Below, in pieces: positions 1-64,000 of a DNA stretch of 64,000 bases; positions within the stretch are counted from its first letter, which is position 1; every line of letters begins with the position of its first letter. Source of the stretch: Phycisphaerales bacterium. GTDB taxonomy: Bacteria; Planctomycetota; Phycisphaerae; WQYP01. Made by a program: the position numbers and the translations under genes. The notes below the pieces were generated by a model. It saw only the letters and a program-made list of their open reading frames with translations. It ran no database searches and was not told where the DNA came from. The stretch spans positions 9,381 through 73,380 of the forward strand of contig DAIDJN010000005.1 of assembly GCA_027451365.1 (NCBI GenBank), written 5' to 3'.

Positions 1-124
1 GAAGACCCAAAAATAATAACTGCCACAAGAAAACCTAGTGCTTTGTCAACGCAAAATATTAGGATATGGCAGTAGCCCGCACGGTAGCGGGTGAGTTTGT
101 AGGTAATAGAGCAAGGACGCTCAT

Positions 125-568
125 ATGCAAAAGAAATATATCGTGCGGTTGTCGGATGAGGAACGTCGCGAGTTGTCAGAGGTGGTTCGCAAGTTCAAAG
201 GGACGAATGAAAAGGTGCGGCGTGCCCAGATTCTTCTGAAAGCTGACGCGGATGGGCCTTGTTGGACAGATCGGAAAATCGCCGAGGCCTTCGGCTGTCG
301 CACCAAGACAGTGGAGAATGTTCGGGAACATTTGGTGGAGCGGGGTTTCAAGCAGACACTTAACGGTGTCAAGCGGGCGACCAGTCCGACACCGAAGTTG
401 CTTAATGGTCAGCGGGAAGCGCAGATTATAGCGGCCCGTCTGGGGCCACCGCCTCCCGGATATGCCAACTGGACCCTGCGTTTACTGGCCCGCCGCGTGG
501 TGGAATTAGAGATCGTGGAAACCATCAGCCACGAGACGGTGCGTCAGACATTAAAAAAAATGGCATGA
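125..568 (+). CDS. IS630 transposase, N-terminal HTH part (OrfA)
   Basis: Motifs KKYIVRLSDEER, RRAQILLKAD, WTDRKIAEA, WTLRLLA and ISHETVRQTLKK are typical of IS630 HTH domains. Confidence 0.93.
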   Translation: MQKKYIVRLSDEERRELSEVVRKFKGTNEKVRRAQILLKADADGPCWTDRKIAEAFGCRTKTVENVREHLVERGFKQTLNGVKRATSPTPKLLNGQREAQIIAARLGPPPPGYANWTLRLLARRVVELEIVETISHETVRQTLKKMA

Positions 569-1260
569 CGAATCGGAAGATCGAATATTGGGTCATTCCT
601 CCGGAGGCCGATGCTGAGTTTACCGCCAGCATGGAGGAAGTGCTCGCCACCTACGCCCAACCGTATGACGCGGCCAAGCCGGTCTTATGTATGGATGAAC
701 AGCCGGTGCAACTTTTGAAGGAGACCCGCCAGCCGATTCCGGCAACCCGGACGCATGCGCGTCGGGTTGATTATGAGTACGAGCGGGCCGGCACCGGCAC
801 GATCTTCATGTTTACCGAGCCGCTGGCGGGCTGGCGAGAAGTCCAGGTTCGGGCCACCAAGACCAAGGCTGATTGGGCCCAGGAGATGGCGCGGTTATTG
901 GAGGGGCGGTATGCCGATTGTCCGCGTGTGGTGCTGGTATGCGACAACCTCAATACGCATACCAAGGGCGCTTTTTACGAGGTATTCGATCCTGAGCGTG
1001 CCCGGCAACTGGTAAGCCGTTTGGAGTTTCGACATACCCCCAAGCACGGTAGTTGGCTGAATATCGCGGAAAATGAACTCAGTTCTCTGACACGACAATG
1101 TGTTGCCGGAAGGCGGTTCGGTGACCTTGAGACACTACGCCACGAAACGGCTGCGTGGTCGTCCGATGTCAATGCAAAACAAAAAGGCGTCCAATGGCAC
1201 ATGCAGATAGCAGACGCCCGCAGAAAACTCATCAGCGTTTACCCTAAAATTATGACGTGA
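565..1260 (+). CDS. IS630 transposase, DDE catalytic part (OrfB; probably fused to OrfA by -1 frameshift)
   Basis: VLCMDE, DYEYERAG, VCDNLNTH and TPKHGSWLNIAENE DDE_3 motifs. The ORF is in the -1 frame after the A8 run at 553-560. Confidence 0.93.
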   Translation: MTNRKIEYWVIPPEADAEFTASMEEVLATYAQPYDAAKPVLCMDEQPVQLLKETRQPIPATRTHARRVDYEYERAGTGTIFMFTEPLAGWREVQVRATKTKADWAQEMARLLEGRYADCPRVVLVCDNLNTHTKGAFYEVFDPERARQLVSRLEFRHTPKHGSWLNIAENELSSLTRQCVAGRRFGDLETLRHETAAWSSDVNAKQKGVQWHMQIADARRKLISVYPKIMT

Positions 1261-1410
1261 CAAAGCACTAGCCCCTGCCAGATGATAAATAATGGCGACA
1301 TGCGATGTTTTCTCCATAAAGTCCGACCTGCTGAATTTGGCGTATGCTGCGAAAATCAGCCCAACGGCATAATAGCGATAGCCCGAAAGATTGAATCCGA
1401 CGGCCACGCG

Positions 1411-1653
1411 TCAATTGAACCGGTCTTGCCTTCTGACCGAGCCAAATGATTTACAATGCCTGCACCAGCGTCCGCGGCCAAGTGTGGCCCAGGTAATCAG
1501 GTAAACACCGGTCGGCAGAAGGATGATAGCCAAAAGCCAACACCACGGGTAAAAAGGCGCCAATCCGACAATCGCAGCCACTAGCAACCCTGATATCAAG
1601 AGCCGGCCGCGGGGTTTGAGAATTAAATCTCCGCCACAGATTTTGCATTGCAT
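1411..1653 (-). CDS. Small membrane protein with split CxxC...CxxC zinc ribbon (LITAF-like architecture)
   Basis: MQCKICG, two hydrophobic segments, then WCRHCK. Confidence 0.7.
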   Translation of the reverse strand: MQCKICGGDLILKPRGRLLISGLLVAAIVGLAPFYPWCWLLAIILLPTGVYLITWATLGRGRWCRHCKSFGSVRRQDRFN

Positions 1654-1815
1654 AACAACCTATCCCAAAAGCAGCAGAGGAACTGTCAACTCATGTAGAT
1701 TAAACATGGCTACTGTATATGTCAATTTTCGCAGACGGCGGGGCATTGCAAGGGGTGGCATTTTTCGTGGCGAACTCAATTCATTGGTTTAACAATCAGT
1801 GGCGGGCACATAGCA

Positions 1816-2188
1816 CCTGGAACGGTTATTGGGGCAGCCCCAAATTTCTGTGGCGCGGCTGTGCGGAAAATGCGAACCGTTTTCAGGCATAGTTGGGGGC
1901 GGACCGGGGGGGTGGCGGGACACAAGCCGCTCATACTGTAGCGGCCAGACAGTCGCGGTTAATTCCCGGCAGGCGGACTTCTGGCCTGAAGGAATGTAGC
2001 GGTCGCGGGCCCCTGATGCCCCGGACCGCTTCCACGAAACCTCCGGTGTAAATCGCAAAGACGTGGCTAAACCCAACGGTCATGGCGCATAAATTCGCAG
2101 CGGCGGTCGAAAATATAAACTGTTTTGCCGAAGCGATGGAGATGTACCGCACTGAAAAGCCGTTTAAATTCCGGCGGCGGCAAAATAG
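1816..2188 (+). ncRNA. Candidate structured non-coding RNA (element A), family unknown
   Basis: Dense stems: 1816-1827/1875-1887, 1926-1931/1940-1945, 1958-1966/1991-2000, 1998-2004/2024-2030, 2032-2036/2062-2066, 1892-1897/2072-2077, 2120-2130/2178-2188. G-U pairs favour the + strand. Shares a loop motif with element B. Confidence 0.4.
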
Positions 2189-2275
2189 AATTGTTCTTGG
2201 AAGCGAAGCGCCCGGTTATCATAATGGACGTTCCGCCGTACTGGAACAGACAGGATTGCAAAAGGACCCGACTGC

Positions 2276-3616
2276 ATGACCAAGTTACGAATATCGCCTG
2301 ACGAATCACATGAATCCCGTTTTGCGCAAAGGAAATGGACAGGAAATGTGTCGGCATTCTGGCAGATATTGCGAGGCCGGATGGCCGACGATCGCATTAC
2401 CCAGCGAGCGGCGGCGCTGACCTACAACACACTTTTCAGCCTGCTACCGACGCTGGTTCTGGCGCTGGTGATTATGTCGCTGGTGCTTTCCGGAAAGCAG
2501 ATTCAGCAGGAAGAAACGCAATTAATCAGTCGGCTCGGATTAAATCAGATGCAGACGCGGGGCGCAAGTTCGACGCAACCATCGCTGTTTGTCAATACGA
2601 TCATCAACCAGATTCAGACCATGCGTTCGGTACTCAAAAGCCCGACGACGGGCATTGTCGGCTTTATTACCCTGCTATGGGGAGCGATCAGCCTGATGCT
2701 GGTCATTGAAGCCGCCTTTAATGATATTTATCGTGTCACGACCAAACGGCCGTGGGTACGCAAATTTGTTCTGTACTGGTCTGTTTTATCATTAGGTCCC
2801 CTGGCGGCGGTATTTTCGCTTTTTCTGTCGGCCAAACTCTTCTCGGTGGCCGAGTCATTAAAGGCGGTAAGCATCGTGTTTACGCCAATCAGCATTCTGG
2901 TCAGCTACGCGGGTGACTGGGTTCTGTTTCTGGTCTTTTATAAACTTATCCCCAATACGAACGTTAAATTCCGGGCGGCGGCGACGGGGGCTTTGGCCGC
3001 CACACTTTTGTGGGAAGTTGGAAAATATGGTTTTGGCCTGTATGTGAAAGACTTGGCAGGCTACGGCAAATGGTACGGCAACCTTGGCCTGATACCGTTG
3101 TTCATGTTCTGGATATATATTACTTGGAATTTCGTACTAATGGGGCTGGAAGTGGCGTTTATCACGCAATATTTTGGCATATTGCGACGCCGCTATGTGC
3201 TGGGTCGCGGATTTCATATGCCCCTGATTGACGCCCGCTGGGTCCTGCCACTGGGAGTGCTGCTGGTGCAGCATTTTAAGAACGGTGAAAAGATTTCAGC
3301 CGACAAGGCGGCTGGCGAATTGGGCATTCCGCTGGAAGCAACCACTCACTTGCTGGGCGCATTGGCCAAAGTCGGCCTTGTTCACACTTTAGACGGCCTG
3401 CCCCCGCAATTTGTACTGGCTAAAGCGCCGGAAGACATCTCGGTGGAAGACCTGCTAAAAGCCGCCAGCGAACGCTGCCAGCTGGTGTCTGATTCCGCGC
3501 ATGCGGCTTCCACCGGTGATCCGCTTCTTCGCACGACGAAACTTGTTGAGATGCATACCACGGAAAACGACTGGCACAAGCGGCACACGCTGGCCAATCT
3601 TGCCGCGGGTGAGTAA
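2276..3616 (+). CDS. YihY/virulence factor BrkB family membrane protein with C-terminal HTH
   Basis: RAAALTYNTLFSLLP, IEAAFNDIY and YGNLGLIPLFMFWIYITWNFVLMGLEV motifs; Rrf2-like tail LAKAPEDISVEDLL. Confidence 0.9.
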   Translation: MTKLRISPDESHESRFAQRKWTGNVSAFWQILRGRMADDRITQRAAALTYNTLFSLLPTLVLALVIMSLVLSGKQIQQEETQLISRLGLNQMQTRGASSTQPSLFVNTIINQIQTMRSVLKSPTTGIVGFITLLWGAISLMLVIEAAFNDIYRVTTKRPWVRKFVLYWSVLSLGPLAAVFSLFLSAKLFSVAESLKAVSIVFTPISILVSYAGDWVLFLVFYKLIPNTNVKFRAAATGALAATLLWEVGKYGFGLYVKDLAGYGKWYGNLGLIPLFMFWIYITWNFVLMGLEVAFITQYFGILRRRYVLGRGFHMPLIDARWVLPLGVLLVQHFKNGEKISADKAAGELGIPLEATTHLLGALAKVGLVHTLDGLPPQFVLAKAPEDISVEDLLKAASERCQLVSDSAHAASTGDPLLRTTKLVEMHTTENDWHKRHTLANLAAGE

Positions 3617-3746
3617 TGACTAAAGGTGTGATCACCCGCGCCACGACAAGCCGCGACAGGACTCTGACAGAGATGGCGATCCAGGGCGTAAACCTCCAGT
3701 GTTTTTTTGACTGGATGTGATTCTTTGAAAGCGCAGGAGCAACGGT

Positions 3747-4331
3747 ATGGCGAAAACCGATAAGTCGAGTTCTGAACCAGGGTTCTCCCTGGGCGGATAT
3801 CTGCTGATTGCCACACCCGCGCTGCTGGATCCGAACTTTTACCGGGCCGTCATACTGCTTATTCAACACGACCAGCAGGGTGCGATGGGCGTGATTCTTA
3901 ACCGGCCGCTCAATAAGACCATTGGCGAAGCATGGCTGCAGGTAAGCGACACAGTGCTGACAAATGCCCAGCCGCTCCATGAAGGCGGCCCCTGTCCGGG
4001 TCCGCTTCTTGCGCTGCACAAAATGAAACCCCACACCGATATGGAAGTCGCGAAAGGTATTTATGCGGCCATTTCCAGCGAATCGGTTACAGCGCTTGTT
4101 GAGGGCAACGTTGCGCCGGTTAAGTTCATATTTGGAAATGCGGGCTGGTCGCCGGGACAATTGGAAGTTGAGATCCGCGAAGGCTCGTGGCTGCTTTTAC
4201 CGGGCCGACCGGATACGGTATTTGGTCCCACCGAAGGATTGTGGCTGCGCCTGACGCGCGAGGCCTCCCGCCGGGCGGCAGCACCGTCTATTCCAGATCA
4301 TATTGTACCCACCGACCCGCACATGAATTGA
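3747..4331 (+). CDS. YqgE/AlgH family protein (DUF179)
   Basis: LLIATPALLDPNFYRAVIL, GAMGVILNRP, GGP and GNAGWSPGQLEVEIREGSW. Confidence 0.93.
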   Translation: MAKTDKSSSEPGFSLGGYLLIATPALLDPNFYRAVILLIQHDQQGAMGVILNRPLNKTIGEAWLQVSDTVLTNAQPLHEGGPCPGPLLALHKMKPHTDMEVAKGIYAAISSESVTALVEGNVAPVKFIFGNAGWSPGQLEVEIREGSWLLLPGRPDTVFGPTEGLWLRLTREASRRAAAPSIPDHIVPTDPHMN

Positions 4332-4543
4332 CCCTACGCATCACGGCGCACATGTTCAACCCATGTTGCTGTCAGATTCTGTTGGCCAATCGGCGAACAT
4401 CCGCCACGGCGCAAACATGCGGCATTTATGGAAACAACATATCATAAAATATGTAGTTATGTCTATAGTTTTAATCTACCTTATCCTGCAGGTGAATGCG
4501 TGGCCACCAGAATTCTTTGCGTCATTTCCTGCCTTTATGTCAT

Positions 4544-5059
4544 TCAGAACGCGGTTGGCTGAATCATTTCCCGGTAGGTGACCTGGTAGCCAACGCTGGC
4601 AAACAGCGCTTGCGCCGCGGGATTGCGATCCGCGGCAATCAGCCGCACTTGCGAGACGCCCTGGCGACCGGCCCAATGACGGGCTTCGTTGAGCAACGCC
4701 GCGGCGATGCCTCTCCGCCGAAATTCCGGCAAGACCGCAATTTCATGAATAAAGGCGTAACGCTGACAGACGTAAATCGGAATCTCATTCATCAGATTGG
4801 CCACCAGCGTTCCGGCAAACAGGGCATCAGATCCGTCAGTTTGGGGCACATGTGCACACAAAACCAGCCATTGCGGATCGCTTATGACGCGGCTCAACCA
4901 TTGCGGATATTTTTCTGAAACGTCCGACCGCAGACTCCATCGCAAAGGCGAATATTCTTCATGCTGTCTTTCTACACGCAGGCAGAGGTCAGAAACATTC
5001 AGCACATCGGCCGCAGTCGCGGGCGAAATAAGAACCGGTTTAGGAGTCGTATCAGCCAT
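4544..5059 (-). CDS. GNAT family N-acetyltransferase
   Basis: Motif A IAVLPEFRRRGIAAALL; NPAAQALFASVGY. Confidence 0.88.
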   Translation of the reverse strand: MADTTPKPVLISPATAADVLNVSDLCLRVERQHEEYSPLRWSLRSDVSEKYPQWLSRVISDPQWLVLCAHVPQTDGSDALFAGTLVANLMNEIPIYVCQRYAFIHEIAVLPEFRRRGIAAALLNEARHWAGRQGVSQVRLIAADRNPAAQALFASVGYQVTYREMIQPTAF

Positions 5060-5135
5060 GCGTAAATTATACCCGCGCGCCGTCTGCGGGCCAGGCCGCC
5101 CATCGTGCGCGTACGCAACCAGTTTGGCTTGGCCA

Positions 5136-7469
5136 TTATTTCGATGCCGGTGCGTGCACGCAGGCGTAAAGCAGAATATTTTCCGCCAGTTTCTGCGACC
5201 AGCGCGGTGTTAAACCGGAAATTCCCCAGCAGTTTGTGCCAAGGAGGCCGGAAGTGACATCCGACCGCGACACCACCACCGCCCAGCGGTGATCGAGCCT
5301 AATCCCGAAAAGGCGCGGCTTGGTCCGCGAGTGATGGCGGGTTTCATTGTAAAACTTTCGATAGGCAACATGTCGAAGGTTGTTGCCAGACAGTGGCCCG
5401 GCAAATTTTCCGGTAATGATGGCGGCGTTCGCCGGCACACGACGCAACGGCCGTTCGGGATACATTTTCGCAAGCAAGGTCTGAACCGCCGCGGTAAACA
5501 CCGAGGAACCACCCGCCGAATCAATAAACAGCATTCCACCATGGTCGAGATAATTTTTAACTGAATCCATATCCGCTGAAGTCGGCATCCAGGCGGCGGT
5601 CCCGGTCAGGTGCAGCAGAGGAACGGCCTTTCCGTTGGCGGAGATACAGGAAATATTTTTCACCTTCACCGCCAGGCCGAAATGCAATGCGGCCAGCCTC
5701 GCCAGGCGCGGCCACGCGCCTGGCTCTGGATTCCAGTTGCCTTTGTACTTAACCAGGCCCAAAGTGATCGATTTTGTCGGCGGCGAAGCCGGAGCCGGCA
5801 CATGCAGGGTTTGCAGGCGATCGGGCAGAAAGCTTTTGCCGGTTGCGTATAGATAAAGATTTTCCGCCAATTGCCAGTCGACCGTGCGCGAGTATTGCCG
5901 GCGCTGCCAGATTCCTCCAATATCCACCGGACTGACGATCCAGGTATCTCGCACGCCGTTGGAAAGTCCGAAAAGCGGTGTGTAAACATGCAGCCACGGG
6001 CGAACGGTATAAATCAGGCTTTTTCTGGATAGCTTATGGAATTCGTAATTGCCTCCCTGAACCTGCTGCGCGATTTTCATAATGCCATTGCGAAAACCGA
6101 TTGAGCCTCGCACCGGTGAACAAAACACCATACCGCCCGCGTTGACGAACTTGCGCAACCGGGCAATTTGCCCGCTGGAAAATTGCGGAGCACGGAAGCC
6201 GGACATATACAAAACCGGCGCATTGAGCCAACGGCGAGCGGGCGTGTGGATATTTACCACCTGCCAGTTGAGCGGCGTTTCAAACGTGCTTCCCATCCAG
6301 GAACAGACATTGGCAAGATCACGCGGATGTGCATTCCAGCGGCCAAAATAATGGTGCGTATACTCCAGCTTGTTCATGAACACCGGATTTAACCCGCGAT
6401 CCAGAACCAGCAAAGCATAGGCGGTGCTGGCGATTGGTGAAACATCCCAGAAACAGCCGGGCCAGCTTCCATCCGGCTGCTGCATGTTGACAAGGGTGCG
6501 CGCATAGTCGCGGTACCAGTCGTGCGTACCAAAGGTGGCCAGACCGCTGGCCAGTCCGGTACGCACCACCCCGTACATTGCGTACGTGTTGTTCTGATTT
6601 GGATCAAAATTCCGGTTAAGCCAATGCAGCCCTAGCGCAACCGCCGGGTCGCGAACCGGTCGAACGCTTGAACTGTTGGCATTCAGAAACTCATCGCTGA
6701 TAAACAGACTGGCCAGGCCGGCCGGCGTGAAAATCTGGCCACGGGTCGTTGAACGTGCCGGCCGGCCAACAAATCCCCAGTAGCCCCAGTCGCCACTCTG
6801 GTGCTGCGCCAACATCCAATGCTGCCGCGCGATGCGCCAATAGCGGCGCGGAATCTCAAGGCCGTGGTGGGCACACGCCCAGACCCCAAGATTGCCATAT
6901 TGCGTGTTCGAACTGTCCCAATTTCCCGGGCTTGTTGGAAATTTCTGTGTGCGGCCAGGATAGATCGCATAAGAATAGCCCCCATCCAAATGCATACTGT
7001 GCAGCAGAAAGCGGGCATCGTAAGCGAAGGCAGCGTTGGTATTCCAAATTCGCTTTTTGGGTAAAAGCGCCAATGCATTTGCCTGGAACGATGCAACATA
7101 AGTGGCGTGGGGGCGGAGTTTTATTACAAACGGAATCGCACCCTTAAGCGGATCATCGAAAAGATTCACACTTTTAAGATGCAATGACTGCTGAACATAA
7201 AGAAGGGATTCAAGCACCAGCGCGGTCTGCCCACCATACACACTGGCAGACGGCCCGCCACCGATGCCGGCTCGCTGCCCGCGTTCCCAGAACAGATGTT
7301 TTCGCGACTTGGTTAAAAGAAAATGTACACCTTTCCGGATCGCCCCAATAACCTCTAACGATGAAACACCCTGCGCCCCGGCGGGAGTAACCTGAAAACC
7401 CAATCCCAAAAGTCCGGCGAGCATCAGGAAAAGAACCGAATGCGGAGATTTTAGCGAACGGTGCTTCAT
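5136..7469 (-). CDS. Exported protein: prenyltransferase/squalene-oxidase-repeat domain plus two DUF4159-like domains
   Basis: Signal peptide; QW-like repeats QHQSGDWGY and QQPDGSW; DSSNTQY; two DUF4159-like blocks (PVLYMSG...LRKFVNAGG and PLLHLTG...NYLDHGGMLFIDSAGG). Confidence 0.75.
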   Translation of the reverse strand: MKHRSLKSPHSVLFLMLAGLLGLGFQVTPAGAQGVSSLEVIGAIRKGVHFLLTKSRKHLFWERGQRAGIGGGPSASVYGGQTALVLESLLYVQQSLHLKSVNLFDDPLKGAIPFVIKLRPHATYVASFQANALALLPKKRIWNTNAAFAYDARFLLHSMHLDGGYSYAIYPGRTQKFPTSPGNWDSSNTQYGNLGVWACAHHGLEIPRRYWRIARQHWMLAQHQSGDWGYWGFVGRPARSTTRGQIFTPAGLASLFISDEFLNANSSSVRPVRDPAVALGLHWLNRNFDPNQNNTYAMYGVVRTGLASGLATFGTHDWYRDYARTLVNMQQPDGSWPGCFWDVSPIASTAYALLVLDRGLNPVFMNKLEYTHHYFGRWNAHPRDLANVCSWMGSTFETPLNWQVVNIHTPARRWLNAPVLYMSGFRAPQFSSGQIARLRKFVNAGGMVFCSPVRGSIGFRNGIMKIAQQVQGGNYEFHKLSRKSLIYTVRPWLHVYTPLFGLSNGVRDTWIVSPVDIGGIWQRRQYSRTVDWQLAENLYLYATGKSFLPDRLQTLHVPAPASPPTKSITLGLVKYKGNWNPEPGAWPRLARLAALHFGLAVKVKNISCISANGKAVPLLHLTGTAAWMPTSADMDSVKNYLDHGGMLFIDSAGGSSVFTAAVQTLLAKMYPERPLRRVPANAAIITGKFAGPLSGNNLRHVAYRKFYNETRHHSRTKPRLFGIRLDHRWAVVVSRSDVTSGLLGTNCWGISGLTPRWSQKLAENILLYACVHAPASK

Positions 7470-7967
7470 CGGCTTGACTCCGTAAATACTGACAATCCAT
7501 ATTATTTAGCCGCAGGCAAAGTGTGCGGAAAACGATCAGCCCAGAGGATTCACCGAATAAGGGATATTTCATCGAAAAGTGACACAACAGCCGAGCGCAA
7601 GAAAGATTCCTCCGCCGGTGGAACCGCCAAACCCAAGTTATGCAACTGTTTCATGTTTTGTATCATATCCATGCGTACACCGCGAGTCAAGCGATTTTAC
7701 GCATCAGTACCGCGATTGCTCAGGCCTTGGGACCAACCTTGGCCGCCGCACCGCGGATACATCCACCGGGCCCGATTTTCTCGGACATTATCCATTTATT
7801 GGAATACAACCACTCTTGTGATTTTTTTCAGGATCTATCCATTGCTTCACCACCACATTCGGGTTTCGATATGAGAAGTTATCCCTCGTGAGAAAGTTTG
7901 GCAAATACCCCAGACCATTTTACTGATGCCCCTTTTCTAAATTGCGGTTTTCTAATATCTTCTGGCC

Positions 7968-8780
7968 ATGGCTATCGCCGTGTCGGCATGTATTATTTGC
8001 AAGAATGAGGCGGACAAAATCCGCGTCTGTCTGGATTCATTGAACTGGTGCGCGGATATTGTCGTGGTTGATTCCGGTTCGACCGATGCGACAGTTTTGA
8101 TCGCCCGGCAGCACGCCACCAGGCCGCGGGTAATTCACCATGACTGGCAGGGCTATAGCCGCCAGCGGGAATTTGCCGTTCAGGCCTGCGCAAATCCGTG
8201 GGTTCTGGCATTGGATGCCGACGAAGAATGTTCACCCAAACTGGCTCGTGATATACAGAATATATCCGAGGCGGCGGCTGCCCAAATTGCCATATTTGAA
8301 ATGCCGCGAAAAAATTACCTCGCGGGCAGGTTTGTGCGATGTTGGTCACCGGATTATCAATCGCGACTGATACATCGAGATCGCGTGGAATGGGACATCA
8401 GTGCTCTGCCGGAAAAACGCCAGCCACGGCCCGAGTTTATCTCCACCAAATTGGGCGGAGCAATTCTGCACAACCGCCTGACACCCTATCGGAATACTGA
8501 TTTTAATGACGGACCCGTAATGGCCGAGCGTGCCGCCCTGCTGGCCACTCAAATGGCCGCGTGCGGCAAACGTGCCACACTTTTTAATATGCTTACACGG
8601 CCATTGTTTACTTTTCTGAAATACTATGTGCTGCGCGGCGGGTTCTTGCAGGGACGCTTCGGTCTTGCAATTGCCTATAAAACAACCGTAGGCGTGGTGC
8701 TAAAATATAGTCTGCTGTACGCACGGCAGAATCTGGCTTCGGAAACCGACCGCAGCCCAGCCAACCCATCCGAAAAATAG
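7968..8780 (+). CDS. Glycosyltransferase family 2 (KdtX/LgtF-like)
   Basis: SACIICKNEADKI, VVVDSGSTDAT, LDADE and FLKYYVLRGGFLQG. Confidence 0.92.
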   Translation: MAIAVSACIICKNEADKIRVCLDSLNWCADIVVVDSGSTDATVLIARQHATRPRVIHHDWQGYSRQREFAVQACANPWVLALDADEECSPKLARDIQNISEAAAAQIAIFEMPRKNYLAGRFVRCWSPDYQSRLIHRDRVEWDISALPEKRQPRPEFISTKLGGAILHNRLTPYRNTDFNDGPVMAERAALLATQMAACGKRATLFNMLTRPLFTFLKYYVLRGGFLQGRFGLAIAYKTTVGVVLKYSLLYARQNLASETDRSPANPSEK

Positions 8781-9270
8781 TCGCAAAATAGCGCGCTGGC
8801 ACAAATCGGGAAGTCGCGTCTGGCCTAACGAGCAAGGCAGGTGCATTAGTGTCAGACAGCCCTGCCCCCATGAAAAACCATCAGACGATAAGCCGCAGCA
8901 GTTGTCGCTGGGCGATGTGCGTGCTATTCTCAAAGTGGAAAATGTGACGTTATTCACATTTAAGAACATAAATGCCCTTTATGGCCATCCGGACGGGTTG
9001 CAACATCGAACTTATTGTCCGGTGAATCGCCAATCCGACGGCATGGCAAAACAAGGGCATATAATTGTTTGCGTTTCAAGCCCTATATGACCGAAACTCA
9101 TAAAGGGGCGGCGAAACGAGGTACCAGTTGGGCAAGCGCGGTTTTGTCGCTGGCGCGGCTGAAAGCGTCCAAAGGATTTGGACAACAGAAATTGCAGTTG
9201 TTGCAGTCCATAAAAAAAATGACCAACCGACGGCATCGCCGCATGATGGACACAAGGAAACGAACCAACC

Positions 9271-12000
9271 ATGGCTGTTAAACCAAAACCAACCGGAAAA
9301 GCGCTGGTGATTGTCGAGTCGCCTGCAAAGGCTAAAACAATCAATAAATACCTTGGAGACTCCTATATCGTAAAGGCGTCAATGGGGCATGTGCGCGACC
9401 TGCCGACCAAAGATATTGGCGTTGATATTGAAAAGAATTTCGCACCAACATATGAAATTCTCGCAACACGAAAAAAAATTATTGGGGAATTACGGGCGGC
9501 CTCTAAAAATTCAAGACAGGTTTATCTGGCCACAGACTTGGACCGGGAAGGCGAAGCCATTGCCTGGCACTTGCGCCATGCGCTTGGCCTGAAGGATGAT
9601 GAAGTTCAGAGAGTCGTGTTCAACGAAATTACCAAGGGTGCCATTCTTAAGGCGTTTGATCAACCACGACGGATTGATCAGGATAAAGTAAACGCCCAGC
9701 AGGCCCGGCGAATTCTAGATCGGTTAGTCGGATATAAAGTTTCACCGCTTCTTTGGAAAAAAGTTTCGCGGGGTCTTTCTGCCGGACGCGTGCAAAGCGT
9801 GGCGGTAAAAGTGATTGTGGATCGCGAAAAGGAAATTGCCGCCTTTATTCCCGAGGAATACTGGAAATTGCAGGCCTTTTTTACCACTGATATGGTGCGC
9901 GCAGGCGCATTAGGCTCACAATGGCGGGAATTTCTGCTTGGAGATGAAGAAGACACTGCTGACGATGGAACAGATTCCGCGCCGACGCCGACCGCCGGCC
10001 CCTCCGGACAGCAAAAGCGAACCTGGTTGGAGCAAAACAAAGCCTTTCGGGCGGATCTGGTGGAATTCGATGGGAAGAAATTTGATCCCAAGAACGTGGA
10101 CGATGCCCGCCGCGCTGCCGAGGCCGTGGGCTTAGAACAGGTCTCCCAGGTAACCGTGGAAAATGACGGCACCAACGGTCCGCGCGGCATACCGATGCGC
10201 GGACCGGCAAAACTCCTCACGCGCATCACCGGCGAGGTACCCGCCAGCGGAAAGGGACGCAGCTATGTGGTGCGGTCGCTTACCACAAAACCATCCACAT
10301 CCCGCCCGCCTGGCCCGTTCAGTACGAGCACGCTTCAACAGGCCGCAAGCAACCAGATGGGCTTTGGCGCGCAGCGTACTATGCGGACCGCCCAGCAACT
10401 TTATGAAGGGGTGGAATTACCCGGTCAGGGTGCGGTCGGCTTAATCACCTACATGCGAACCGATTCGCAGAATATCAGCCAGGACGCTTTGGCAACAGTT
10501 CGCACATTTATCGGCAAGGAATTCGGCGCCGGCTACCTGCCGGAAAGCCCCAATTATTTCAGTTCGCGGCAAGGCGCACAGGAAGCGCACGAAGCGATTC
10601 GTCCGACTGATGTGACGCTTAAGCCCGAGGATATCCGGGCGTCATTAGGGGAGGACCAGTTCAAATTATATGAACTGATCTGGAAACGGTTTGTCGCCTG
10701 CCAGATGATGCCGGCCCAATGGATGGTCACCGAGGCCCTGATTGAATGCCGCTCCGCCGACCGCAAGGAAGACCCCACACAGCGTCCCGTTTTCAAAGCC
10801 ACCGGCCGCGCGCTGAAATTTGACGGCTTTACCCGCGTGGCGGGAGTCTGGTCGCGGTTTGATGAACAATTGCTGCCGACGTTGGTGGCAAACCAACCGG
10901 TATCACCACTTGATTTAACTCCGACCCAGCATTTCACCAGTCCGCCCCCCCGCTTTACGGAAGCCAGCCTGGTGAAGGCTCTGGAAACCGAGGGTATTGG
11001 CAGACCCAGCACCTACGCAAGTATTATCGCCACCATACAGGACCGGCAATATGTGCAATTGCGGGATCGACGGTTTTTCGCGACCGATCTGGGCATTAAG
11101 GTCACGGAAAAATTAATCGAAGGCTTTCCGGATCTTATGGAGTTGGGCTTTACCCGTAAAATTGAAAGCGAACTCGACCAGATTGAAGAATCGCACCGCG
11201 ACTGGGTGGAGGTAGTTCGCGATTTTTACGATCCGCTGGCGCGAGATCTGGCCACCGCGGAAGACCGCATGACCCACGCACGCGCCGAAGCGACCCCTTC
11301 GGAACATAAATGTCCGAAGTGCGGCGCGATGATGGCTTATAAGCTTTCCAAACGAGGAAAAACATTTTTATCCTGTTCGCGTTACCCTGAATGTGATGGC
11401 GCTTCGAATATTGATTCCGAAGGAAAGCCGGCACAACTGGATATCACCGATTACAAATGCCCGAACTGCGGTAAACCAATGATCCGCCGAATGGGCCGGT
11501 ATGGCCCCTTCTTCGGCTGTTCCGGCTATCCGGAATGTAAAACATTGCAGCAGGCCGACCGCAAAACCGGCCTGCCACTGCCTCCCAAACCGCCACCCAG
11601 ACCAACCGGCTTGAAATGTCCCAAATGCCACAAAAAGGAATTGGTGGTGCGCAGCGGAAAGCGCGGCGATTTTTTAAGCTGCCTCGGTTTCCCGCGGTGC
11701 CGCATGACTCTGCCTGCGGAGCGGCTGGAAGAATTTTTAGCCCTCAATGAACAAAAGGCATGGCCACCGGCGGACATTCTGGCAAAATTCGGTGGAAAAC
11801 CCGCCCCTGCGGAAATAGAACCTGCAGAGACTTTAAAGCCGGCAAAACGCACGGCCAAAGCGGCGGCCAAACCCGTGACAAAGCCGCCGACCAAAGCCAC
11901 GAGGAAACCCGCAGAAAAGCCTTCCGTAAAAGCGCCGGCACCACTGGCTGGTGGGCCCACACGAAAAGTTGTGGCAAAAGCCCCATCGGCGTCTGCGTAA
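9271..12000 (+). CDS. topA: DNA topoisomerase I
   Basis: LVIVESPAKAKTI, ATDLDREGEAI, SAGRVQS, catalytic ITYMRTDS, GIGRPSTYA; three C4 zinc ribbons and a Lys/Pro/Ala-rich tail. Confidence 0.98.
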   Translation: MAVKPKPTGKALVIVESPAKAKTINKYLGDSYIVKASMGHVRDLPTKDIGVDIEKNFAPTYEILATRKKIIGELRAASKNSRQVYLATDLDREGEAIAWHLRHALGLKDDEVQRVVFNEITKGAILKAFDQPRRIDQDKVNAQQARRILDRLVGYKVSPLLWKKVSRGLSAGRVQSVAVKVIVDREKEIAAFIPEEYWKLQAFFTTDMVRAGALGSQWREFLLGDEEDTADDGTDSAPTPTAGPSGQQKRTWLEQNKAFRADLVEFDGKKFDPKNVDDARRAAEAVGLEQVSQVTVENDGTNGPRGIPMRGPAKLLTRITGEVPASGKGRSYVVRSLTTKPSTSRPPGPFSTSTLQQAASNQMGFGAQRTMRTAQQLYEGVELPGQGAVGLITYMRTDSQNISQDALATVRTFIGKEFGAGYLPESPNYFSSRQGAQEAHEAIRPTDVTLKPEDIRASLGEDQFKLYELIWKRFVACQMMPAQWMVTEALIECRSADRKEDPTQRPVFKATGRALKFDGFTRVAGVWSRFDEQLLPTLVANQPVSPLDLTPTQHFTSPPPRFTEASLVKALETEGIGRPSTYASIIATIQDRQYVQLRDRRFFATDLGIKVTEKLIEGFPDLMELGFTRKIESELDQIEESHRDWVEVVRDFYDPLARDLATAEDRMTHARAEATPSEHKCPKCGAMMAYKLSKRGKTFLSCSRYPECDGASNIDSEGKPAQLDITDYKCPNCGKPMIRRMGRYGPFFGCSGYPECKTLQQADRKTGLPLPPKPPPRPTGLKCPKCHKKELVVRSGKRGDFLSCLGFPRCRMTLPAERLEEFLALNEQKAWPPADILAKFGGKPAPAEIEPAETLKPAKRTAKAAAKPVTKPPTKATRKPAEKPSVKAPAPLAGGPTRKVVAKAPSASA

Positions 12001-12048
12001 GACCGCTTCTGTGCCAACGCACGGCCAAAGTTCATATCCATTCGCAGG

Positions 12049-12531
12049 TTAAGCTGGCTTAACGCTGGCGACGATTTCCACTTCCACCGTGCTACCCAAT
12101 GGCAGCGCATTGGTTCCCACAGCCGCCCGGGCGTGCCGGCCCGCTTCTCCAAAAATTTCCACCAACAGATCGCTGGCACCATTGGCTACCAGCGGCTGAT
12201 TGTGGAAGTCGGGTTCACAGGCTACATAAACCGTCAATTTAACGATACGTTCCAAACGGTTCCAATCTTTAAGACACGCATCGTACAGCACAGCCACCGC
12301 GTTAATGGCCGCCAATCGGGCGGCGTCACGTCCCTGTTCCACACTTTGAACTGTCGGAACATGGCCCTGAAACAGCACCTTGCCATCCCGACTCGGCAAT
12401 TGACCACTCACAAACACCAGCGATCCGGCTTGCATGCCGATTTGAACGTAGGGCAGATACGCCGCCACCGGACGGGGTACTGGCGGAATCGTAACTCCCA
12501 GACGGGCCAGATTCTTTTCAACATCGCTCAT
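12049..12531 (-). CDS. RidA/YjgF family protein
   Basis: VSGQLP, ANGASDLLVEIFGEAGRHARAAVG and LPLGSTVEVE. Start moved to MSDVEK (GGAG RBS). Confidence 0.92.
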   Translation of the reverse strand: MSDVEKNLARLGVTIPPVPRPVAAYLPYVQIGMQAGSLVFVSGQLPSRDGKVLFQGHVPTVQSVEQGRDAARLAAINAVAVLYDACLKDWNRLERIVKLTVYVACEPDFHNQPLVANGASDLLVEIFGEAGRHARAAVGTNALPLGSTVEVEIVASVKPA

Positions 12532-12832
12532 CAGACACTCCATACATTGCCAAATGGTCACGCCATCGTTTTGGCTGCAACCGTGATGCGCGCCGCGTAC
12601 GACGGCATACAGACCACCCGTGCTTCCAATGCGACATGGCCCGGCGATGGTTAACGGACGGAATCCTACCATCGGACCGCCTGAATGTAGTATAATGTAA
12701 TAAGACATGGGCGGTCAGCAGACTGGTGGATTCCGGAGTGTGAGTCGCAAATGGCGATTCGAGCCATTGGCTGACCGTTGAATAAAGTCCTGCGGAAGCG
12801 ATCCGGATCTTTCGCGGACCAGGAAATGAAAA

Positions 12833-13681
12833 GTGAGATGTATGATGTGTTGGGTCAAATCCGCTCTGACGACCGTAACTTTTTTTAGCCTCGCCGCGAT
12901 GGCTGGCTGCGCTGGCCAGACAAACAATCCGCTTGTACGCGCGCAGCCATCCATTCTGGCAAATCTGCCCTATCGGCCATTTATGCCGCAGCCGGATGGA
13001 TCATCGAATTCGAGGCCCGCCGTTCAAGCGGCCTACAACAACCCGCCCGCTTTTACCGGGGAATCCCAAACCACAACCGGCGGAAGCTCCGCCGAATGGA
13101 CACCAGGCGCGACGGCAAACCAAAATAGCGTCGTTGACAGCCAGGGCGCGGGCAACGACACCAGCGGACGCACAGCGGATAAAGGCCCCCCAGCCGATGC
13201 GACCGCAACAGGTTTTCCCGCACACCTCAGCGGAACACACCGCTCTGCGGCCAGCCCACCGGTCACTCCGGCCATACCAGATATTCAGCCGGTCACCACC
13301 GGTACATACAGTTTTACGCTGCCGCACAACGTCAGCAGTTTTAAGAAATTCGGCGACACGCTTCAGGAATATCTGCTGTACTACGGTATCCCGCATCCCA
13401 ATCAAAAGCCGTTTCTGACGATGGTCGTCGCAGCGCACGTACGGCCGGCCTGCGTGGGAAACCCGCTGTTTCGCGTGCATTCCAACCGTACCTTTATTCT
13501 GAACCGTCTTTCCGCACGAGAATATACCGGTTATACCACTGCGGGAATGCCGTTCGCTGAATTGATACTTTCCCATGGCAACCACGGAGACCGCCTGGAC
13601 GCTTTGGCCGTTGTGCCGAACAATACCCAGCGGAAAATAGCGCTTAAAATTCTTGCAAGCATTCACTTCAAGGCCAATTGA
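12833..13681 (+). CDS. Hypothetical lipoprotein
   Basis: Hydrophobic signal ending in lipobox MAGC, a low-complexity linker and a compact C-terminal domain. Confidence 0.6.
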   Translation: MRCMMCWVKSALTTVTFFSLAAMAGCAGQTNNPLVRAQPSILANLPYRPFMPQPDGSSNSRPAVQAAYNNPPAFTGESQTTTGGSSAEWTPGATANQNSVVDSQGAGNDTSGRTADKGPPADATATGFPAHLSGTHRSAASPPVTPAIPDIQPVTTGTYSFTLPHNVSSFKKFGDTLQEYLLYYGIPHPNQKPFLTMVVAAHVRPACVGNPLFRVHSNRTFILNRLSAREYTGYTTAGMPFAELILSHGNHGDRLDALAVVPNNTQRKIALKILASIHFKAN

Positions 13682-13733
13682 CCCGTATTTGCTCCGCCGC
13701 GGTACCCCGCTTTCGCAACGACCGGAAACAAGG

Positions 13734-14567
13734 ATGGCTGAATTCTTGGAAAAGAATCTGGAACTTCTGGCCCGCGGCCCATGGGCGGCCTCCGCCGTAC
13801 AAGTTAGCCTGGTTGGGCCGCCTGATATTTCAGATGAGGCGGCGCGGGAAATCGACCGGCTTTGGGAACTGGAAATTGCCGCAGCAAAACAGGAAAACCG
13901 CCTGCTTTTCAACGGTGGAATTCTGTATCTCAAGCGCGCCGTCGCAACTTCCGGCGGGCTGCGCCTTGAACTGGGCACAGCAGATTACAAAACATTTCTG
14001 ATTACAACCTTGCGCCACCACGCCCGGTTTGCTACTCATTTTCCCGGCTGCATCAGGCCCGCGTTGGGCAATAGCGCTCTATTGACCTGTGGCCCGGATA
14101 TTATTCTGGGAGTGCGAAGCCGTCGCGTGGCCGCCTATCCTGGAATGGCTCATCTGATTGGCGGAGTATTGGAAAATCAGCCGACGAAAACACCCGAAGC
14201 CGTCGCTGGCCCCCGCCGCAATGCCAGCCTGCTGCAGAACCATCTCCTGCGCGAAATTCAAGAAGAACTCGGTCTGATGGCCGACGATCTGGCCGAGGTC
14301 CCGCGCGTGCTTATGTTGGTTCAGGACGGATTGCTGCATCAGCCGGAATTGATCTGGCATTGCGAAATTACCGCTTCCGCCATGGAAAAAGCCGCCCACG
14401 GCACATCCGCACAGGACCGCCACGAACACGACCGCATTCTGCGGATCAGCCTGAGTCAGGCTGCGGGACATTCGGTGGATGACATTGCAATAACGCCCGC
14501 CACCGCGGCCGCTATTGACATGCTGCAAAGGATCAACCGGCCAAACGGGCCTCATGCCATTGCATAG
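13734..14567 (+). CDS. NUDIX hydrolase-like protein
   Basis: LFNG, RSRRVAAYPG and partial Nudix box GGVLE...LLREIQEELGL. Start uncertain (13653 or 13734). Confidence 0.75.
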   Translation: MAEFLEKNLELLARGPWAASAVQVSLVGPPDISDEAAREIDRLWELEIAAAKQENRLLFNGGILYLKRAVATSGGLRLELGTADYKTFLITTLRHHARFATHFPGCIRPALGNSALLTCGPDIILGVRSRRVAAYPGMAHLIGGVLENQPTKTPEAVAGPRRNASLLQNHLLREIQEELGLMADDLAEVPRVLMLVQDGLLHQPELIWHCEITASAMEKAAHGTSAQDRHEHDRILRISLSQAAGHSVDDIAITPATAAAIDMLQRINRPNGPHAIA

Positions 14568-17089
14568 GGGTCCACATCCACCACCACACTTCCAGGAAAT
14601 TTGTGCAGAAGGCCGTGCCCCCGAACCGTTGCCAGAAGCTGCTGAAGCGGCATTGCCGCGGTTGAAAAGAGCAATATTTCCCGTCGATGTTCGTCATCTA
14701 TACGTGCCATTGCGGGAAGTTGTGGTCCGTTCATCCGCACCGGAAGCTTGTGAAGGACAATAGAATCCTGAATATAATCAGCTATCTGGCGGCAAGTTGC
14801 GTCCGCAGTGTCCGCCTGTTTATGGGTGACAATAAACCGTACAATCCGGCCATACGGTGGATAACCAAATTCCTTTCTGTGCGGCAATTCGCTTTGCACA
14901 AAACCCGGATAATCGTGCCGCGTCGCATGAACAATGGCTGGCTCGTCCGGCTGCATGGTCTGCACCACCACCGTGCCTTCCGCGCCCGCCCGCCCGCTGC
15001 GACCGGCCACCTGACAGACCAGGTCGAACGTCCGTTCCGCGGCCCGAAAGTCGGGGCTGGTCATGGCCAGGTCCGCATTCAACACGCCAACCAGGCGAAC
15101 ATTGGGAAAGTCCAGTCCTTTGGCGATCATCTGCGTGCCCAGCAGAATATCCAGTTCGCCGGCGCCAAAAGCCTCCAGTGTCTGTTTGTAATCCGATGCT
15201 TTGCGCATCGAATCGCTGTCCATACGTGCAGTACAGCTTCGCGGAAACTTTCGCGCCAGTTCCTCCTCCACCCGCTGGGTTCCCTGTCCAAGCTGAATCA
15301 GCCGCGACTGGCAGTCCGGGCAATGGTCCGGCAGAATTTGCGAAGTCAGACAATAATGACATTTGACCAGCGCATCATGTCCGCTGCGAATAATGCGATT
15401 CAGGTGCACGACCATCGTTGCGTCGCAATGGTCGCACATCATCACCCACGGGCATTTGGCACAAGCCAGATAATGGGCGTAGCCTCGCCGGTTTAACAGC
15501 AGAATAGCCTGTCCTTTCTCCGCCAGCGTCTTTTTTAATTGAAATTCCATCGTCGTGGAAATTGCGTGAAGGCCCCGCCGCTGCCGATGTTCTTCCCGCA
15601 TATTGACCACCACCACCCGCGGCATGCGTACATTGTTCGGACGCGACGTCAGCCGCAGCAGCTTATAGTGCGGGTTCTGTGCCGCATTGTGCCAGCTTTC
15701 CAATGAAGGAGTGGCCGAACCAAGCAACACCGGAACGCCCGCAAGTTGCGCCCGGCGGATGGCCACATCGCGCCCATGATAACGCGGGGCGCTGTCCTGC
15801 TTGTACGACGTGTCATGTTCCTCATCCACCACAATCAGACCAAGGTTTTCCACCGGGGCAAACACCGCCGACCGCGCGCCCACAATCACCTGTGCCCAGC
15901 CGGAGGCGATGCTTTGCCAGTATTGATGACGCAGCGAATTCTTCATGCGGCTGTGCAGCACCGCAACCCGCTCAAATCGCGCCGTAAAACGCGCTGCCGC
16001 CTGCTGGGTAAGCGAAATTTCAGGCACCAGAACAATCGCCCGACGCCCGGTGGCCACCACCTTTTCGATACACCGTATATAAAGTTCCGTCTTGCCTGAA
16101 CCGGTTACGCCATGAATCAGACGCACTTTAAATTCAGGCTTTTCAAGCAATGGCAGAATATCATTATAAACCGCGGTCTGTTCCGCCGTTAATTGCGTAA
16201 CCGGACGCTGGTGCAGGGTGGACGTTTCCCCGCCATCGGTCGCCGAATCAGCCGGATTTTCAGAATTGGATTTTATGGCCAGCAGCCCCATCTGAATAAA
16301 TCGCTTAAGCATGGGGCGCGACAGGCCACCCGGTTTAACCAGTTTCTGAATTTCCAGCGGGCCGCTCACCAACGCCTCAGCCACCTTGCGATATGCGCTG
16401 CGGCCGCGAGTTGAAAGCTTTTCCATGACCGCCGCGATTTTGTCAGCCTCCAGCGCGGGCAGTAATACCGTCACCCGCGTCGGTACGCGCGTTTGGCGTT
16501 TCACAGCCGCGGGCATAATACCTGCGAGAACCTGCCCCTGCGGACAAAAGTAATAATTGGAAATCCATTCAGCGAGGCGCATCAATTCGGCCGAAAATGG
16601 TTCAATTTCTGTCAGAACCTGATGAATAGGCTTGATTGTATTGGACGCTGTGGTTTGCGGCCCATCCAGTGCGGCTGGAAGCTCGCCAGTTTCATCTTTG
16701 GTGACAGACGTACCGGCGCCCGGAACTTTCTGACCCAAATCGCCCCATAAGCCCGGTTCCTCCGATTTGGCCCACTGTGGCAATGCGCGGATTTTCGCCA
16801 CGCGCGGTGGCTTATCGGAATTGCTGAGCAATTTGACTGGATGAAGCACCGGCGCCGAAGCATCCAGCCGCACGATGGTGCCCGTGACAATTTTATTCCG
16901 TCGGCCCAGTGGCACCTGCACCCGCCGACCCACAGCAGCCACCGCGACTAAGTGCGGCGGAATGCGATAGTCCAGCAGCCGATCAATGCCCTGGTCAAGT
17001 GCCACGCAGGCAAATTCCGGAACAGGCGTGGACAAACGTTCCAGCGCAACAGAAGGCGAAGCGTCAACATTTTCCGGGGCGGTCATCAT
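14552..17089 (-). CDS. priA: Primosomal protein N' (replication restart helicase)
   Basis: GVTGSGKTE, VDEEHDTSYKQ, Cys-rich zinc region, GTQMIAKGLDFP and QVAGRSGR. Start estimated at MMTAPE. Confidence 0.97.
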   Translation of the reverse strand: MMTAPENVDASPSVALERLSTPVPEFACVALDQGIDRLLDYRIPPHLVAVAAVGRRVQVPLGRRNKIVTGTIVRLDASAPVLHPVKLLSNSDKPPRVAKIRALPQWAKSEEPGLWGDLGQKVPGAGTSVTKDETGELPAALDGPQTTASNTIKPIHQVLTEIEPFSAELMRLAEWISNYYFCPQGQVLAGIMPAAVKRQTRVPTRVTVLLPALEADKIAAVMEKLSTRGRSAYRKVAEALVSGPLEIQKLVKPGGLSRPMLKRFIQMGLLAIKSNSENPADSATDGGETSTLHQRPVTQLTAEQTAVYNDILPLLEKPEFKVRLIHGVTGSGKTELYIRCIEKVVATGRRAIVLVPEISLTQQAAARFTARFERVAVLHSRMKNSLRHQYWQSIASGWAQVIVGARSAVFAPVENLGLIVVDEEHDTSYKQDSAPRYHGRDVAIRRAQLAGVPVLLGSATPSLESWHNAAQNPHYKLLRLTSRPNNVRMPRVVVVNMREEHRQRRGLHAISTTMEFQLKKTLAEKGQAILLLNRRGYAHYLACAKCPWVMMCDHCDATMVVHLNRIIRSGHDALVKCHYCLTSQILPDHCPDCQSRLIQLGQGTQRVEEELARKFPRSCTARMDSDSMRKASDYKQTLEAFGAGELDILLGTQMIAKGLDFPNVRLVGVLNADLAMTSPDFRAAERTFDLVCQVAGRSGRAGAEGTVVVQTMQPDEPAIVHATRHDYPGFVQSELPHRKEFGYPPYGRIVRFIVTHKQADTADATCRQIADYIQDSIVLHKLPVRMNGPQLPAMARIDDEHRREILLFSTAAMPLQQLLATVRGHGLLHKFPGSVVVDVDPYAMA

Positions 17090-17472
17090 GTGGGAATTAT
17101 ACGATACCAGATAAAATCTGCCGCCGCTTTGGCCAAAAATGAGAGTCCCGCATCGGTCACCGCGCGTAACCGCGGGGTGGAATCCGCCCTGGGTGCCGAC
17201 CAAATGCGCCATTTGAGGTATTCGCAATTGCTTGCTTCTTGGCGATAATAATGAAGGCCAACAGGACGCACCCGCACAAAAGCGGCCCTGTGGCCGGTTT
17301 TAGCGATCCGCCATTGGAGGATAAAGGCAATTGATGGACGCACTGCCGGTCGGGTGATCTCTCACACCTGCAAATCAGGATTGACCGAGCACTGGAAACA
17401 TTGGCAGATATAATTTAAGGGTGGCACCCGGCAGGGTTGCCCTATGATGCGGTTACGGCGAAGATATAGGGA

Positions 17473-18678
17473 ATGGAGCATTCAGAAACCACATCGCTGC
17501 CGCGCACACCCGGGACGCTTATTACCAGCAACGCAGACATTGCGCGGCTGTGCGACCACTTGCAAAGTGCCGGAGCATTTGGCGTGGATACGGAGTTTAT
17601 CGGGGAAACGTCTTATGTGCCGATCCTTTGTCTGATTCAGGTTTCCACCACCCAGCGGGTGGAATTGATTGACCCCCAAGCGGGCGGCGATCTGGGTCCG
17701 CTGCTGAAGCTGGTGGCGGATCCGGCAATTGTCAAAATCTGCCATGCCGGTCAGCAGGACCTGGAAATCCTGCATCACATAGGCGGACTGACCCCCGCCA
17801 ATATGTTTGACACTCAGATTATCGCCGGACAGATCGGTGTGGGATATCCACTGTCTTATGGCAAACTGGTCAGCCATTTTTGCGGCGTGGACCTGGAAAA
17901 AGCGCATACGTATTCAGACTGGAGCCGACGCCCGCTTTCACCGGCGCAATTTGAGTATGCCGTGGATGATGTGCGGTATCTGCCGCTGATACACCAGCGG
18001 ATTGACCGGATTCTTAAGGAAACCGGCCGCACGCACTGGGCGCAGATGGCCTGCGACGAGCTGTGCGAGTCGGCCGCGGCCCCGCTGCAGCCGCGCGAAC
18101 TATACCGGAAAATCAAAACAGCGAAATCGATGCGTCCCGTGCAGCTTGCGGTTCTGCGCGAACTGACCGCCTGGCGAGAACAACTTGCGTTTGAACACAA
18201 TATGCCGGCCCGCACATTAATGCCGGACAATGTGCTGCGCGACATCGCCAAACTTCTGCCGCGGCACCTGCCGCAGTTCAATCAGATTAAAGATTTCCCG
18301 CGTCCGGAAGCGCGCAGCTATGGACCGGCTATACTGGAACTGATTGAAGCGATCCGCCAGATGGAAGAAAGCAGCTATCCGCAACCGGACCCGGACCCAC
18401 TGGACACGCCGGAAAGCCGGGTGTTTGGAGAATCGCTGTGGGCCGCGGCTCAGAGCATTTGCCTTGGCCAGTCTGTCTGCACAGGGGTGGTAACATCGCA
18501 AAGTCAGGTTCTGGCGCTGGCGGACGCGGTCTTTTCCGGATCGGCGGTCGATGGACATTCAGTGATGCGCGGCTGGCGCAAGGAATGCCTTGGCCACACG
18601 CTGTTGAATTTTGCCCAAGGCACCCAGCAGATCACGCTTCAATTCAAAAACCGAAAATTGCAATCGACACTTTTGTGA
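17473..18678 (+). CDS. rnd: Ribonuclease D
   Basis: DEDDy exonuclease motifs VDTEF, HAGQQD and SDWSRRPLS...YAVDDV; HRDC domain WREQLA. Confidence 0.93.
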   Translation: MEHSETTSLPRTPGTLITSNADIARLCDHLQSAGAFGVDTEFIGETSYVPILCLIQVSTTQRVELIDPQAGGDLGPLLKLVADPAIVKICHAGQQDLEILHHIGGLTPANMFDTQIIAGQIGVGYPLSYGKLVSHFCGVDLEKAHTYSDWSRRPLSPAQFEYAVDDVRYLPLIHQRIDRILKETGRTHWAQMACDELCESAAAPLQPRELYRKIKTAKSMRPVQLAVLRELTAWREQLAFEHNMPARTLMPDNVLRDIAKLLPRHLPQFNQIKDFPRPEARSYGPAILELIEAIRQMEESSYPQPDPDPLDTPESRVFGESLWAAAQSICLGQSVCTGVVTSQSQVLALADAVFSGSAVDGHSVMRGWRKECLGHTLLNFAQGTQQITLQFKNRKLQSTLL

Positions 18679-18688
18679 AACGGAAGTC

Positions 18689-20572
18689 ATGTGCGGCATC
18701 GCGGGATTGATTCAATGGACCGTCGGGGCGGCACAAAATACCGCCGAAGCCGCCGACGCGGTGGATAAACTGCTCAAATACCGCGGTCCGGACGGCGCGG
18801 GTCGATTCACCGCCGCGGCACCGCGGTCCTGCACGCTGGTACACCGGCGGCTGGCGATTCTGGATCCTGTCGGCGGCGGCCAGCCAATGGCCAATGCCGA
18901 CGGCTCAGTACAAGTCGTATTCAACGGCGAGATTTATAATCATCGCCAATTGCGGCAGGAACTTTCCCGTGCGGGGCATCAATTTATAACCGATCACAGT
19001 GATACGGAAGTACTGGTTCACGGCTGGCGGGAATGGGGGACGCGTCTGCCGGAAAAACTGCTGGGCATGTTCGCATTCGCCTTGTGGGACCGGGCGGCGG
19101 ATTCGCTTTTTCTGGCGCGCGACCGCATGGGCCAGAAGCCTCTGTTCTATCATGCCAGACAAGATCAACTCGCGTTCGCCAGTACGTTGCCAGCCCTGCT
19201 GGCGTGGCCGGACATTCCGCGGCGGGTCACAACAGACAAACTGGCCGCCTATCTTTTTCATGGTTACTTGCCACCGCCAGATACTATTTATGAAGATATA
19301 TGGCAACTGACACCAGGAAGCTGGCTGCTGGCCGCACGGTCAGGCATCAGGCAGGAAGTGTTCTGGCGACCACGGTTAAACGCGGATGGGCACGCCGGTT
19401 CGGCGGCTGATATCGTTCATTCATTAGGCCAACTGCTTGGCGACGCTGTGGAATCTGAACTGGAAGCGGATGTTCCGATTGCGTGTTTTCTGTCAGGTGG
19501 AATCGATTCGAGCATTATTGCAGCGCTCATGCAAAAAATCCGGCGGAAAGTCGGAGGCAGGCCTGTTTGTACGATAAATGTGGCGTTTTCCGATGCCGAT
19601 TTTGATGAAAGCAGCCATGCGGCACAGGTGGCGCGTTATATTGGATCCCAGCATCAGTCGTTTACTCTTGAACCGATGAACGGATCAATTGACACGCTGG
19701 ACTGGCTGATGCAGATGACGCTGGGGCAGCCATTTGCGGATTCATCCATTCTGCCTACCTACTATGTCGCAAATTGCGCCCGCAGGCTGGCACCTTGCGC
19801 CATCAGCGGCGACGGAGCCGATGAACTTTTTGGAGGGTATGACCGGTACCGTGCGGTGGATATGCTGGAAAAATGGCCGACCATGACGCGGTGCGGCGCA
19901 GGTATGCTCAAATGCGTCTCCCGCCGACCGAGACTCGAACGTCTGAAGCGCGCCACCGGCAGCCCGGATATTCTGGCGGGCTATGGCTGCCTGATGGAAA
20001 TATTTCCAGCGGAAACGCTGCACTGCTGTTTCCCCGGTCTGTCCGACGGGTCCCCGGCACGGAATTGGCGGATCGCGCAAGATGGCGCGGCTGCGGCTTT
20101 TCGCCGAATGATGGTGCTGGACCAGTCGCACTATCTTCCCGGCGATGTGTTGTGGAAAGTGGACAGTGCGTCGATGGCCTGCGGGCTGGAGGTACGAAGT
20201 CCCTTTCTGGATCATCGAATCGTGGAATTCGCCAACAATCTGCCTGACAAGGACATTTTGAATTTCCGCCGGGGAAAACTGGCGCTGCGACGGGCATTTG
20301 GGGGTTTGCTGCCGACGGAAATCTGGCGGCGCCGCAAGCATGGGTTTGCCGCGCCGGTCGGCAAGTGGCTGGCCGGGCCCCTGTCTGAAGACTGGAAGGC
20401 GATAGTGTGTGGCCCGAATTCCCTTACCGCTAGAATTACCGCTTCGGGTTTTGCCGAGTCGCTGCTGACCGACCAGCGGACGGGCGCACAGGATCATACG
20501 CATCGGATGTTTTCACTATTAATGCTGGAATTGTGGTGGCGGCATTTTCGGCCGACTCTGGTAACCGGCTAG
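18689..20572 (+). CDS. asnB: Asparagine synthase (glutamine-hydrolysing)-type amidotransferase
   Basis: N-terminal MCGIAG Ntn nucleophile; FNGEIYN, LSGGIDSS, SGDGADELFGGY and EVRSPFLD. Confidence 0.92.
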   Translation: MCGIAGLIQWTVGAAQNTAEAADAVDKLLKYRGPDGAGRFTAAAPRSCTLVHRRLAILDPVGGGQPMANADGSVQVVFNGEIYNHRQLRQELSRAGHQFITDHSDTEVLVHGWREWGTRLPEKLLGMFAFALWDRAADSLFLARDRMGQKPLFYHARQDQLAFASTLPALLAWPDIPRRVTTDKLAAYLFHGYLPPPDTIYEDIWQLTPGSWLLAARSGIRQEVFWRPRLNADGHAGSAADIVHSLGQLLGDAVESELEADVPIACFLSGGIDSSIIAALMQKIRRKVGGRPVCTINVAFSDADFDESSHAAQVARYIGSQHQSFTLEPMNGSIDTLDWLMQMTLGQPFADSSILPTYYVANCARRLAPCAISGDGADELFGGYDRYRAVDMLEKWPTMTRCGAGMLKCVSRRPRLERLKRATGSPDILAGYGCLMEIFPAETLHCCFPGLSDGSPARNWRIAQDGAAAAFRRMMVLDQSHYLPGDVLWKVDSASMACGLEVRSPFLDHRIVEFANNLPDKDILNFRRGKLALRRAFGGLLPTEIWRRRKHGFAAPVGKWLAGPLSEDWKAIVCGPNSLTARITASGFAESLLTDQRTGAQDHTHRMFSLLMLELWWRHFRPTLVTG

Positions 20573-20637
20573 TGAACTTTCGCGCTTAACGGAGCCCCAT
20601 TTTAGAACAGGAATTCGCCAACGAATTTCAACGAAGA

Positions 20638-20678
20638 AAGGGCGAAATCCGAGGCTTTAGCCATCGAATTCCGCCCTT
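20638..20678. terminator. Hairpin between convergent asnB and PEP-CTERM genes (likely terminator)
   Basis: Imperfect stem AAGGGCG...CGCCCTT with inner GGCT/AGCC; an upstream purine run gives a U-rich tail on the - strand. Confidence 0.5.
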
Positions 20679-20731
20679 GCGTATCACATTCGCGACACCG
20701 TTTGAGCAACGTGGATTTTCACGAAAATGCG

Positions 20732-21451
20732 TCAGGCCGTGCGACGGCGTCGACCAACAAGTAGCAAAGCCGCGCCGCCAAGGCCAATGACGGCCAGCGA
20801 TGCGGGTTCGGGTGCCGCGGCGGGGTTGGTAAACTGGATATTTCCGATGTCAAATGCCCAAGGACCAGACGTGCCGCCATTCCACGCGGGAAATGCGTTG
20901 AGCAGGAATTGCAGATAGCTCTGCCCGCTTGCCGGTGCGGTAATACCGGCTAAAGGAATTGTCTCAGAGACAAGGGTAGAATCGGGATTTGAAGCGGGAA
21001 TACTAACGGTGACAGAAGGAGAAAGGCCTGGTTCACTGCTTCCGGCAGATCCCTGCCACCCCATCGCACCAATTGTCAGACTGTTCCCCGGATAGAGCGT
21101 GGAGCCAGTGGTATTTGGAAAAAGGATATCAAACGAGATATCCTGGTATGATGCCCAGTTGGAGGCGGTAAACCCGGGAGTTTGAAATTGCAGACCGGCG
21201 TAGTATTGTGAATTTTGCGGAACGCTCACCTGCAGCATGTTCCCATCCGCAGTACCGGAACTCACTATGGACAGTGTCTGGCCATTCCACGCGCCAACTT
21301 CCGTTGGTGCAGTTCCGACCGTATCCTGGCTGAAATTATCAATAACAACATTGGCTTGGGCGGCATCGACATAAAGCAGGCCGAACCCGGCGACGGCAGC
21401 GACCACCGCCACAGACACCATTTTTGACCATCGGAATGCAGAACACTTCAT
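20732..21451 (-). CDS. PEP-CTERM sorting domain protein, possible carbohydrate-binding beta-sandwich
   Basis: Signal peptide ending AQA; C-terminal APEPASLAVIGLGGAALLLVGRRRR; AAGGAG RBS before the ATG at 21451. Confidence 0.88.
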   Translation of the reverse strand: MKCSAFRWSKMVSVAVVAAVAGFGLLYVDAAQANVVIDNFSQDTVGTAPTEVGAWNGQTLSIVSSGTADGNMLQVSVPQNSQYYAGLQFQTPGFTASNWASYQDISFDILFPNTTGSTLYPGNSLTIGAMGWQGSAGSSEPGLSPSVTVSIPASNPDSTLVSETIPLAGITAPASGQSYLQFLLNAFPAWNGGTSGPWAFDIGNIQFTNPAAAPEPASLAVIGLGGAALLLVGRRRRTA

Positions 21452-21712
21452 ATAACTCTCCTTGAACAGAACAACTTCCGACGCCCTCCAACCTCGGACA
21501 ACCAGAACATTTCTGGATGATTCCGTTTGGACCGGCGAACGCGAGCAGATTAACAAAGCCGACAAATTGTCAAATCGATCGATGCGGCCGAACAATTGCA
21601 ACGACGTTACTATAAAATGGGAACAACGGGTCCGCCACTACGTACAGCGCAAAAACATTTGCTTATAGCGTAAGGTTATCGCGAGACATCGCAGCCGATG
21701 GGATTGATCCAA

Positions 21713-23968
21713 TTAAACCAGGTCGCCATAAATAATGCCGCGTCCACTGGTGCCGATATAGACCCGCCCAAAAACCCGCGGGTCGCCGGCAATGGCATTG
21801 ATATAAAAAAACTGCTGTCGGTCGTCGTTTATCCGTCGCCAGTCTTTACCCTGATTGTCCGACCGATAGAAGCCGTATTGGCCCGCGACAATCCCGACGA
21901 TAAAAACGGCCGGATAGCGGCCATCGGGCGCGGCCATGCCAAAGCCGATGTTGTAGGCCTGATTGACACCGGCAATGCGGCGGAATTTCGCGCCTGCATT
22001 GGCGGAAAAATACAGCCCGCTATTGCCAGCAAGCCACAAATGGCCGGGAAGGCCCGGCGGATTCTTCAATTCCAGTAAGTCGCGGGGAACGGCACCCACC
22101 CGCGAAAAGCGTTCGCCGCCATCATGGCTGATCCACAACCGCGACTGGCCACGGTTGACGCCGTAGAACCGGCCGGCTACGGACCGGTCGCTGCTGATCT
22201 CCGTCCCTGCGGGCAGATTTTCACAACGGTTCCACGTTTGACCGCCATTACGGGAAACGTGCGGTAACGCCCGATCTGGCGTACAGACGACAGACCTGGC
22301 CATGGCACAAACCGCAATATGGCCGCCGCCGTCACCGGGGGCGCCGGAAGCAAACATTTTCCAGGTTCGACCGCCATCTACCGAGATGGCTCCATGCGAA
22401 TTCTGGCCGCCGAAAACGCGCACGACATAACCGGGCTTTAACTGGGCGAAATCTATATCTGTATTGGACCCAAAGCTGGGATTAAACATTCCCTGTGTCG
22501 GCGACTGGCGCAGATCGTCATGGCGAAATCCGTCGATATCATAAACCGTGCTCAGGAGATGTGGCCCCTGAGGCGGACTGAGAAGCTTGTTGACAACGGT
22601 TTCCTCCAAACCGCGGCAGTCAAAGCTCCAATCGGCAACGCCGCCGCGGTCCGCAGCCCGCAGATTATGGGTGGTAAACAATCCGCAGCCGGTGGTATAC
22701 ATCGCCGTTCCAGGCTCATGCGGGTCAATCTGGAGACTGCCGATCCAGTTGGTGGCCCCGACGGTATTTCTGTGCCATTTAATCCAAGGGGCACCGCCAT
22801 CGGTCCAGAGGCCGTCATGGCCGGGGCTGATGGAGGTCCAGTTTGCGCCGCCATCGGTACTGCGAAACAGGGAATCGCCCCGCGCCCATCGGCAGAAAGA
22901 ACTGGTCATGATGGTGCGCGGATGATGTGCGTCCAGGGTCATGGTTCCATAGCCGAAGGAATCATGGCCGGATGGCCGGACCGGGGTAATATTTTTCCAG
23001 GTTCCCTGGCGTGTGTCCAAACACCAGACTGCGCCATCGGTCATGGAATTGGGACCCGGTTCAAGACCATAGCTTATATACATATTGCCATCTTTTGCAA
23101 GGACCGCATGGTTGGGCCTCAGACCCGTCGGCTGCCCGTCCACCGGGGCCCAGGTGCGTCCGGCATTGTGACTGACAAAAAGACTTTCCTGATGAGTGGA
23201 AACGGCTACATACACCCTTGGCGTGGGTGTGCCTGGCGCGCCGCCCTGGGCGTCAAACACCACGCATACCAGGCCAATGCCCGTGCCGTCACCGGCGGTG
23301 GGAAAGGATTTTATCCGCCGCCATGCGCGGCCGTGGTTGTCCGTAAGCCAGAGGCCGTCCGACCGCGAACCGAAAAGCAGGCGAGCCGGAAAATTCGGGT
23401 CCACCATTAAGCGTTCGCCATTAAAACGTCCCGGTTCATTGCCGCCAAGCTTTATGGGCAATGGCGAGCGCCGCCAGGTTGTACCCATATCTTCGGAGCA
23501 CAGGATAGCTCCGTTGGGAGCCCACCACTGGGTATACATTCCCGCGGCCAAATAAACGCGTCGCGCGTCCGTGGGGTCCACAGCAAGGCTGTCGATGCCG
23601 GAAAGATTGGAATCCTTGCGACCGATCCAGTCGGTGATCGGCGTCCACGCGGCATCATAAGAGTTCCGCCGATAGGCCCCGCCTACATCGGTGCGCGCAT
23701 AAACCAGTCCGGGCCGACGAGGATGCGGAATAATTCCAGTTACAAATCCACCTCCACGAATCGCAACATTGCGCCACTGGTAGTTCCGGGCTTCGCCACC
23801 GGTGGATGCCGCGGGCGTTTCGGTGGCGGCGCAGCCGGAACAGACGGCGGCGGTTGCAGCGAGGGCCAGAAATCCGCGGCGCGATGTTCCTTTGCGACTA
23901 CGGGAGCGGACTAGTTTTGTCGCAACATCCGCTTCCGGCGGCCGACTGGTTTGGGATTTGGTATCCAT
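21713..23968 (-). CDS. GH74 xyloglucanase-like glycoside hydrolase, Tat-exported (lipo)protein
   Basis: Twin-arginine SRRGFL followed by CSGC; WRNVAIRGGGFVTG; catalytic YARTDVGG and VYDIDGF; BNR/Asp-box repeats; C-terminal GRVYIGTSGRGI. Confidence 0.93.
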   Translation of the reverse strand: MDTKSQTSRPPEADVATKLVRSRSRKGTSRRGFLALAATAAVCSGCAATETPAASTGGEARNYQWRNVAIRGGGFVTGIIPHPRRPGLVYARTDVGGAYRRNSYDAAWTPITDWIGRKDSNLSGIDSLAVDPTDARRVYLAAGMYTQWWAPNGAILCSEDMGTTWRRSPLPIKLGGNEPGRFNGERLMVDPNFPARLLFGSRSDGLWLTDNHGRAWRRIKSFPTAGDGTGIGLVCVVFDAQGGAPGTPTPRVYVAVSTHQESLFVSHNAGRTWAPVDGQPTGLRPNHAVLAKDGNMYISYGLEPGPNSMTDGAVWCLDTRQGTWKNITPVRPSGHDSFGYGTMTLDAHHPRTIMTSSFCRWARGDSLFRSTDGGANWTSISPGHDGLWTDGGAPWIKWHRNTVGATNWIGSLQIDPHEPGTAMYTTGCGLFTTHNLRAADRGGVADWSFDCRGLEETVVNKLLSPPQGPHLLSTVYDIDGFRHDDLRQSPTQGMFNPSFGSNTDIDFAQLKPGYVVRVFGGQNSHGAISVDGGRTWKMFASGAPGDGGGHIAVCAMARSVVCTPDRALPHVSRNGGQTWNRCENLPAGTEISSDRSVAGRFYGVNRGQSRLWISHDGGERFSRVGAVPRDLLELKNPPGLPGHLWLAGNSGLYFSANAGAKFRRIAGVNQAYNIGFGMAAPDGRYPAVFIVGIVAGQYGFYRSDNQGKDWRRINDDRQQFFYINAIAGDPRVFGRVYIGTSGRGIIYGDLV

Positions 23969-24451
23969 GGCCCGAGCTTCTCCAAAAATATTCAGGTGGC
24001 GGCGTGGGCCAGGACAGAATCCCGTATCCCAAACTCCGACTATATTTAACGCGATAACCGCTTAAGCCAGCCACCATGATAATCGCAAATGTTTTTCGTA
24101 TCAGCGCAGAGGTTCGCGCACGCCATGACGAGACAACCAGTGGCGGCAAGGGAATCGCCGGTTGGGAAATACAGCGGTGGACAGACTTTTATGGTTTGAT
24201 TCAGCTTCCGCAATCCGGTTTGAGATAAAAGATGGCCCCCCTTTTAAAAGCCTTCGCTTTATTATGGTCCATTGCGGTTTAAATCGATAGCTGCATTGCA
24301 TCTCACAATGGCGGGGATTTGCAGTTCAGGAGGCAAGACGGATTCGCAAAGATTTATGTCACGCGGGAGACGCATAGATTGGAACTTGTAATCGGTCCCC
24401 ACAGGCCGGGGCCAAAAGCGCTGGTTGCGAAAAATCAGCCGCCTTTTTTAC

Positions 24452-25897
24452 TCATTCTGGCCTTGGGGTGGAAGGTGGGTCCATTTTCGGTTCGGCGAGT
24501 TCGGAATCCGTACGGCTGCTCTGTTCCAGAACACCGCCAGCCCGATGGCCGGATGATTTTTCTCTTTCCAGCCAGTGGCGAATTTGCGCATCGAGATCAT
24601 TAACGTCGGTCAATTTTTGTCGCGGTATATATAACCCCGGATCCCGCGTCCGGAACAAATGGTAACAGACCAGGGAAACAATATCTTCCGGATTCGGAAC
24701 GGGTGAAAATTCCGCGGCCGTGTTCTCGGCAACGGCTTGGGCTTTCGGTTTGGGCTGAACAACGGCATTCATGGCGTCGATGGCGGTCTGCTGGCCGCAA
24801 GCGTTGGCGGAAAAGCAGTCGGCTGCGGCCCGCAGCCACTGATGACAGATGAAAGCACCATCGGCCAGGTATTCAGCTGCGCGAACCTGTGCCAACCGCC
24901 AGATGCCGCGACCAGTCATGACAAACGGTTCTATCCAACGGCTTGTTTTTCCCGGCTGCAACATCAGATACCCCCATTGGGCGATGGGCGCAAGATGGTT
25001 CAACCCGGCAAGGGAAAGGTCATCGAGTTTTTTTAGTTTATCGCGAAATTTGCCCGCCTGACGATATTCCAATTGCGCTGCGGCGCTGCGCATCTGGCCT
25101 TCCAAAGTTCGCCGCGCGGTGGAGTGTGGTTCCTGATGCGGGTCCGCATTCCATTGCACAAGGAAATTGATTGCCGCATGCACGGAAGCCAAGTATTGGG
25201 GCATGGGCACGGTACCATCGCATGGCGCGGGGCACTGGCCCATGTCTTTGTAGGCACAGGCACGGCCCCGCGGGGATTGGCGCAGAATATCTTCGTATCT
25301 GCACAGGTCAAAAATATCGGATAGTTCATGGACAAGCCTTTGCGCGTTAGCGCGTCCGCCGATCGGACCAAACGTGACCGCCGGCTCCGGAGGAATTTTT
25401 GTGCCGATATGAAAAAATGGGGCTTCGGCCTGTGGATGAATGCTGATATACCACGCCGGTTTCCAGCCAAGCATTTTATTAAATGATTGAGGAAACAGCG
25501 ACCGCGCCGCCAGGCTGTAGACCCAGTTGCCCCAGAATCCACTACCCACACAGCAATAGCTGATGGAATGGGTAAGTGCGGCATAATCCACATGCGGCCC
25601 ACCAGTCGAAGCGGCGGGAGCATCGTCACCGGGTGGCGGACCGTCCAAAATCGGGGCCGGGGCCGTCGGCGTTGGATGCATCAATTTGGCCGCCGGGCGC
25701 AGCCTGCGCAAAACAGCCGCCCGCAGATCTGCGGTGGCCGCCAGAAGAACCGTCGCCGAATCGATCGAGGAAAACACGTAAACGCCGGGCTTCGCGGGAA
25801 TGGACATGCCGTCGTTTAACTGCGAATACAGAAGGTTCCGGAACCCGCTGTTTTGCAGAGCTGCGGGACAGGAATCCGATGAAGGCATGTGCGTCAT
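24452..25897 (-). CDS. UvrC-related protein (degenerate GIY-YIG, Cys cluster, UVR motif)
   Basis: IPAKPGVYVF, LCRY...ACAYKDMGQCPAPC and MRSAAAQLEYRQAGKFRD. No recognisable C-terminal RNase H or HhH domains. Confidence 0.75.
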   Translation of the reverse strand: MTHMPSSDSCPAALQNSGFRNLLYSQLNDGMSIPAKPGVYVFSSIDSATVLLAATADLRAAVLRRLRPAAKLMHPTPTAPAPILDGPPPGDDAPAASTGGPHVDYAALTHSISYCCVGSGFWGNWVYSLAARSLFPQSFNKMLGWKPAWYISIHPQAEAPFFHIGTKIPPEPAVTFGPIGGRANAQRLVHELSDIFDLCRYEDILRQSPRGRACAYKDMGQCPAPCDGTVPMPQYLASVHAAINFLVQWNADPHQEPHSTARRTLEGQMRSAAAQLEYRQAGKFRDKLKKLDDLSLAGLNHLAPIAQWGYLMLQPGKTSRWIEPFVMTGRGIWRLAQVRAAEYLADGAFICHQWLRAAADCFSANACGQQTAIDAMNAVVQPKPKAQAVAENTAAEFSPVPNPEDIVSLVCYHLFRTRDPGLYIPRQKLTDVNDLDAQIRHWLEREKSSGHRAGGVLEQSSRTDSELAEPKMDPPSTPRPE

Positions 25898-25942
25898 GGG
25901 TGATTCCCCATCCTGTCACCTGTCCGCATGATGGCGACAGAT

Positions 25943-26416
25943 TCACACCGGCATACCGGTAATTTCGGACTCAAAAACCAGTGTGTTATTGCATATCCCC
26001 TGGCATTGGGCGATGACGCGTCGCCGCGACATGGTTACCATTTTGGCAATCAGGTAGAGCGTAGCGGGCGGAACGATAGAACCGCGAAACCGGGTATTGT
26101 CCGCCTTGACGAAACCGAGAAATCCCATATCCGGAAACAGAACGTGGGTCATATAGGAACAGAGTTGGGCTGCCGCCTCGAGAATAATCACGCCCGGCAT
26201 AAGCGGACGCCCGGGAATATGTCCGCGAACCCAGAACTCGTCCACGGCAACGTATTTCACTCCCACCACGGTCGCGTTGGGCAGATCGACATGGATAATG
26301 CCAGATAACTGCTCCATTTCAAACCGGTGGGGATTAATTTTGCGAATGTCTTCTATTGGTGTGACAATGCGATTCAGGTCAAGCGCGGCGAGGTCATAAA
26401 GGAAAGCTGCGGCCAT
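25943..26416 (-). CDS. fabZ: 3-hydroxyacyl-ACP dehydratase FabZ family
   Basis: NPHRFEM and EFWVRGHIPGRPLMPGVIILEAAAQ hot-dog fold motifs. Confidence 0.88.
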   Translation of the reverse strand: MAAAFLYDLAALDLNRIVTPIEDIRKINPHRFEMEQLSGIIHVDLPNATVVGVKYVAVDEFWVRGHIPGRPLMPGVIILEAAAQLCSYMTHVLFPDMGFLGFVKADNTRFRGSIVPPATLYLIAKMVTMSRRRVIAQCQGICNNTLVFESEITGMPV

Positions 26417-26848
26417 CGGGAAGTCCTGTCCGGGTTTAAAATTAAAACGGCATATCCATGCGACAGGCAGCCTGCCACAAAAGCATCAGGCGACGCGCCG
26501 CAAAACTGCAGGCGTCAGGCCCAAAATGGAACCCAAACCCATCAATGGGGAAATTCTGACGCGCCTGAAAAGTTATAAGGCAGGCCAAGCCGAGCGGCAA
26601 GCGTCATAATGGAATTTTCCGACGCAAAAGTGCAACGCCTTTTTTAAGAGCATCGTCGCAGGCAACCGCGCCAGGCCCGATTGCCATGGGATGGCCTTAA
26701 TGGAGCCTGCGCTGTCATGCGCACACTCCGTCGGACGCAGCAAATCAAACAGAACAATCGCGTTACGGACAAGATGGTCCGATGCGGATCAAACAACATG
26801 CCGGCGGGCCGCGCCGCGACCGGCGCGAAAACCGCCGGGGACATACAT

Positions 26849-27025
26849 TCAGGGATTCTGATTGCGCAGGTCCAGAATTTTTACGCGGATATTCTGGGCC
26901 ATTTTGCGAATGTCCTGCATGGCTTTGCGCACCCGCGTGCCGGCCTGCTTGTTTCCGCCACTGGCCTTGGCGACATCTTCGGCAACTTGGTCGACAATCT
27001 GTTTGAGTTGCTGATATTCTTCCAT
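26849..27025 (-). CDS. Histone H1-like protein Hc1 family (58 aa, below the ORF-track cutoff)
   Basis: Manual translation MEEYQQLKQIVDQVAEDVAKASGGNKQAGTRVRKAMQDIRKMAQNIRVKILDLRNQNP; strong TAAGGAG RBS; GNKxAGTRxRK signature. Confidence 0.88.
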   Translation of the reverse strand: MEEYQQLKQIVDQVAEDVAKASGGNKQAGTRVRKAMQDIRKMAQNIRVKILDLRNQNP

Positions 27026-27273
27026 GATTAACGCTCCTTAGGAAAATGTAGCACAATCGGCTGGTGCGAAGAATGGACTATCCATGGAAACGCACCAACC
27101 TACCGCCTGAACCCATTATCGGCCCCCGAAGCCTTGGAATTTAAATAAAAATACCAATTTTTCTGGTTTGCGATTATTTGCAAGATGGCCAATCCTGAAC
27201 CGGCCTTAGATAGCGACCTCCGCCTTGCGCCATGGGAGACGACGCATTCGACCACAAGCTTGCTCGGCGAACC

Positions 27274-28260
27274 TTAATGGATGCCCTTTTCGGCGAGCCA
27301 ACGCTCGGCATCTATGGCGGCCTTACACCCCATACCGGCGGCTGTTATTGCCTGGCGATAAACCGAATCCGCGCAATCTCCGGCGGCAAAAACCCCCTCC
27401 ACACTGGTCAGAGATCGGAACGGGTCTTTAAGGACAACATATTTTTTCTCATTCAATTCCAGTTGGCCCGCCAGAAAGGCAGTGTTGGGTGTATGGCCAA
27501 TGGCGGCGAACATTCCGCTGCAATCAAGAATGGTGGTCTGGCCGCTCTGGAGATTTTTCACCCGCACGCCGGTAACGCCCTTTTCGTCGGTTCCCAGAAC
27601 TTCTTCAACGGCTGAATTCCAGACCGGCTTGATTTTGGGATTGCCCAGTGCCCGCTGGGCCATAATTTTGCTGGCGCGAAATGCGTCCCGTCGATGCACC
27701 ATGTAGACAAGCGTGGAGAACTTCGTCAGGTAAGTGGCTTCCTCAACAGCGGAATCGCCCCCCCCTACCACCACCACGGGCTTATCACGAAATCTCGGCA
27801 AGGCACCATCGCATACTGCGCAGGCGGAAACGCCATTGTTTTCAAACTTGCGTTCACTTTCCAAGCCCAGGTAATTGGCGGCGGCACCGGTGGAAATAAT
27901 CACGCTGTGGGAACGCAACAGTTCCTCACCATCGCCGTTTAGTTCATCGGAATGCCAGATTTTAAATGGCCGGGCGCTTAAATCGATTTTGGACACAAAT
28001 GAGCTTTTTACCAGGGTGCCGAAGCGTTCTGCCTGCTGGCGCATGACACCCATCATTTTCTGGCCATCTATGCCATGTTCGAAGCCGGGATAGTTTTCAA
28101 CTTCCGTGGTGAACATAAGCTGGCCGCCCGGCATGCGTTCCCGGCTCAAACCATCGCCCGCAAGGACAATGGGGCTAAGATTGGCGCGGGCCGCATAAAT
28201 GGCTGCGGTCCAGCCGGCTGGTCCGGAGCCGATGATGGCAACTTTTTGAATGTCTGACAA
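27274..28260 (-). CDS. trxB: Thioredoxin reductase
   Basis: [16 protein letters not shown] redox motif, [10 protein letters not shown] and [11 protein letters not shown]. Likely TTG start at 28260 (GGAG RBS); the ORF track start is 28293. Confidence 0.97.
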
Positions 28261-28292
28261 GGCAATATCTCCAAAATTCTTATCGCGAGGCA

Positions 28293-29171
28293 TTATATGC
28301 GTGGATTCTCTTCCGGCCAGTCGGCGGTCGCCCCATGGGCGAAAAAGCGTCCGTTGTGGCGGCGGATATCAATGGGCCATGCAAACGCAGCGGAAAGTTG
28401 TGTGGGGGTAAATACATCTTCCGGATGGCCACTGGCAATTGTGTTACCTCCCGCATTCAGCAGCAAGGCACTCGCGGTGTCCGGCAGAATTTCTTCCAAA
28501 AAATGACTGACCATGACAATGGCGGGCGGGTTCTGTCGCGTGCGTAAATCCGCCAGCAGGCGCAACAGATTTTCCCGCGTAGGCAGGTCCAGTCCGTTGG
28601 TGGGTTCATCCAGAAGAAGCAGCGCTGGCCGGTGCACCAAGGCCCGCGCCAGCAGACAACGCATCCGTTCACCTGTGGAAAGTGTCATAAACCGCTGATT
28701 CCGTCGCGGAAAAACATGAAATTGGGCCAGCAGTTCATCGCAACGATCCCAATGTTCCGGCTGCGGATGGTCGTAGGCAAGCGTAAGGGTTCCGAAAAAG
28801 CCGGTGCAAACGGCCTGCCTCGCCGTCAGGTCGTCGTCCATCGGATAAAGGCTTAAAGCCTCTACAATGGCCAGATTCCGCCGCAAAGCCAAAACCGAAA
28901 ATTCCCCCAGCGTATGCCCTAGAACCCGCACCGTACCACTGGTGGGCCAGACGTAGCCGGCAAGCATGCGCATAAGCGTTGATTTACCTGAACCATTCGG
29001 CCCGACAATGGCCCCGCTGGCACCGGCCGCCAGACGCCAGGTTATATTCTGGAGAATCGCACGGTCCGCACGATTCAGACAAACATTTTCCAGTTCAAAC
29101 GAAAAGGCCGGCGCGGCAATGGGCGGCGTTTCGGCTGCCCTCGCGGCAATTTCTGATTTTGGCAAGCCCAT
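28293..29171 (-). CDS. ABC transporter ATP-binding protein (ModF/YlmA-like)
   Basis: Walker A GPNGSGKS, signature LSTGE and Walker [12 protein letters not shown]. Confidence 0.92.
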
Positions 29172-29537
29172 GCTTTATCCCGATGCAAGTGCCCGAAGTT
29201 CATGCCAGTCGGCGGAAAGGCAATGTTAATCTGAACGGATTATTCGGGCAATCTGATAGGGGTTGGGCGAAAAGGCAGGGATGCGGCCGATCGCTTCCGT
29301 CGGCCCGGCGATCCTGCGTGGTGCGGCCATTGACAATTTGCCAGCAACGGCGAAATTAATTCGAGGGCGAAAAATTAGATGGACCGCGGGGTTGGCGTCT
29401 TTGACGGTTGTATCCTGCCGGCGTGACGGCTTGCGCCAAACACCCGTTTGACGAGGCAAAATGCCGGTTCGGCTTGTGCGGCACTTCGATCGACGGGCGT
29501 TTATAATACAGTGTCTTTCGATTTAAGAGGTTCAAAA

Positions 29538-30128
29538 ATGAATGGAATGAATCCCAAGGTGGATGGATATGTGAGAAAATCCAGCGCATGGCGGGATGAA
29601 TTGGGAAAATTACGAACGATCCTTATAGGTTGCCAATTGACCGAAGAAGTGAAGTGGCGCCATCCCTGTTATACATTTGGCACTAGGAATATTGTGATAA
29701 CGGGACGATTTAAAGAATACTGCGCTCTTACGTTTGTTAAAGGCGCGTTGTTAAAAGATCCCCATGGCATTCTTAAAAAGCCCGGAGAGAATACCCGGAT
29801 TGCGCGCGTGATTCGGTTCACCGGAATCCAGCAAATATTGAATCTGGAATCCATTTTAAGAGACTATATTTACGAAGCGATTGAAGTGGAAAAAGCTGGA
29901 TTAAAACTGACTTTGATCACGAATTCAGACCTGATATTTCCGGCGGAATTTAAAAAGAAATTGGAGGACCTTCCCGCGCTCAAAACCGCTTTCGAGGCAT
30001 TGACACCCGGAAGACAAAGAGCCTACAACCTCTATTTTTCCGCAGCCAAGCAATCCAAAACCCGGCTGGCAAGGGTGGAAAAATGCATGGGACGGATTTT
30101 GCGCGGCAAGGGATTTAACGATCTTTAA
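29538..30128 (+). CDS. YdeI/OmpD-associated family protein (DUF1801)
   Basis: MNPKVDGY, EEVKWRHPCY, KGALLKDP and FEALTPGRQRAY...AKQSKTR. Confidence 0.93.
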   Translation: MNGMNPKVDGYVRKSSAWRDELGKLRTILIGCQLTEEVKWRHPCYTFGTRNIVITGRFKEYCALTFVKGALLKDPHGILKKPGENTRIARVIRFTGIQQILNLESILRDYIYEAIEVEKAGLKLTLITNSDLIFPAEFKKKLEDLPALKTAFEALTPGRQRAYNLYFSAAKQSKTRLARVEKCMGRILRGKGFNDL

Positions 30129-30362
30129 TTCCGCCAAATGTTTCGGGGAATGACATGCAATCGGATTGTCGTATCGGCATTTTATTATTCGCAAACCGCA
30201 GACCATCGGCCAAGCGGCATTTTCGCTCCGGGCGGTGGAATCAGGATGCTTTTCGCACCGGCGAGATTAGATAAAGCCAAAGCGCCAAAGCTGGGGCGAA
30301 TGTTCGTCGCCCGAGCCTTGGTTATTGGCTGTCTGCAAATCGACGAACCTTCGGGCCTAGCA

Positions 30363-31295
30363 TTACGGCAAAATGGCTGGAACGCCGGCCACTTCGCCAA
30401 AGGGCTTTTCCAGGCCATATACCAGCCGCGCGGCCCGCACGGTGTTGCGAAGCAACATGGCCACAGTCATGGGGCCGACACCGCCGGGAACCGGCGTTAT
30501 CCAGCCGGCAATGGGGTGCACGGAATCAAAATCCACATCGCCCACCGTGCGCCAGCCAGAGCGGCCTTGAGCGTCCACGGAGGCGACGCGGTTAATACCG
30601 ACATCAATGACCACGGCTCCGTGGCGAATGTGCCGCTGGTCAATGAGTCCGGGTTTGCCCACAGCCACCACCACCACATCCGCACGGCGGGTATGGGCAA
30701 TAAGATCGCGCGTGTGAATATCGCAAAGCGTGACGGTCGCACCGCGTTCAGAAAGTAAAAGCGCCGTCGGTTTGCCGGTGATGCGGCTGGCCCCCACCAT
30801 TGCCACTTCGCAACCGGCGAGCGGAATGCCAGTGGATTCAATTAACGTAACGACCGCCAGCGCGGTACAGGGGGCAATAATGGAATGGCCGTACACCACA
30901 TGGCCAATGTTACCGGGATTAACCCCCTCCACATCCTTGAGCAGATCAATGGCATATTGTGACTGTTGGGAATTAATTTGAGGCGGCAACGGCATGTGGA
31001 GCATAATCCCGGTAACAGACGTATCCCGTGCCAAGTCCCCAAGAAGGCCGTCAAGTTCCTGCTGCCGGACCGATTGGGGTAATTCGCGGAGGGTGTATTG
31101 AATGCCAAGTTCCCCACAGGTCCGGGCTTGATTTTCCGCGTACACGCGCGCCGCCGGCGACTGGCCGGCCAGCACGGCGACCAGCCGAATGGGCAGGCCT
31201 TCTTCACGAAGCTTGTGGACTTCGCGGGCAACATCCATTTTGATGCGGGCTGCGATGGCTTTACCATCAATTAATGCGGCATTTTGCGCCACCAT
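30363..31295 (-). CDS. folD: Bifunctional methylenetetrahydrofolate dehydrogenase/cyclohydrolase
   Basis: LIDGKAIA, KDVEG, PCTA, DVGIN and TPVPGGVGPMTVAMLL; AGGAG RBS before MVAQ. Confidence 0.96.
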   Translation of the reverse strand: MVAQNAALIDGKAIAARIKMDVAREVHKLREEGLPIRLVAVLAGQSPAARVYAENQARTCGELGIQYTLRELPQSVRQQELDGLLGDLARDTSVTGIMLHMPLPPQINSQQSQYAIDLLKDVEGVNPGNIGHVVYGHSIIAPCTALAVVTLIESTGIPLAGCEVAMVGASRITGKPTALLLSERGATVTLCDIHTRDLIAHTRRADVVVVAVGKPGLIDQRHIRHGAVVIDVGINRVASVDAQGRSGWRTVGDVDFDSVHPIAGWITPVPGGVGPMTVAMLLRNTVRAARLVYGLEKPFGEVAGVPAILP

Positions 31296-31498
31296 TCTGG
31301 TTCTCCTGCTTACCACCCGCGGCATGCGGAAGGCGAGCAAGGAAGTATAACAACAGGCTGCCTGAGGTTCACACCGCCGAAAAATTTGCCGGTGATGGCC
31401 TTGTCATAAGCCGCTGCAACCGGTAAAGTCCCGCATTCCGGTAGTTTTGATATATTCTGTAAATTTCGATTGTCATTTTTTTAATGGAATATTGACAC

Positions 31499-34108
31499 AT
31501 GCAAAGATTCCGGCAAACCTTAAGAAATAAAATCGGCGTCGCACAGTTTTTTTTATGCGGCGGACTGGCTATCACCGCGATGATTCTGGCCCTGGCGGTT
31601 CCGGGTTGCACGACTTCGTGCCGCTCTCCGGTCGGAGAAAGGCTGGATTCGTCCAACGAAGTCACCTTCACCAAATTGACCGCAGCGGAAATAGACGCCC
31701 GCGCCAACGCGCTGCTGGCTCGCATGACACTGGCCGAAAAAGTGGAACTGATGGCGTTTAAAGGTTCGCTGGATACACCGGGCATCAAGCGGCTTGGCAT
31801 TCCTGAACTTGTTATGAGCGACGCATCCGTCGGTGTGCGGCGGTTCTATCCGTCGGTGGCGTATCCAGCATCCATTTGCCTGGCGGCCACCTGGAATCCG
31901 GGGCTTGCCAGGCAAACCGGCGTGCAGTTAGGCCGTGACTGCCGTGCTCGAGGAATTTCCGTTCTGTTTGGCCCCGGTGTGAACATCATGCGGGAAAGCC
32001 AGGGCGGCCGCAATTTTGAATTTATGGGTGAGGACCCGTTTCTGACCAGTCGGCTGTCAGATCAATGGATAGAAGGCCTGCAGTCCCAGCGTGTGGCGGC
32101 GTGCGTGAAGCATTTTGTGGGAAATGAACAGGAAACCAACCGTTTTGTCATTAATTCCGTTGTCAGCCGCCGCGCGCTGGAGGAAATTTATCTGCCGCCA
32201 TTCCGCGATGCGATTGTCAGGGCGCACTGCTGGACGATAATGGCGGCTTACAACCAGTTGAATGGCACGTATTGTTCAGGCAATCATTTCCTGCTGACGG
32301 ATCTGTTACGGAATCGCTGGGGGTTTAAGGGCGTGGCGATGTCGGACTGGGATGCGACCCACAGCACACTTGGGTCGCTGAAAGCCGGGCTGGACCTTGA
32401 AATGCACTCACCTAAATATTACAATATGACTACGATTCCGCCTCTGCTTGAATCCGGCCAGTTATCGATAAGCAATATCAACACCCACGTGCGGCGCATG
32501 TTGCGCATGATGATTGCGATGGGCTTCATAGGCCACCCGCAAAAAAAATCCTGTATTCCGCTGGATAATCCGGCAGGAGAGGCCGCCGCCATGAAAACGG
32601 AAGCACAGGGTGCGGTGCTGCTGAAAAATGCGGGGCATTTTCTGCCGCTGACGGCCAAATCAATCAAATCCATTGTGGTTCTCGGTCCCATGGCGTCACC
32701 GGCGGTCACCGGAGGCGGTGGCAGTTCCTATGTCCGTCCGATCGGCCGGCCCGTGAGCATGCTGGCGGCCATCCGTAAGGCCGCTGGACCGGATGTGACG
32801 GTACATTATATTCCTTACCCCGGAAAATCAGCGGCATTCCAAAGGCAGCCGAAATGGCAAACCAATTCCGGCAAACCAGGATTGATGCTGCGAATTTACA
32901 ATCAGTACATTACCAACAACAACCTGACCATTACCACCAAACCGATCAGCCAGCGGATTGTCAGGCGGCTGGGCACACCGCTGGAATTGTCGGCCAACGT
33001 ACCGCTGCCGGCCAACTTTTCCGCCGTCTGGACCGGAGAGTTCATTCCCGCCCATACCGGCGAATACATGATGAAAATGCTCTGCAACGGCGGCGTGGAT
33101 ATTTATATCAATGACACATTGATTGTGGAACAATGGCGGCCGGCCCCGCTGATTCCGTATCTCAATGCGTTTCATTTTATTAGTGGCCATGTGTACCACA
33201 TAAAGTTCCTGATGCATCCGACCGGCGCGCCATCCACCTATGTGACTTTCGGCTTGCACCGGCTGACTGGTCCGTTGCTGGCCAAACGCTATGACGCACA
33301 AATACGCGCCGCCGACGCGGTGGTTGCCTGCGTCGGCTACGGCCCGCGCATTGAACGGGAAAATCTGGACAGAACGTACCAACTGTCCGCGGATCAGGAT
33401 GAATACCTGCGAGAGGTTTCACGGCTGAATCATCGCACCTTGGTCGTGGTGAATGCCGGCGCCGGCATTGCCATGCACAAATGGATTCATCAGGTAGATG
33501 GCCTGTTGTATGCCTGGTATCCCGGCCAGAACGGCAACACTGCGATAGCCGATATTATTTTTGGCGGCATTAATCCCTCCGGACATCTGCCCGACACTTT
33601 CAGCCGACGCCTTCGTGACGAACCGGCGTATGGCCATTTTCCGGGTCACCACGATACGGTTCATTTTAAGGAAGGGATTTTCGTCGGCTACCGATGGTAT
33701 GACAAAAAGAAAATTACCCCGCGTTATCCCTTTGGTTTCGGGTTATCCTACACAACCTTCGCCATGAATCATCTGGCATTGGCGGCCACTGGCGGCGGAC
33801 GGCAACGCGTGATTGCCGCGGCCATTGCGGTCACAAACACGGGCAAGCGTGCCGGCGCGGATGTGGTGCAGTTTTATGTGCGTCCACCCCATGGATCGGT
33901 GGTACGGTGCGTGCAAAATTTAAAAGGCTTTAAGCGTGTGAATTTGCAGCCCGGCCAGACGAAAATTGTAACTGTCGCTCTGCGTTGGCACGACTTCGCG
34001 TTTTACAATACCAAACTGGGCCGCTGGCAGGTGCCGCATGGAAGTTATGGAATTGCGGTGGGCGATTCGAGCCGCCACATTGTGGCCACCGGCGAGGTGA
34101 AATGGTGA
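31499..34108 (+). CDS. GH3 beta-glucosidase with PA14 insertion and FnIII domain, exported
   Basis: MTLAEKV, GGRNFEFMGEDP, KHFVGNEQE, nucleophile MSDW, PA14-like FSAVWTG, EGIFVGYRWYD and YPFGFGLSYTTF. Confidence 0.95.
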   Translation: MQRFRQTLRNKIGVAQFFLCGGLAITAMILALAVPGCTTSCRSPVGERLDSSNEVTFTKLTAAEIDARANALLARMTLAEKVELMAFKGSLDTPGIKRLGIPELVMSDASVGVRRFYPSVAYPASICLAATWNPGLARQTGVQLGRDCRARGISVLFGPGVNIMRESQGGRNFEFMGEDPFLTSRLSDQWIEGLQSQRVAACVKHFVGNEQETNRFVINSVVSRRALEEIYLPPFRDAIVRAHCWTIMAAYNQLNGTYCSGNHFLLTDLLRNRWGFKGVAMSDWDATHSTLGSLKAGLDLEMHSPKYYNMTTIPPLLESGQLSISNINTHVRRMLRMMIAMGFIGHPQKKSCIPLDNPAGEAAAMKTEAQGAVLLKNAGHFLPLTAKSIKSIVVLGPMASPAVTGGGGSSYVRPIGRPVSMLAAIRKAAGPDVTVHYIPYPGKSAAFQRQPKWQTNSGKPGLMLRIYNQYITNNNLTITTKPISQRIVRRLGTPLELSANVPLPANFSAVWTGEFIPAHTGEYMMKMLCNGGVDIYINDTLIVEQWRPAPLIPYLNAFHFISGHVYHIKFLMHPTGAPSTYVTFGLHRLTGPLLAKRYDAQIRAADAVVACVGYGPRIERENLDRTYQLSADQDEYLREVSRLNHRTLVVVNAGAGIAMHKWIHQVDGLLYAWYPGQNGNTAIADIIFGGINPSGHLPDTFSRRLRDEPAYGHFPGHHDTVHFKEGIFVGYRWYDKKKITPRYPFGFGLSYTTFAMNHLALAATGGGRQRVIAAAIAVTNTGKRAGADVVQFYVRPPHGSVVRCVQNLKGFKRVNLQPGQTKIVTVALRWHDFAFYNTKLGRWQVPHGSYGIAVGDSSRHIVATGEVKW

Positions 34109-34192
34109 AGCCGTGGCCAATTCACTTATAAAATGGATGTGACTTTGGCAGGCGAACCTCCAGGCAATCGAATCTGCGGAAAATCGATCACA

Positions 34193-34585
34193 TTCGGGCG
34201 AATTGGAGATTTCAGGGCAATCGCATGTAGAATTCCCCCCCCAATAACTCGCGCCCGCGCAAGGTATTTATAAAAGGCATTTCTTGTGAGCAGGCCCTTG
34301 CATCAGGAACTTTGTCATGACGCAGGTTTTTCCTTATTTGTGGGGAAGTGAAAAGATGGCGTCATAACAGGCGTTTTGGGGTGCCTGTGCGCCAGTGGCC
34401 GCAGATGGATAATGACGTTGTCATTTCCGCCAGGTTATCCTGACTTCCCCCGTCGGGGAACCCAAAGCCATGAGTCTCCGGTGTAAACGCAAGCGTTGTG
34501 GCCGAAGCACGCACTACCTGTTCCAAACCCGGCCCGCCTGATTCCACATGCGATTGCCCTGTTGGATATTTCCAGTTCGCCTGAA
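34193..34585 (+). ncRNA. Inverted-repeat-bounded structured element (element B): candidate ncRNA, MITE or invertible segment
   Basis: ~40-bp imperfect inverted repeats at 34193-34233 and 34541-34585, with a perfect 16-bp core CAGGGCAATCGCATGT. The interior folds into nested stems. Shares a loop motif with element A. Confidence 0.5.
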
Positions 34586-34733
34586 ATTTGTTGGCAATTT
34601 AACCGCAGATCAACTACAACCAACAGTATCTAGAGGCCTTTTAGTTACAATGGCGAGTACGCCCAGTTATTGAGTACTGCCGTGGCAAAGTGTACGATGT
34701 ACGCGCCCGGACCTGCAAAAAAGGGAGAAAACC

Positions 34734-37700
34734 GTGACATCAACAGCGATTTTGTCGTCAAAATTGATCCCCCGTCGGGGCAGGATGCTGGTATTTCTGG
34801 CGGCCGCCATGAGTCTGACCGTGGGCAGATCGACTTGCCTGCAAGCCGACACTGTGAACCTCGTACAGGTAACGGGACAGAATGGCACATTAACTTCCGA
34901 CGCTCAGGATGCCCAAGCCAATGCGACTTCCAGCGCACCGAGTAATACAGCTATTGCCAAAGCTGGAAGTGGCGGTATTTTTCCACAAAATACCGATGCG
35001 ACTAATGGCGAGATAAATGGGGGTACAGCCAATGCAGTTGCCGAAGACTCAAATTTTCAGGCTATCAACAGCTCAGCTATTAATTCCATTGCACAAGCGG
35101 TTGGCGGAAACGGTGGGAGCGCCATGTATCTTTCCGGTAGCCAAATCGTTGGAGTGCCAGGTACGGGCGGAGTTGCTGAAGCCAGCGCACTTGCGAACAA
35201 TGCGGTATTAAATGGAAATTCCACAGCCGATATTTTCGCCCACGGGGGAACGGGCGGCTATGTCACATATACGGATTCGTCCGGAACGATTCGTTCTGAA
35301 GGCAACAGCGGCGGTAACGCCTACATATCCGGCGGCTCTTACGCCGTTGGCAATGGAACCGCAAATTTGGAGGCCATTGCCAATGGGGGTAACGGTGGAA
35401 CTGGCCAGAGCGGATTGAATGCCGGAATGGGCGGTACCGCACAGCTTGGCACACTTTTTGGCCAATCTGACAAGGGAAACGTCAACGTTTCAGCTACAGC
35501 CACAGGGGGAAATGGAAGCACCGGGAGCAGCGAAATTCTCAGCAATGCCGTGGCTGGCCAGACAAATGGCAACCTATCTCTATCCCAAACTGCGGTTGGT
35601 GGCTCATCGTATCGCTCCGGAGTCGCCGGAGGCAATGCACAAAGCAGTTTGAAAGTAAACGACAGTCCATTGGCATCTGGCTCACCTATTTTAACACCAT
35701 CTAATTTAACACTCACCGTTGTAGCAACAGGTGGAAATGGCGGGCCACCAAGCCCCGGGGGGACTGTTGGGGGCGCAGGCGGCAGTGGTCAGGTCAGTGC
35801 GGTCGGCATCCTGCTTGGACGAAGAAATGTCACGATCAACGCCACGGCCACGGGCGGCAATGGATTACTCGGTGGCGGTATAGCGCTGAGCACAAATGGC
35901 GCAGGAGCCGGTGGGATCGCTGAGCTTGGCATGCTTTTTGGCCGATCTGACATGGGAAATGTCAGTGTTTCCGGCACGGCCATTGGAGGCAATGGAAATA
36001 GCGGTGCCGCAGAGAATCTCTCCAATGCGGTCAATGGCCAGACGGCGGGAAACCTTTCCCTTTCCCAGACAGCTGTGGGTGGAAATTCACTGGATGCGGG
36101 TGCCAGCGGCGGCTATGCCAGCAGTTTGCTGAATGAGGATTATTCAACAGGTACTATAATCGTCGCCCCGTCCAGTCTTTCACTGACCGTTGCGGCTACA
36201 GGTGGCAATGGTGGCCCCGTCGGCAACGGGAATGCTGGAGTTGTCAGCGCCACTGGAATACTTACCGGTGCCGGGAATGTAACCATTAACGCCAATGCCA
36301 CGGGTGGCAATGGCGGCGTCGACATTAATGCAGGCATATCAAATGGATATATGTTTGGCGCCGGTGGCGCGGGCACATTGGGCAGTATTCTTGGCCAGTC
36401 GGGAACCGGCAATGTATGCGTTTCCGGAATCGCCACTGGCGGCGGTGGAAATGGTGGTATTCAGGAGATTCTTTCTGATTCGGTCAATGGCCAGACGGCG
36501 GGAAACCTTTCCCTTTCCCAAACCGCCATTGGTGGTACGGCAGTGGCTGCTGGCACCAGCGGCGGATATGCCAGCAGTTCGCTGATGAAGGATTATTCAC
36601 AGGGCAATACGATTTCGCCCGCCAATTTATCCCTGTCGGCCATCGCCACCGGAGGCAACGGTGGTGCGGGTTTTGCAAGCGGACTGGCAGCTATTCCAGG
36701 TGGCAATGGCGCCAATGGTCGGGCGAGTGCCGAGGGAATTCTGGCCGGCGGCGGAAATGTGAGCATTAACGCGATTGCCACCGGCGGTAATGGGGGAGCC
36801 GGTGTAAATCCGGTTATATCCAACCGCGGCATTGGAGACGCTACGTTACCGGGTCAGGCGGGCACTGGTTCACTTGGCAAAATTTTGGGTGAATCAGGTA
36901 CAGGAAATGTCAGCGTCTCCGGCACTGAAATGGACGGAACGGGCGCAGTTGGCGCGAGTGTTGAATTAAATAATGCAGTCGAGGGTCTAACTACAGGAGG
37001 CCTTTCTCTTTCCCAGACAGCAGTGGGCGGAAATTCACTGGATGCCGGCGCCAGTGGAGGATATGCCAGCAGCAGATTGAATTCGGTTTATTTTGCCAGC
37101 CAGACCAATGCTCCATCGAATATTTCACTGGCCGTGTCTGCTACCGGCGGCAATGGCGGTGCCAGATTTGCATATGGGGGAAGTGCCACAGTCGCCGGCG
37201 CGGGGGCCAATGGGAATGCCAGTGCCGAAGGAATTTTAGCAGGCAGTGGCAATGTCACGGTCAGCGCCACGGCAATTGGAGGTAACGGAGGCGCAGAAAC
37301 CTTTGGGACCGCCTTGGGAACTTACGGAGTTGGGGGAATTGGCCAATTTGGTACATCACAAACTTATGGCCAATCCGATACCGGAAATGTGACGGTATCG
37401 GTAACCGGCATTGGGGGCAATGGACAACATGGTGCTGATGAAAATCTAAATAATGTTGCTGCAGGCCAGACTACGGGCAATCTTTCTCTTTCTCAAACGG
37501 CCATCGGTGGCAATGGTGAAGGCTCCGGCGGGAATGGTGGAATTGCCAACAGCGCGTTAAATGAAGGTTACAATAATTCCGGCGAAATTAATCCGTCTGG
37601 ACTTACCCTGAATGTGGATGCCACCGGCGGAAATGGGTCAGCGGCATATTTTGACACCGCGTCACCAGCGGACAGCACGCTGGCTGGGGATGGCGGCAAC

Positions 37701-40301
37701 AGCACCGCCGTGGCAACAGGTATTCTTGCCGGCAGCGGAAACGTAAACATTACGGCTGTTTCCACCGGGGGTAATGGTGGAGCAGGTTATTTTGTCCCGA
37801 GTTCCAGCCTAACAACGAATTACAGCGCCGTCGCCGGTACGGGCGGTACGGGCGGACTTCACATTTCTGGCCAATCGGGAACAGGCAATGTCAGCGTATC
37901 TGGAACGGCAATTGCCGGGAACGGCCTTACCGGAATTAACGAATCAATGCAGGATGAAGCGTCAGGAAGCACAATGGGGAACCTTTCCCTTTCCCAAACC
38001 GCCATCGGCGGGTCTGCATTAGGGGCAAAGAACAATGGGGGCATAGCATCCAGTATTTTAAATGAGAATTATACGGTCGCACCAATTATTCCGTTAAGCC
38101 TCAATTTGACACTGGCAGCTATCGGCGGCAATGGCGGGCCGACGAATGGTCTGGCGGCTGGTGGAGCGGGCGGCGCCGGAACTATCAATTCAAATGCTGT
38201 CATGACCGGCAATAGAGCTGTCACCATTACGGCGACCGCAACCGGCGGCAATGGCGGGGCGGGTCTGACCAGTACCGGGACAGACTTTGGTGCAGGTGGC
38301 ATGGGTCAACTGGAACAGATTTATGGCCAATCGGACACGGGCAATGTGACGGTGTCCGCCACCGGAATAGGCGGCAATGGAGAGAATGGGTTCAATGAAG
38401 TTCTGGGCAACAACACAATCGGTCAAACTGCGGGAAATCTGGCCCTTTCCCAGTCGGCAATCGGTGGAAATGCTTTGGGAACTGCCGGCAGCGGCGGATA
38501 TGCACGAAGCGATCTATTTCAAAATGATTCGATCGGAGGAATAGTGGCACCGTCAAACCTTTCACTGACCGTTGCGGCAACAGGTGGCAATGGCGGCCCG
38601 GCCGCTGGAACCACGGGTGGCGGCAATGGTGCCAATGGATCGGTGTCCGCCGTTGGGGAGCTTTCCGGGGGCGGAAATGTCACGATCAATGCGACGGCCA
38701 CCGGTGGTAATGGCGGCACAGGAATAAGCGGAGCGGGTTATGGAAATGGCGGCACCGATGAATTTGGACAAATTAATGGCCAATCCGGCACGGGAAATGT
38801 CAGTGTTTCCGGCACGTTTATTGGTGGGAACGGCCAAAATGGTGCGGCGGAACAATTCAGCAATGTCGTATCGGGCCAAACCGCAGGCGACCTGACACTT
38901 TCCCAGAGGGCTGTTGGCGGATCCGCCCTGGGCATGACCGGCAATGGCGGCGACGCAAGCAGCCAACTAAGTCTGAAGACCAGCGCCGCAAATCTGGCGG
39001 TTTTCACCACTGCCACTGCCGGTGCCGCCGGGCAAGTCAACAATACCAATCAGCCGTCCGGACTGGCAGGCATTGCCAGCGCTTGGAGCGATGCGAGCAA
39101 CCTTACGGGCTCTGTTACCGCCAACGCGGTGGCTTTCGGTGGTCAGGGTAGCAGCACTCTTACCATGATGGCTCCGTCAGCGGGCGGCGCGTCCCAGGCC
39201 ACAGCAGATGCGGTTACACCAGGCGATTTTGCCGCCAGTGCCGTGGCCAAATCCACGGGCGGTCTTGCCGGAACCAACGCCCAGCTAAACAGTGGATACT
39301 TCACGTTGCCAGTCTTCGCCACGGCAAATGCCACCTCGGGCGGCGGACCGGTGGTGGCCACCGCGCAGGCGTTGAATCCATCCGGTGGAAACAGTACAGC
39401 AACTTCCGATGGAACCTCCAGCGGCGGTTCGGTTTCCAGTAACGCGACTGCCACGGGCACCAATTTTGGGATGGCGTTGGCTGATGCTACCGGTTCCGGA
39501 AATTCCGGCTCCGCAGCAGCTGCCAGTCAATTGATGTTCGGCGCGACAAATTCAAATAACACTGTCAATTTTGTCGAATCTGTACAGACCGCGGCCACAT
39601 CCGCTGTAATTACCGGCAATACTGTAAAGACCGAAGCATTTACCGACTTAGGCGGAGACCCACGATCCGAAAGCAATGCTTCCGGACTTCAGGCCGCCGC
39701 CTACGCCACGGTCAACCCCATAAGCACGGCTGTACAGAGTATTCTTAATGCCAGCCCAGGTCTTTCCGCTAATTTTAATATTGGTCAGCAGGGTACACAT
39801 CCAATAGCCAACGTCGGCGGAATTTTTACCTTGGCGTTGCATGCCGGCGGAGCTTCCGCCAGTCCCCAGACCTATTCAGCCAGCGCCACGGAATTACTAA
39901 ATCGCGCCGCCTTGGGATCATCGATTCAGGATATGCTGATTGGTGCCGGCGCGATTCAATTTGCCGGTACGGGCACGATTCAATTCACCATAACAGACAA
40001 CGGCGTAACGGCTGTCAACCAGCAGTTTGATTCGCTTGCCGCGGCGGCGAATTATTTATCTGGCCGCACTTTTGACTTAGGATCGTTCAGTGGCCTTTCA
40101 AACAGTTCCGGAATGTCGTCACTTGATGTTACTTTGCAAATGACCACCGCGGATTCCGCGGCCATGTTTGATCCGCAGGTTCTGACAGCCAACGGCACAC
40201 TTGGAGCCGGGGCGGTCCCTGAGCCGGCCGAACTGGCGCTGCTGGCAGCAGGGATTGCGCCACTTCTACTGATTCGGCGGCGCAGATTCGGCCGCGAATA
40301 A
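34734..40301 (+). CDS. Giant Gly/Ala/Ser/Asn-rich repeat surface protein with PEP-CTERM anchor
   Basis: GGGAG RBS before GTG; signal peptide; eight ~150-167-aa repeats; C-terminal VPEPAELALLAAGIAPLLLIRRRR. Confidence 0.92.
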   Translation: MTSTAILSSKLIPRRGRMLVFLAAAMSLTVGRSTCLQADTVNLVQVTGQNGTLTSDAQDAQANATSSAPSNTAIAKAGSGGIFPQNTDATNGEINGGTANAVAEDSNFQAINSSAINSIAQAVGGNGGSAMYLSGSQIVGVPGTGGVAEASALANNAVLNGNSTADIFAHGGTGGYVTYTDSSGTIRSEGNSGGNAYISGGSYAVGNGTANLEAIANGGNGGTGQSGLNAGMGGTAQLGTLFGQSDKGNVNVSATATGGNGSTGSSEILSNAVAGQTNGNLSLSQTAVGGSSYRSGVAGGNAQSSLKVNDSPLASGSPILTPSNLTLTVVATGGNGGPPSPGGTVGGAGGSGQVSAVGILLGRRNVTINATATGGNGLLGGGIALSTNGAGAGGIAELGMLFGRSDMGNVSVSGTAIGGNGNSGAAENLSNAVNGQTAGNLSLSQTAVGGNSLDAGASGGYASSLLNEDYSTGTIIVAPSSLSLTVAATGGNGGPVGNGNAGVVSATGILTGAGNVTINANATGGNGGVDINAGISNGYMFGAGGAGTLGSILGQSGTGNVCVSGIATGGGGNGGIQEILSDSVNGQTAGNLSLSQTAIGGTAVAAGTSGGYASSSLMKDYSQGNTISPANLSLSAIATGGNGGAGFASGLAAIPGGNGANGRASAEGILAGGGNVSINAIATGGNGGAGVNPVISNRGIGDATLPGQAGTGSLGKILGESGTGNVSVSGTEMDGTGAVGASVELNNAVEGLTTGGLSLSQTAVGGNSLDAGASGGYASSRLNSVYFASQTNAPSNISLAVSATGGNGGARFAYGGSATVAGAGANGNASAEGILAGSGNVTVSATAIGGNGGAETFGTALGTYGVGGIGQFGTSQTYGQSDTGNVTVSVTGIGGNGQHGADENLNNVAAGQTTGNLSLSQTAIGGNGEGSGGNGGIANSALNEGYNNSGEINPSGLTLNVDATGGNGSAAYFDTASPADSTLAGDGGNSTAVATGILAGSGNVNITAVSTGGNGGAGYFVPSSSLTTNYSAVAGTGGTGGLHISGQSGTGNVSVSGTAIAGNGLTGINESMQDEASGSTMGNLSLSQTAIGGSALGAKNNGGIASSILNENYTVAPIIPLSLNLTLAAIGGNGGPTNGLAAGGAGGAGTINSNAVMTGNRAVTITATATGGNGGAGLTSTGTDFGAGGMGQLEQIYGQSDTGNVTVSATGIGGNGENGFNEVLGNNTIGQTAGNLALSQSAIGGNALGTAGSGGYARSDLFQNDSIGGIVAPSNLSLTVAATGGNGGPAAGTTGGGNGANGSVSAVGELSGGGNVTINATATGGNGGTGISGAGYGNGGTDEFGQINGQSGTGNVSVSGTFIGGNGQNGAAEQFSNVVSGQTAGDLTLSQRAVGGSALGMTGNGGDASSQLSLKTSAANLAVFTTATAGAAGQVNNTNQPSGLAGIASAWSDASNLTGSVTANAVAFGGQGSSTLTMMAPSAGGASQATADAVTPGDFAASAVAKSTGGLAGTNAQLNSGYFTLPVFATANATSGGGPVVATAQALNPSGGNSTATSDGTSSGGSVSSNATATGTNFGMALADATGSGNSGSAAAASQLMFGATNSNNTVNFVESVQTAATSAVITGNTVKTEAFTDLGGDPRSESNASGLQAAAYATVNPISTAVQSILNASPGLSANFNIGQQGTHPIANVGGIFTLALHAGGASASPQTYSASATELLNRAALGSSIQDMLIGAGAIQFAGTGTIQFTITDNGVTAVNQQFDSLAAAANYLSGRTFDLGSFSGLSNSSGMSSLDVTLQMTTADSAAMFDPQVLTANGTLGAGAVPEPAELALLAAGIAPLLLIRRRRFGRE
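35430..38990 (+). repeat. Eight tandem intragenic repeats of ~450-500 bp (ends approximate)
   Basis: The GxTxGxLxLSQxA(V/I)GG motif recurs near 35571, 36051, 36504, 37000, 37479, 37980, 38436 and 38889. Confidence 0.85.
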
Positions 40302-40308
40302 TAGCTAT

Positions 40309-41379
40309 TTACCAGGCGCCGGTGGCGACGTTGCGGACGGGAACCATGACAATGTCATAGGGTGGCGTGGCAGCCGGAACGGTGGGGCATTTGACTGACC
40401 TTCCGATGGTTGGTACTTTCCCGCCGCCCAAAAGCGGGTGCCGCTTGTGCGGCGAAGCAAACGTAAAAATATTGTCCTGATTCTGCCCCACATAGGGACT
40501 TACCTCAAACGACACATGGTCATCACCAAAGCCAACGTTCTGGCCGGCACCGCCATGATTACCGGAATTAAAAATGCTTTTCTGAGCGACGCGATTCAAC
40601 GGTTGCGTCGGATCGCGATAGGCCCACTGCATTTTTCCTTTTTCAGTTTTATCCAGGGCCGGTGCCATATCGCTGACCACGGCAACATCAGAGCCATCGT
40701 TGGCGTTCCACCAGGGCGCGGGATTATCGCCCGCCCAGGGGAATGCGATGGAATAACTCTCACCCCGACCAGGCTTACCGAATTTGCCACCAATGTATCC
40801 AAAGTTACTGTAGCAGGTTGGCAGGGCATTGCCATTTTGTACGTACTGATCGCTGGGTTGGTTGGCGATTGGATCGGACGGGCAAATAAAGCTTTTGGGT
40901 GTAATCTGATTTTCCAGAACCATAACCCACAGACAGGCCAGTGGAGAGCCTTCATGCAGACCGCGACTGCCGGCCTTGAAAAATGCCAGCGGCTGGTTCG
41001 CGCCAACTTTCCCTGATTTCGGCTTTCCCTGCGGCGCATACAATGCGCGCATGACCCGCGCCGGCGCGCCCATGCCATGGCGCGGATTACCGGGCGAATT
41101 TTCGTAGTGACCTTTTAATGGCGGCATGACCAGTGGAAATATATTTCCATTGGTTTGCGCATAAATAACCATGGATTGAATAATTCCGCGAACGTTGGCT
41201 GAACAGACGGCCCTATTGGCCAATTCGTGCGGCCTTGAGATTACGGCCAAGGCCAGGAAGGTCAGGGTGGTCAGGCAAACCGCCAGCATCCCGGCATCGG
41301 CAAAACCGTGCGAAAACCGTGACTCATGGCCGCCCGACGAAAGACCCGTGTATGGATATGACTTATGATGATTCGTCAT
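40309..41379 (-). CDS. Planctomycete prepilin-like/DUF1559-type protein with H-X9-DG-like C-terminal motif
   Basis: HG|FADAGMLAV hydrophobic N-terminus; ELANRAVCSANVRGIIQSMVIYA; FICPSD; NHGGAGQNVGFGDDHV; AGGAG RBS. Confidence 0.8.
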   Translation of the reverse strand: MTNHHKSYPYTGLSSGGHESRFSHGFADAGMLAVCLTTLTFLALAVISRPHELANRAVCSANVRGIIQSMVIYAQTNGNIFPLVMPPLKGHYENSPGNPRHGMGAPARVMRALYAPQGKPKSGKVGANQPLAFFKAGSRGLHEGSPLACLWVMVLENQITPKSFICPSDPIANQPSDQYVQNGNALPTCYSNFGYIGGKFGKPGRGESYSIAFPWAGDNPAPWWNANDGSDVAVVSDMAPALDKTEKGKMQWAYRDPTQPLNRVAQKSIFNSGNHGGAGQNVGFGDDHVSFEVSPYVGQNQDNIFTFASPHKRHPLLGGGKVPTIGRSVKCPTVPAATPPYDIVMVPVRNVATGAW

Positions 41380-41415
41380 TCGACTGCTCCTGTTTTTTTT
41401 GACCAAAGTGCATAC

Positions 41416-43113
41416 TTAATCGCGCATCATTTCAAGCAACATAATCGCACCGAGATACTTCAACGACGCCGCGGGAATATAGGCCTTCACCCGTAAAACC
41501 GGCCCGCGGCTTTGAGCGCTGATTGCAAACCATGGACTGAAGGCGACAAAAAAGCATTTTTCAAGCATATATTTCCGCATTGCCCGCACAACAGGTGCAC
41601 GATCAAGCGGGTCGTGATTGTTTTGCACGTTGGCCACGGTGGCCGCCAGAAGGGTGTTTTCCACATTCGCCCCGCTGATCAGGTGATGCCCCACAAGCCC
41701 GCTCTCCACATCAAGGCCGTTAGCCCCGATCGTCACCACCTGTTCCAGATGACGCAATTCCTTCTGGGTAAAACCGACGGGCGCACCCGGTTTGACAGGT
41801 GCCATACGAATGGTGAAGGTGGAAAATGGGACACCGGCAATCGTGCGTGCGGATTTTGACTGCAACGGCTTGAGATACATACCATTGCTTTTCATCATCG
41901 CCGTCCAGCTTTGAGCCAACGCCAGCAGATTGTGCTGATGGGCGGCAAAATGGTTTGCCATATCGGCAGACGTGGAAATGGAAACAGCGCGAAAGACCGG
42001 CGGCTTATTCATATTTACCGGCAGCATTTCCAGAGACCGGGTTATTGGATGCGTAAGGCCGCGCAGTGTCGCCAGCCATGGTTTCAGAAAAGCACTCTGG
42101 CTATGACCCAAGGCGGGATCTGCCTTGCTGATAAAGTCATCAAATGATTGGCACCATCTGCGCAGAGCCTGCGGGTTTGTGGCCATGGCACCGGCGACCG
42201 TAAATTGCGTATCCGGCAGGCCGGCCAGTGGCCGAGCGCCAAGCACCGGGCAGGCCGGCACGAAATCCGCAGTGGCTGAATGCTTCTGAAAATTGATAAA
42301 CGCCTGAACGGATATTCCGTGACTATGCGGGTGGGCGACCAGCAGCACAATCTTGGCTTGTTCGATCAGATCGATCGCGGCATAAAGGGCACAGACGAAG
42401 GGCAGCATCTGTTGCCGGCGATTTTTCGACCGGGCAAATTGAACATTTAGGGAGTCTATGAAGCGGTCGATACTCTGGATGGTATACTGACGTCCGGCAC
42501 GGACGTTATCGAGCACACAGATTCCCGGCTGCCGCAAGGCGGCGACCTCGGCCGCGGAAAGTTTGCCGGTCCAGAACTTTCTGGCCGCCAGAAAAGCCTT
42601 GAGCGTTCGGCGGCTGCGGGCACGCACAACATATGGTCCGCTTTGCACCGCCCAGGCGGTGATGACGTTATTCGATCGCAACTGGAAAATTCCGCCACGG
42701 TGGCGCGTTAGTTGTTCATGGCGGAATAAATGGCGCAGATGGGTGGACGGCAACAGATAGACGTGCGGCGCCGGAATGGTACCGGGCTGCGGATTTTTGT
42801 AGGGCATTTGAACAAGGACGACGGTTCCGTGAAGGTCCATGGCGTGAAAGTTGAGTTGCAATGCGCTGACAAATCCGGTCAGTGCGTCGGGGCTTTGGGG
42901 CAGCGGAACGGCGCGTTCCATTCGCGCCAAGCGTTGATTCAATCGACCGATATCATTGGCCACCAGAAACCACTGGGCATCGGCTGGAATAAGATTTAAT
43001 ATTTTGCCACCGGCGTCCGGTGCGGCCCGGACGCCAGCAACGAACGCCTGGCAAACAGTCATGGCGAAAGCAGCCACGACCAGGTTGAACAAATGCCTCA
43101 GAAGCGTGCGCAT
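41416..43113 (-). CDS. Hypothetical exported protein
   Basis: 565-aa ORF with a signal peptide, an LIPADA motif common in planctomycete exported proteins, and a GGAG RBS. Confidence 0.75.
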   Translation of the reverse strand: MRTLLRHLFNLVVAAFAMTVCQAFVAGVRAAPDAGGKILNLIPADAQWFLVANDIGRLNQRLARMERAVPLPQSPDALTGFVSALQLNFHAMDLHGTVVLVQMPYKNPQPGTIPAPHVYLLPSTHLRHLFRHEQLTRHRGGIFQLRSNNVITAWAVQSGPYVVRARSRRTLKAFLAARKFWTGKLSAAEVAALRQPGICVLDNVRAGRQYTIQSIDRFIDSLNVQFARSKNRRQQMLPFVCALYAAIDLIEQAKIVLLVAHPHSHGISVQAFINFQKHSATADFVPACPVLGARPLAGLPDTQFTVAGAMATNPQALRRWCQSFDDFISKADPALGHSQSAFLKPWLATLRGLTHPITRSLEMLPVNMNKPPVFRAVSISTSADMANHFAAHQHNLLALAQSWTAMMKSNGMYLKPLQSKSARTIAGVPFSTFTIRMAPVKPGAPVGFTQKELRHLEQVVTIGANGLDVESGLVGHHLISGANVENTLLAATVANVQNNHDPLDRAPVVRAMRKYMLEKCFFVAFSPWFAISAQSRGPVLRVKAYIPAASLKYLGAIMLLEMMRD

Positions 43114-43314
43114 GCTTTTTTCTCCACCGACTCATTGCTGTTTATCGCAGATGAGAATAACCATGGCTTGCGGCGTTGGCAACCTCCAGAGATTTTGCCA
43201 ATCGTGAGTAAAATGGATGATCACTTAATAACATTCGCGTTCAACGAATGCATATGTATTATATCTGCAGGAAAGTGCAAGGGTTCGGCTTGATGCGAGG
43301 CCCAAGCCAAGGAA

Positions 43315-45261
43315 TTACCGGGAGATATTACGTCCTGCCGGGACGATGGCCAGATGACGCGGAACGTTCGTAATAACGGTGATTCGCACAAAACGTCCGC
43401 GGGCGGTTTGGATACCTTCAAACCAGTTGCGGCGATAATATATGGTGTGATCCTTTTTCAGCAGCGCCAGCACCCGCCGATCGACAACAATCGCGTATTT
43501 TTTTGCGCCCGCCTGTAACGGATGCCCAACCGTTCCAAAAGGCACTCCAGCCAAAAGCGGCGGTCCGCCGCCGAAAAGTTTTACATTGCCACCACTGTAA
43601 AACACCAAAGTCGGTTCGATATAACCCGCCGCCGCCAGATGGTAACCGCGCTGGGCCAGCAATTGCATTTCCATTCCGGCACGGCGGCTTATGGCAATCT
43701 GCCGGATGGCCGGTAGTGAAATGGAATCGGCCAGCAACAGCGCCACAGCAAAGGTAAACACCGTGACAAACGGCCAGGCTGGACGATTCCAACTCATGGC
43801 ACCCGCCACACCCACGGCAATCAGCGCTGCGGCGGTAGGAACCACAAATTTGAATTCCCTACCATGCAATGGCACCAACAGCTTCCAAGCGGCAACGACC
43901 GCGAAAAGCCCCAGAAAAATCCAGATTGCCATCCAGACCCAGCGCGCGGCGGCAAACCAGGCCGCCCCCAGGACGTCGGTCATGCGATGCCAGCTTTGCA
44001 CCAGTGTGTCGGCACAAAGAATAATGAGTGGAATATATAAAGGCAGCACATATTGCACCATTTTTGTGGCAATACATTCAAAAACAATCCAGGCAGGGAC
44101 AATCCAGGCCAGAAGGAACTGATACGCCGTGCGATCAAGCACAATGGCGGTTCGGCCACGCACGCGGCGAAATAAATGGTAGGCCGCGGGAACCAGAAGG
44201 ACGCTCCAAGGCCAGAACGTGACCCAAATTGTAACCAGATAAAACCCAGGCGGTGCCCCATGATGCTGCAAACCGGAAGTGGTGCGCTGCACAAGATTCT
44301 GATTCAACATTTCGGTTATCAGCCGGCCTTGTGTAGCCAGCCAGGCGGCGATAAACCATGGACATATCAAAATAAGAAGGAATATCAATCCGCGGATCGG
44401 TCGCAAATTGCCCACCCATCGCCAATTGCCACCCCCCACCGCCGCGGCCAGCAGTTTTGAAAGCGAACCAAACGGCTTTCTAAAATCGGCCTTTCTAAAT
44501 TCGCCGGGCAAGCGGCCATTGAAAATGGAAAGAGCCAGAACCGTGCACAGCACGAATATGGGCGTCACTCCCTTGGTAAGAATACCCGCCGCCATTGCCG
44601 CCCAGAAGGCGATCGCCATTTTTCTGGAAAATTTACCGGCGGCGGCGGGTGAAGCCTGATTCAGCAGTTGTCCATCTTCCATGTTTTCCAAAGTATGAAC
44701 CTGCGGAAGAAGTTGTGCCGGTGCCACCGAGCGATTCCAGGCATCCCATGCCGACCAGAGACATCCCATGGTCAGCGTGGTGAAACAGATCATGACCGAA
44801 TCGGCGGTGGCCAGACGGGATTCGGCGAAAAAAAGAGCGGTGACGGATAGCATAAGGGCGGCCAAAAGCCCGGTCAGGCGACCAAAGCGCTTGCCAGCTA
44901 TCCAGTAAACCAGTATCAGCGTCATCGAACCGAAAATAACGCTGGGCAGCCGGGCAGCCATGGTATTAATGCCGAATATTTTATAGCTGATGTCCATAAG
45001 CCAGTAGATGACTGGCGGTTTGTCCGGCCGCAGGACACCATCAAAACGCGGCACAATGAAATTTCCGCTGTTAAGCATTTCGCGAGCTGCCTGGGCGAAA
45101 CGCGGTTCGTCACGGTCAAACAGCGGAATGCGGCCAATCCCCGGAAAATAAAGGGTACACGCAAGAAGCAGAATCAGCAGAATATCTTCCCAGGTCCACC
45201 ATCGGGGGGCCATTCTTTTTTTTGTTTGTTCCACGCACGCATCCTGAACGCCAAAATCCAA
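43315..45261 (-). CDS. ArnT/PMT-like membrane glycosyltransferase (GT83/GT39)
   Basis: DRDEPRFAQAAREM, DKPPVIYW, ARLPSV and LTKG motifs; many TM segments. Start may be the ATG at 45213. Confidence 0.9.
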   Translation of the reverse strand: MDFGVQDACVEQTKKRMAPRWWTWEDILLILLLACTLYFPGIGRIPLFDRDEPRFAQAAREMLNSGNFIVPRFDGVLRPDKPPVIYWLMDISYKIFGINTMAARLPSVIFGSMTLILVYWIAGKRFGRLTGLLAALMLSVTALFFAESRLATADSVMICFTTLTMGCLWSAWDAWNRSVAPAQLLPQVHTLENMEDGQLLNQASPAAAGKFSRKMAIAFWAAMAAGILTKGVTPIFVLCTVLALSIFNGRLPGEFRKADFRKPFGSLSKLLAAAVGGGNWRWVGNLRPIRGLIFLLILICPWFIAAWLATQGRLITEMLNQNLVQRTTSGLQHHGAPPGFYLVTIWVTFWPWSVLLVPAAYHLFRRVRGRTAIVLDRTAYQFLLAWIVPAWIVFECIATKMVQYVLPLYIPLIILCADTLVQSWHRMTDVLGAAWFAAARWVWMAIWIFLGLFAVVAAWKLLVPLHGREFKFVVPTAAALIAVGVAGAMSWNRPAWPFVTVFTFAVALLLADSISLPAIRQIAISRRAGMEMQLLAQRGYHLAAAGYIEPTLVFYSGGNVKLFGGGPPLLAGVPFGTVGHPLQAGAKKYAIVVDRRVLALLKKDHTIYYRRNWFEGIQTARGRFVRITVITNVPRHLAIVPAGRNISR

Positions 45262-45334
45262 TCAACCGGTTAAGAATATAGGCGGGTTGTGCGGGCAGGG
45301 CCAGTCCCCGGACCTGCAACGGCAGGAAGCCGGT

Positions 45335-46546
45335 TCAACTTGCCCCAGTTGCCAGCCCCGGCATGACCGGTATCGCCGCCCGGCTTTCCGCCGGGTTGTA
45401 CCGTTCACCGAGGCTGTAATGCACCGGAACTCCGTCCTTGGTATGCAGCAAATAATAGCCGCCGCGGTCCACGAGTTCTTCATAAGGTCCAAGCACGCAC
45501 TTACCCATGGGCGTCGGAATAGTGAGCAGGGGCACACGTGTGCCGGGCGCGGAAGCTAAAGCGCGCAATATAAATTGGCTTTCCGGCAATGTCAGCCGAT
45601 GCTGGGGCAGAGTGCCATCAGGGAACGGATGAATAAGATAGTACGGTTTGACGGTTACCCGCCCGCTGTCCAACCGATCATACATATCGGTAATAATGGC
45701 AGCATCGTTGTTAATCCCGCGAAACAGCGGATGCTGTGTCATCATGAGAGGTGGACGCGCCGGTGTCAGCCGGACAAGAATATCCAAGACTTCAAGCAGC
45801 ACAGGCGTTACTTCTCGCGGATGCACGACATGCAGAATATAGGAATTCGGGGCAAGGTCGGCAATGGCCTTTTGCAGTGCGGTGTTGCGCATCAGCCGGT
45901 TCGGATACCAGACCGGCTCCCGCGTGTGAATACAAACAGTAATGCGTCTGGAAACACGCTGATTCAGCCGTTTGACGCGGTGGGCCAGATGGGTAAGCAC
46001 GCCAGCACCCACTGCCAGCGGGTCACCGCCGCTTAGGATAATTTCACGCAGCTCGGCCAGCCGGGGTGATGTTTCCGCCTGGTCAAACATGGCGTCAATT
46101 TCGGCATGGGTAATGGTGCCCGGCGTCACATCGCGATTCTTCAGATAGCAGTAGCGGCACAGCCCACTGCAAAAGTCGGTGACGCGCAACAGGCTTTCGT
46201 ATCGGTATTTTTGAATCCATCGCGGATGGTCTACGACTTTTTCGGCAAGTTGAAACGAATCCCAGCGTTCAGTGCCTGTGTCATACAATTCGCCGCTGTT
46301 TGGCAGCACCAGATCCCACAGCGGATCGTCCGGCAGATTGGTGAGAATATTTTCCACATAAAACCGCGGCAGACGGAAGGTGAATGTGCGGGCAACCTCT
46401 TCCATTTCAGCCAAGCGCGAGGCGCTGATACCGGGCAATGCGGCCGACAATGCGGCGACCGAGGTCAACAGGTCCGGGTTGTCATTGGAAGGATGATGCT
46501 GTGCGATTTCCACAATATCAAGCGATTTATTCTGTAAGACAGTCAT
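45335..46546 (-). CDS. KamA-family radical-SAM/PLP aminomutase, divergent
   Basis: DDPL, CSGLCRYC (CxxxCxxC), IILSGGDPL, HTREPV, HVVHPRE, RGINND, KPYYL and PLP-Lys region PMGK. Confidence 0.85.
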   Translation of the reverse strand: MTVLQNKSLDIVEIAQHHPSNDNPDLLTSVAALSAALPGISASRLAEMEEVARTFTFRLPRFYVENILTNLPDDPLWDLVLPNSGELYDTGTERWDSFQLAEKVVDHPRWIQKYRYESLLRVTDFCSGLCRYCYLKNRDVTPGTITHAEIDAMFDQAETSPRLAELREIILSGGDPLAVGAGVLTHLAHRVKRLNQRVSRRITVCIHTREPVWYPNRLMRNTALQKAIADLAPNSYILHVVHPREVTPVLLEVLDILVRLTPARPPLMMTQHPLFRGINNDAAIITDMYDRLDSGRVTVKPYYLIHPFPDGTLPQHRLTLPESQFILRALASAPGTRVPLLTIPTPMGKCVLGPYEELVDRGGYYLLHTKDGVPVHYSLGERYNPAESRAAIPVMPGLATGAS

Positions 46547-46639
46547 TCCAGTTTACTCCACAGCTCATTATACGCCAGGCATACCCCAATCGCATAGTCT
46601 CGCTGATCCGAAAACCGGCCGCCCAAATAGTAAAACAGG

Positions 46640-46668
46640 TTGACTTTTCGTCCATTTTCAGACATAGT
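46640..46668 (+). promoter_or_regulatory. Sigma70-type promoter for the aroF leader
   Basis: TTGACT (46640-46645), 17 bp spacer, CATAGT (46663-46668). The predicted +1 falls at or near the leader ATG (46676). Confidence 0.6.
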
Positions 46669-46675
46669 CCAAATT

Positions 46676-46771
46676 ATGAATATAGCGCCATTCAATTTCA
46701 TTCAACTGTCCGGCCCGGACTTCTGGTTTGGCGGCATGTATTTTACCACCGGCTGGCGTCGGCGGACTTGA
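46676..46771 (+). CDS. Aromatic amino acid attenuator leader peptide (31 aa)
   Basis: MNIAPFNFIQLSGPDFWFGGMYFTTGWRRRT contains 5 Phe, 2 Trp and 1 Tyr, and overlaps the antiterminator arm. Confidence 0.82.
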   Translation: MNIAPFNFIQLSGPDFWFGGMYFTTGWRRRT

Positions 46772-46802
46772 GATTGTTATCCAGAGTTTCTTTATCATCC
46801 TC

Positions 46803-46834
46803 AAGCCCGCCGAAAGACGGGCTTTATTTGTTTT
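46803..46834 (+). terminator. Attenuator intrinsic terminator
   Basis: AAGCCCG-CCGAAAGA-CGGGCTT followed by TATTTGTTTT. Its 5' arm can alternatively pair with 46759-46772. Confidence 0.85.
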
Positions 46835-46850
46835 ACGACAGGATTTCATC

Positions 46851-46979
46851 ATGCAATCGACTATCGCCATGTATATCCAGCAAAGCTTGCAGTTGGCGGA
46901 CGACGCCCTGCGGCTGGCGCATCAGATAGAACAACAGATCGACCCCATTCGGCCCCGGGAGAGGCTTTGGCGATTCTGA
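46851..46979 (+). CDS. Putative 42-aa small protein between the attenuator and aroF
   Basis: AGGA RBS; MQSTIAMYIQQSLQLADDALRLAHQIEQQIDPIRPRERLWRF. Confidence 0.4.
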   Translation: MQSTIAMYIQQSLQLADDALRLAHQIEQQIDPIRPRERLWRF

Positions 46980-47037
46980 CCGCGTCGGTCAGGTAAAATC
47001 GAAAAAGAAAACAACACGCAAACGAAAGGAAGCAACC

Positions 47038-48060
47038 ATGATTATTGTAATGGAACAGGGTGCGACAGACGGACAGGTGCAGCATGTCGTGGATCTGGTG
47101 CGGGAAATGGGTCTCCGTGAACATGTCATTGTCGGCACGGAACGGACCGTAGTCGCCGTGCTCGGAGACGACCGTGCCAAGGACAAAGACAAACTGGAAA
47201 ACGCCGGTGGTGTGGAAAAGGTCATGCCGGTTCTGGCACCCTATAAAATGGCCTCACGTGAAGTAAAAAAAGAACGTTCGGTTGTGCCGCTGGGCGGTCG
47301 GCTCGGTGGAACGGCCGGTGGAAAAAAACTGGCGCTAATCGCTGGTCCCTGTTCCGTGGAAGACCGTGTGAAACTGCTGGAAATTGCACACATGGTGAAA
47401 GATGCGGGCGCCACCGGCCTGCGGGGTGGTGCATTCAAACCGCGTACCAGCCCGTACGCCTTTCAGGGTATGGGAGAAAAAGGTCTGGAAATTTTGGCCG
47501 AAGCCCGCGAACAGACCGGTCTGGCGGTGGTAACTGAAATCATGTCCATAGATCAGGTGGAACTGGTCTGCCGATATGCGGACGTGCTGCAGGTTGGCGC
47601 AAGAAACATGCAAAACTTCAATCTGCTATGGGCGGTCGGCGAACAGCGCAAACCGGTGTTGCTGAAACGCGGCATTGCGGCCACGCTGGAGGAATTCATG
47701 CTGGCGGCGGAATACATCATGTCCCGCGGAAACAGCCAGGTTATTTTATGCGAACGGGGCATTCGCACATTCGAAACGCATTGCCGCAATACGCTTCCTC
47801 TGGCCACCGTGCCGGAGGTTCATCGCATCAGCCACCTGCCGATTCTGGTCGATCCATCCCAGGGAACCGGACACGCACATCTGGTGCCGGATATGTGCAA
47901 GGCGGCGATCGCCTGCGGGGCGGACGGCCTTATTATTGAATGCCACAACGACCCTGAACACGCGCTTACAGATGGCGCTCAATCCATTACACCCGCCACA
48001 TTAAAGGCAATGTATGGCACGCTGAAAAAGCTGGCCGCCGCGGTGGACCGCGAAATTTAA
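47038..48060 (+). CDS. aroF: 3-deoxy-7-phosphoheptulonate (DAHP) synthase, class I-beta with N-terminal regulatory domain
   Basis: MIIVM N-terminal domain; IAGPCSVE, RGGAFKPRTSPYAFQG, QVGARNMQNF, LCERGIRTFE and ALTDGAQS. Confidence 0.97.
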   Translation: MIIVMEQGATDGQVQHVVDLVREMGLREHVIVGTERTVVAVLGDDRAKDKDKLENAGGVEKVMPVLAPYKMASREVKKERSVVPLGGRLGGTAGGKKLALIAGPCSVEDRVKLLEIAHMVKDAGATGLRGGAFKPRTSPYAFQGMGEKGLEILAEAREQTGLAVVTEIMSIDQVELVCRYADVLQVGARNMQNFNLLWAVGEQRKPVLLKRGIAATLEEFMLAAEYIMSRGNSQVILCERGIRTFETHCRNTLPLATVPEVHRISHLPILVDPSQGTGHAHLVPDMCKAAIACGADGLIIECHNDPEHALTDGAQSITPATLKAMYGTLKKLAAAVDREI

Positions 48061-48254
48061 ATGGGCCTCCGGCCGCCGCTCTACTTGCAGGAAGCGCTTG
48101 ATATTCAAGTGGTTCCTGCCCAACGACGTCGCCCGAGTTTTCGGAATCCGAAAATGGACGGAAAATTTCGTTTCGGAAAGCGGGAACGCGCATTCGAATT
48201 CTATTTGACTGCGCATTAAAACCGCCGGGTATCGGAGATGCGCCGGCAATTATG

Positions 48255-50027
48255 TCAGGCGAGACGCCCTTCCAGGGTCCGATTCTCAGCACGACCGGCG
48301 ACCTGCGCCGCCCGCAGCAGAAGAAGACCGATGATCAGCATGACGGCGGCGCAAAATGCAAAAGAGAGCCTCCCGGCCAGCGAATTGGGAATAAGTACAA
48401 AAAGACCTATCACCACGCCATAGCTCGTGGCCAGCGCACCAAGCACGCGAAACAGCGGCCCGGAATGACTTGCGGTATTCTGCTTGTCTTCGGTGACCGG
48501 CGTGGCGAGTTTCTGCGAAAGGTCTTCTATCGCCTGTCGCTGGACTGAATCCGATTTCTTGTAAAACAGACCGGTTGTAAAAAACCATGCCGAAGACACA
48601 ATCAGCATGGCGAAAATCGGCAGGAAGAATGTGGCGTCCACCTTTTCAGCATGGCTTAACCCAAGCGGAAACATGCTGTGCAGAATTCGGTGCCGAGCAA
48701 GATAAATCCCCACTGACGTAACCAGACCCACCGTCGCGGTACTCCAGCCAGACCAGCCCGGCGTACGAAGATACATAAAACCCAGCGCCATGGGTATTGA
48801 CAGCGGCAGTATGAACAGACCGGCGACAAGGTTCGTCAGGTTAAAAAGACCCATCAGTTTGCAATAGCTGAAAAAAATTCCGATGGAAATCACAATGGCG
48901 CCAAAAATCAAGGTGAGCCTTTTACTGATGCGCAAGAGTTTCTTCTCATCCGCATCGGGATTCATGATTGGCAGATAAAAATTCCGCACCACCACGCCGA
49001 CACCCTGATTCAGCACGGCATCCAGGTTGGTAATGGTGGCCGCAAAAATGGTGCTCACCAAAAGCCCGATCATGCCGTGAGGCATGGTGGCCAGGCAGAC
49101 GGCCACATAAGCCGCTTCCGAAGGATGTTGCAAATGTGGAAACTCAGCATGCAGATTCATGTGGGTGGCGACGGCGCTTAGCGATGGAATAATCCAGATG
49201 ACCGGAGCGATAAGCATCCCGATAACAGGAATAATGACCATTCGTCGGGCAGTGCGGTCGGAACGCAGCATCAGAAATTTTTGAGAATTTTCCACACTGT
49301 TTGCGGATACAATATTCAGCAGTGTCATGGCGATAATCCAACTGACGATGAACCCAAGCGGGACCTGCGAAGTCCAGGAAAAATAGCGGGCCGGGACTTT
49401 GTGAATCAAGCCGGAAATCCCCCCCACCGCCGGCTGATGCACAGCCAGAAACGCGGCCACAGCCGTAATGCACAAAACCAGCACCATTTGAATAAAATCA
49501 TTGACGGCTACCGCCCAGGCACCGCCGAAGTATGACACAAGGGTGATTAATACGCCGCAGGTGATCAGCGTGGCGGCAATGGAAACATGAAAAATAGAGG
49601 ACATGAAAACCGCGACCGCAAACAGCACAATGCCTCCCGCGATAAGCAGCAGCGGTATTTTCACCCAAGTATAAAACTGCTGCGTTCCGCGGCCAAAACG
49701 CTGGTGAACAGCTTCCATCCAGGTAATGGCTCGCAAGCGGCGGAATCGCCTGGCGCTTAAAAACAGCAATGTCGTGAAGGCGAAACTGTTGGAAAAGTAG
49801 AGCGCCAGCACAAACGTGCCGCTGGTGAATACCTTGCCGGCGGCTCCGGTAAAAGTCCACGCGCTGAAATTCATAAACAGCGCTGCGCCGGTAATCCACC
49901 AGGGAATGACACCCGCAGCGCGAAAATAATCGGATGTATTCTTGCTTTGCATACGCAGCAGAACACCGGCGGCCAGAATAAGGCTGAAATAAATTGCGAT
50001 GGCCAGATAATCATAAGATGAAAGCAT
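48255..50027 (-). CDS. Sodium:solute symporter family transporter (likely sugar)
   Basis: SDYFRAAG, FSAWTFTGAAG and GGAWAVAVNDFIQ; many TM helices. Confidence 0.9.
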   Translation of the reverse strand: MLSSYDYLAIAIYFSLILAAGVLLRMQSKNTSDYFRAAGVIPWWITGAALFMNFSAWTFTGAAGKVFTSGTFVLALYFSNSFAFTTLLFLSARRFRRLRAITWMEAVHQRFGRGTQQFYTWVKIPLLLIAGGIVLFAVAVFMSSIFHVSIAATLITCGVLITLVSYFGGAWAVAVNDFIQMVLVLCITAVAAFLAVHQPAVGGISGLIHKVPARYFSWTSQVPLGFIVSWIIAMTLLNIVSANSVENSQKFLMLRSDRTARRMVIIPVIGMLIAPVIWIIPSLSAVATHMNLHAEFPHLQHPSEAAYVAVCLATMPHGMIGLLVSTIFAATITNLDAVLNQGVGVVVRNFYLPIMNPDADEKKLLRISKRLTLIFGAIVISIGIFFSYCKLMGLFNLTNLVAGLFILPLSIPMALGFMYLRTPGWSGWSTATVGLVTSVGIYLARHRILHSMFPLGLSHAEKVDATFFLPIFAMLIVSSAWFFTTGLFYKKSDSVQRQAIEDLSQKLATPVTEDKQNTASHSGPLFRVLGALATSYGVVIGLFVLIPNSLAGRLSFAFCAAVMLIIGLLLLRAAQVAGRAENRTLEGRLA

Positions 50028-50218
50028 GAAGACCTTTCAATTTGAACTGACAGCATCGTCGTCCGATTTTGCACAGAGTTTAGAGGCCGCCGAAATTGAA
50101 CACAAGCCCGATTCCACCCGCTGCCCGACGAGGCCAGCCATTGCGGCGTCACAAACCGCGGCTGAAAAGCTTCTTTGCAACAGATGATTGCGTATCACAA
50201 GAAGGAATCGTCATCACA

Positions 50219-52621
50219 TTAGTGCAATAGAATGCGACGTTTGTGCAATAAAAAGATGACTGTGCGTCGTGGCGAAAGTTTTAATATCTGGTCCAGTTTT
50301 ATTAGTTTCCCAGAAATCAGATCACGCGAATCCTGGCGGTCTCCCTTAAGCGGGGTGAAGGTCCATTCATGATGGCGCGAACAATTCATGCCAATAATCC
50401 ATGGACCGTACCGCAAGACGTACAATCCAGCCCGCCCCAGGTAAGGACCATAGTGGCCGCGCCGGAACATACCATAATGCCCCGCGGTTTTAATATAACC
50501 GCGAGGCAGAACCGGGATGGGCATTTTTCCGCCAGCGTATGCTTCATGAATTCCGCTGTTAGGCGGAATAAAACCATGAAACTGCAATTGATCGATATCA
50601 TCCGGGCGGATATACACCTGACCGCTGGGCGTAAATTTGACCTGTTCATGGCAGCGCACCAGCCGATCCACCGTGGGGGTGGTGAAGTGAATTCGAGCCA
50701 ATGCATTGATGCCCGCATACGCACGATAATACAGCGACGCGTAAAGTCGCAGATGGCCCTGCTTCACGGCCACCACTCCATCCTGCGGATCGGCCCAGGC
50801 AACATTCTTCTGTCCCGGAGTCATGGGCAGACGCACGCCTGTGGCCGGCAATTTGATAACCGCCGCATACTGCTGCGGAATCTGCAGAAGAGATTTTATT
50901 ATTGAACTGCTCGACGAATTCAGCAGCGGAACAATGGATTGAAAAAACTGATTGTCTCGCAGGCACTGCTGGGCATAGCCAACAATCGCACGTGATTTGA
51001 TATTCGGCAACGCGGCACATTCAAGTGAAAAACCCTGAATGTTGCGGTCTCCATAACAGACTTCTTCAGGATAAAGGTTGTGCCGCCAACCGATCACCCC
51101 CTCCAGTCGCATAGCGCGATAGCCGCTATGGTCGGTACCCGGCTGCATGAAAAAGCCGCGAGCCTTGATCATTTTAATCAGTTGTGCGTTAATTTTTGGA
51201 TTGCCGCCGGTGGCTTCAGACATCTGCCACAGAAAATGCGTGATGGTTTCCCCATAGCTGGCCACATAGCCAAGCTCGCGCGAAAGACCAGCCTTGGTCA
51301 CCAGATAATAATGATGTCCGAAAGGCCATTGCCAACCGTGAGCAAGCTTGTTTCCACGAAATGGGACCAGACCAATCGCTTCATACAGGTACCACAACGC
51401 TTTTTTTTCCGGCATGGCCAGGGATGGCTCCAGAATTTCCAGGCCGCGATTGGCTGTGTATATATTGTAATTCACGATCATGACCTGATTGGTATAAAAC
51501 CGCTGATGGGTCTGTTCGTAGGCAATTGTCCGGGTTAGAAGCTTTGCCCAGGCCATGCGCCGAAGCACTCGTTTGCCGTCCACCAGCGTAATCGATTTAT
51601 TCAGATACGGCACCAACGGCTTGTGAACCAGCATAATGGCCCGCCCGATCGGCCCGTAAAGCCGCCAGGAAATGTTGGCTTCGCTATGCTGCCCCTTTCC
51701 ACATGCCAGAGCGTCAATATCCCGGACAATTCTTGCGATAACGGCTGGGCGGTTATAAGCCGCGCACCACGGAATCGTATAGGCTCGGGCCAGCATTTCC
51801 AGCCGCTGAGGTCCATCAGGCGAATTTCCAAGAAGCATTTTCCGCAGCACGGAATTCACATGAAATTTCAGCTGCCGCAGAATTGCCCGGCCCGGGCCGG
51901 GCCGTCGAGGCGCTACCGGCCCGACACCGCGTGGGCTGTTGTCGGGCAGGGCAAAATAGGGCGACGCAGATATCCACGCCGCATATATTCCACGCGAAGG
52001 GCGCCGCAACTTATGCTGGTATTGGGCGAAGGTGGCCGCATACATCCAGTCATAACCAATGGCTTGAACTGTCAGCCGGACGCTGGTTTTTCCACGGGTC
52101 AGTTTTTGAGGGAGCGGCTCGGTGACATAAAAAAAACGGCCGGGAAATGGTCGCGACGGTGTAAGACTTTCCGATCCGGCATTTTCCGCCCCACTGATCA
52201 GCCCATAATCGGACATGAAACGGTATCCGACTTGCTGGCCGTTGCAATACAGCAACAGGCGGCCCAGGGCTTCGCCACGATCATTTCCCCAGTACCGCAT
52301 GGTTATATAATTTCGAACGATCGGGCTTACCCGCATCGTGAACGAAACCGTGCCGCCATAAATACTGGCCGGATGCAACGGCAGCAGCAGACGGGCCGTC
52401 TGGCCCAGGCCGCCGTTGATAATAGCTGAATGCGCTGCCGCCAGATGATGGGCGGCCTCGCTTGTAAGAGTGCCAAAATAAATGGAATCAATTGGAGCGG
52501 AGGTTTGTGAGACGGGCCTCGCGTGCGCGGCGGCGTGGCCGCCGACGCGCCCCATAAAACACGTCCCTGCGAGCACCGCACAAATCAGACACCAGAAAGC
52601 AAGACGACAACTTACCCGCAT
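50219..52621 (-). CDS. Hypothetical exported protein, possibly glycan-active
   Basis: 800-aa ORF with a signal peptide; aromatic-rich helical core (YTNQ, GLSRELGYVASYGE); upstream of the symporter. Confidence 0.7.
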   Translation of the reverse strand: MRVSCRLAFWCLICAVLAGTCFMGRVGGHAAAHARPVSQTSAPIDSIYFGTLTSEAAHHLAAAHSAIINGGLGQTARLLLPLHPASIYGGTVSFTMRVSPIVRNYITMRYWGNDRGEALGRLLLYCNGQQVGYRFMSDYGLISGAENAGSESLTPSRPFPGRFFYVTEPLPQKLTRGKTSVRLTVQAIGYDWMYAATFAQYQHKLRRPSRGIYAAWISASPYFALPDNSPRGVGPVAPRRPGPGRAILRQLKFHVNSVLRKMLLGNSPDGPQRLEMLARAYTIPWCAAYNRPAVIARIVRDIDALACGKGQHSEANISWRLYGPIGRAIMLVHKPLVPYLNKSITLVDGKRVLRRMAWAKLLTRTIAYEQTHQRFYTNQVMIVNYNIYTANRGLEILEPSLAMPEKKALWYLYEAIGLVPFRGNKLAHGWQWPFGHHYYLVTKAGLSRELGYVASYGETITHFLWQMSEATGGNPKINAQLIKMIKARGFFMQPGTDHSGYRAMRLEGVIGWRHNLYPEEVCYGDRNIQGFSLECAALPNIKSRAIVGYAQQCLRDNQFFQSIVPLLNSSSSSIIKSLLQIPQQYAAVIKLPATGVRLPMTPGQKNVAWADPQDGVVAVKQGHLRLYASLYYRAYAGINALARIHFTTPTVDRLVRCHEQVKFTPSGQVYIRPDDIDQLQFHGFIPPNSGIHEAYAGGKMPIPVLPRGYIKTAGHYGMFRRGHYGPYLGRAGLYVLRYGPWIIGMNCSRHHEWTFTPLKGDRQDSRDLISGKLIKLDQILKLSPRRTVIFLLHKRRILLH

Positions 52622-52920
52622 AGATCACTCCGAATAGTGTGTTATCTCTTTTAAGGCGGTACCAATCTTGTAAACGCGCGGTGCATTTTGCGATCCGTGC
52701 CGGCCTCCGCGTAAAACCGCCTATGGAGAATCTACCGCTTGACGCAGCCATTGACAATATCAGTTTGCGCTTTATTTTTATCAATTAGCGTCCGGCCCAA
52801 ATGATCCCAAAATCGCGGGTTTGGTATTGGACGCCCGACCGAAGACGACATCAGCCGCTTGCGATAACAGCAGCGTTGCGATGTTCCCATAGGTAAGAAC
52901 ATGCGAAAGGCGGAAACATC

Positions 52921-54975
52921 ATGCAATGGTCGCTTGAAGCGGGAAAAATGCTTTTTCAATTCAATGGCCTGAAAGTTGAATTGAAGCTTACCGTACTGAT
53001 AGCCGATCACTGGCACCAATTGACATGGATTGCCACACCCAAAGGAGCCATGGCACAGGACCATGACACCAGCGTGAATATACATTTTTCCGCGGTCGAT
53101 ACACACTTCATGGATTACGATTTGTCCTTTGAATCTGATGCGCCGCGACGGCTGCGGCTGGAACTTAGCCCGACTCCGACATGTCCAACTGCCGACTGCT
53201 TTCACCTGATTCCCGCATGCATCTTTGGCGATAACAATCATGCCATGGTACATCCTAACGAATTCCCCACGCTGGCCCAGCCATCTGCGACCAATAAAGC
53301 GGCGGCGGAACTTTGGGAATTCCGTGCCGACCGGGCATCGCATCCGGTCTCCATGGTATGTGCAAGCGCGGGCATTTTCGCCATTTCCATTGACCCATAC
53401 AGCGCCGACGCACGTCAACCGGACGGCTTTATCCGCAATGGCGTGCTAAGTCGCCTGCCCGCCGGCTGTGGCGTCAGCCTTGGTTATGGCAATACGCCGT
53501 TCACATTTTTAGACAAGCGCAATTTCCAACCCCCCACGCAGCACCTCACCTGCGGTGCCTCAGCCAAAGGTACCATTTATATAATGCCCCGAGTCGGCCG
53601 GCAGGCGGTACATAAAATTATTCGTCGGCTTTATTCGCAATACCATGACCGCCCCCGCCATCAGGCAACCCCGCGTCAGGGAATTGAGGCGCTGGCCCGC
53701 GCGTTTATTGACGTCAATTTCTCCGATGAATTCAACAATTACAGCAATCTCAAATGTCATGTACCCACAGACACAACGCTTCGATCATGGCGACCGCTGA
53801 CTGAAATCGGCTGGACCGGCGGCAGCGTACTGGCCTATCCCCTGTTGCTGGCACAACATCTGTTTCCTGACCTGCGGTTTCCCAAACCGCCGGCACACAT
53901 TCTGGATGATATTGTCAGCGTGTATCATCATCCCAGCGGCTTTTTTCGCGACGTTTACGGCCCCACACTTGTGGGAATGCCGCCGAATCAGCGGATTGTC
54001 AGCGGCGGCGTGAACGGGTGGTGGTCGGGCTTTATGCCCTCCACACAGGATCGACATTGCGCTTACACAAATGCCCACGCGGCGTACTATCTGCTGAAAG
54101 CAAGCCGCTTTGTGGAACGTACCGGCGGACGGCCGCCCACGGCCTGGCTGGAAGCCGCGTGCAAGGTTCTAAGAACGGTGATGGCGCTTCAACGGGATGA
54201 TGGAGCCTTCGGTTACACGTTCCACGTGGATCATCGCGCGGTGGACGACTGGAACGGGTTTGCCGGCTGCTGGTTTGTGCCGGCGCTGGTGCTTGCGGCA
54301 AATCTGACCGGCGAGACGACTTTTCTTGCCGCCGCCCGTCGCGGACTGGCTTTTTACGCTCCGTTTGTCCGCGGACTCAACTGCTGGGGAACGCCCATGG
54401 ACACATGGAAGAGCGTGGATCAGGAAGGCGTGCTGGCATTTATAATCGGTGCCCGACTCCTGCATGAGCTTTACGGGGAAGACGATTGCCTGGAATTGCT
54501 CGCGATTGGCGCGGAATATGAATTTTTATGGCGCTATGGCTTTAAAGCCAGACCAGAATTGCCCCCGCTCAAAAATAGCCCCTGGAATTCCTGCGGTGGA
54601 TCGGTTACATCTGTCTCCAACCCGCATATCCACCCAATGGGATTGGTTATTACCGACACACTGTTTTATCTGGCTGACCAGACAGGTGACGACTATTTCC
54701 GCCAGCGCGCTCAAGACGCCGTCGCCTGGATTTTAAATACCATGGAACTGTATCCATCCACCATGGGCTATGGCCGCTATGGGGTCTTAAGTGAACGCTT
54801 CTGCCCCAGCGACGGCCTGACTATTGACACGTTTGCCGACACCGGAAAGCCCGCTTCCACCTGGTGGTCCTACAACGGCTGGGCGGCGGCAAATGTATTG
54901 GAAGGGTTAGCCGAACATCTGCTCAATGAGGGGCGTTGGAACGGTTTTGCCTCCGAATCCGGAATCCGGCCGTAG
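52921..54975 (+). CDS. Hypothetical protein, possible (alpha/alpha)-barrel glycoside hydrolase-like
   Basis: 684-aa ORF with EIGWTG, QRDDGAF, WGTPMD...DQEG and SVSNPHIH motifs; divergent from the 800-aa gene. Confidence 0.65.
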   Translation: MQWSLEAGKMLFQFNGLKVELKLTVLIADHWHQLTWIATPKGAMAQDHDTSVNIHFSAVDTHFMDYDLSFESDAPRRLRLELSPTPTCPTADCFHLIPACIFGDNNHAMVHPNEFPTLAQPSATNKAAAELWEFRADRASHPVSMVCASAGIFAISIDPYSADARQPDGFIRNGVLSRLPAGCGVSLGYGNTPFTFLDKRNFQPPTQHLTCGASAKGTIYIMPRVGRQAVHKIIRRLYSQYHDRPRHQATPRQGIEALARAFIDVNFSDEFNNYSNLKCHVPTDTTLRSWRPLTEIGWTGGSVLAYPLLLAQHLFPDLRFPKPPAHILDDIVSVYHHPSGFFRDVYGPTLVGMPPNQRIVSGGVNGWWSGFMPSTQDRHCAYTNAHAAYYLLKASRFVERTGGRPPTAWLEAACKVLRTVMALQRDDGAFGYTFHVDHRAVDDWNGFAGCWFVPALVLAANLTGETTFLAAARRGLAFYAPFVRGLNCWGTPMDTWKSVDQEGVLAFIIGARLLHELYGEDDCLELLAIGAEYEFLWRYGFKARPELPPLKNSPWNSCGGSVTSVSNPHIHPMGLVITDTLFYLADQTGDDYFRQRAQDAVAWILNTMELYPSTMGYGRYGVLSERFCPSDGLTIDTFADTGKPASTWWSYNGWAAANVLEGLAEHLLNEGRWNGFASESGIRP

Positions 54976-55064
54976 CCCCGCCGATTGGCCACCGCGCGTT
55001 TGGCGCGCTACAATGCGGCGTTCAAGGTTCCCTCGGAAGATGATCCGGGACACCAGACGTTGCC

Positions 55065-57905
55065 ATGGAGCAGGGAATGCCACTTAAAGAAATTCGAATT
55101 GTCGGTGCCCGAGAGCACAACCTTAAAAACGTATCCTTAAATATTCCCCGCGACCGGCTGGTGGTGATTACCGGCTTAAGCGGTTCGGGCAAAAGTTCCC
55201 TGGCTTTTGACACTATTTATGCCGAAGGGCAGCGGAAATATGTTGAATCCCTTTCCGCGTACGCGCGGCAATTTCTGCAGCAAATGCAGAAGCCGGACTG
55301 CGACGAAATTGAAGGCCTCCCGCCCACAATTGCCATTGAACAGCGCAGCGGGTCAAGCAATCCGCGGTCCACAGTGGCCACCACCACTGAAATTTACGAC
55401 TATATGCGAGTGCTGTTTGCGCGCGTAGGTAAACCGCATTGCTGGGTCTGCGGCGAACCTATTGCAGCCCAAAGTCCATCGCAAATTGTCGATAATCTGA
55501 TGCTCTGGCCCGTCGGACGAAGAGTGATGGTTCTTTCGCCCCTGATTCGCGGCCAGAAAGGCACCCACAAGGAAGTCCTTGAAGCCATGACCCGACAGGG
55601 CTTTGTGCGCTGCCGCATCGATGGCCAGGTAATGGAAATCAAGGGCGCACCGGCCATGGACAAGAACCTGAAGCACAGCATCGAAGCGGTGGTGGACCGC
55701 CTGGCGATCGGGCCGGATATTCGCGGCCGATTGGCCGATTCCGTGGAACTGGCCCTGCGGCTGGCTGATGGCCTGGTTTACATCTGTTCCGAAGAAAATG
55801 GCAAATGGATCGACCGCCCGTTTTCCGCAAAATATGCCTGCCCCAGGCATTCGGAAAGCTCGCTGGAGGAGCTTTCCCCGCGTCTTTTTTCGTTCAACAG
55901 CCCTTATGGCGCCTGCAGCGAATGTGATGGGCTGGGAGTCATTCTGGAACTGGATGAAGAATTGATTGTTCCCGATAAATCCCTGTCACTGGCCGAAGGG
56001 GCAATTGAACCCTTCGGCCGCAATGGCAAACGGATGAACATTTATTACAAACGGATGCTGCGACATTTCTGCCAGACTTTTAATTTATCGGAAGACACGG
56101 CATTTGACGCCATCCCGAAGGGAATCAAAAGCATTTTGCTGCGCGGCACGACCGCCAAGGACAAGATCAAATTTGGCGCCGATTTTGAAGGTGTGATTCC
56201 GAATTTACAGCGGCGATGGGAAACCACTGACAGCGAATTTGTAAAGTCTCGTCTGCACCAGTATTTAAGCGAACAGCCGTGCGAATCCTGCCATGGCGAC
56301 AGGCTTAAGCCCCAGGCCCTGGCGGTGCGCATCGGCCCGCACAATATTCGACAGATGACCGCGATGACAATCGCCGCTGCACTGGAGTTTTTTCAGGCAA
56401 TTGTTTTCACCGGCGAACAGGAATTAATCGCCGCGCCGGTCGTCAAGGAAATCCGTGCGCGGCTGGGGTTCATGAATAATGTGGGCCTTGGATATCTGAC
56501 CCTGGACCGACAGACTGGCACGCTTTCCGGCGGCGAAGCCCAGCGCATACGCCTGGCCACACAGGTCGGTTCCGGGCTGGTGGGAGTTTGCTACGTGCTG
56601 GATGAACCGACCATCGGCCTGCACCAGCGGGACAACGACCGGCTTATCGCAACTCTTCGCCATCTGACGGACATTGGCAATACCACCATTGTGGTGGAAC
56701 ATGATGAAGACACCATCCGGGCCGCCGACTGGCTTGTGGACGTCGGTCCCGGTGCCGGCGCGCACGGCGGGCGGATTATGGCGCAGGGCACGGTGGCGGA
56801 GGTTCTGCAATCTCCGGAAAGCATTACCGCAAAATATCTGACCGGCGAATGCCAAATTACGCCGCCGGCCAAACGTCGGCAGCCGGACCATTCCCGCTGC
56901 CTGGAAATTCTGGGCGCCGCTGAAAACAATCTAAAAAATGTGAACGTCAAATTCCCCCTGGGTATTATGATATGTGTGACCGGGGTATCCGGATCCGGAA
57001 AGTCATCACTCGTGAATCATATTCTGCTAAAGGCGTTGAAGCGTTCGCTTTATGGCGGCAAAGAACATCCGGGCAAGCACCGCAAGCTGACCGGTCTTGC
57101 ACACATAGATAAAGTCATAGAGATTGACCAGTCCCCGATTGGCCGGACACCGCGAAGCAATCCGGCCACCTATACCGGTGTGTTTGATCTTATTCGGCAG
57201 CTTTATGCCAAAACCCGCGAAGCGCGAATGCGCGGCTATCAACTTGGGCGGTTTAGTTTTAATGTAAAAGGCGGTCGATGCGAAGCCTGTCAGGGCCAGG
57301 GAACCAAGCGGATCGAAATGCACTTTCTGCCGGATGTGTTTGTCATGTGTGAGGAATGCCGCGGCACGCGCTACAACCGGGAAACGCTGGAAATCAAATA
57401 TCGCGGCAAATCCATCGCCGATGTGCTGGACATGCGAATTGAAGAGGCTCTGGCGTTTTTTGACAGTTTTTCCAATATTCGGGCCATGCTTCAGGCACTT
57501 CATGATGTGGGCCTTTCTTATGTGCAGCTTGGCCAGTCAAGTACCACGCTTTCCGGCGGTGAGGCCCAGCGCGTGAAACTGGCCACCGAACTGGGCAAGC
57601 CACCCACCGCCCATACGCTCTATGTGCTGGACGAACCGACCACCGGCTTGCATTTTGCGGACATTCATAATCTGTTGAATGTGCTTAACCGCCTGGCTGA
57701 TGCCGGTCACACCGTGGTCATTATTGAGCATAATCTGGATGTCATTAAATGTGCCGACTGGATTATTGACCTTGGACCGGAAGGCGGCGCAGGTGGCGGC
57801 ACCATTGTGGCCGTCGGCACGCCTGAACAGATATCGCAACATCCGGCCAGCCATACGGGGCGATATCTAAGGTCCAAACTTGTCGAATCCGCGATCACCG
57901 CCTGA
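55065..57905 (+). CDS. uvrA: Excinuclease ABC subunit A
   Basis: GAREHNLKN; two Walker A motifs ([18 protein letters not shown]); [10 protein letters not shown]; zinc fingers. Confidence 0.99.
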
Positions 57906-57932
57906 TTCAACATTCAACAGGAGAATCCAGAA

Positions 57933-58652
57933 ATGCCCGGGAACGAATCCGCGCCACGCGCCGCACTCTGGTTCTCTCGCCGCTCGCTGAAAGAAATTGA
58001 CCGTCGGGCAGTTGCCGATTTTGGCCTGTCAATTGAGGCGCTTATGGAAAACGCCGGTCGCGCGCTGGCTGAAATAACCCGCGCCTACACCCATGCCGAT
58101 TCACGCGTGCTGGTGCTGGCCGGTCCGGGAAACAACGGTGGCGACGGCCTGGTCGCGGCGCGATGGCTGGCCAATTTCGGACAGCCGGTTAGAATTCTTC
58201 TTCTGGCTGCCCCGGAAAAGTTCACCGGACCAGCCGCTGAACAACTAAACACGGTACAACGCATGAGCCTCACGATTCAGCACCTCGACACCGCCAATCC
58301 GGCGGCCGATATACTCGCCAGTTGGATTGATAACAGCAATGTGGATGACGCAATTGTGGATGCGATTTTCGGAACCGGTCTCACCCGGTCGGTCACCGAC
58401 GGTGTGGCCGCCGCCATTCAAAAGGTGAATGAATCCAACCGGCGGGTTATATCCGCGGATATTCCTTCCGGCCTGGACTGTGACTCCGGCGAGCCACTGG
58501 GCATTGCCGTCCGCGCCACCCACACGATCAGCTTTTGCGGTATGAAGGTGGGATTTTCCAAACCGGGGGCGATTAGTTATGTCGGGCAGTGTTCCGTTGG
58601 GGATATTGGTGTGCCACGATGCCTGCTGGAAGAACTGGCTGTTGAACCTTAG
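57933..58652 (+). CDS. nnrE: NAD(P)H-hydrate epimerase (YjeF N-terminal domain)
   Basis: LMENAG, GPGNNGGDG, DAIFGTG and DIPSG. Confidence 0.93.
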   Translation: MPGNESAPRAALWFSRRSLKEIDRRAVADFGLSIEALMENAGRALAEITRAYTHADSRVLVLAGPGNNGGDGLVAARWLANFGQPVRILLLAAPEKFTGPAAEQLNTVQRMSLTIQHLDTANPAADILASWIDNSNVDDAIVDAIFGTGLTRSVTDGVAAAIQKVNESNRRVISADIPSGLDCDSGEPLGIAVRATHTISFCGMKVGFSKPGAISYVGQCSVGDIGVPRCLLEELAVEP

Positions 58653-58725
58653 GCCAATCGGGTTAGTATGATTTAACCCAGGGCGGCGTTCGATAGTCCG
58701 TCAATCAGGCGAAGGGAATGGAATT

Positions 58726-59403
58726 ATGGAAGTCATTGTAATCAGCATCGGTGCGTTGGCCAAAAACTCGCTTTGGGGGGAAAAGACGCCTCTGCGAACC
58801 AGCCATGCCACCACCAGCCTTATTAAAACCGGAAATGAACTGATTCTGGTGGACCCTGCGCTGCCTGCCCCGGCCCTGGAAGCCCGTCTTTTCGAACGTA
58901 CCGGCCTGAAGCCCGACGCCATCACCCAGGTGTTCCTGACCAACTGGCGCCCCGCGCACCGCCGCGCGCTGACTCTGTTTTCAAAAGCCCGGTGGTTTAT
59001 GCACGCTGACGAAATTGCCGCCGCGACCAACGCCCTGCATGAAGCACAACGTTATGCGGATGAAGCCGCCGGAACCGACGCACAAGTGCTGGCGGACGAA
59101 TTGAAGCTTCTGGAACGGATGCAAAGCGCCCCAGATGAAATTGCGGACGATATCAGCCTGTTTCCCTTGCCGGGCTATTCGCCCGGTCAATGCGGTTTGC
59201 TGATAAGCCTTCCAACCAGCACGGTTCTGATCGCTGGCGATGCCGTCCCAACCGGTGCACACTTTGCCGCTGGCCAGGTTTTCCAGGAATGTTTCGATAT
59301 TCGCCGCGCCACCGATTCGCTGGCGGAGGTATATGAAATTGCTGATCAGATTATTCCCGGCCACGACAATATTTTCGTCAATCCGCGTACCTCCGGCATA
59401 TAA
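58726..59403 (+). CDS. Metallo-beta-lactamase-fold protein with degenerate metal ligands
   Basis: ILVDP; TNWRPAH in place of THxHxDH; PGYSPG; IAGDA; IPGHD. Confidence 0.8.
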   Translation: MEVIVISIGALAKNSLWGEKTPLRTSHATTSLIKTGNELILVDPALPAPALEARLFERTGLKPDAITQVFLTNWRPAHRRALTLFSKARWFMHADEIAAATNALHEAQRYADEAAGTDAQVLADELKLLERMQSAPDEIADDISLFPLPGYSPGQCGLLISLPTSTVLIAGDAVPTGAHFAAGQVFQECFDIRRATDSLAEVYEIADQIIPGHDNIFVNPRTSGI

Positions 59404-59522
59404 CAATTCCCGGCGGCGCATCGCGCATACCACGGACTTGTCAAATTCCGATCTCTGACATTCAACTTTTACCGGCTTTAAATTTTCGGCAAGCAAAGAT
59501 GTTTGTGGCGGCTCAGCCGCGG

Positions 59523-60227
59523 CTATGTTTTGCTTTCAGAATACGGCGCCACTCCCGCGCCAAACGCCGCCGCCACCAGGCCGCACAATCCGCAAAATCC
59601 GTAAACCGCAATACTCCAGAATAAATGCACGGATTGAAAACGATGCGCCTCCCGAGCAATTTGGAACGCCGGCACAAACCAGCGCCAGCCATCGGCCGAT
59701 TCTGGAAGAAATTCTGCCTGAAGATAAATCAACATTGGCCCGCCAATCACAATGGCCGCCAGAAGCCCCATGACGTACACCTGCGCAGTTTTGGAAACAC
59801 GGTGCAGCCACACCCCCGCCGCTATGGACAATAGCCCCATCACCCCTTGCAACAGCAGCAAAGCGCTGATGTTTATCCAGGCAATTTGCGACATCCATGC
59901 GGACCATACATACGCCGGAACCGACGCCACGGCTGCCGCCAGGCAGACCGCGCCCGCTATGCCGGCGGGTGACGCTCCGGATTTTACCACCGTCGCCGCA
60001 CGTTGCCCGCCGGCGACGGAAGGCAAAACCAGCAGCCAGAGTACAATCATCGCCTGATTGACATAAACGAATGCCAAATGCCACCAGGTCGCTCTATTGC
60101 CGTCGGCAGACCATCTGCAGTCCAGCGCTGCGGCGGTCAGCCCAAGGCCGGTGACGACAGCCGCGGACAAGGCACCAGCGACGACGTGCGCCGGAAATAC
60201 GGATTCCTGTTTGTTCGCAATTTCCAT
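59523..60227 (-). CDS. Hypothetical multi-pass membrane protein
   Basis: About six hydrophobic segments; co-oriented downstream of the fabF-like gene. Confidence 0.6.
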   Translation of the reverse strand: MEIANKQESVFPAHVVAGALSAAVVTGLGLTAAALDCRWSADGNRATWWHLAFVYVNQAMIVLWLLVLPSVAGGQRAATVVKSGASPAGIAGAVCLAAAVASVPAYVWSAWMSQIAWINISALLLLQGVMGLLSIAAGVWLHRVSKTAQVYVMGLLAAIVIGGPMLIYLQAEFLPESADGWRWFVPAFQIAREAHRFQSVHLFWSIAVYGFCGLCGLVAAAFGAGVAPYSESKT

Positions 60228-60257
60228 ATGCCGCTCATTGTAATATCAGACACGAAT

Positions 60258-61532
60258 TTATATCGGGCCAGGCATGACGCGAATGACCAGGGCCGAATTC
60301 TTGGATCCGAACGCAATACAATTACACAGCGCCCATTGCGCTGCGTTGCTGGCAATCGGCTTATTCGGCACATAGTTCAGAGTACACAACGGATCAGGAT
60401 CGGACAAATTAATCGTCGGATGAATAAACCCGGCCCGCAACGATAATATGGTTGCCGCCATACCCGCCGCACCGCACGCCCCCTGCGGATGGCCAATCAT
60501 TGATTTTCTTGAACTGCATGGAATTTCCGTCGCCCGTGGCCCCAATGCGCGTAGAATTCCGGCGGTTTCCAGTACATCATTCATCTGCGTGCCGGTGCCG
60601 TGCAGATTCACATAATCAATTTGAGAAGGCCCAATTCCGGCGTCTTCCATGGCCATCGACATGGCCCGTGCGCTTTGTACCACGTCCGGTGCCGGCGCGA
60701 CCCGATGATAGGCATCGCAGGTCGAACCCCATCCGCAAACTTCCGCCAGCACCGTCGCCCCGCGCTTTTCCGCATGGTCGGCATCCTCCAGAAGAAACAT
60801 CCAGGATCCCTCGCCGAGCACAAAGCCGTCGCGATTGCGGTTAAACGGCCGACTGGCCCGGCTGATTGGGTCTGTCGGCGCGGCCAGAATCCGCATCAAT
60901 TCAAAACCTTTCAGAATACCCTCGGTTATCGGCGCATCGGTCCCGCCCGCCAGCACCATCGGCACGTCACCGCGTTGAATATGTCGCATGGCATAGCCGA
61001 TCGCATCTGTGGAACTGGCACATCCGGTGGTGACCACATGTGAAAATCCGCGCAATCCCAAAGCAATCGATATTTCACTTGATATATTCCCATGTGTTCC
61101 GGCGGGTACAGTAAATGGGGAATATTTGCCATCGCCTGTAAAATAAGCTTTGTATTGAGGCTCTATAAAACCCAACGCGCCGCCGCCAGTGCCCAGCAGC
61201 ACAGCCATGTCCTGGCTCTGCGGCACATTGGCCGGATCGCAAATGATACCGGCCATTGCCAGAGCCTCCCGGCTCGCCGCAATTGCCAGCGGTACAAGGC
61301 GCCCAACCCGCCGCAAATCCCGCGCGTCCATCACACATTCCGGCTTAAAGCGTTCCACATGGCCGGCAAAGCCGACCCGCAAGGGCGATGTATCAAACGC
61401 GTGTATCCAGTCAATGCCGCTCTGGCCGGCGCGCAAATTCTTTGTAAATTCCGCCACTCCCAGACCATTGGGTGAAACCACTCCGATTCCGGTAACCATC
61501 ACACGACCGGATCGCTGCCATCGGAAATTCAT
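60258..61532 (-). CDS. fabF: Beta-ketoacyl-ACP synthase II family
   Basis: VMVTGIG, active-site TGCASS, DGFVLGEG, HGTGT, KSMIGH and FGSKN. Start estimated at MNFRW (GGAG RBS). Confidence 0.88.
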   Translation of the reverse strand: MNFRWQRSGRVMVTGIGVVSPNGLGVAEFTKNLRAGQSGIDWIHAFDTSPLRVGFAGHVERFKPECVMDARDLRRVGRLVPLAIAASREALAMAGIICDPANVPQSQDMAVLLGTGGGALGFIEPQYKAYFTGDGKYSPFTVPAGTHGNISSEISIALGLRGFSHVVTTGCASSTDAIGYAMRHIQRGDVPMVLAGGTDAPITEGILKGFELMRILAAPTDPISRASRPFNRNRDGFVLGEGSWMFLLEDADHAEKRGATVLAEVCGWGSTCDAYHRVAPAPDVVQSARAMSMAMEDAGIGPSQIDYVNLHGTGTQMNDVLETAGILRALGPRATEIPCSSRKSMIGHPQGACGAAGMAATILSLRAGFIHPTINLSDPDPLCTLNYVPNKPIASNAAQWALCNCIAFGSKNSALVIRVMPGPI

Positions 61533-61616
61533 CAGGCACTCCATGTCCGTCGCAGGAACGCCTGCTGCCTGGTGCCGCGTCCGCCGCGGTACCAGGCATC
61601 GGAACAGAAACATCAA

Positions 61617-62417
61617 TCAATGCGGCTTTCGCGCTGCATCCTGATAACGCCCCAGGAAACGCCGCCGCCAGTGAATAATAGGCTGCGCAACTCGCCGATG
61701 CAGCCGAATATACCAGCTTCGGTTTTGCGCTGCCGCAAAATCTTCCGGTGTGCAGACGTGTGGGGCCAGTCGCGTTTTATGTTTGTAAAAGTGATACCAG
61801 TCCTCGCGCTGCAGCCGCCGGAGTATTCCGCGCGTCACAAGATTATTCCACTTTCCGCCGCAATGAAACGAAATCTGAAAATCTATCAGCCACGGCCGTT
61901 GGTCTTCACCGTATATAATGTTTTCCCGCTTATTGGTATCCACGTAGGCCACGCCGCGGCTATGAATCGCCGTCAGCAGTTCATGCAGGCTTTGAAAAAA
62001 CTGCCCGTCCGGCTTGCATTCCGGGCACAGATCCACTCCTGGCACAAAGGCGTGCATGTATCCGGTCGGCCCGTATCCGCCCAGAAATTCCGGAATGCCG
62101 CGTATGCCCTGCAATTTCTGAAACAGGGCCATTTCATGCCGGGCCACCATTCGCCCCAGCCATTGCATAGGCAGTCCATACAGCGGATATGTCCTCTGCA
62201 GTTTCAGCACCGCCAGCGGCAGCTCCGCGACCACGTTTGAGTCCACCGTTGCTTCTTGGCGGTAAAGTCCGGTGGCTGCGAAAAAGTCATGCTTGAAAAC
62301 CTTCACAATTGCATAATTCCGCCCCCCCACTGTCGCCTGTTGCGGCAGGGATTCATAACCGAGCGCAAAAAAGCTTGCCGGTGCTTTCTTTCGATATTCT
62401 GGTCCTTCATTTTCCAT
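61617..62417 (-). CDS. Kinase-like protein (Kdo/WaaP/RIO-like fold)
   Basis: AVLK (ATP-binding Lys), ARHE, HSRGVAYVDTNKRENII catalytic loop and LIDFQ. Confidence 0.75.
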   Translation of the reverse strand: MENEGPEYRKKAPASFFALGYESLPQQATVGGRNYAIVKVFKHDFFAATGLYRQEATVDSNVVAELPLAVLKLQRTYPLYGLPMQWLGRMVARHEMALFQKLQGIRGIPEFLGGYGPTGYMHAFVPGVDLCPECKPDGQFFQSLHELLTAIHSRGVAYVDTNKRENIIYGEDQRPWLIDFQISFHCGGKWNNLVTRGILRRLQREDWYHFYKHKTRLAPHVCTPEDFAAAQNRSWYIRLHRRVAQPIIHWRRRFLGRYQDAARKPH

Positions 62418-62663
62418 GCGAAAAGTATACCCGACACCCGCAAACCAAGTCTTGGGGTTCCTGAATATTCATCGACGGTGGGCTTTATCATGTCGCCGTC
62501 AAAGGAATAATTCCGAATTAGACAAAATATTACCGGGCTTTCATCCGATAATACTCTTGTGTGTGCTTTACCGCGGCGGTCAACGTTTGATGCGACCCGC
62601 GGTCAACATTGGAAACAGCATTATTCGCATTGCGCGCACGCTCGTAATTGGAGGCGTTGCCTT

Positions 62664-63293
62664 ATGAAAATCGACATACTGGTATTTAACGGTGCCGAAG
62701 ACCTGGACTTTGTACCGCCGCAGGAAATTCTTGCCCGTGGCGGCCAGGCGGCTGGCGTTGCGGACCTTTCCATTCGCCTGGTCACGCCCACTCCCCAAAC
62801 GCAAATAACCACAGCCCACGGCATGAAGATTGTTCCCGACGGAACCATTGATGAAAACTGCGATGTGCTGGTTATTTCCGGCGGTGGCTGGGTAGCCAAT
62901 GACGGCCAGGGCGTCCGGGCATTAATTCTGAACCGATCCTTGCTCGAAACACTGCAAAGAATGCACCGGCGCGGCAAGCTGCTGGTCGGAATCTGCACCG
63001 GCGCGATGGTGCTGGCGCACGCCGGAATTTTGGTCAATCGGCGCGCCACCACCCATTATGCCGCTCAGGCCGCTTTGGCGGAATATGGCGCGATGCTTGT
63101 GCGTGCCCGCGTGGTGGATGATGGCGATGTAATCTCCTGCGGTGCGGTCACCGCCAGCCTGGACACAGCCTTCTGGATGGTTGAACGCTTCTGGGGCGAT
63201 ACAGTGGCGGATATGACCGCCCGCGTCATTGATTACCAGCCTTCTACCGATGTAGCCAAACCACTTTCCGGCCAAAAGCCGGTCCACGCCTGA
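62664..63293 (+). CDS. DJ-1/PfpI family protein
   Basis: ILVFNGAEDLD, ISGG, GICTGA nucleophile elbow and ATTH; GGAGG RBS. Confidence 0.9.
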   Translation: MKIDILVFNGAEDLDFVPPQEILARGGQAAGVADLSIRLVTPTPQTQITTAHGMKIVPDGTIDENCDVLVISGGGWVANDGQGVRALILNRSLLETLQRMHRRGKLLVGICTGAMVLAHAGILVNRRATTHYAAQAALAEYGAMLVRARVVDDGDVISCGAVTASLDTAFWMVERFWGDTVADMTARVIDYQPSTDVAKPLSGQKPVHA

Positions 63294-63381
63294 CAGGCCC
63301 AATTTCCGGGACAACCACAGCCGGGCAAAGCGTGGCCACCCGCGAGTTGATTTGGCGGCGATTTAAAAATAAGAAAAAAAA

Positions 63382-63465
63382 TGCCGGAGGAGGGAATCGA
63401 ACCCACACTCTCTTGCGAGAACTGGATTTTGAGTCCAGCGCGTCTGCCAGTTCCGCCACTCCGGC
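63382..63465 (-). tRNA. tRNA-Leu(CAA)
   Basis: GCCGGAGTGGCGGAACTGGCAGACGCGCTGGACTCAAAATCCAGTTCTCGCAAGAGAGTGTGGGTTCGATTCCCTCCTCCGGCA folds as a cloverleaf with anticodon CAA and a long variable arm; CCA not encoded. Confidence 0.97.
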
Positions 63466-64000
63466 TATGAATTGAATTATACTATCGCATTGGTTTTCGC
63501 GAAAGTGGCGACAGCCTGCTTTTTTCCATCGGACGCGAAACGCGAAATGCCGGGGGAATTGGTAGAGTATGAACGGTTACTTATAATTGGGCCACCTGCG
63601 GGCCGGCAGCCCGGGTATATTTGCCTTTCAGGAGTTAGCCACGGCGGGTTTTAGGGGAGAACAGCGGCTATTTTCAAAAGCACCGGGATCAAATGAATTA
63701 TCCGCGTTACCGCGCCAAAGGATGGCCGCTGGGATAATTGCCCGCTTCATCTGAAACTTAGACCTGCGGCATACTTGAACGAACCGCTTCACTTGATTAC
63801 TGGATGCTGCATTTCCATTTTTTACTTGTATTGGGGATGTTGGAGGGGTATAAACAGGGCATTGCAAATGGGTATGCCGGGTTCGCGGTTTGATGATTTT
63901 GGTTCAATCGGGGCCGTAAGATGGTCAGGAATGCGGATAGCATAGAAAACGCGATTGGTCCCCAGCGGCCAGGCGGGCGATATGCGTATGGGTTTGGCGG

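Follow-up and report, generated by a model that had tools for sequence, protein, structure and literature searches.

A putative leaderless aromatic amino acid attenuator upstream of the DAHP synthase gene in Phycisphaerae

The DNA analyzed in this work (the window) is a stretch of 64,000 nucleotides from a Phycisphaerales bacterium, in which the gene for a DAHP synthase, aroF, is preceded by an element that is most likely a ribosome-read, leaderless aromatic attenuator, judging from its sequence and that of its relatives. A promoter, a short open reading frame rich in aromatic codons, an antiterminator and an intrinsic terminator are arranged in this module, and we consider it highly probable that they work together as a ribosome-read transcription attenuator, with aroF being transcribed only when charged aromatic tRNAs are scarce. 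[quoted passage not shown] Leader-peptide attenuation would then extend to Planctomycetota, with a switch backed by comparative evidence, and a single sensor located at the common entry step of the pathway could, by its codon content, read three aromatic end-products.

The leader locus and its alternative hairpins

DAHP synthase is the entry step common to the synthesis of Phe, Tyr and Trp. The gene found at positions 47038-48060 (plus strand) encodes an enzyme of type I-beta with an N-terminal ferredoxin-like regulatory domain, according to the matches of its product to PF00793 (1.5e-72), PF18152 (3e-22) and NF006421 (4.4e-139), and it belongs to the pathway of the amino acids whose codons crowd the leader. 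A second DAHP synthase paralogue, with 46% identity, is present in the same genome (contig C74), and no aromatic leader was seen upstream of it. Since the gene on the 5' side of the module (45335-46546) runs on the opposite strand, the region occupied by the module is a divergent intergenic gap.

A sigma-70-type promoter (46640-46668, plus strand) was located there by sequence scan, at the place where it had been annotated previously, with a -35 box TTGACT (46640-46645), a 17-nt spacer and a -10 box CATAGT (46663-46668); the TTGAC motif is invariant in the 26 loci that could be aligned (26/26). The leader ORF (46676-46771, plus strand) comprises 31 codons followed by TGA (46769-46771), and its translation is MNIAPFNFIQLSGPDFWFGGMYFTTGWRRRT. 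Its ATG at 46676 is 7 nt past the -10 box and no Shine-Dalgarno (SD) sequence precedes it, in agreement with the absence of a ribosome-binding site noted in the initial annotation, so the mRNA is predicted to be leaderless or to carry a 1-nt leader. The eight aromatic codons that had been listed for this ORF were all found in place (F6, F8, F16, W17, F18, Y22, F23 and W27, i.e. 8 of 31 codons, 5 of them within a run of 8), and the candidate sensor codons are predicted to be F16, W17 and F18 (46721-46729) along with Y22 and F23 (46739-46744), which together span 46721-46744. The role of W27 as a sensor is doubtful, because its codon (46754-46756) adjoins the antiterminator arm, 3 nt to the 5' side, and the terminal W-R codons of the leader in relatives (TGGCGG...) form the arm itself; it is more likely that W27 is a by-product of the RNA arm rather than a sensor codon. 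Searches with the leader peptide in Pfam and NCBIfam gave no match.

The folds in the window were each compared with those of 200 shuffled sequences. The 5' arm of the antiterminator (region 2, 46759-46772, plus strand), which holds the leader stop codon, pairs with the 3' arm (region 3, 46800-46813, plus strand) at 13 of 14 positions, exactly as had been claimed. This pairing has an energy of -23.4 kcal/mol (z -4.14), none of the 200 shuffles was equally stable, and it is formed in the minimum free energy (MFE) structure of the whole leader RNA. Region 3 overlaps the 5' arm of the intrinsic terminator (46803-46834, plus strand), which consists of a 7-bp stem with 5 G-C pairs (46803-46824) and the tail TATTTGTTTT; this hairpin, also present as annotated with its U-rich tail, has an energy of -11.7 kcal/mol (z -3.13), and 1 of the 200 shuffles was equally stable. 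As terminators go it is modest, with its 7 bp and an interrupted T tail, and the antiterminator is far stabler than it, so that read-through would be the default unless the leader is translated efficiently. The third hairpin of the initial annotation, in which regions 1 and 2 pair, did not hold as well as the other two. The pairing of CCACCGGC with GTCGGCGG (46746-46753/46758-46765, a weak hairpin occupying 46746-46765 on the plus strand) is indeed seen in the MFE structure of the RNA cut at 46775 (46676-46775), but its energy of -10.4 kcal/mol is at chance level (z -1.46, with 17 of 200 shuffles equally stable). Among the 27 orthologous loci, pairing of five or more bases of region 2 with the preceding 32 nt is possible in 17, and local folds of this type were better than shuffles in 1/27 only. 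The classical 1:2 hairpin, which is dispensable in a simple model of the switch, is not supported beyond chance.

On its own, the promoter scan, which took in the sigma-70 consensus only, did not perform above shuffles (3 sites versus 1.7 expected), and for this reason the case for the module rests on conservation. Small ORFs with at least 5 aromatics in 8 codons amount to 165 of 50,536 in the genome to which the window belongs (4.06 Mb, 88 contigs), where 12 combinations of a TTGAC-type promoter with a short ORF and a terminator were found, the one described here being the only one with an aromatic or amino-acid run. A lax scan of the genome for runs of any amino acid, of a kind that could miss leaders preceded by an SD sequence, returned 178 noisy matches, none of them with the promoter pattern, and clear enrichment of leaderless starts was not found among the long ORFs genome-wide. 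That the module is more than a chance assembly is settled by its conservation in relatives, as revealed by sequence comparison.

Conservation, geometry and co-variation in related loci

The elements of the module, their conservation and geometry, and the co-variation of the alternative helices were observed directly in a comparison of orthologous loci. Orthologues of the DAHP synthase were identified in 41/41 related genomes, and a set of 27 distinct loci was assembled, consisting of the one in the window, those of 23 genomes out of the 24 in the same family, those of both genomes of a second family (2/2) and that of one metagenome-assembled genome (MAG) from GenBank. The layout of promoter, SD-less aromatic ORF, antiterminator and terminator is present at all of them (27/27), while in the 24th genome of the family (L012) the end of the contig falls inside the module and only the terminator and a second small ORF (ORF2, see below) are visible. 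The promoters of the relatives have -35 boxes of the type TTGAC(T/A) and -10 boxes of the type nAnnnT; their leader ORFs are 24-43 codons long, start with ATG (GTG in two cases) and contain runs such as FWF..YF, YWRYFFFT, FWFFYFTG or FYWY. In the alignment of 26 loci mean column identity is 44%, and two positions of the -10 box are at least 90% conserved. Since the leaders lack an SD sequence and start 3-11 nt past the -10 box, leaderless translation is predicted to work in these bacteria.

When the best 8 codons of each leader were considered, at least 5 aromatics were counted at 21 of the 27 loci, 4 at three and 3 at another three. The presence of codons for all three aromatic amino acids, which had been claimed for the window, turned out to be shared by most of the loci, with Phe, Trp and Tyr together in the run at 24/27 (Phe in 27, Trp in 26, Tyr in 25). 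Each run has 1-4 Phe codons, one Trp codon (0 in L017) and 0-2 Tyr codons, so that Phe dominates most of them. These numbers bear on the possibility, which we find rather doubtful, that the ribosome-read attenuator senses just part of the set, e.g. Phe, or Phe and Trp. The dominance of Phe codons would be compatible with it, as would the precedent of the aroR leader of Corynebacterium glutamicum, which contains Phe-Tyr-Phe and yet is insensitive to Tyr supply according to the available text of PMC11802643; because the Tyr codon had no Tyr effect in that case, codon content does not prove sensing of all three amino acids. On the other hand, the joint occurrence of the three in 24 runs, and of Trp in 26, argues for selection on each. 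Variation in the strength of the signals could also be observed: the aromatic run is weak (3-4 in 8) in one genus (L015, L017, L035, L070 and L071) and weaker as well in L069, which is a second copy, and the T tails are poor in L007 and L008.

The geometry of the switch was analyzed by searching, at each locus, for the best pairing partner of the terminator 5' arm within the RNA comprised between the leader start and the terminator. [quoted passage not shown] The last aromatic codon of the run, for its part, ends on the 5' side of the antiterminator arm at a median distance of 15 nt (range -1 to 24; 24 loci). Given that the duplex energy by itself beats mononucleotide shuffles (no more than 2/200) in only 9/27 loci, the argument lies in the constant position of the arm. 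This position at the stop codon holds across five types of terminator sequence (GCCCGCC, GCCTTGnnCC, GCCTGC, CCTCAGGAC and CCTTGAGCTC), with the antiterminator partner changing along with each.

Co-variation in the helices was counted in an alignment of 14 loci (A4). In the main helix of the antiterminator, 84.6% of the cells are paired and 3 pairs are altered on both sides, although the loci are related and these counts, like those for the terminator, are not independent events. The whole antiterminator of 14 pairs is paired in 77.0% of the cells, versus 34-51% when it is slid by 1-3 columns, and its covariation score of 0.182 was reached by 13/500 shuffles. The corresponding figures for the terminator helix are 90.9% versus 22-55%, with 2 pairs altered on both sides and a score of 0.111 that was reached by 3/500 shuffles. 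Column 79 of this alignment is common to both helices: the antiterminator pair 22-79 changes from G-C to A-U in two loci (L017 and L035), and the terminator pair 79-92 changes from C-G to U-A in two (L015 and L017). The full two-sided change at this column is found in L017 only, while L015 has G-U in the antiterminator and L035 has U-G in the terminator. Because the shared column keeps its partners in each helix, both alternative pairings appear to be maintained.

The distribution of the module beyond the sampled family was explored in a class-wide draw of 151 Phycisphaerae genomes, which provided 80 further upstream regions, using as criterion the presence of an aromatic ORF (at least 4 in 8) with a terminator hairpin behind it. 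The module was present in f6 (14/15), f7 (5/6), f11 (2/2), f15 (4/4) and f3 (4/9), individual genomes carrying it being G035 (f11) and G030 (f7), and by the same criterion it was not found in f2 (0/15), f13 (0/11), f18 (0/5), f4, f10 or f16 (0/2 each), nor in f8, f14, f17, f19 or f20 (0/1 each). Thus, the conservation upstream of aroF in Phycisphaerae that the initial annotation proposed to check extends to a tally of 6 families in the class, but not to 11 other sampled families. In G025 (f2) an SD-less aromatic ORF was found and a clear terminator is absent, and in L028-L030 the leader is absent and a serS-like gene abuts aroF. Two further members of the family of the window, belonging to genus g6, are below the cut-off of 4 in 8, as are the g6 loci L017 and L035 (3 in 8), L015 having 4. 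A MAG labelled Deltaproteobacteria has an ORF led by an SD sequence, with 7 aromatics in 8 codons, and a terminator. An SD-less ORF containing ..GYWRFYFTG.. and followed by a terminator is also present in the cultured Anatilimnocola sp. NA78 (Planctomycetia), which makes the module accessible at the bench.

Proposed mechanism and known attenuators

From the arrangement described above we infer the transcription start, the translation of the leader, the stalling of the ribosome and the response to each amino acid. The transcript would begin at the ATG or 1 nt earlier (46675/46676) and the ribosome would load at its 5' end. With ample Phe-, Trp- and Tyr-tRNA, it would arrive at the TGA (46769-46771), which is inside the arm at 46759-46772; with the arm covered, the terminator (46803-46824) and its T tail would form and transcription would halt before ORF2 and aroF. 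Should the ribosome stall at F16-W17-F18 or at Y22-F23, its front edge would remain ~15 nt short of the arm, which, being free, would pair with 46800-46813, so that the terminator would be blocked and the polymerase would read through.

The same hairpins might be imagined as a switch set by a metabolite, an uncharged tRNA or a TRAP-like RNA-binding protein, the ORF being incidental or untranslated. The lack of an SD sequence in the leader ORF and the unclear signal of leaderless starts genome-wide could be taken in its favor, along with the much higher stability of the antiterminator with respect to the terminator, which means that some factor must block the former. Nevertheless, we regard such a switch as very unlikely. 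Among Rfam families, neither a riboswitch nor a T-box nor any other was matched: with E up to 10, the only match in the window was Trp_leader (RF00513), at chance level (E 5.1) and with 15 bits against a gathering threshold of 41, and in 20 related loci only tRNAs, and no leader family, reached the gathering score. The spacing between the run and the arm (median 15 nt) fits the footprint of a ribosome, and the frame, the aromatic run and the place of the stop codon are all kept while the nucleotide sequence diverges, something that only translation would explain. The module can be used as an annotation signature for an element that is overlooked by both gene callers and Rfam.

Another way of reading the locus is that a functional peptide rich in aromatics is made from the ORF, or that the region gives rise to a small RNA ending at a terminator of its own, with aroF being transcribed from a separate promoter downstream. 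There is space for this in the ~200 nt that, with ORF2, separate the terminator from aroF, and although a second promoter of the sigma-70 consensus was not found on the plus strand between 46000 and 48500, the scan considered that consensus alone and leaves room within the ~200 nt for a promoter of another type. We consider this reading extremely unlikely nonetheless. In close pairs, the dN/dS of the leader is around 1 (1.04, 0.93 and 0.88, rough values given the short sequences), so that the peptide itself is not conserved, conservation being limited to the aromatic run and the arms of the RNA. In addition, the element is always located 5' of an orthologue of DAHP synthase and occurs once in the genome, and a plain terminator would give the conserved antiterminator no role.

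As a ribosome-read attenuator, the module resembles the trpL-trpEDCBA and pheL-pheA systems of Escherichia coli in its clustered regulatory codons and in the mutually exclusive antiterminator and terminator hairpins, and the control by charged-tRNA supply that operates in them is proposed here as well. The leaders trpL and pheL have an SD sequence and a functional 1:2 hairpin, whereas the leader in the window is SD-less and its 1:2 hairpin lacks support. They also differ in scope, each of the E. coli leaders serving one amino acid in a terminal branch, in contrast with the codons of three amino acids that are found here at the common entry step.

Among published systems, the module comes closest to the aroR-aroF attenuator of C. 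glutamicum (Mentz et al., 2013, PMC4046766; Neshat et al., 2014, as summarised in PMC11802643), and the device itself is thus already known. According to the available text of these sources, the aroR leader precedes aroF (PMC11802643, PMC4046766), the transcription of which rises under Phe limitation (PMC11802643). The two systems, compared by functional design alone, share a short ORF with adjacent aromatic codons 5' of a DAHP synthase gene; in C. glutamicum transcription rises upon ribosome stalling, and a corresponding stalling would take place in the module of the window. Unlike aroR, which belongs to an actinobacterium and has no Trp in its Phe-Tyr-Phe series, the module combines Phe, Trp and Tyr codons and is found in Planctomycetota, and in the family of the window a further conserved micro-ORF separates the terminator from aroF. 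The absence of a ribosome-binding site also has a parallel in the ilvBNC (ilvB) leader of C. glutamicum, an attenuator leader that PMC4046766 cites as made without such a site (Morbach et al., 2000), although in a branched-chain pathway and in another phylum. For aroF of E. coli, an old proposal of an attenuator sensing Tyr-tRNA is listed in the available text of PMC2659441. No description of an attenuator of this kind in Planctomycetota was found in our literature search: for planctomycetes, the available text of PMC4833913 offers leader-gene distances only, and neither aroF nor DAHP appears in PMC1262725. The earlier claim that no such system was known in Planctomycetota agrees with that search; a precedent is available in C. 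glutamicum, as described in the available text of PMC11802643 and PMC4046766.

A small ORF between the terminator and aroF

The terminator is not immediately adjacent to aroF. The distance between them is ~200 nt, and a micro-ORF of 42 codons (ORF2, 46851-46979, plus strand) intervenes, with an SD sequence AGGA at 46840-46843, 7 nt before its ATG, and an invariant Trp near its stop codon. Counterparts of ORF2 were identified by family comparison in 22/27 loci, of which 21 have an SD-like motif; the one in L003 is shorter, and L024-L027 lack ORF2. A profile search returned exactly one copy per genome, always beside DAHP synthase, in 22/24 genomes of the family and in the genome of the window, and just one chance-level match (E 0.0097) in other families. 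Across the family, ORF2 has 35-52 codons; M1, I26 and W40 are invariant and L22 and A23 are conserved in at least 90%. The resulting pattern is A..AL.LA..I, and then [L/R]-W-R situated 0-15 codons (usually 1-3) before the stop codon, which is TGA in 19/22; in the window, the invariant Trp is 3 codons before the stop.

The dN/dS values obtained for ORF2 in close pairs (0.27, 0.36, 0.16 and 0.85, again rough because of the short sequences) compare with 0.01-0.10 for DAHP synthase and suggest that ORF2, unlike the leader, is under purifying selection. In its behavior, ORF2 resembles a gene for a translated micro-protein more than it does another leader. Three other roles were considered for this part of the locus and rejected. 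As a second aromatic attenuator, ORF2 has a single conserved aromatic codon and no terminator was found behind it. An RNA switch between ORF2 and aroF was discarded, since the folds of 22 spacers gave z values from -2.0 to +1.5 with no common structure, and so was a Rho-loading spacer (C-rich, G-poor) after ORF2, the composition being too variable (C 0.16-0.56, G 0.05-0.39).

It seems to us unlikely, if worth stating, that ORF2 represents a second layer of control gained by the attenuator in the family of the window only. Under that assumption, the nascent ORF2 peptide could respond to Trp and tune the expression of aroF from the read-through transcript, or else a micro-protein could act in trans and modulate the DAHP synthase, which is feedback-regulated; if true, either role would make of ORF2 an undescribed partner of an amino-acid attenuator. 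ORF2 is of interest as something new, small and specific to this family that is attached to a well-understood switch. Its sequence had no match in Pfam or NCBIfam and no usable match in the ESM Atlas, and its homologues in databases are 15 proteins of 32-52 residues, hypothetical or unnamed. The AlphaFold2 model of ORF2 (mean pLDDT 81.8) contains one helix, formed by residues 2-30, and a low-confidence tail, and the product is predicted to be a long amphipathic helix followed by a floppy end.

A conserved micro-ORF between the predicted attenuator and aroF

Between the terminator of the predicted attenuator and aroF, the DAHP synthase gene, lies a conserved micro-ORF preceded by a Shine-Dalgarno (SD) sequence, ORF2 (window 46851-46979, plus strand), which has 42 codons here and 35-52 in relatives. 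It is present in single copy and confined to the family of the window's organism, and its dN/dS lies below that of the aromatic leader. Its product is predicted to form a single helix followed by a tail, in which a Trp just ahead of the stop codon, mostly TGA, is invariant.

At another locus of this type (L022, G004:C2:403570-407568) the DAHP synthase orthologue carries one in-frame TGA. This could mean that the gene is a pseudogene or is recoded, or it could be an error of sequencing; despite it, the leader, terminator and ORF2 look intact.

Other arrangements upstream of aroF

Inspection by eye of the corresponding region in a genome of family f11 (L062, G035:C1:163900-164750) revealed a 23-codon SD-led ORF about 190-120 nt upstream of aroF, which contains W-Y-F and is placed 3' of the terminator that follows the first aromatic leader. 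This ORF, at the position held by ORF2 in the window's family, may add a second sensor, in series with the first.

In a genome of family f2 (L063, G025:C68:218100-218950), also read by eye, the aromatic leader lacks an SD sequence and reads ..AWRFFYYPFM, and no clear terminator was seen after it upstream of aroF. Instead, in the final ~200 nt before the gene, a unit of about 45 nt is repeated three times in tandem, two copies being near-identical and one degenerate, and each contains a GGGCGAAAG...CGCCC hairpin.

Leaders outside Phycisphaerae

As judged from its sequence, the same leader and terminator design is found beyond Planctomycetota, but with a normal ribosome-binding site, in a metagenome-assembled genome labelled Deltaproteobacteria (L049, JAKPCH010000014.1). 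There, a 28-codon SD-led ORF with seven aromatic residues in eight (W-F-G-Y-F-Y-F-Y) and a strong terminator precede a DAHP synthase gene (50% identity). In Anatilimnocola sp. NA78 (L053, NZ_CP187419.1), the frame from an ATG about 160 nt upstream of the DAHP synthase, 3' of a leader and terminator, was seen by eye to reach the start of the gene without any stop; it may represent an N-terminal extension of the enzyme, or an upstream ORF may have been fused to the gene in frame.

The second DAHP synthase and a repeated element in the same genome

The window's own genome, G000, encodes a second DAHP synthase paralogue (L068, 46% identity, C74:8684-9700). No aromatic leader was found in the 800 nt upstream of it; of the genome's two entry enzymes, just one is predicted to be subject to attenuator control. 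Outside the window, a scan for amino-acid runs showed several near-identical small frames (C19:2984-3780, C83:751-1231 and C84:20877-20975) reading ..NGKIELPPIC.WKQNLWNLWNLW.., which point to a repeated element enclosing a short tandem repeat.
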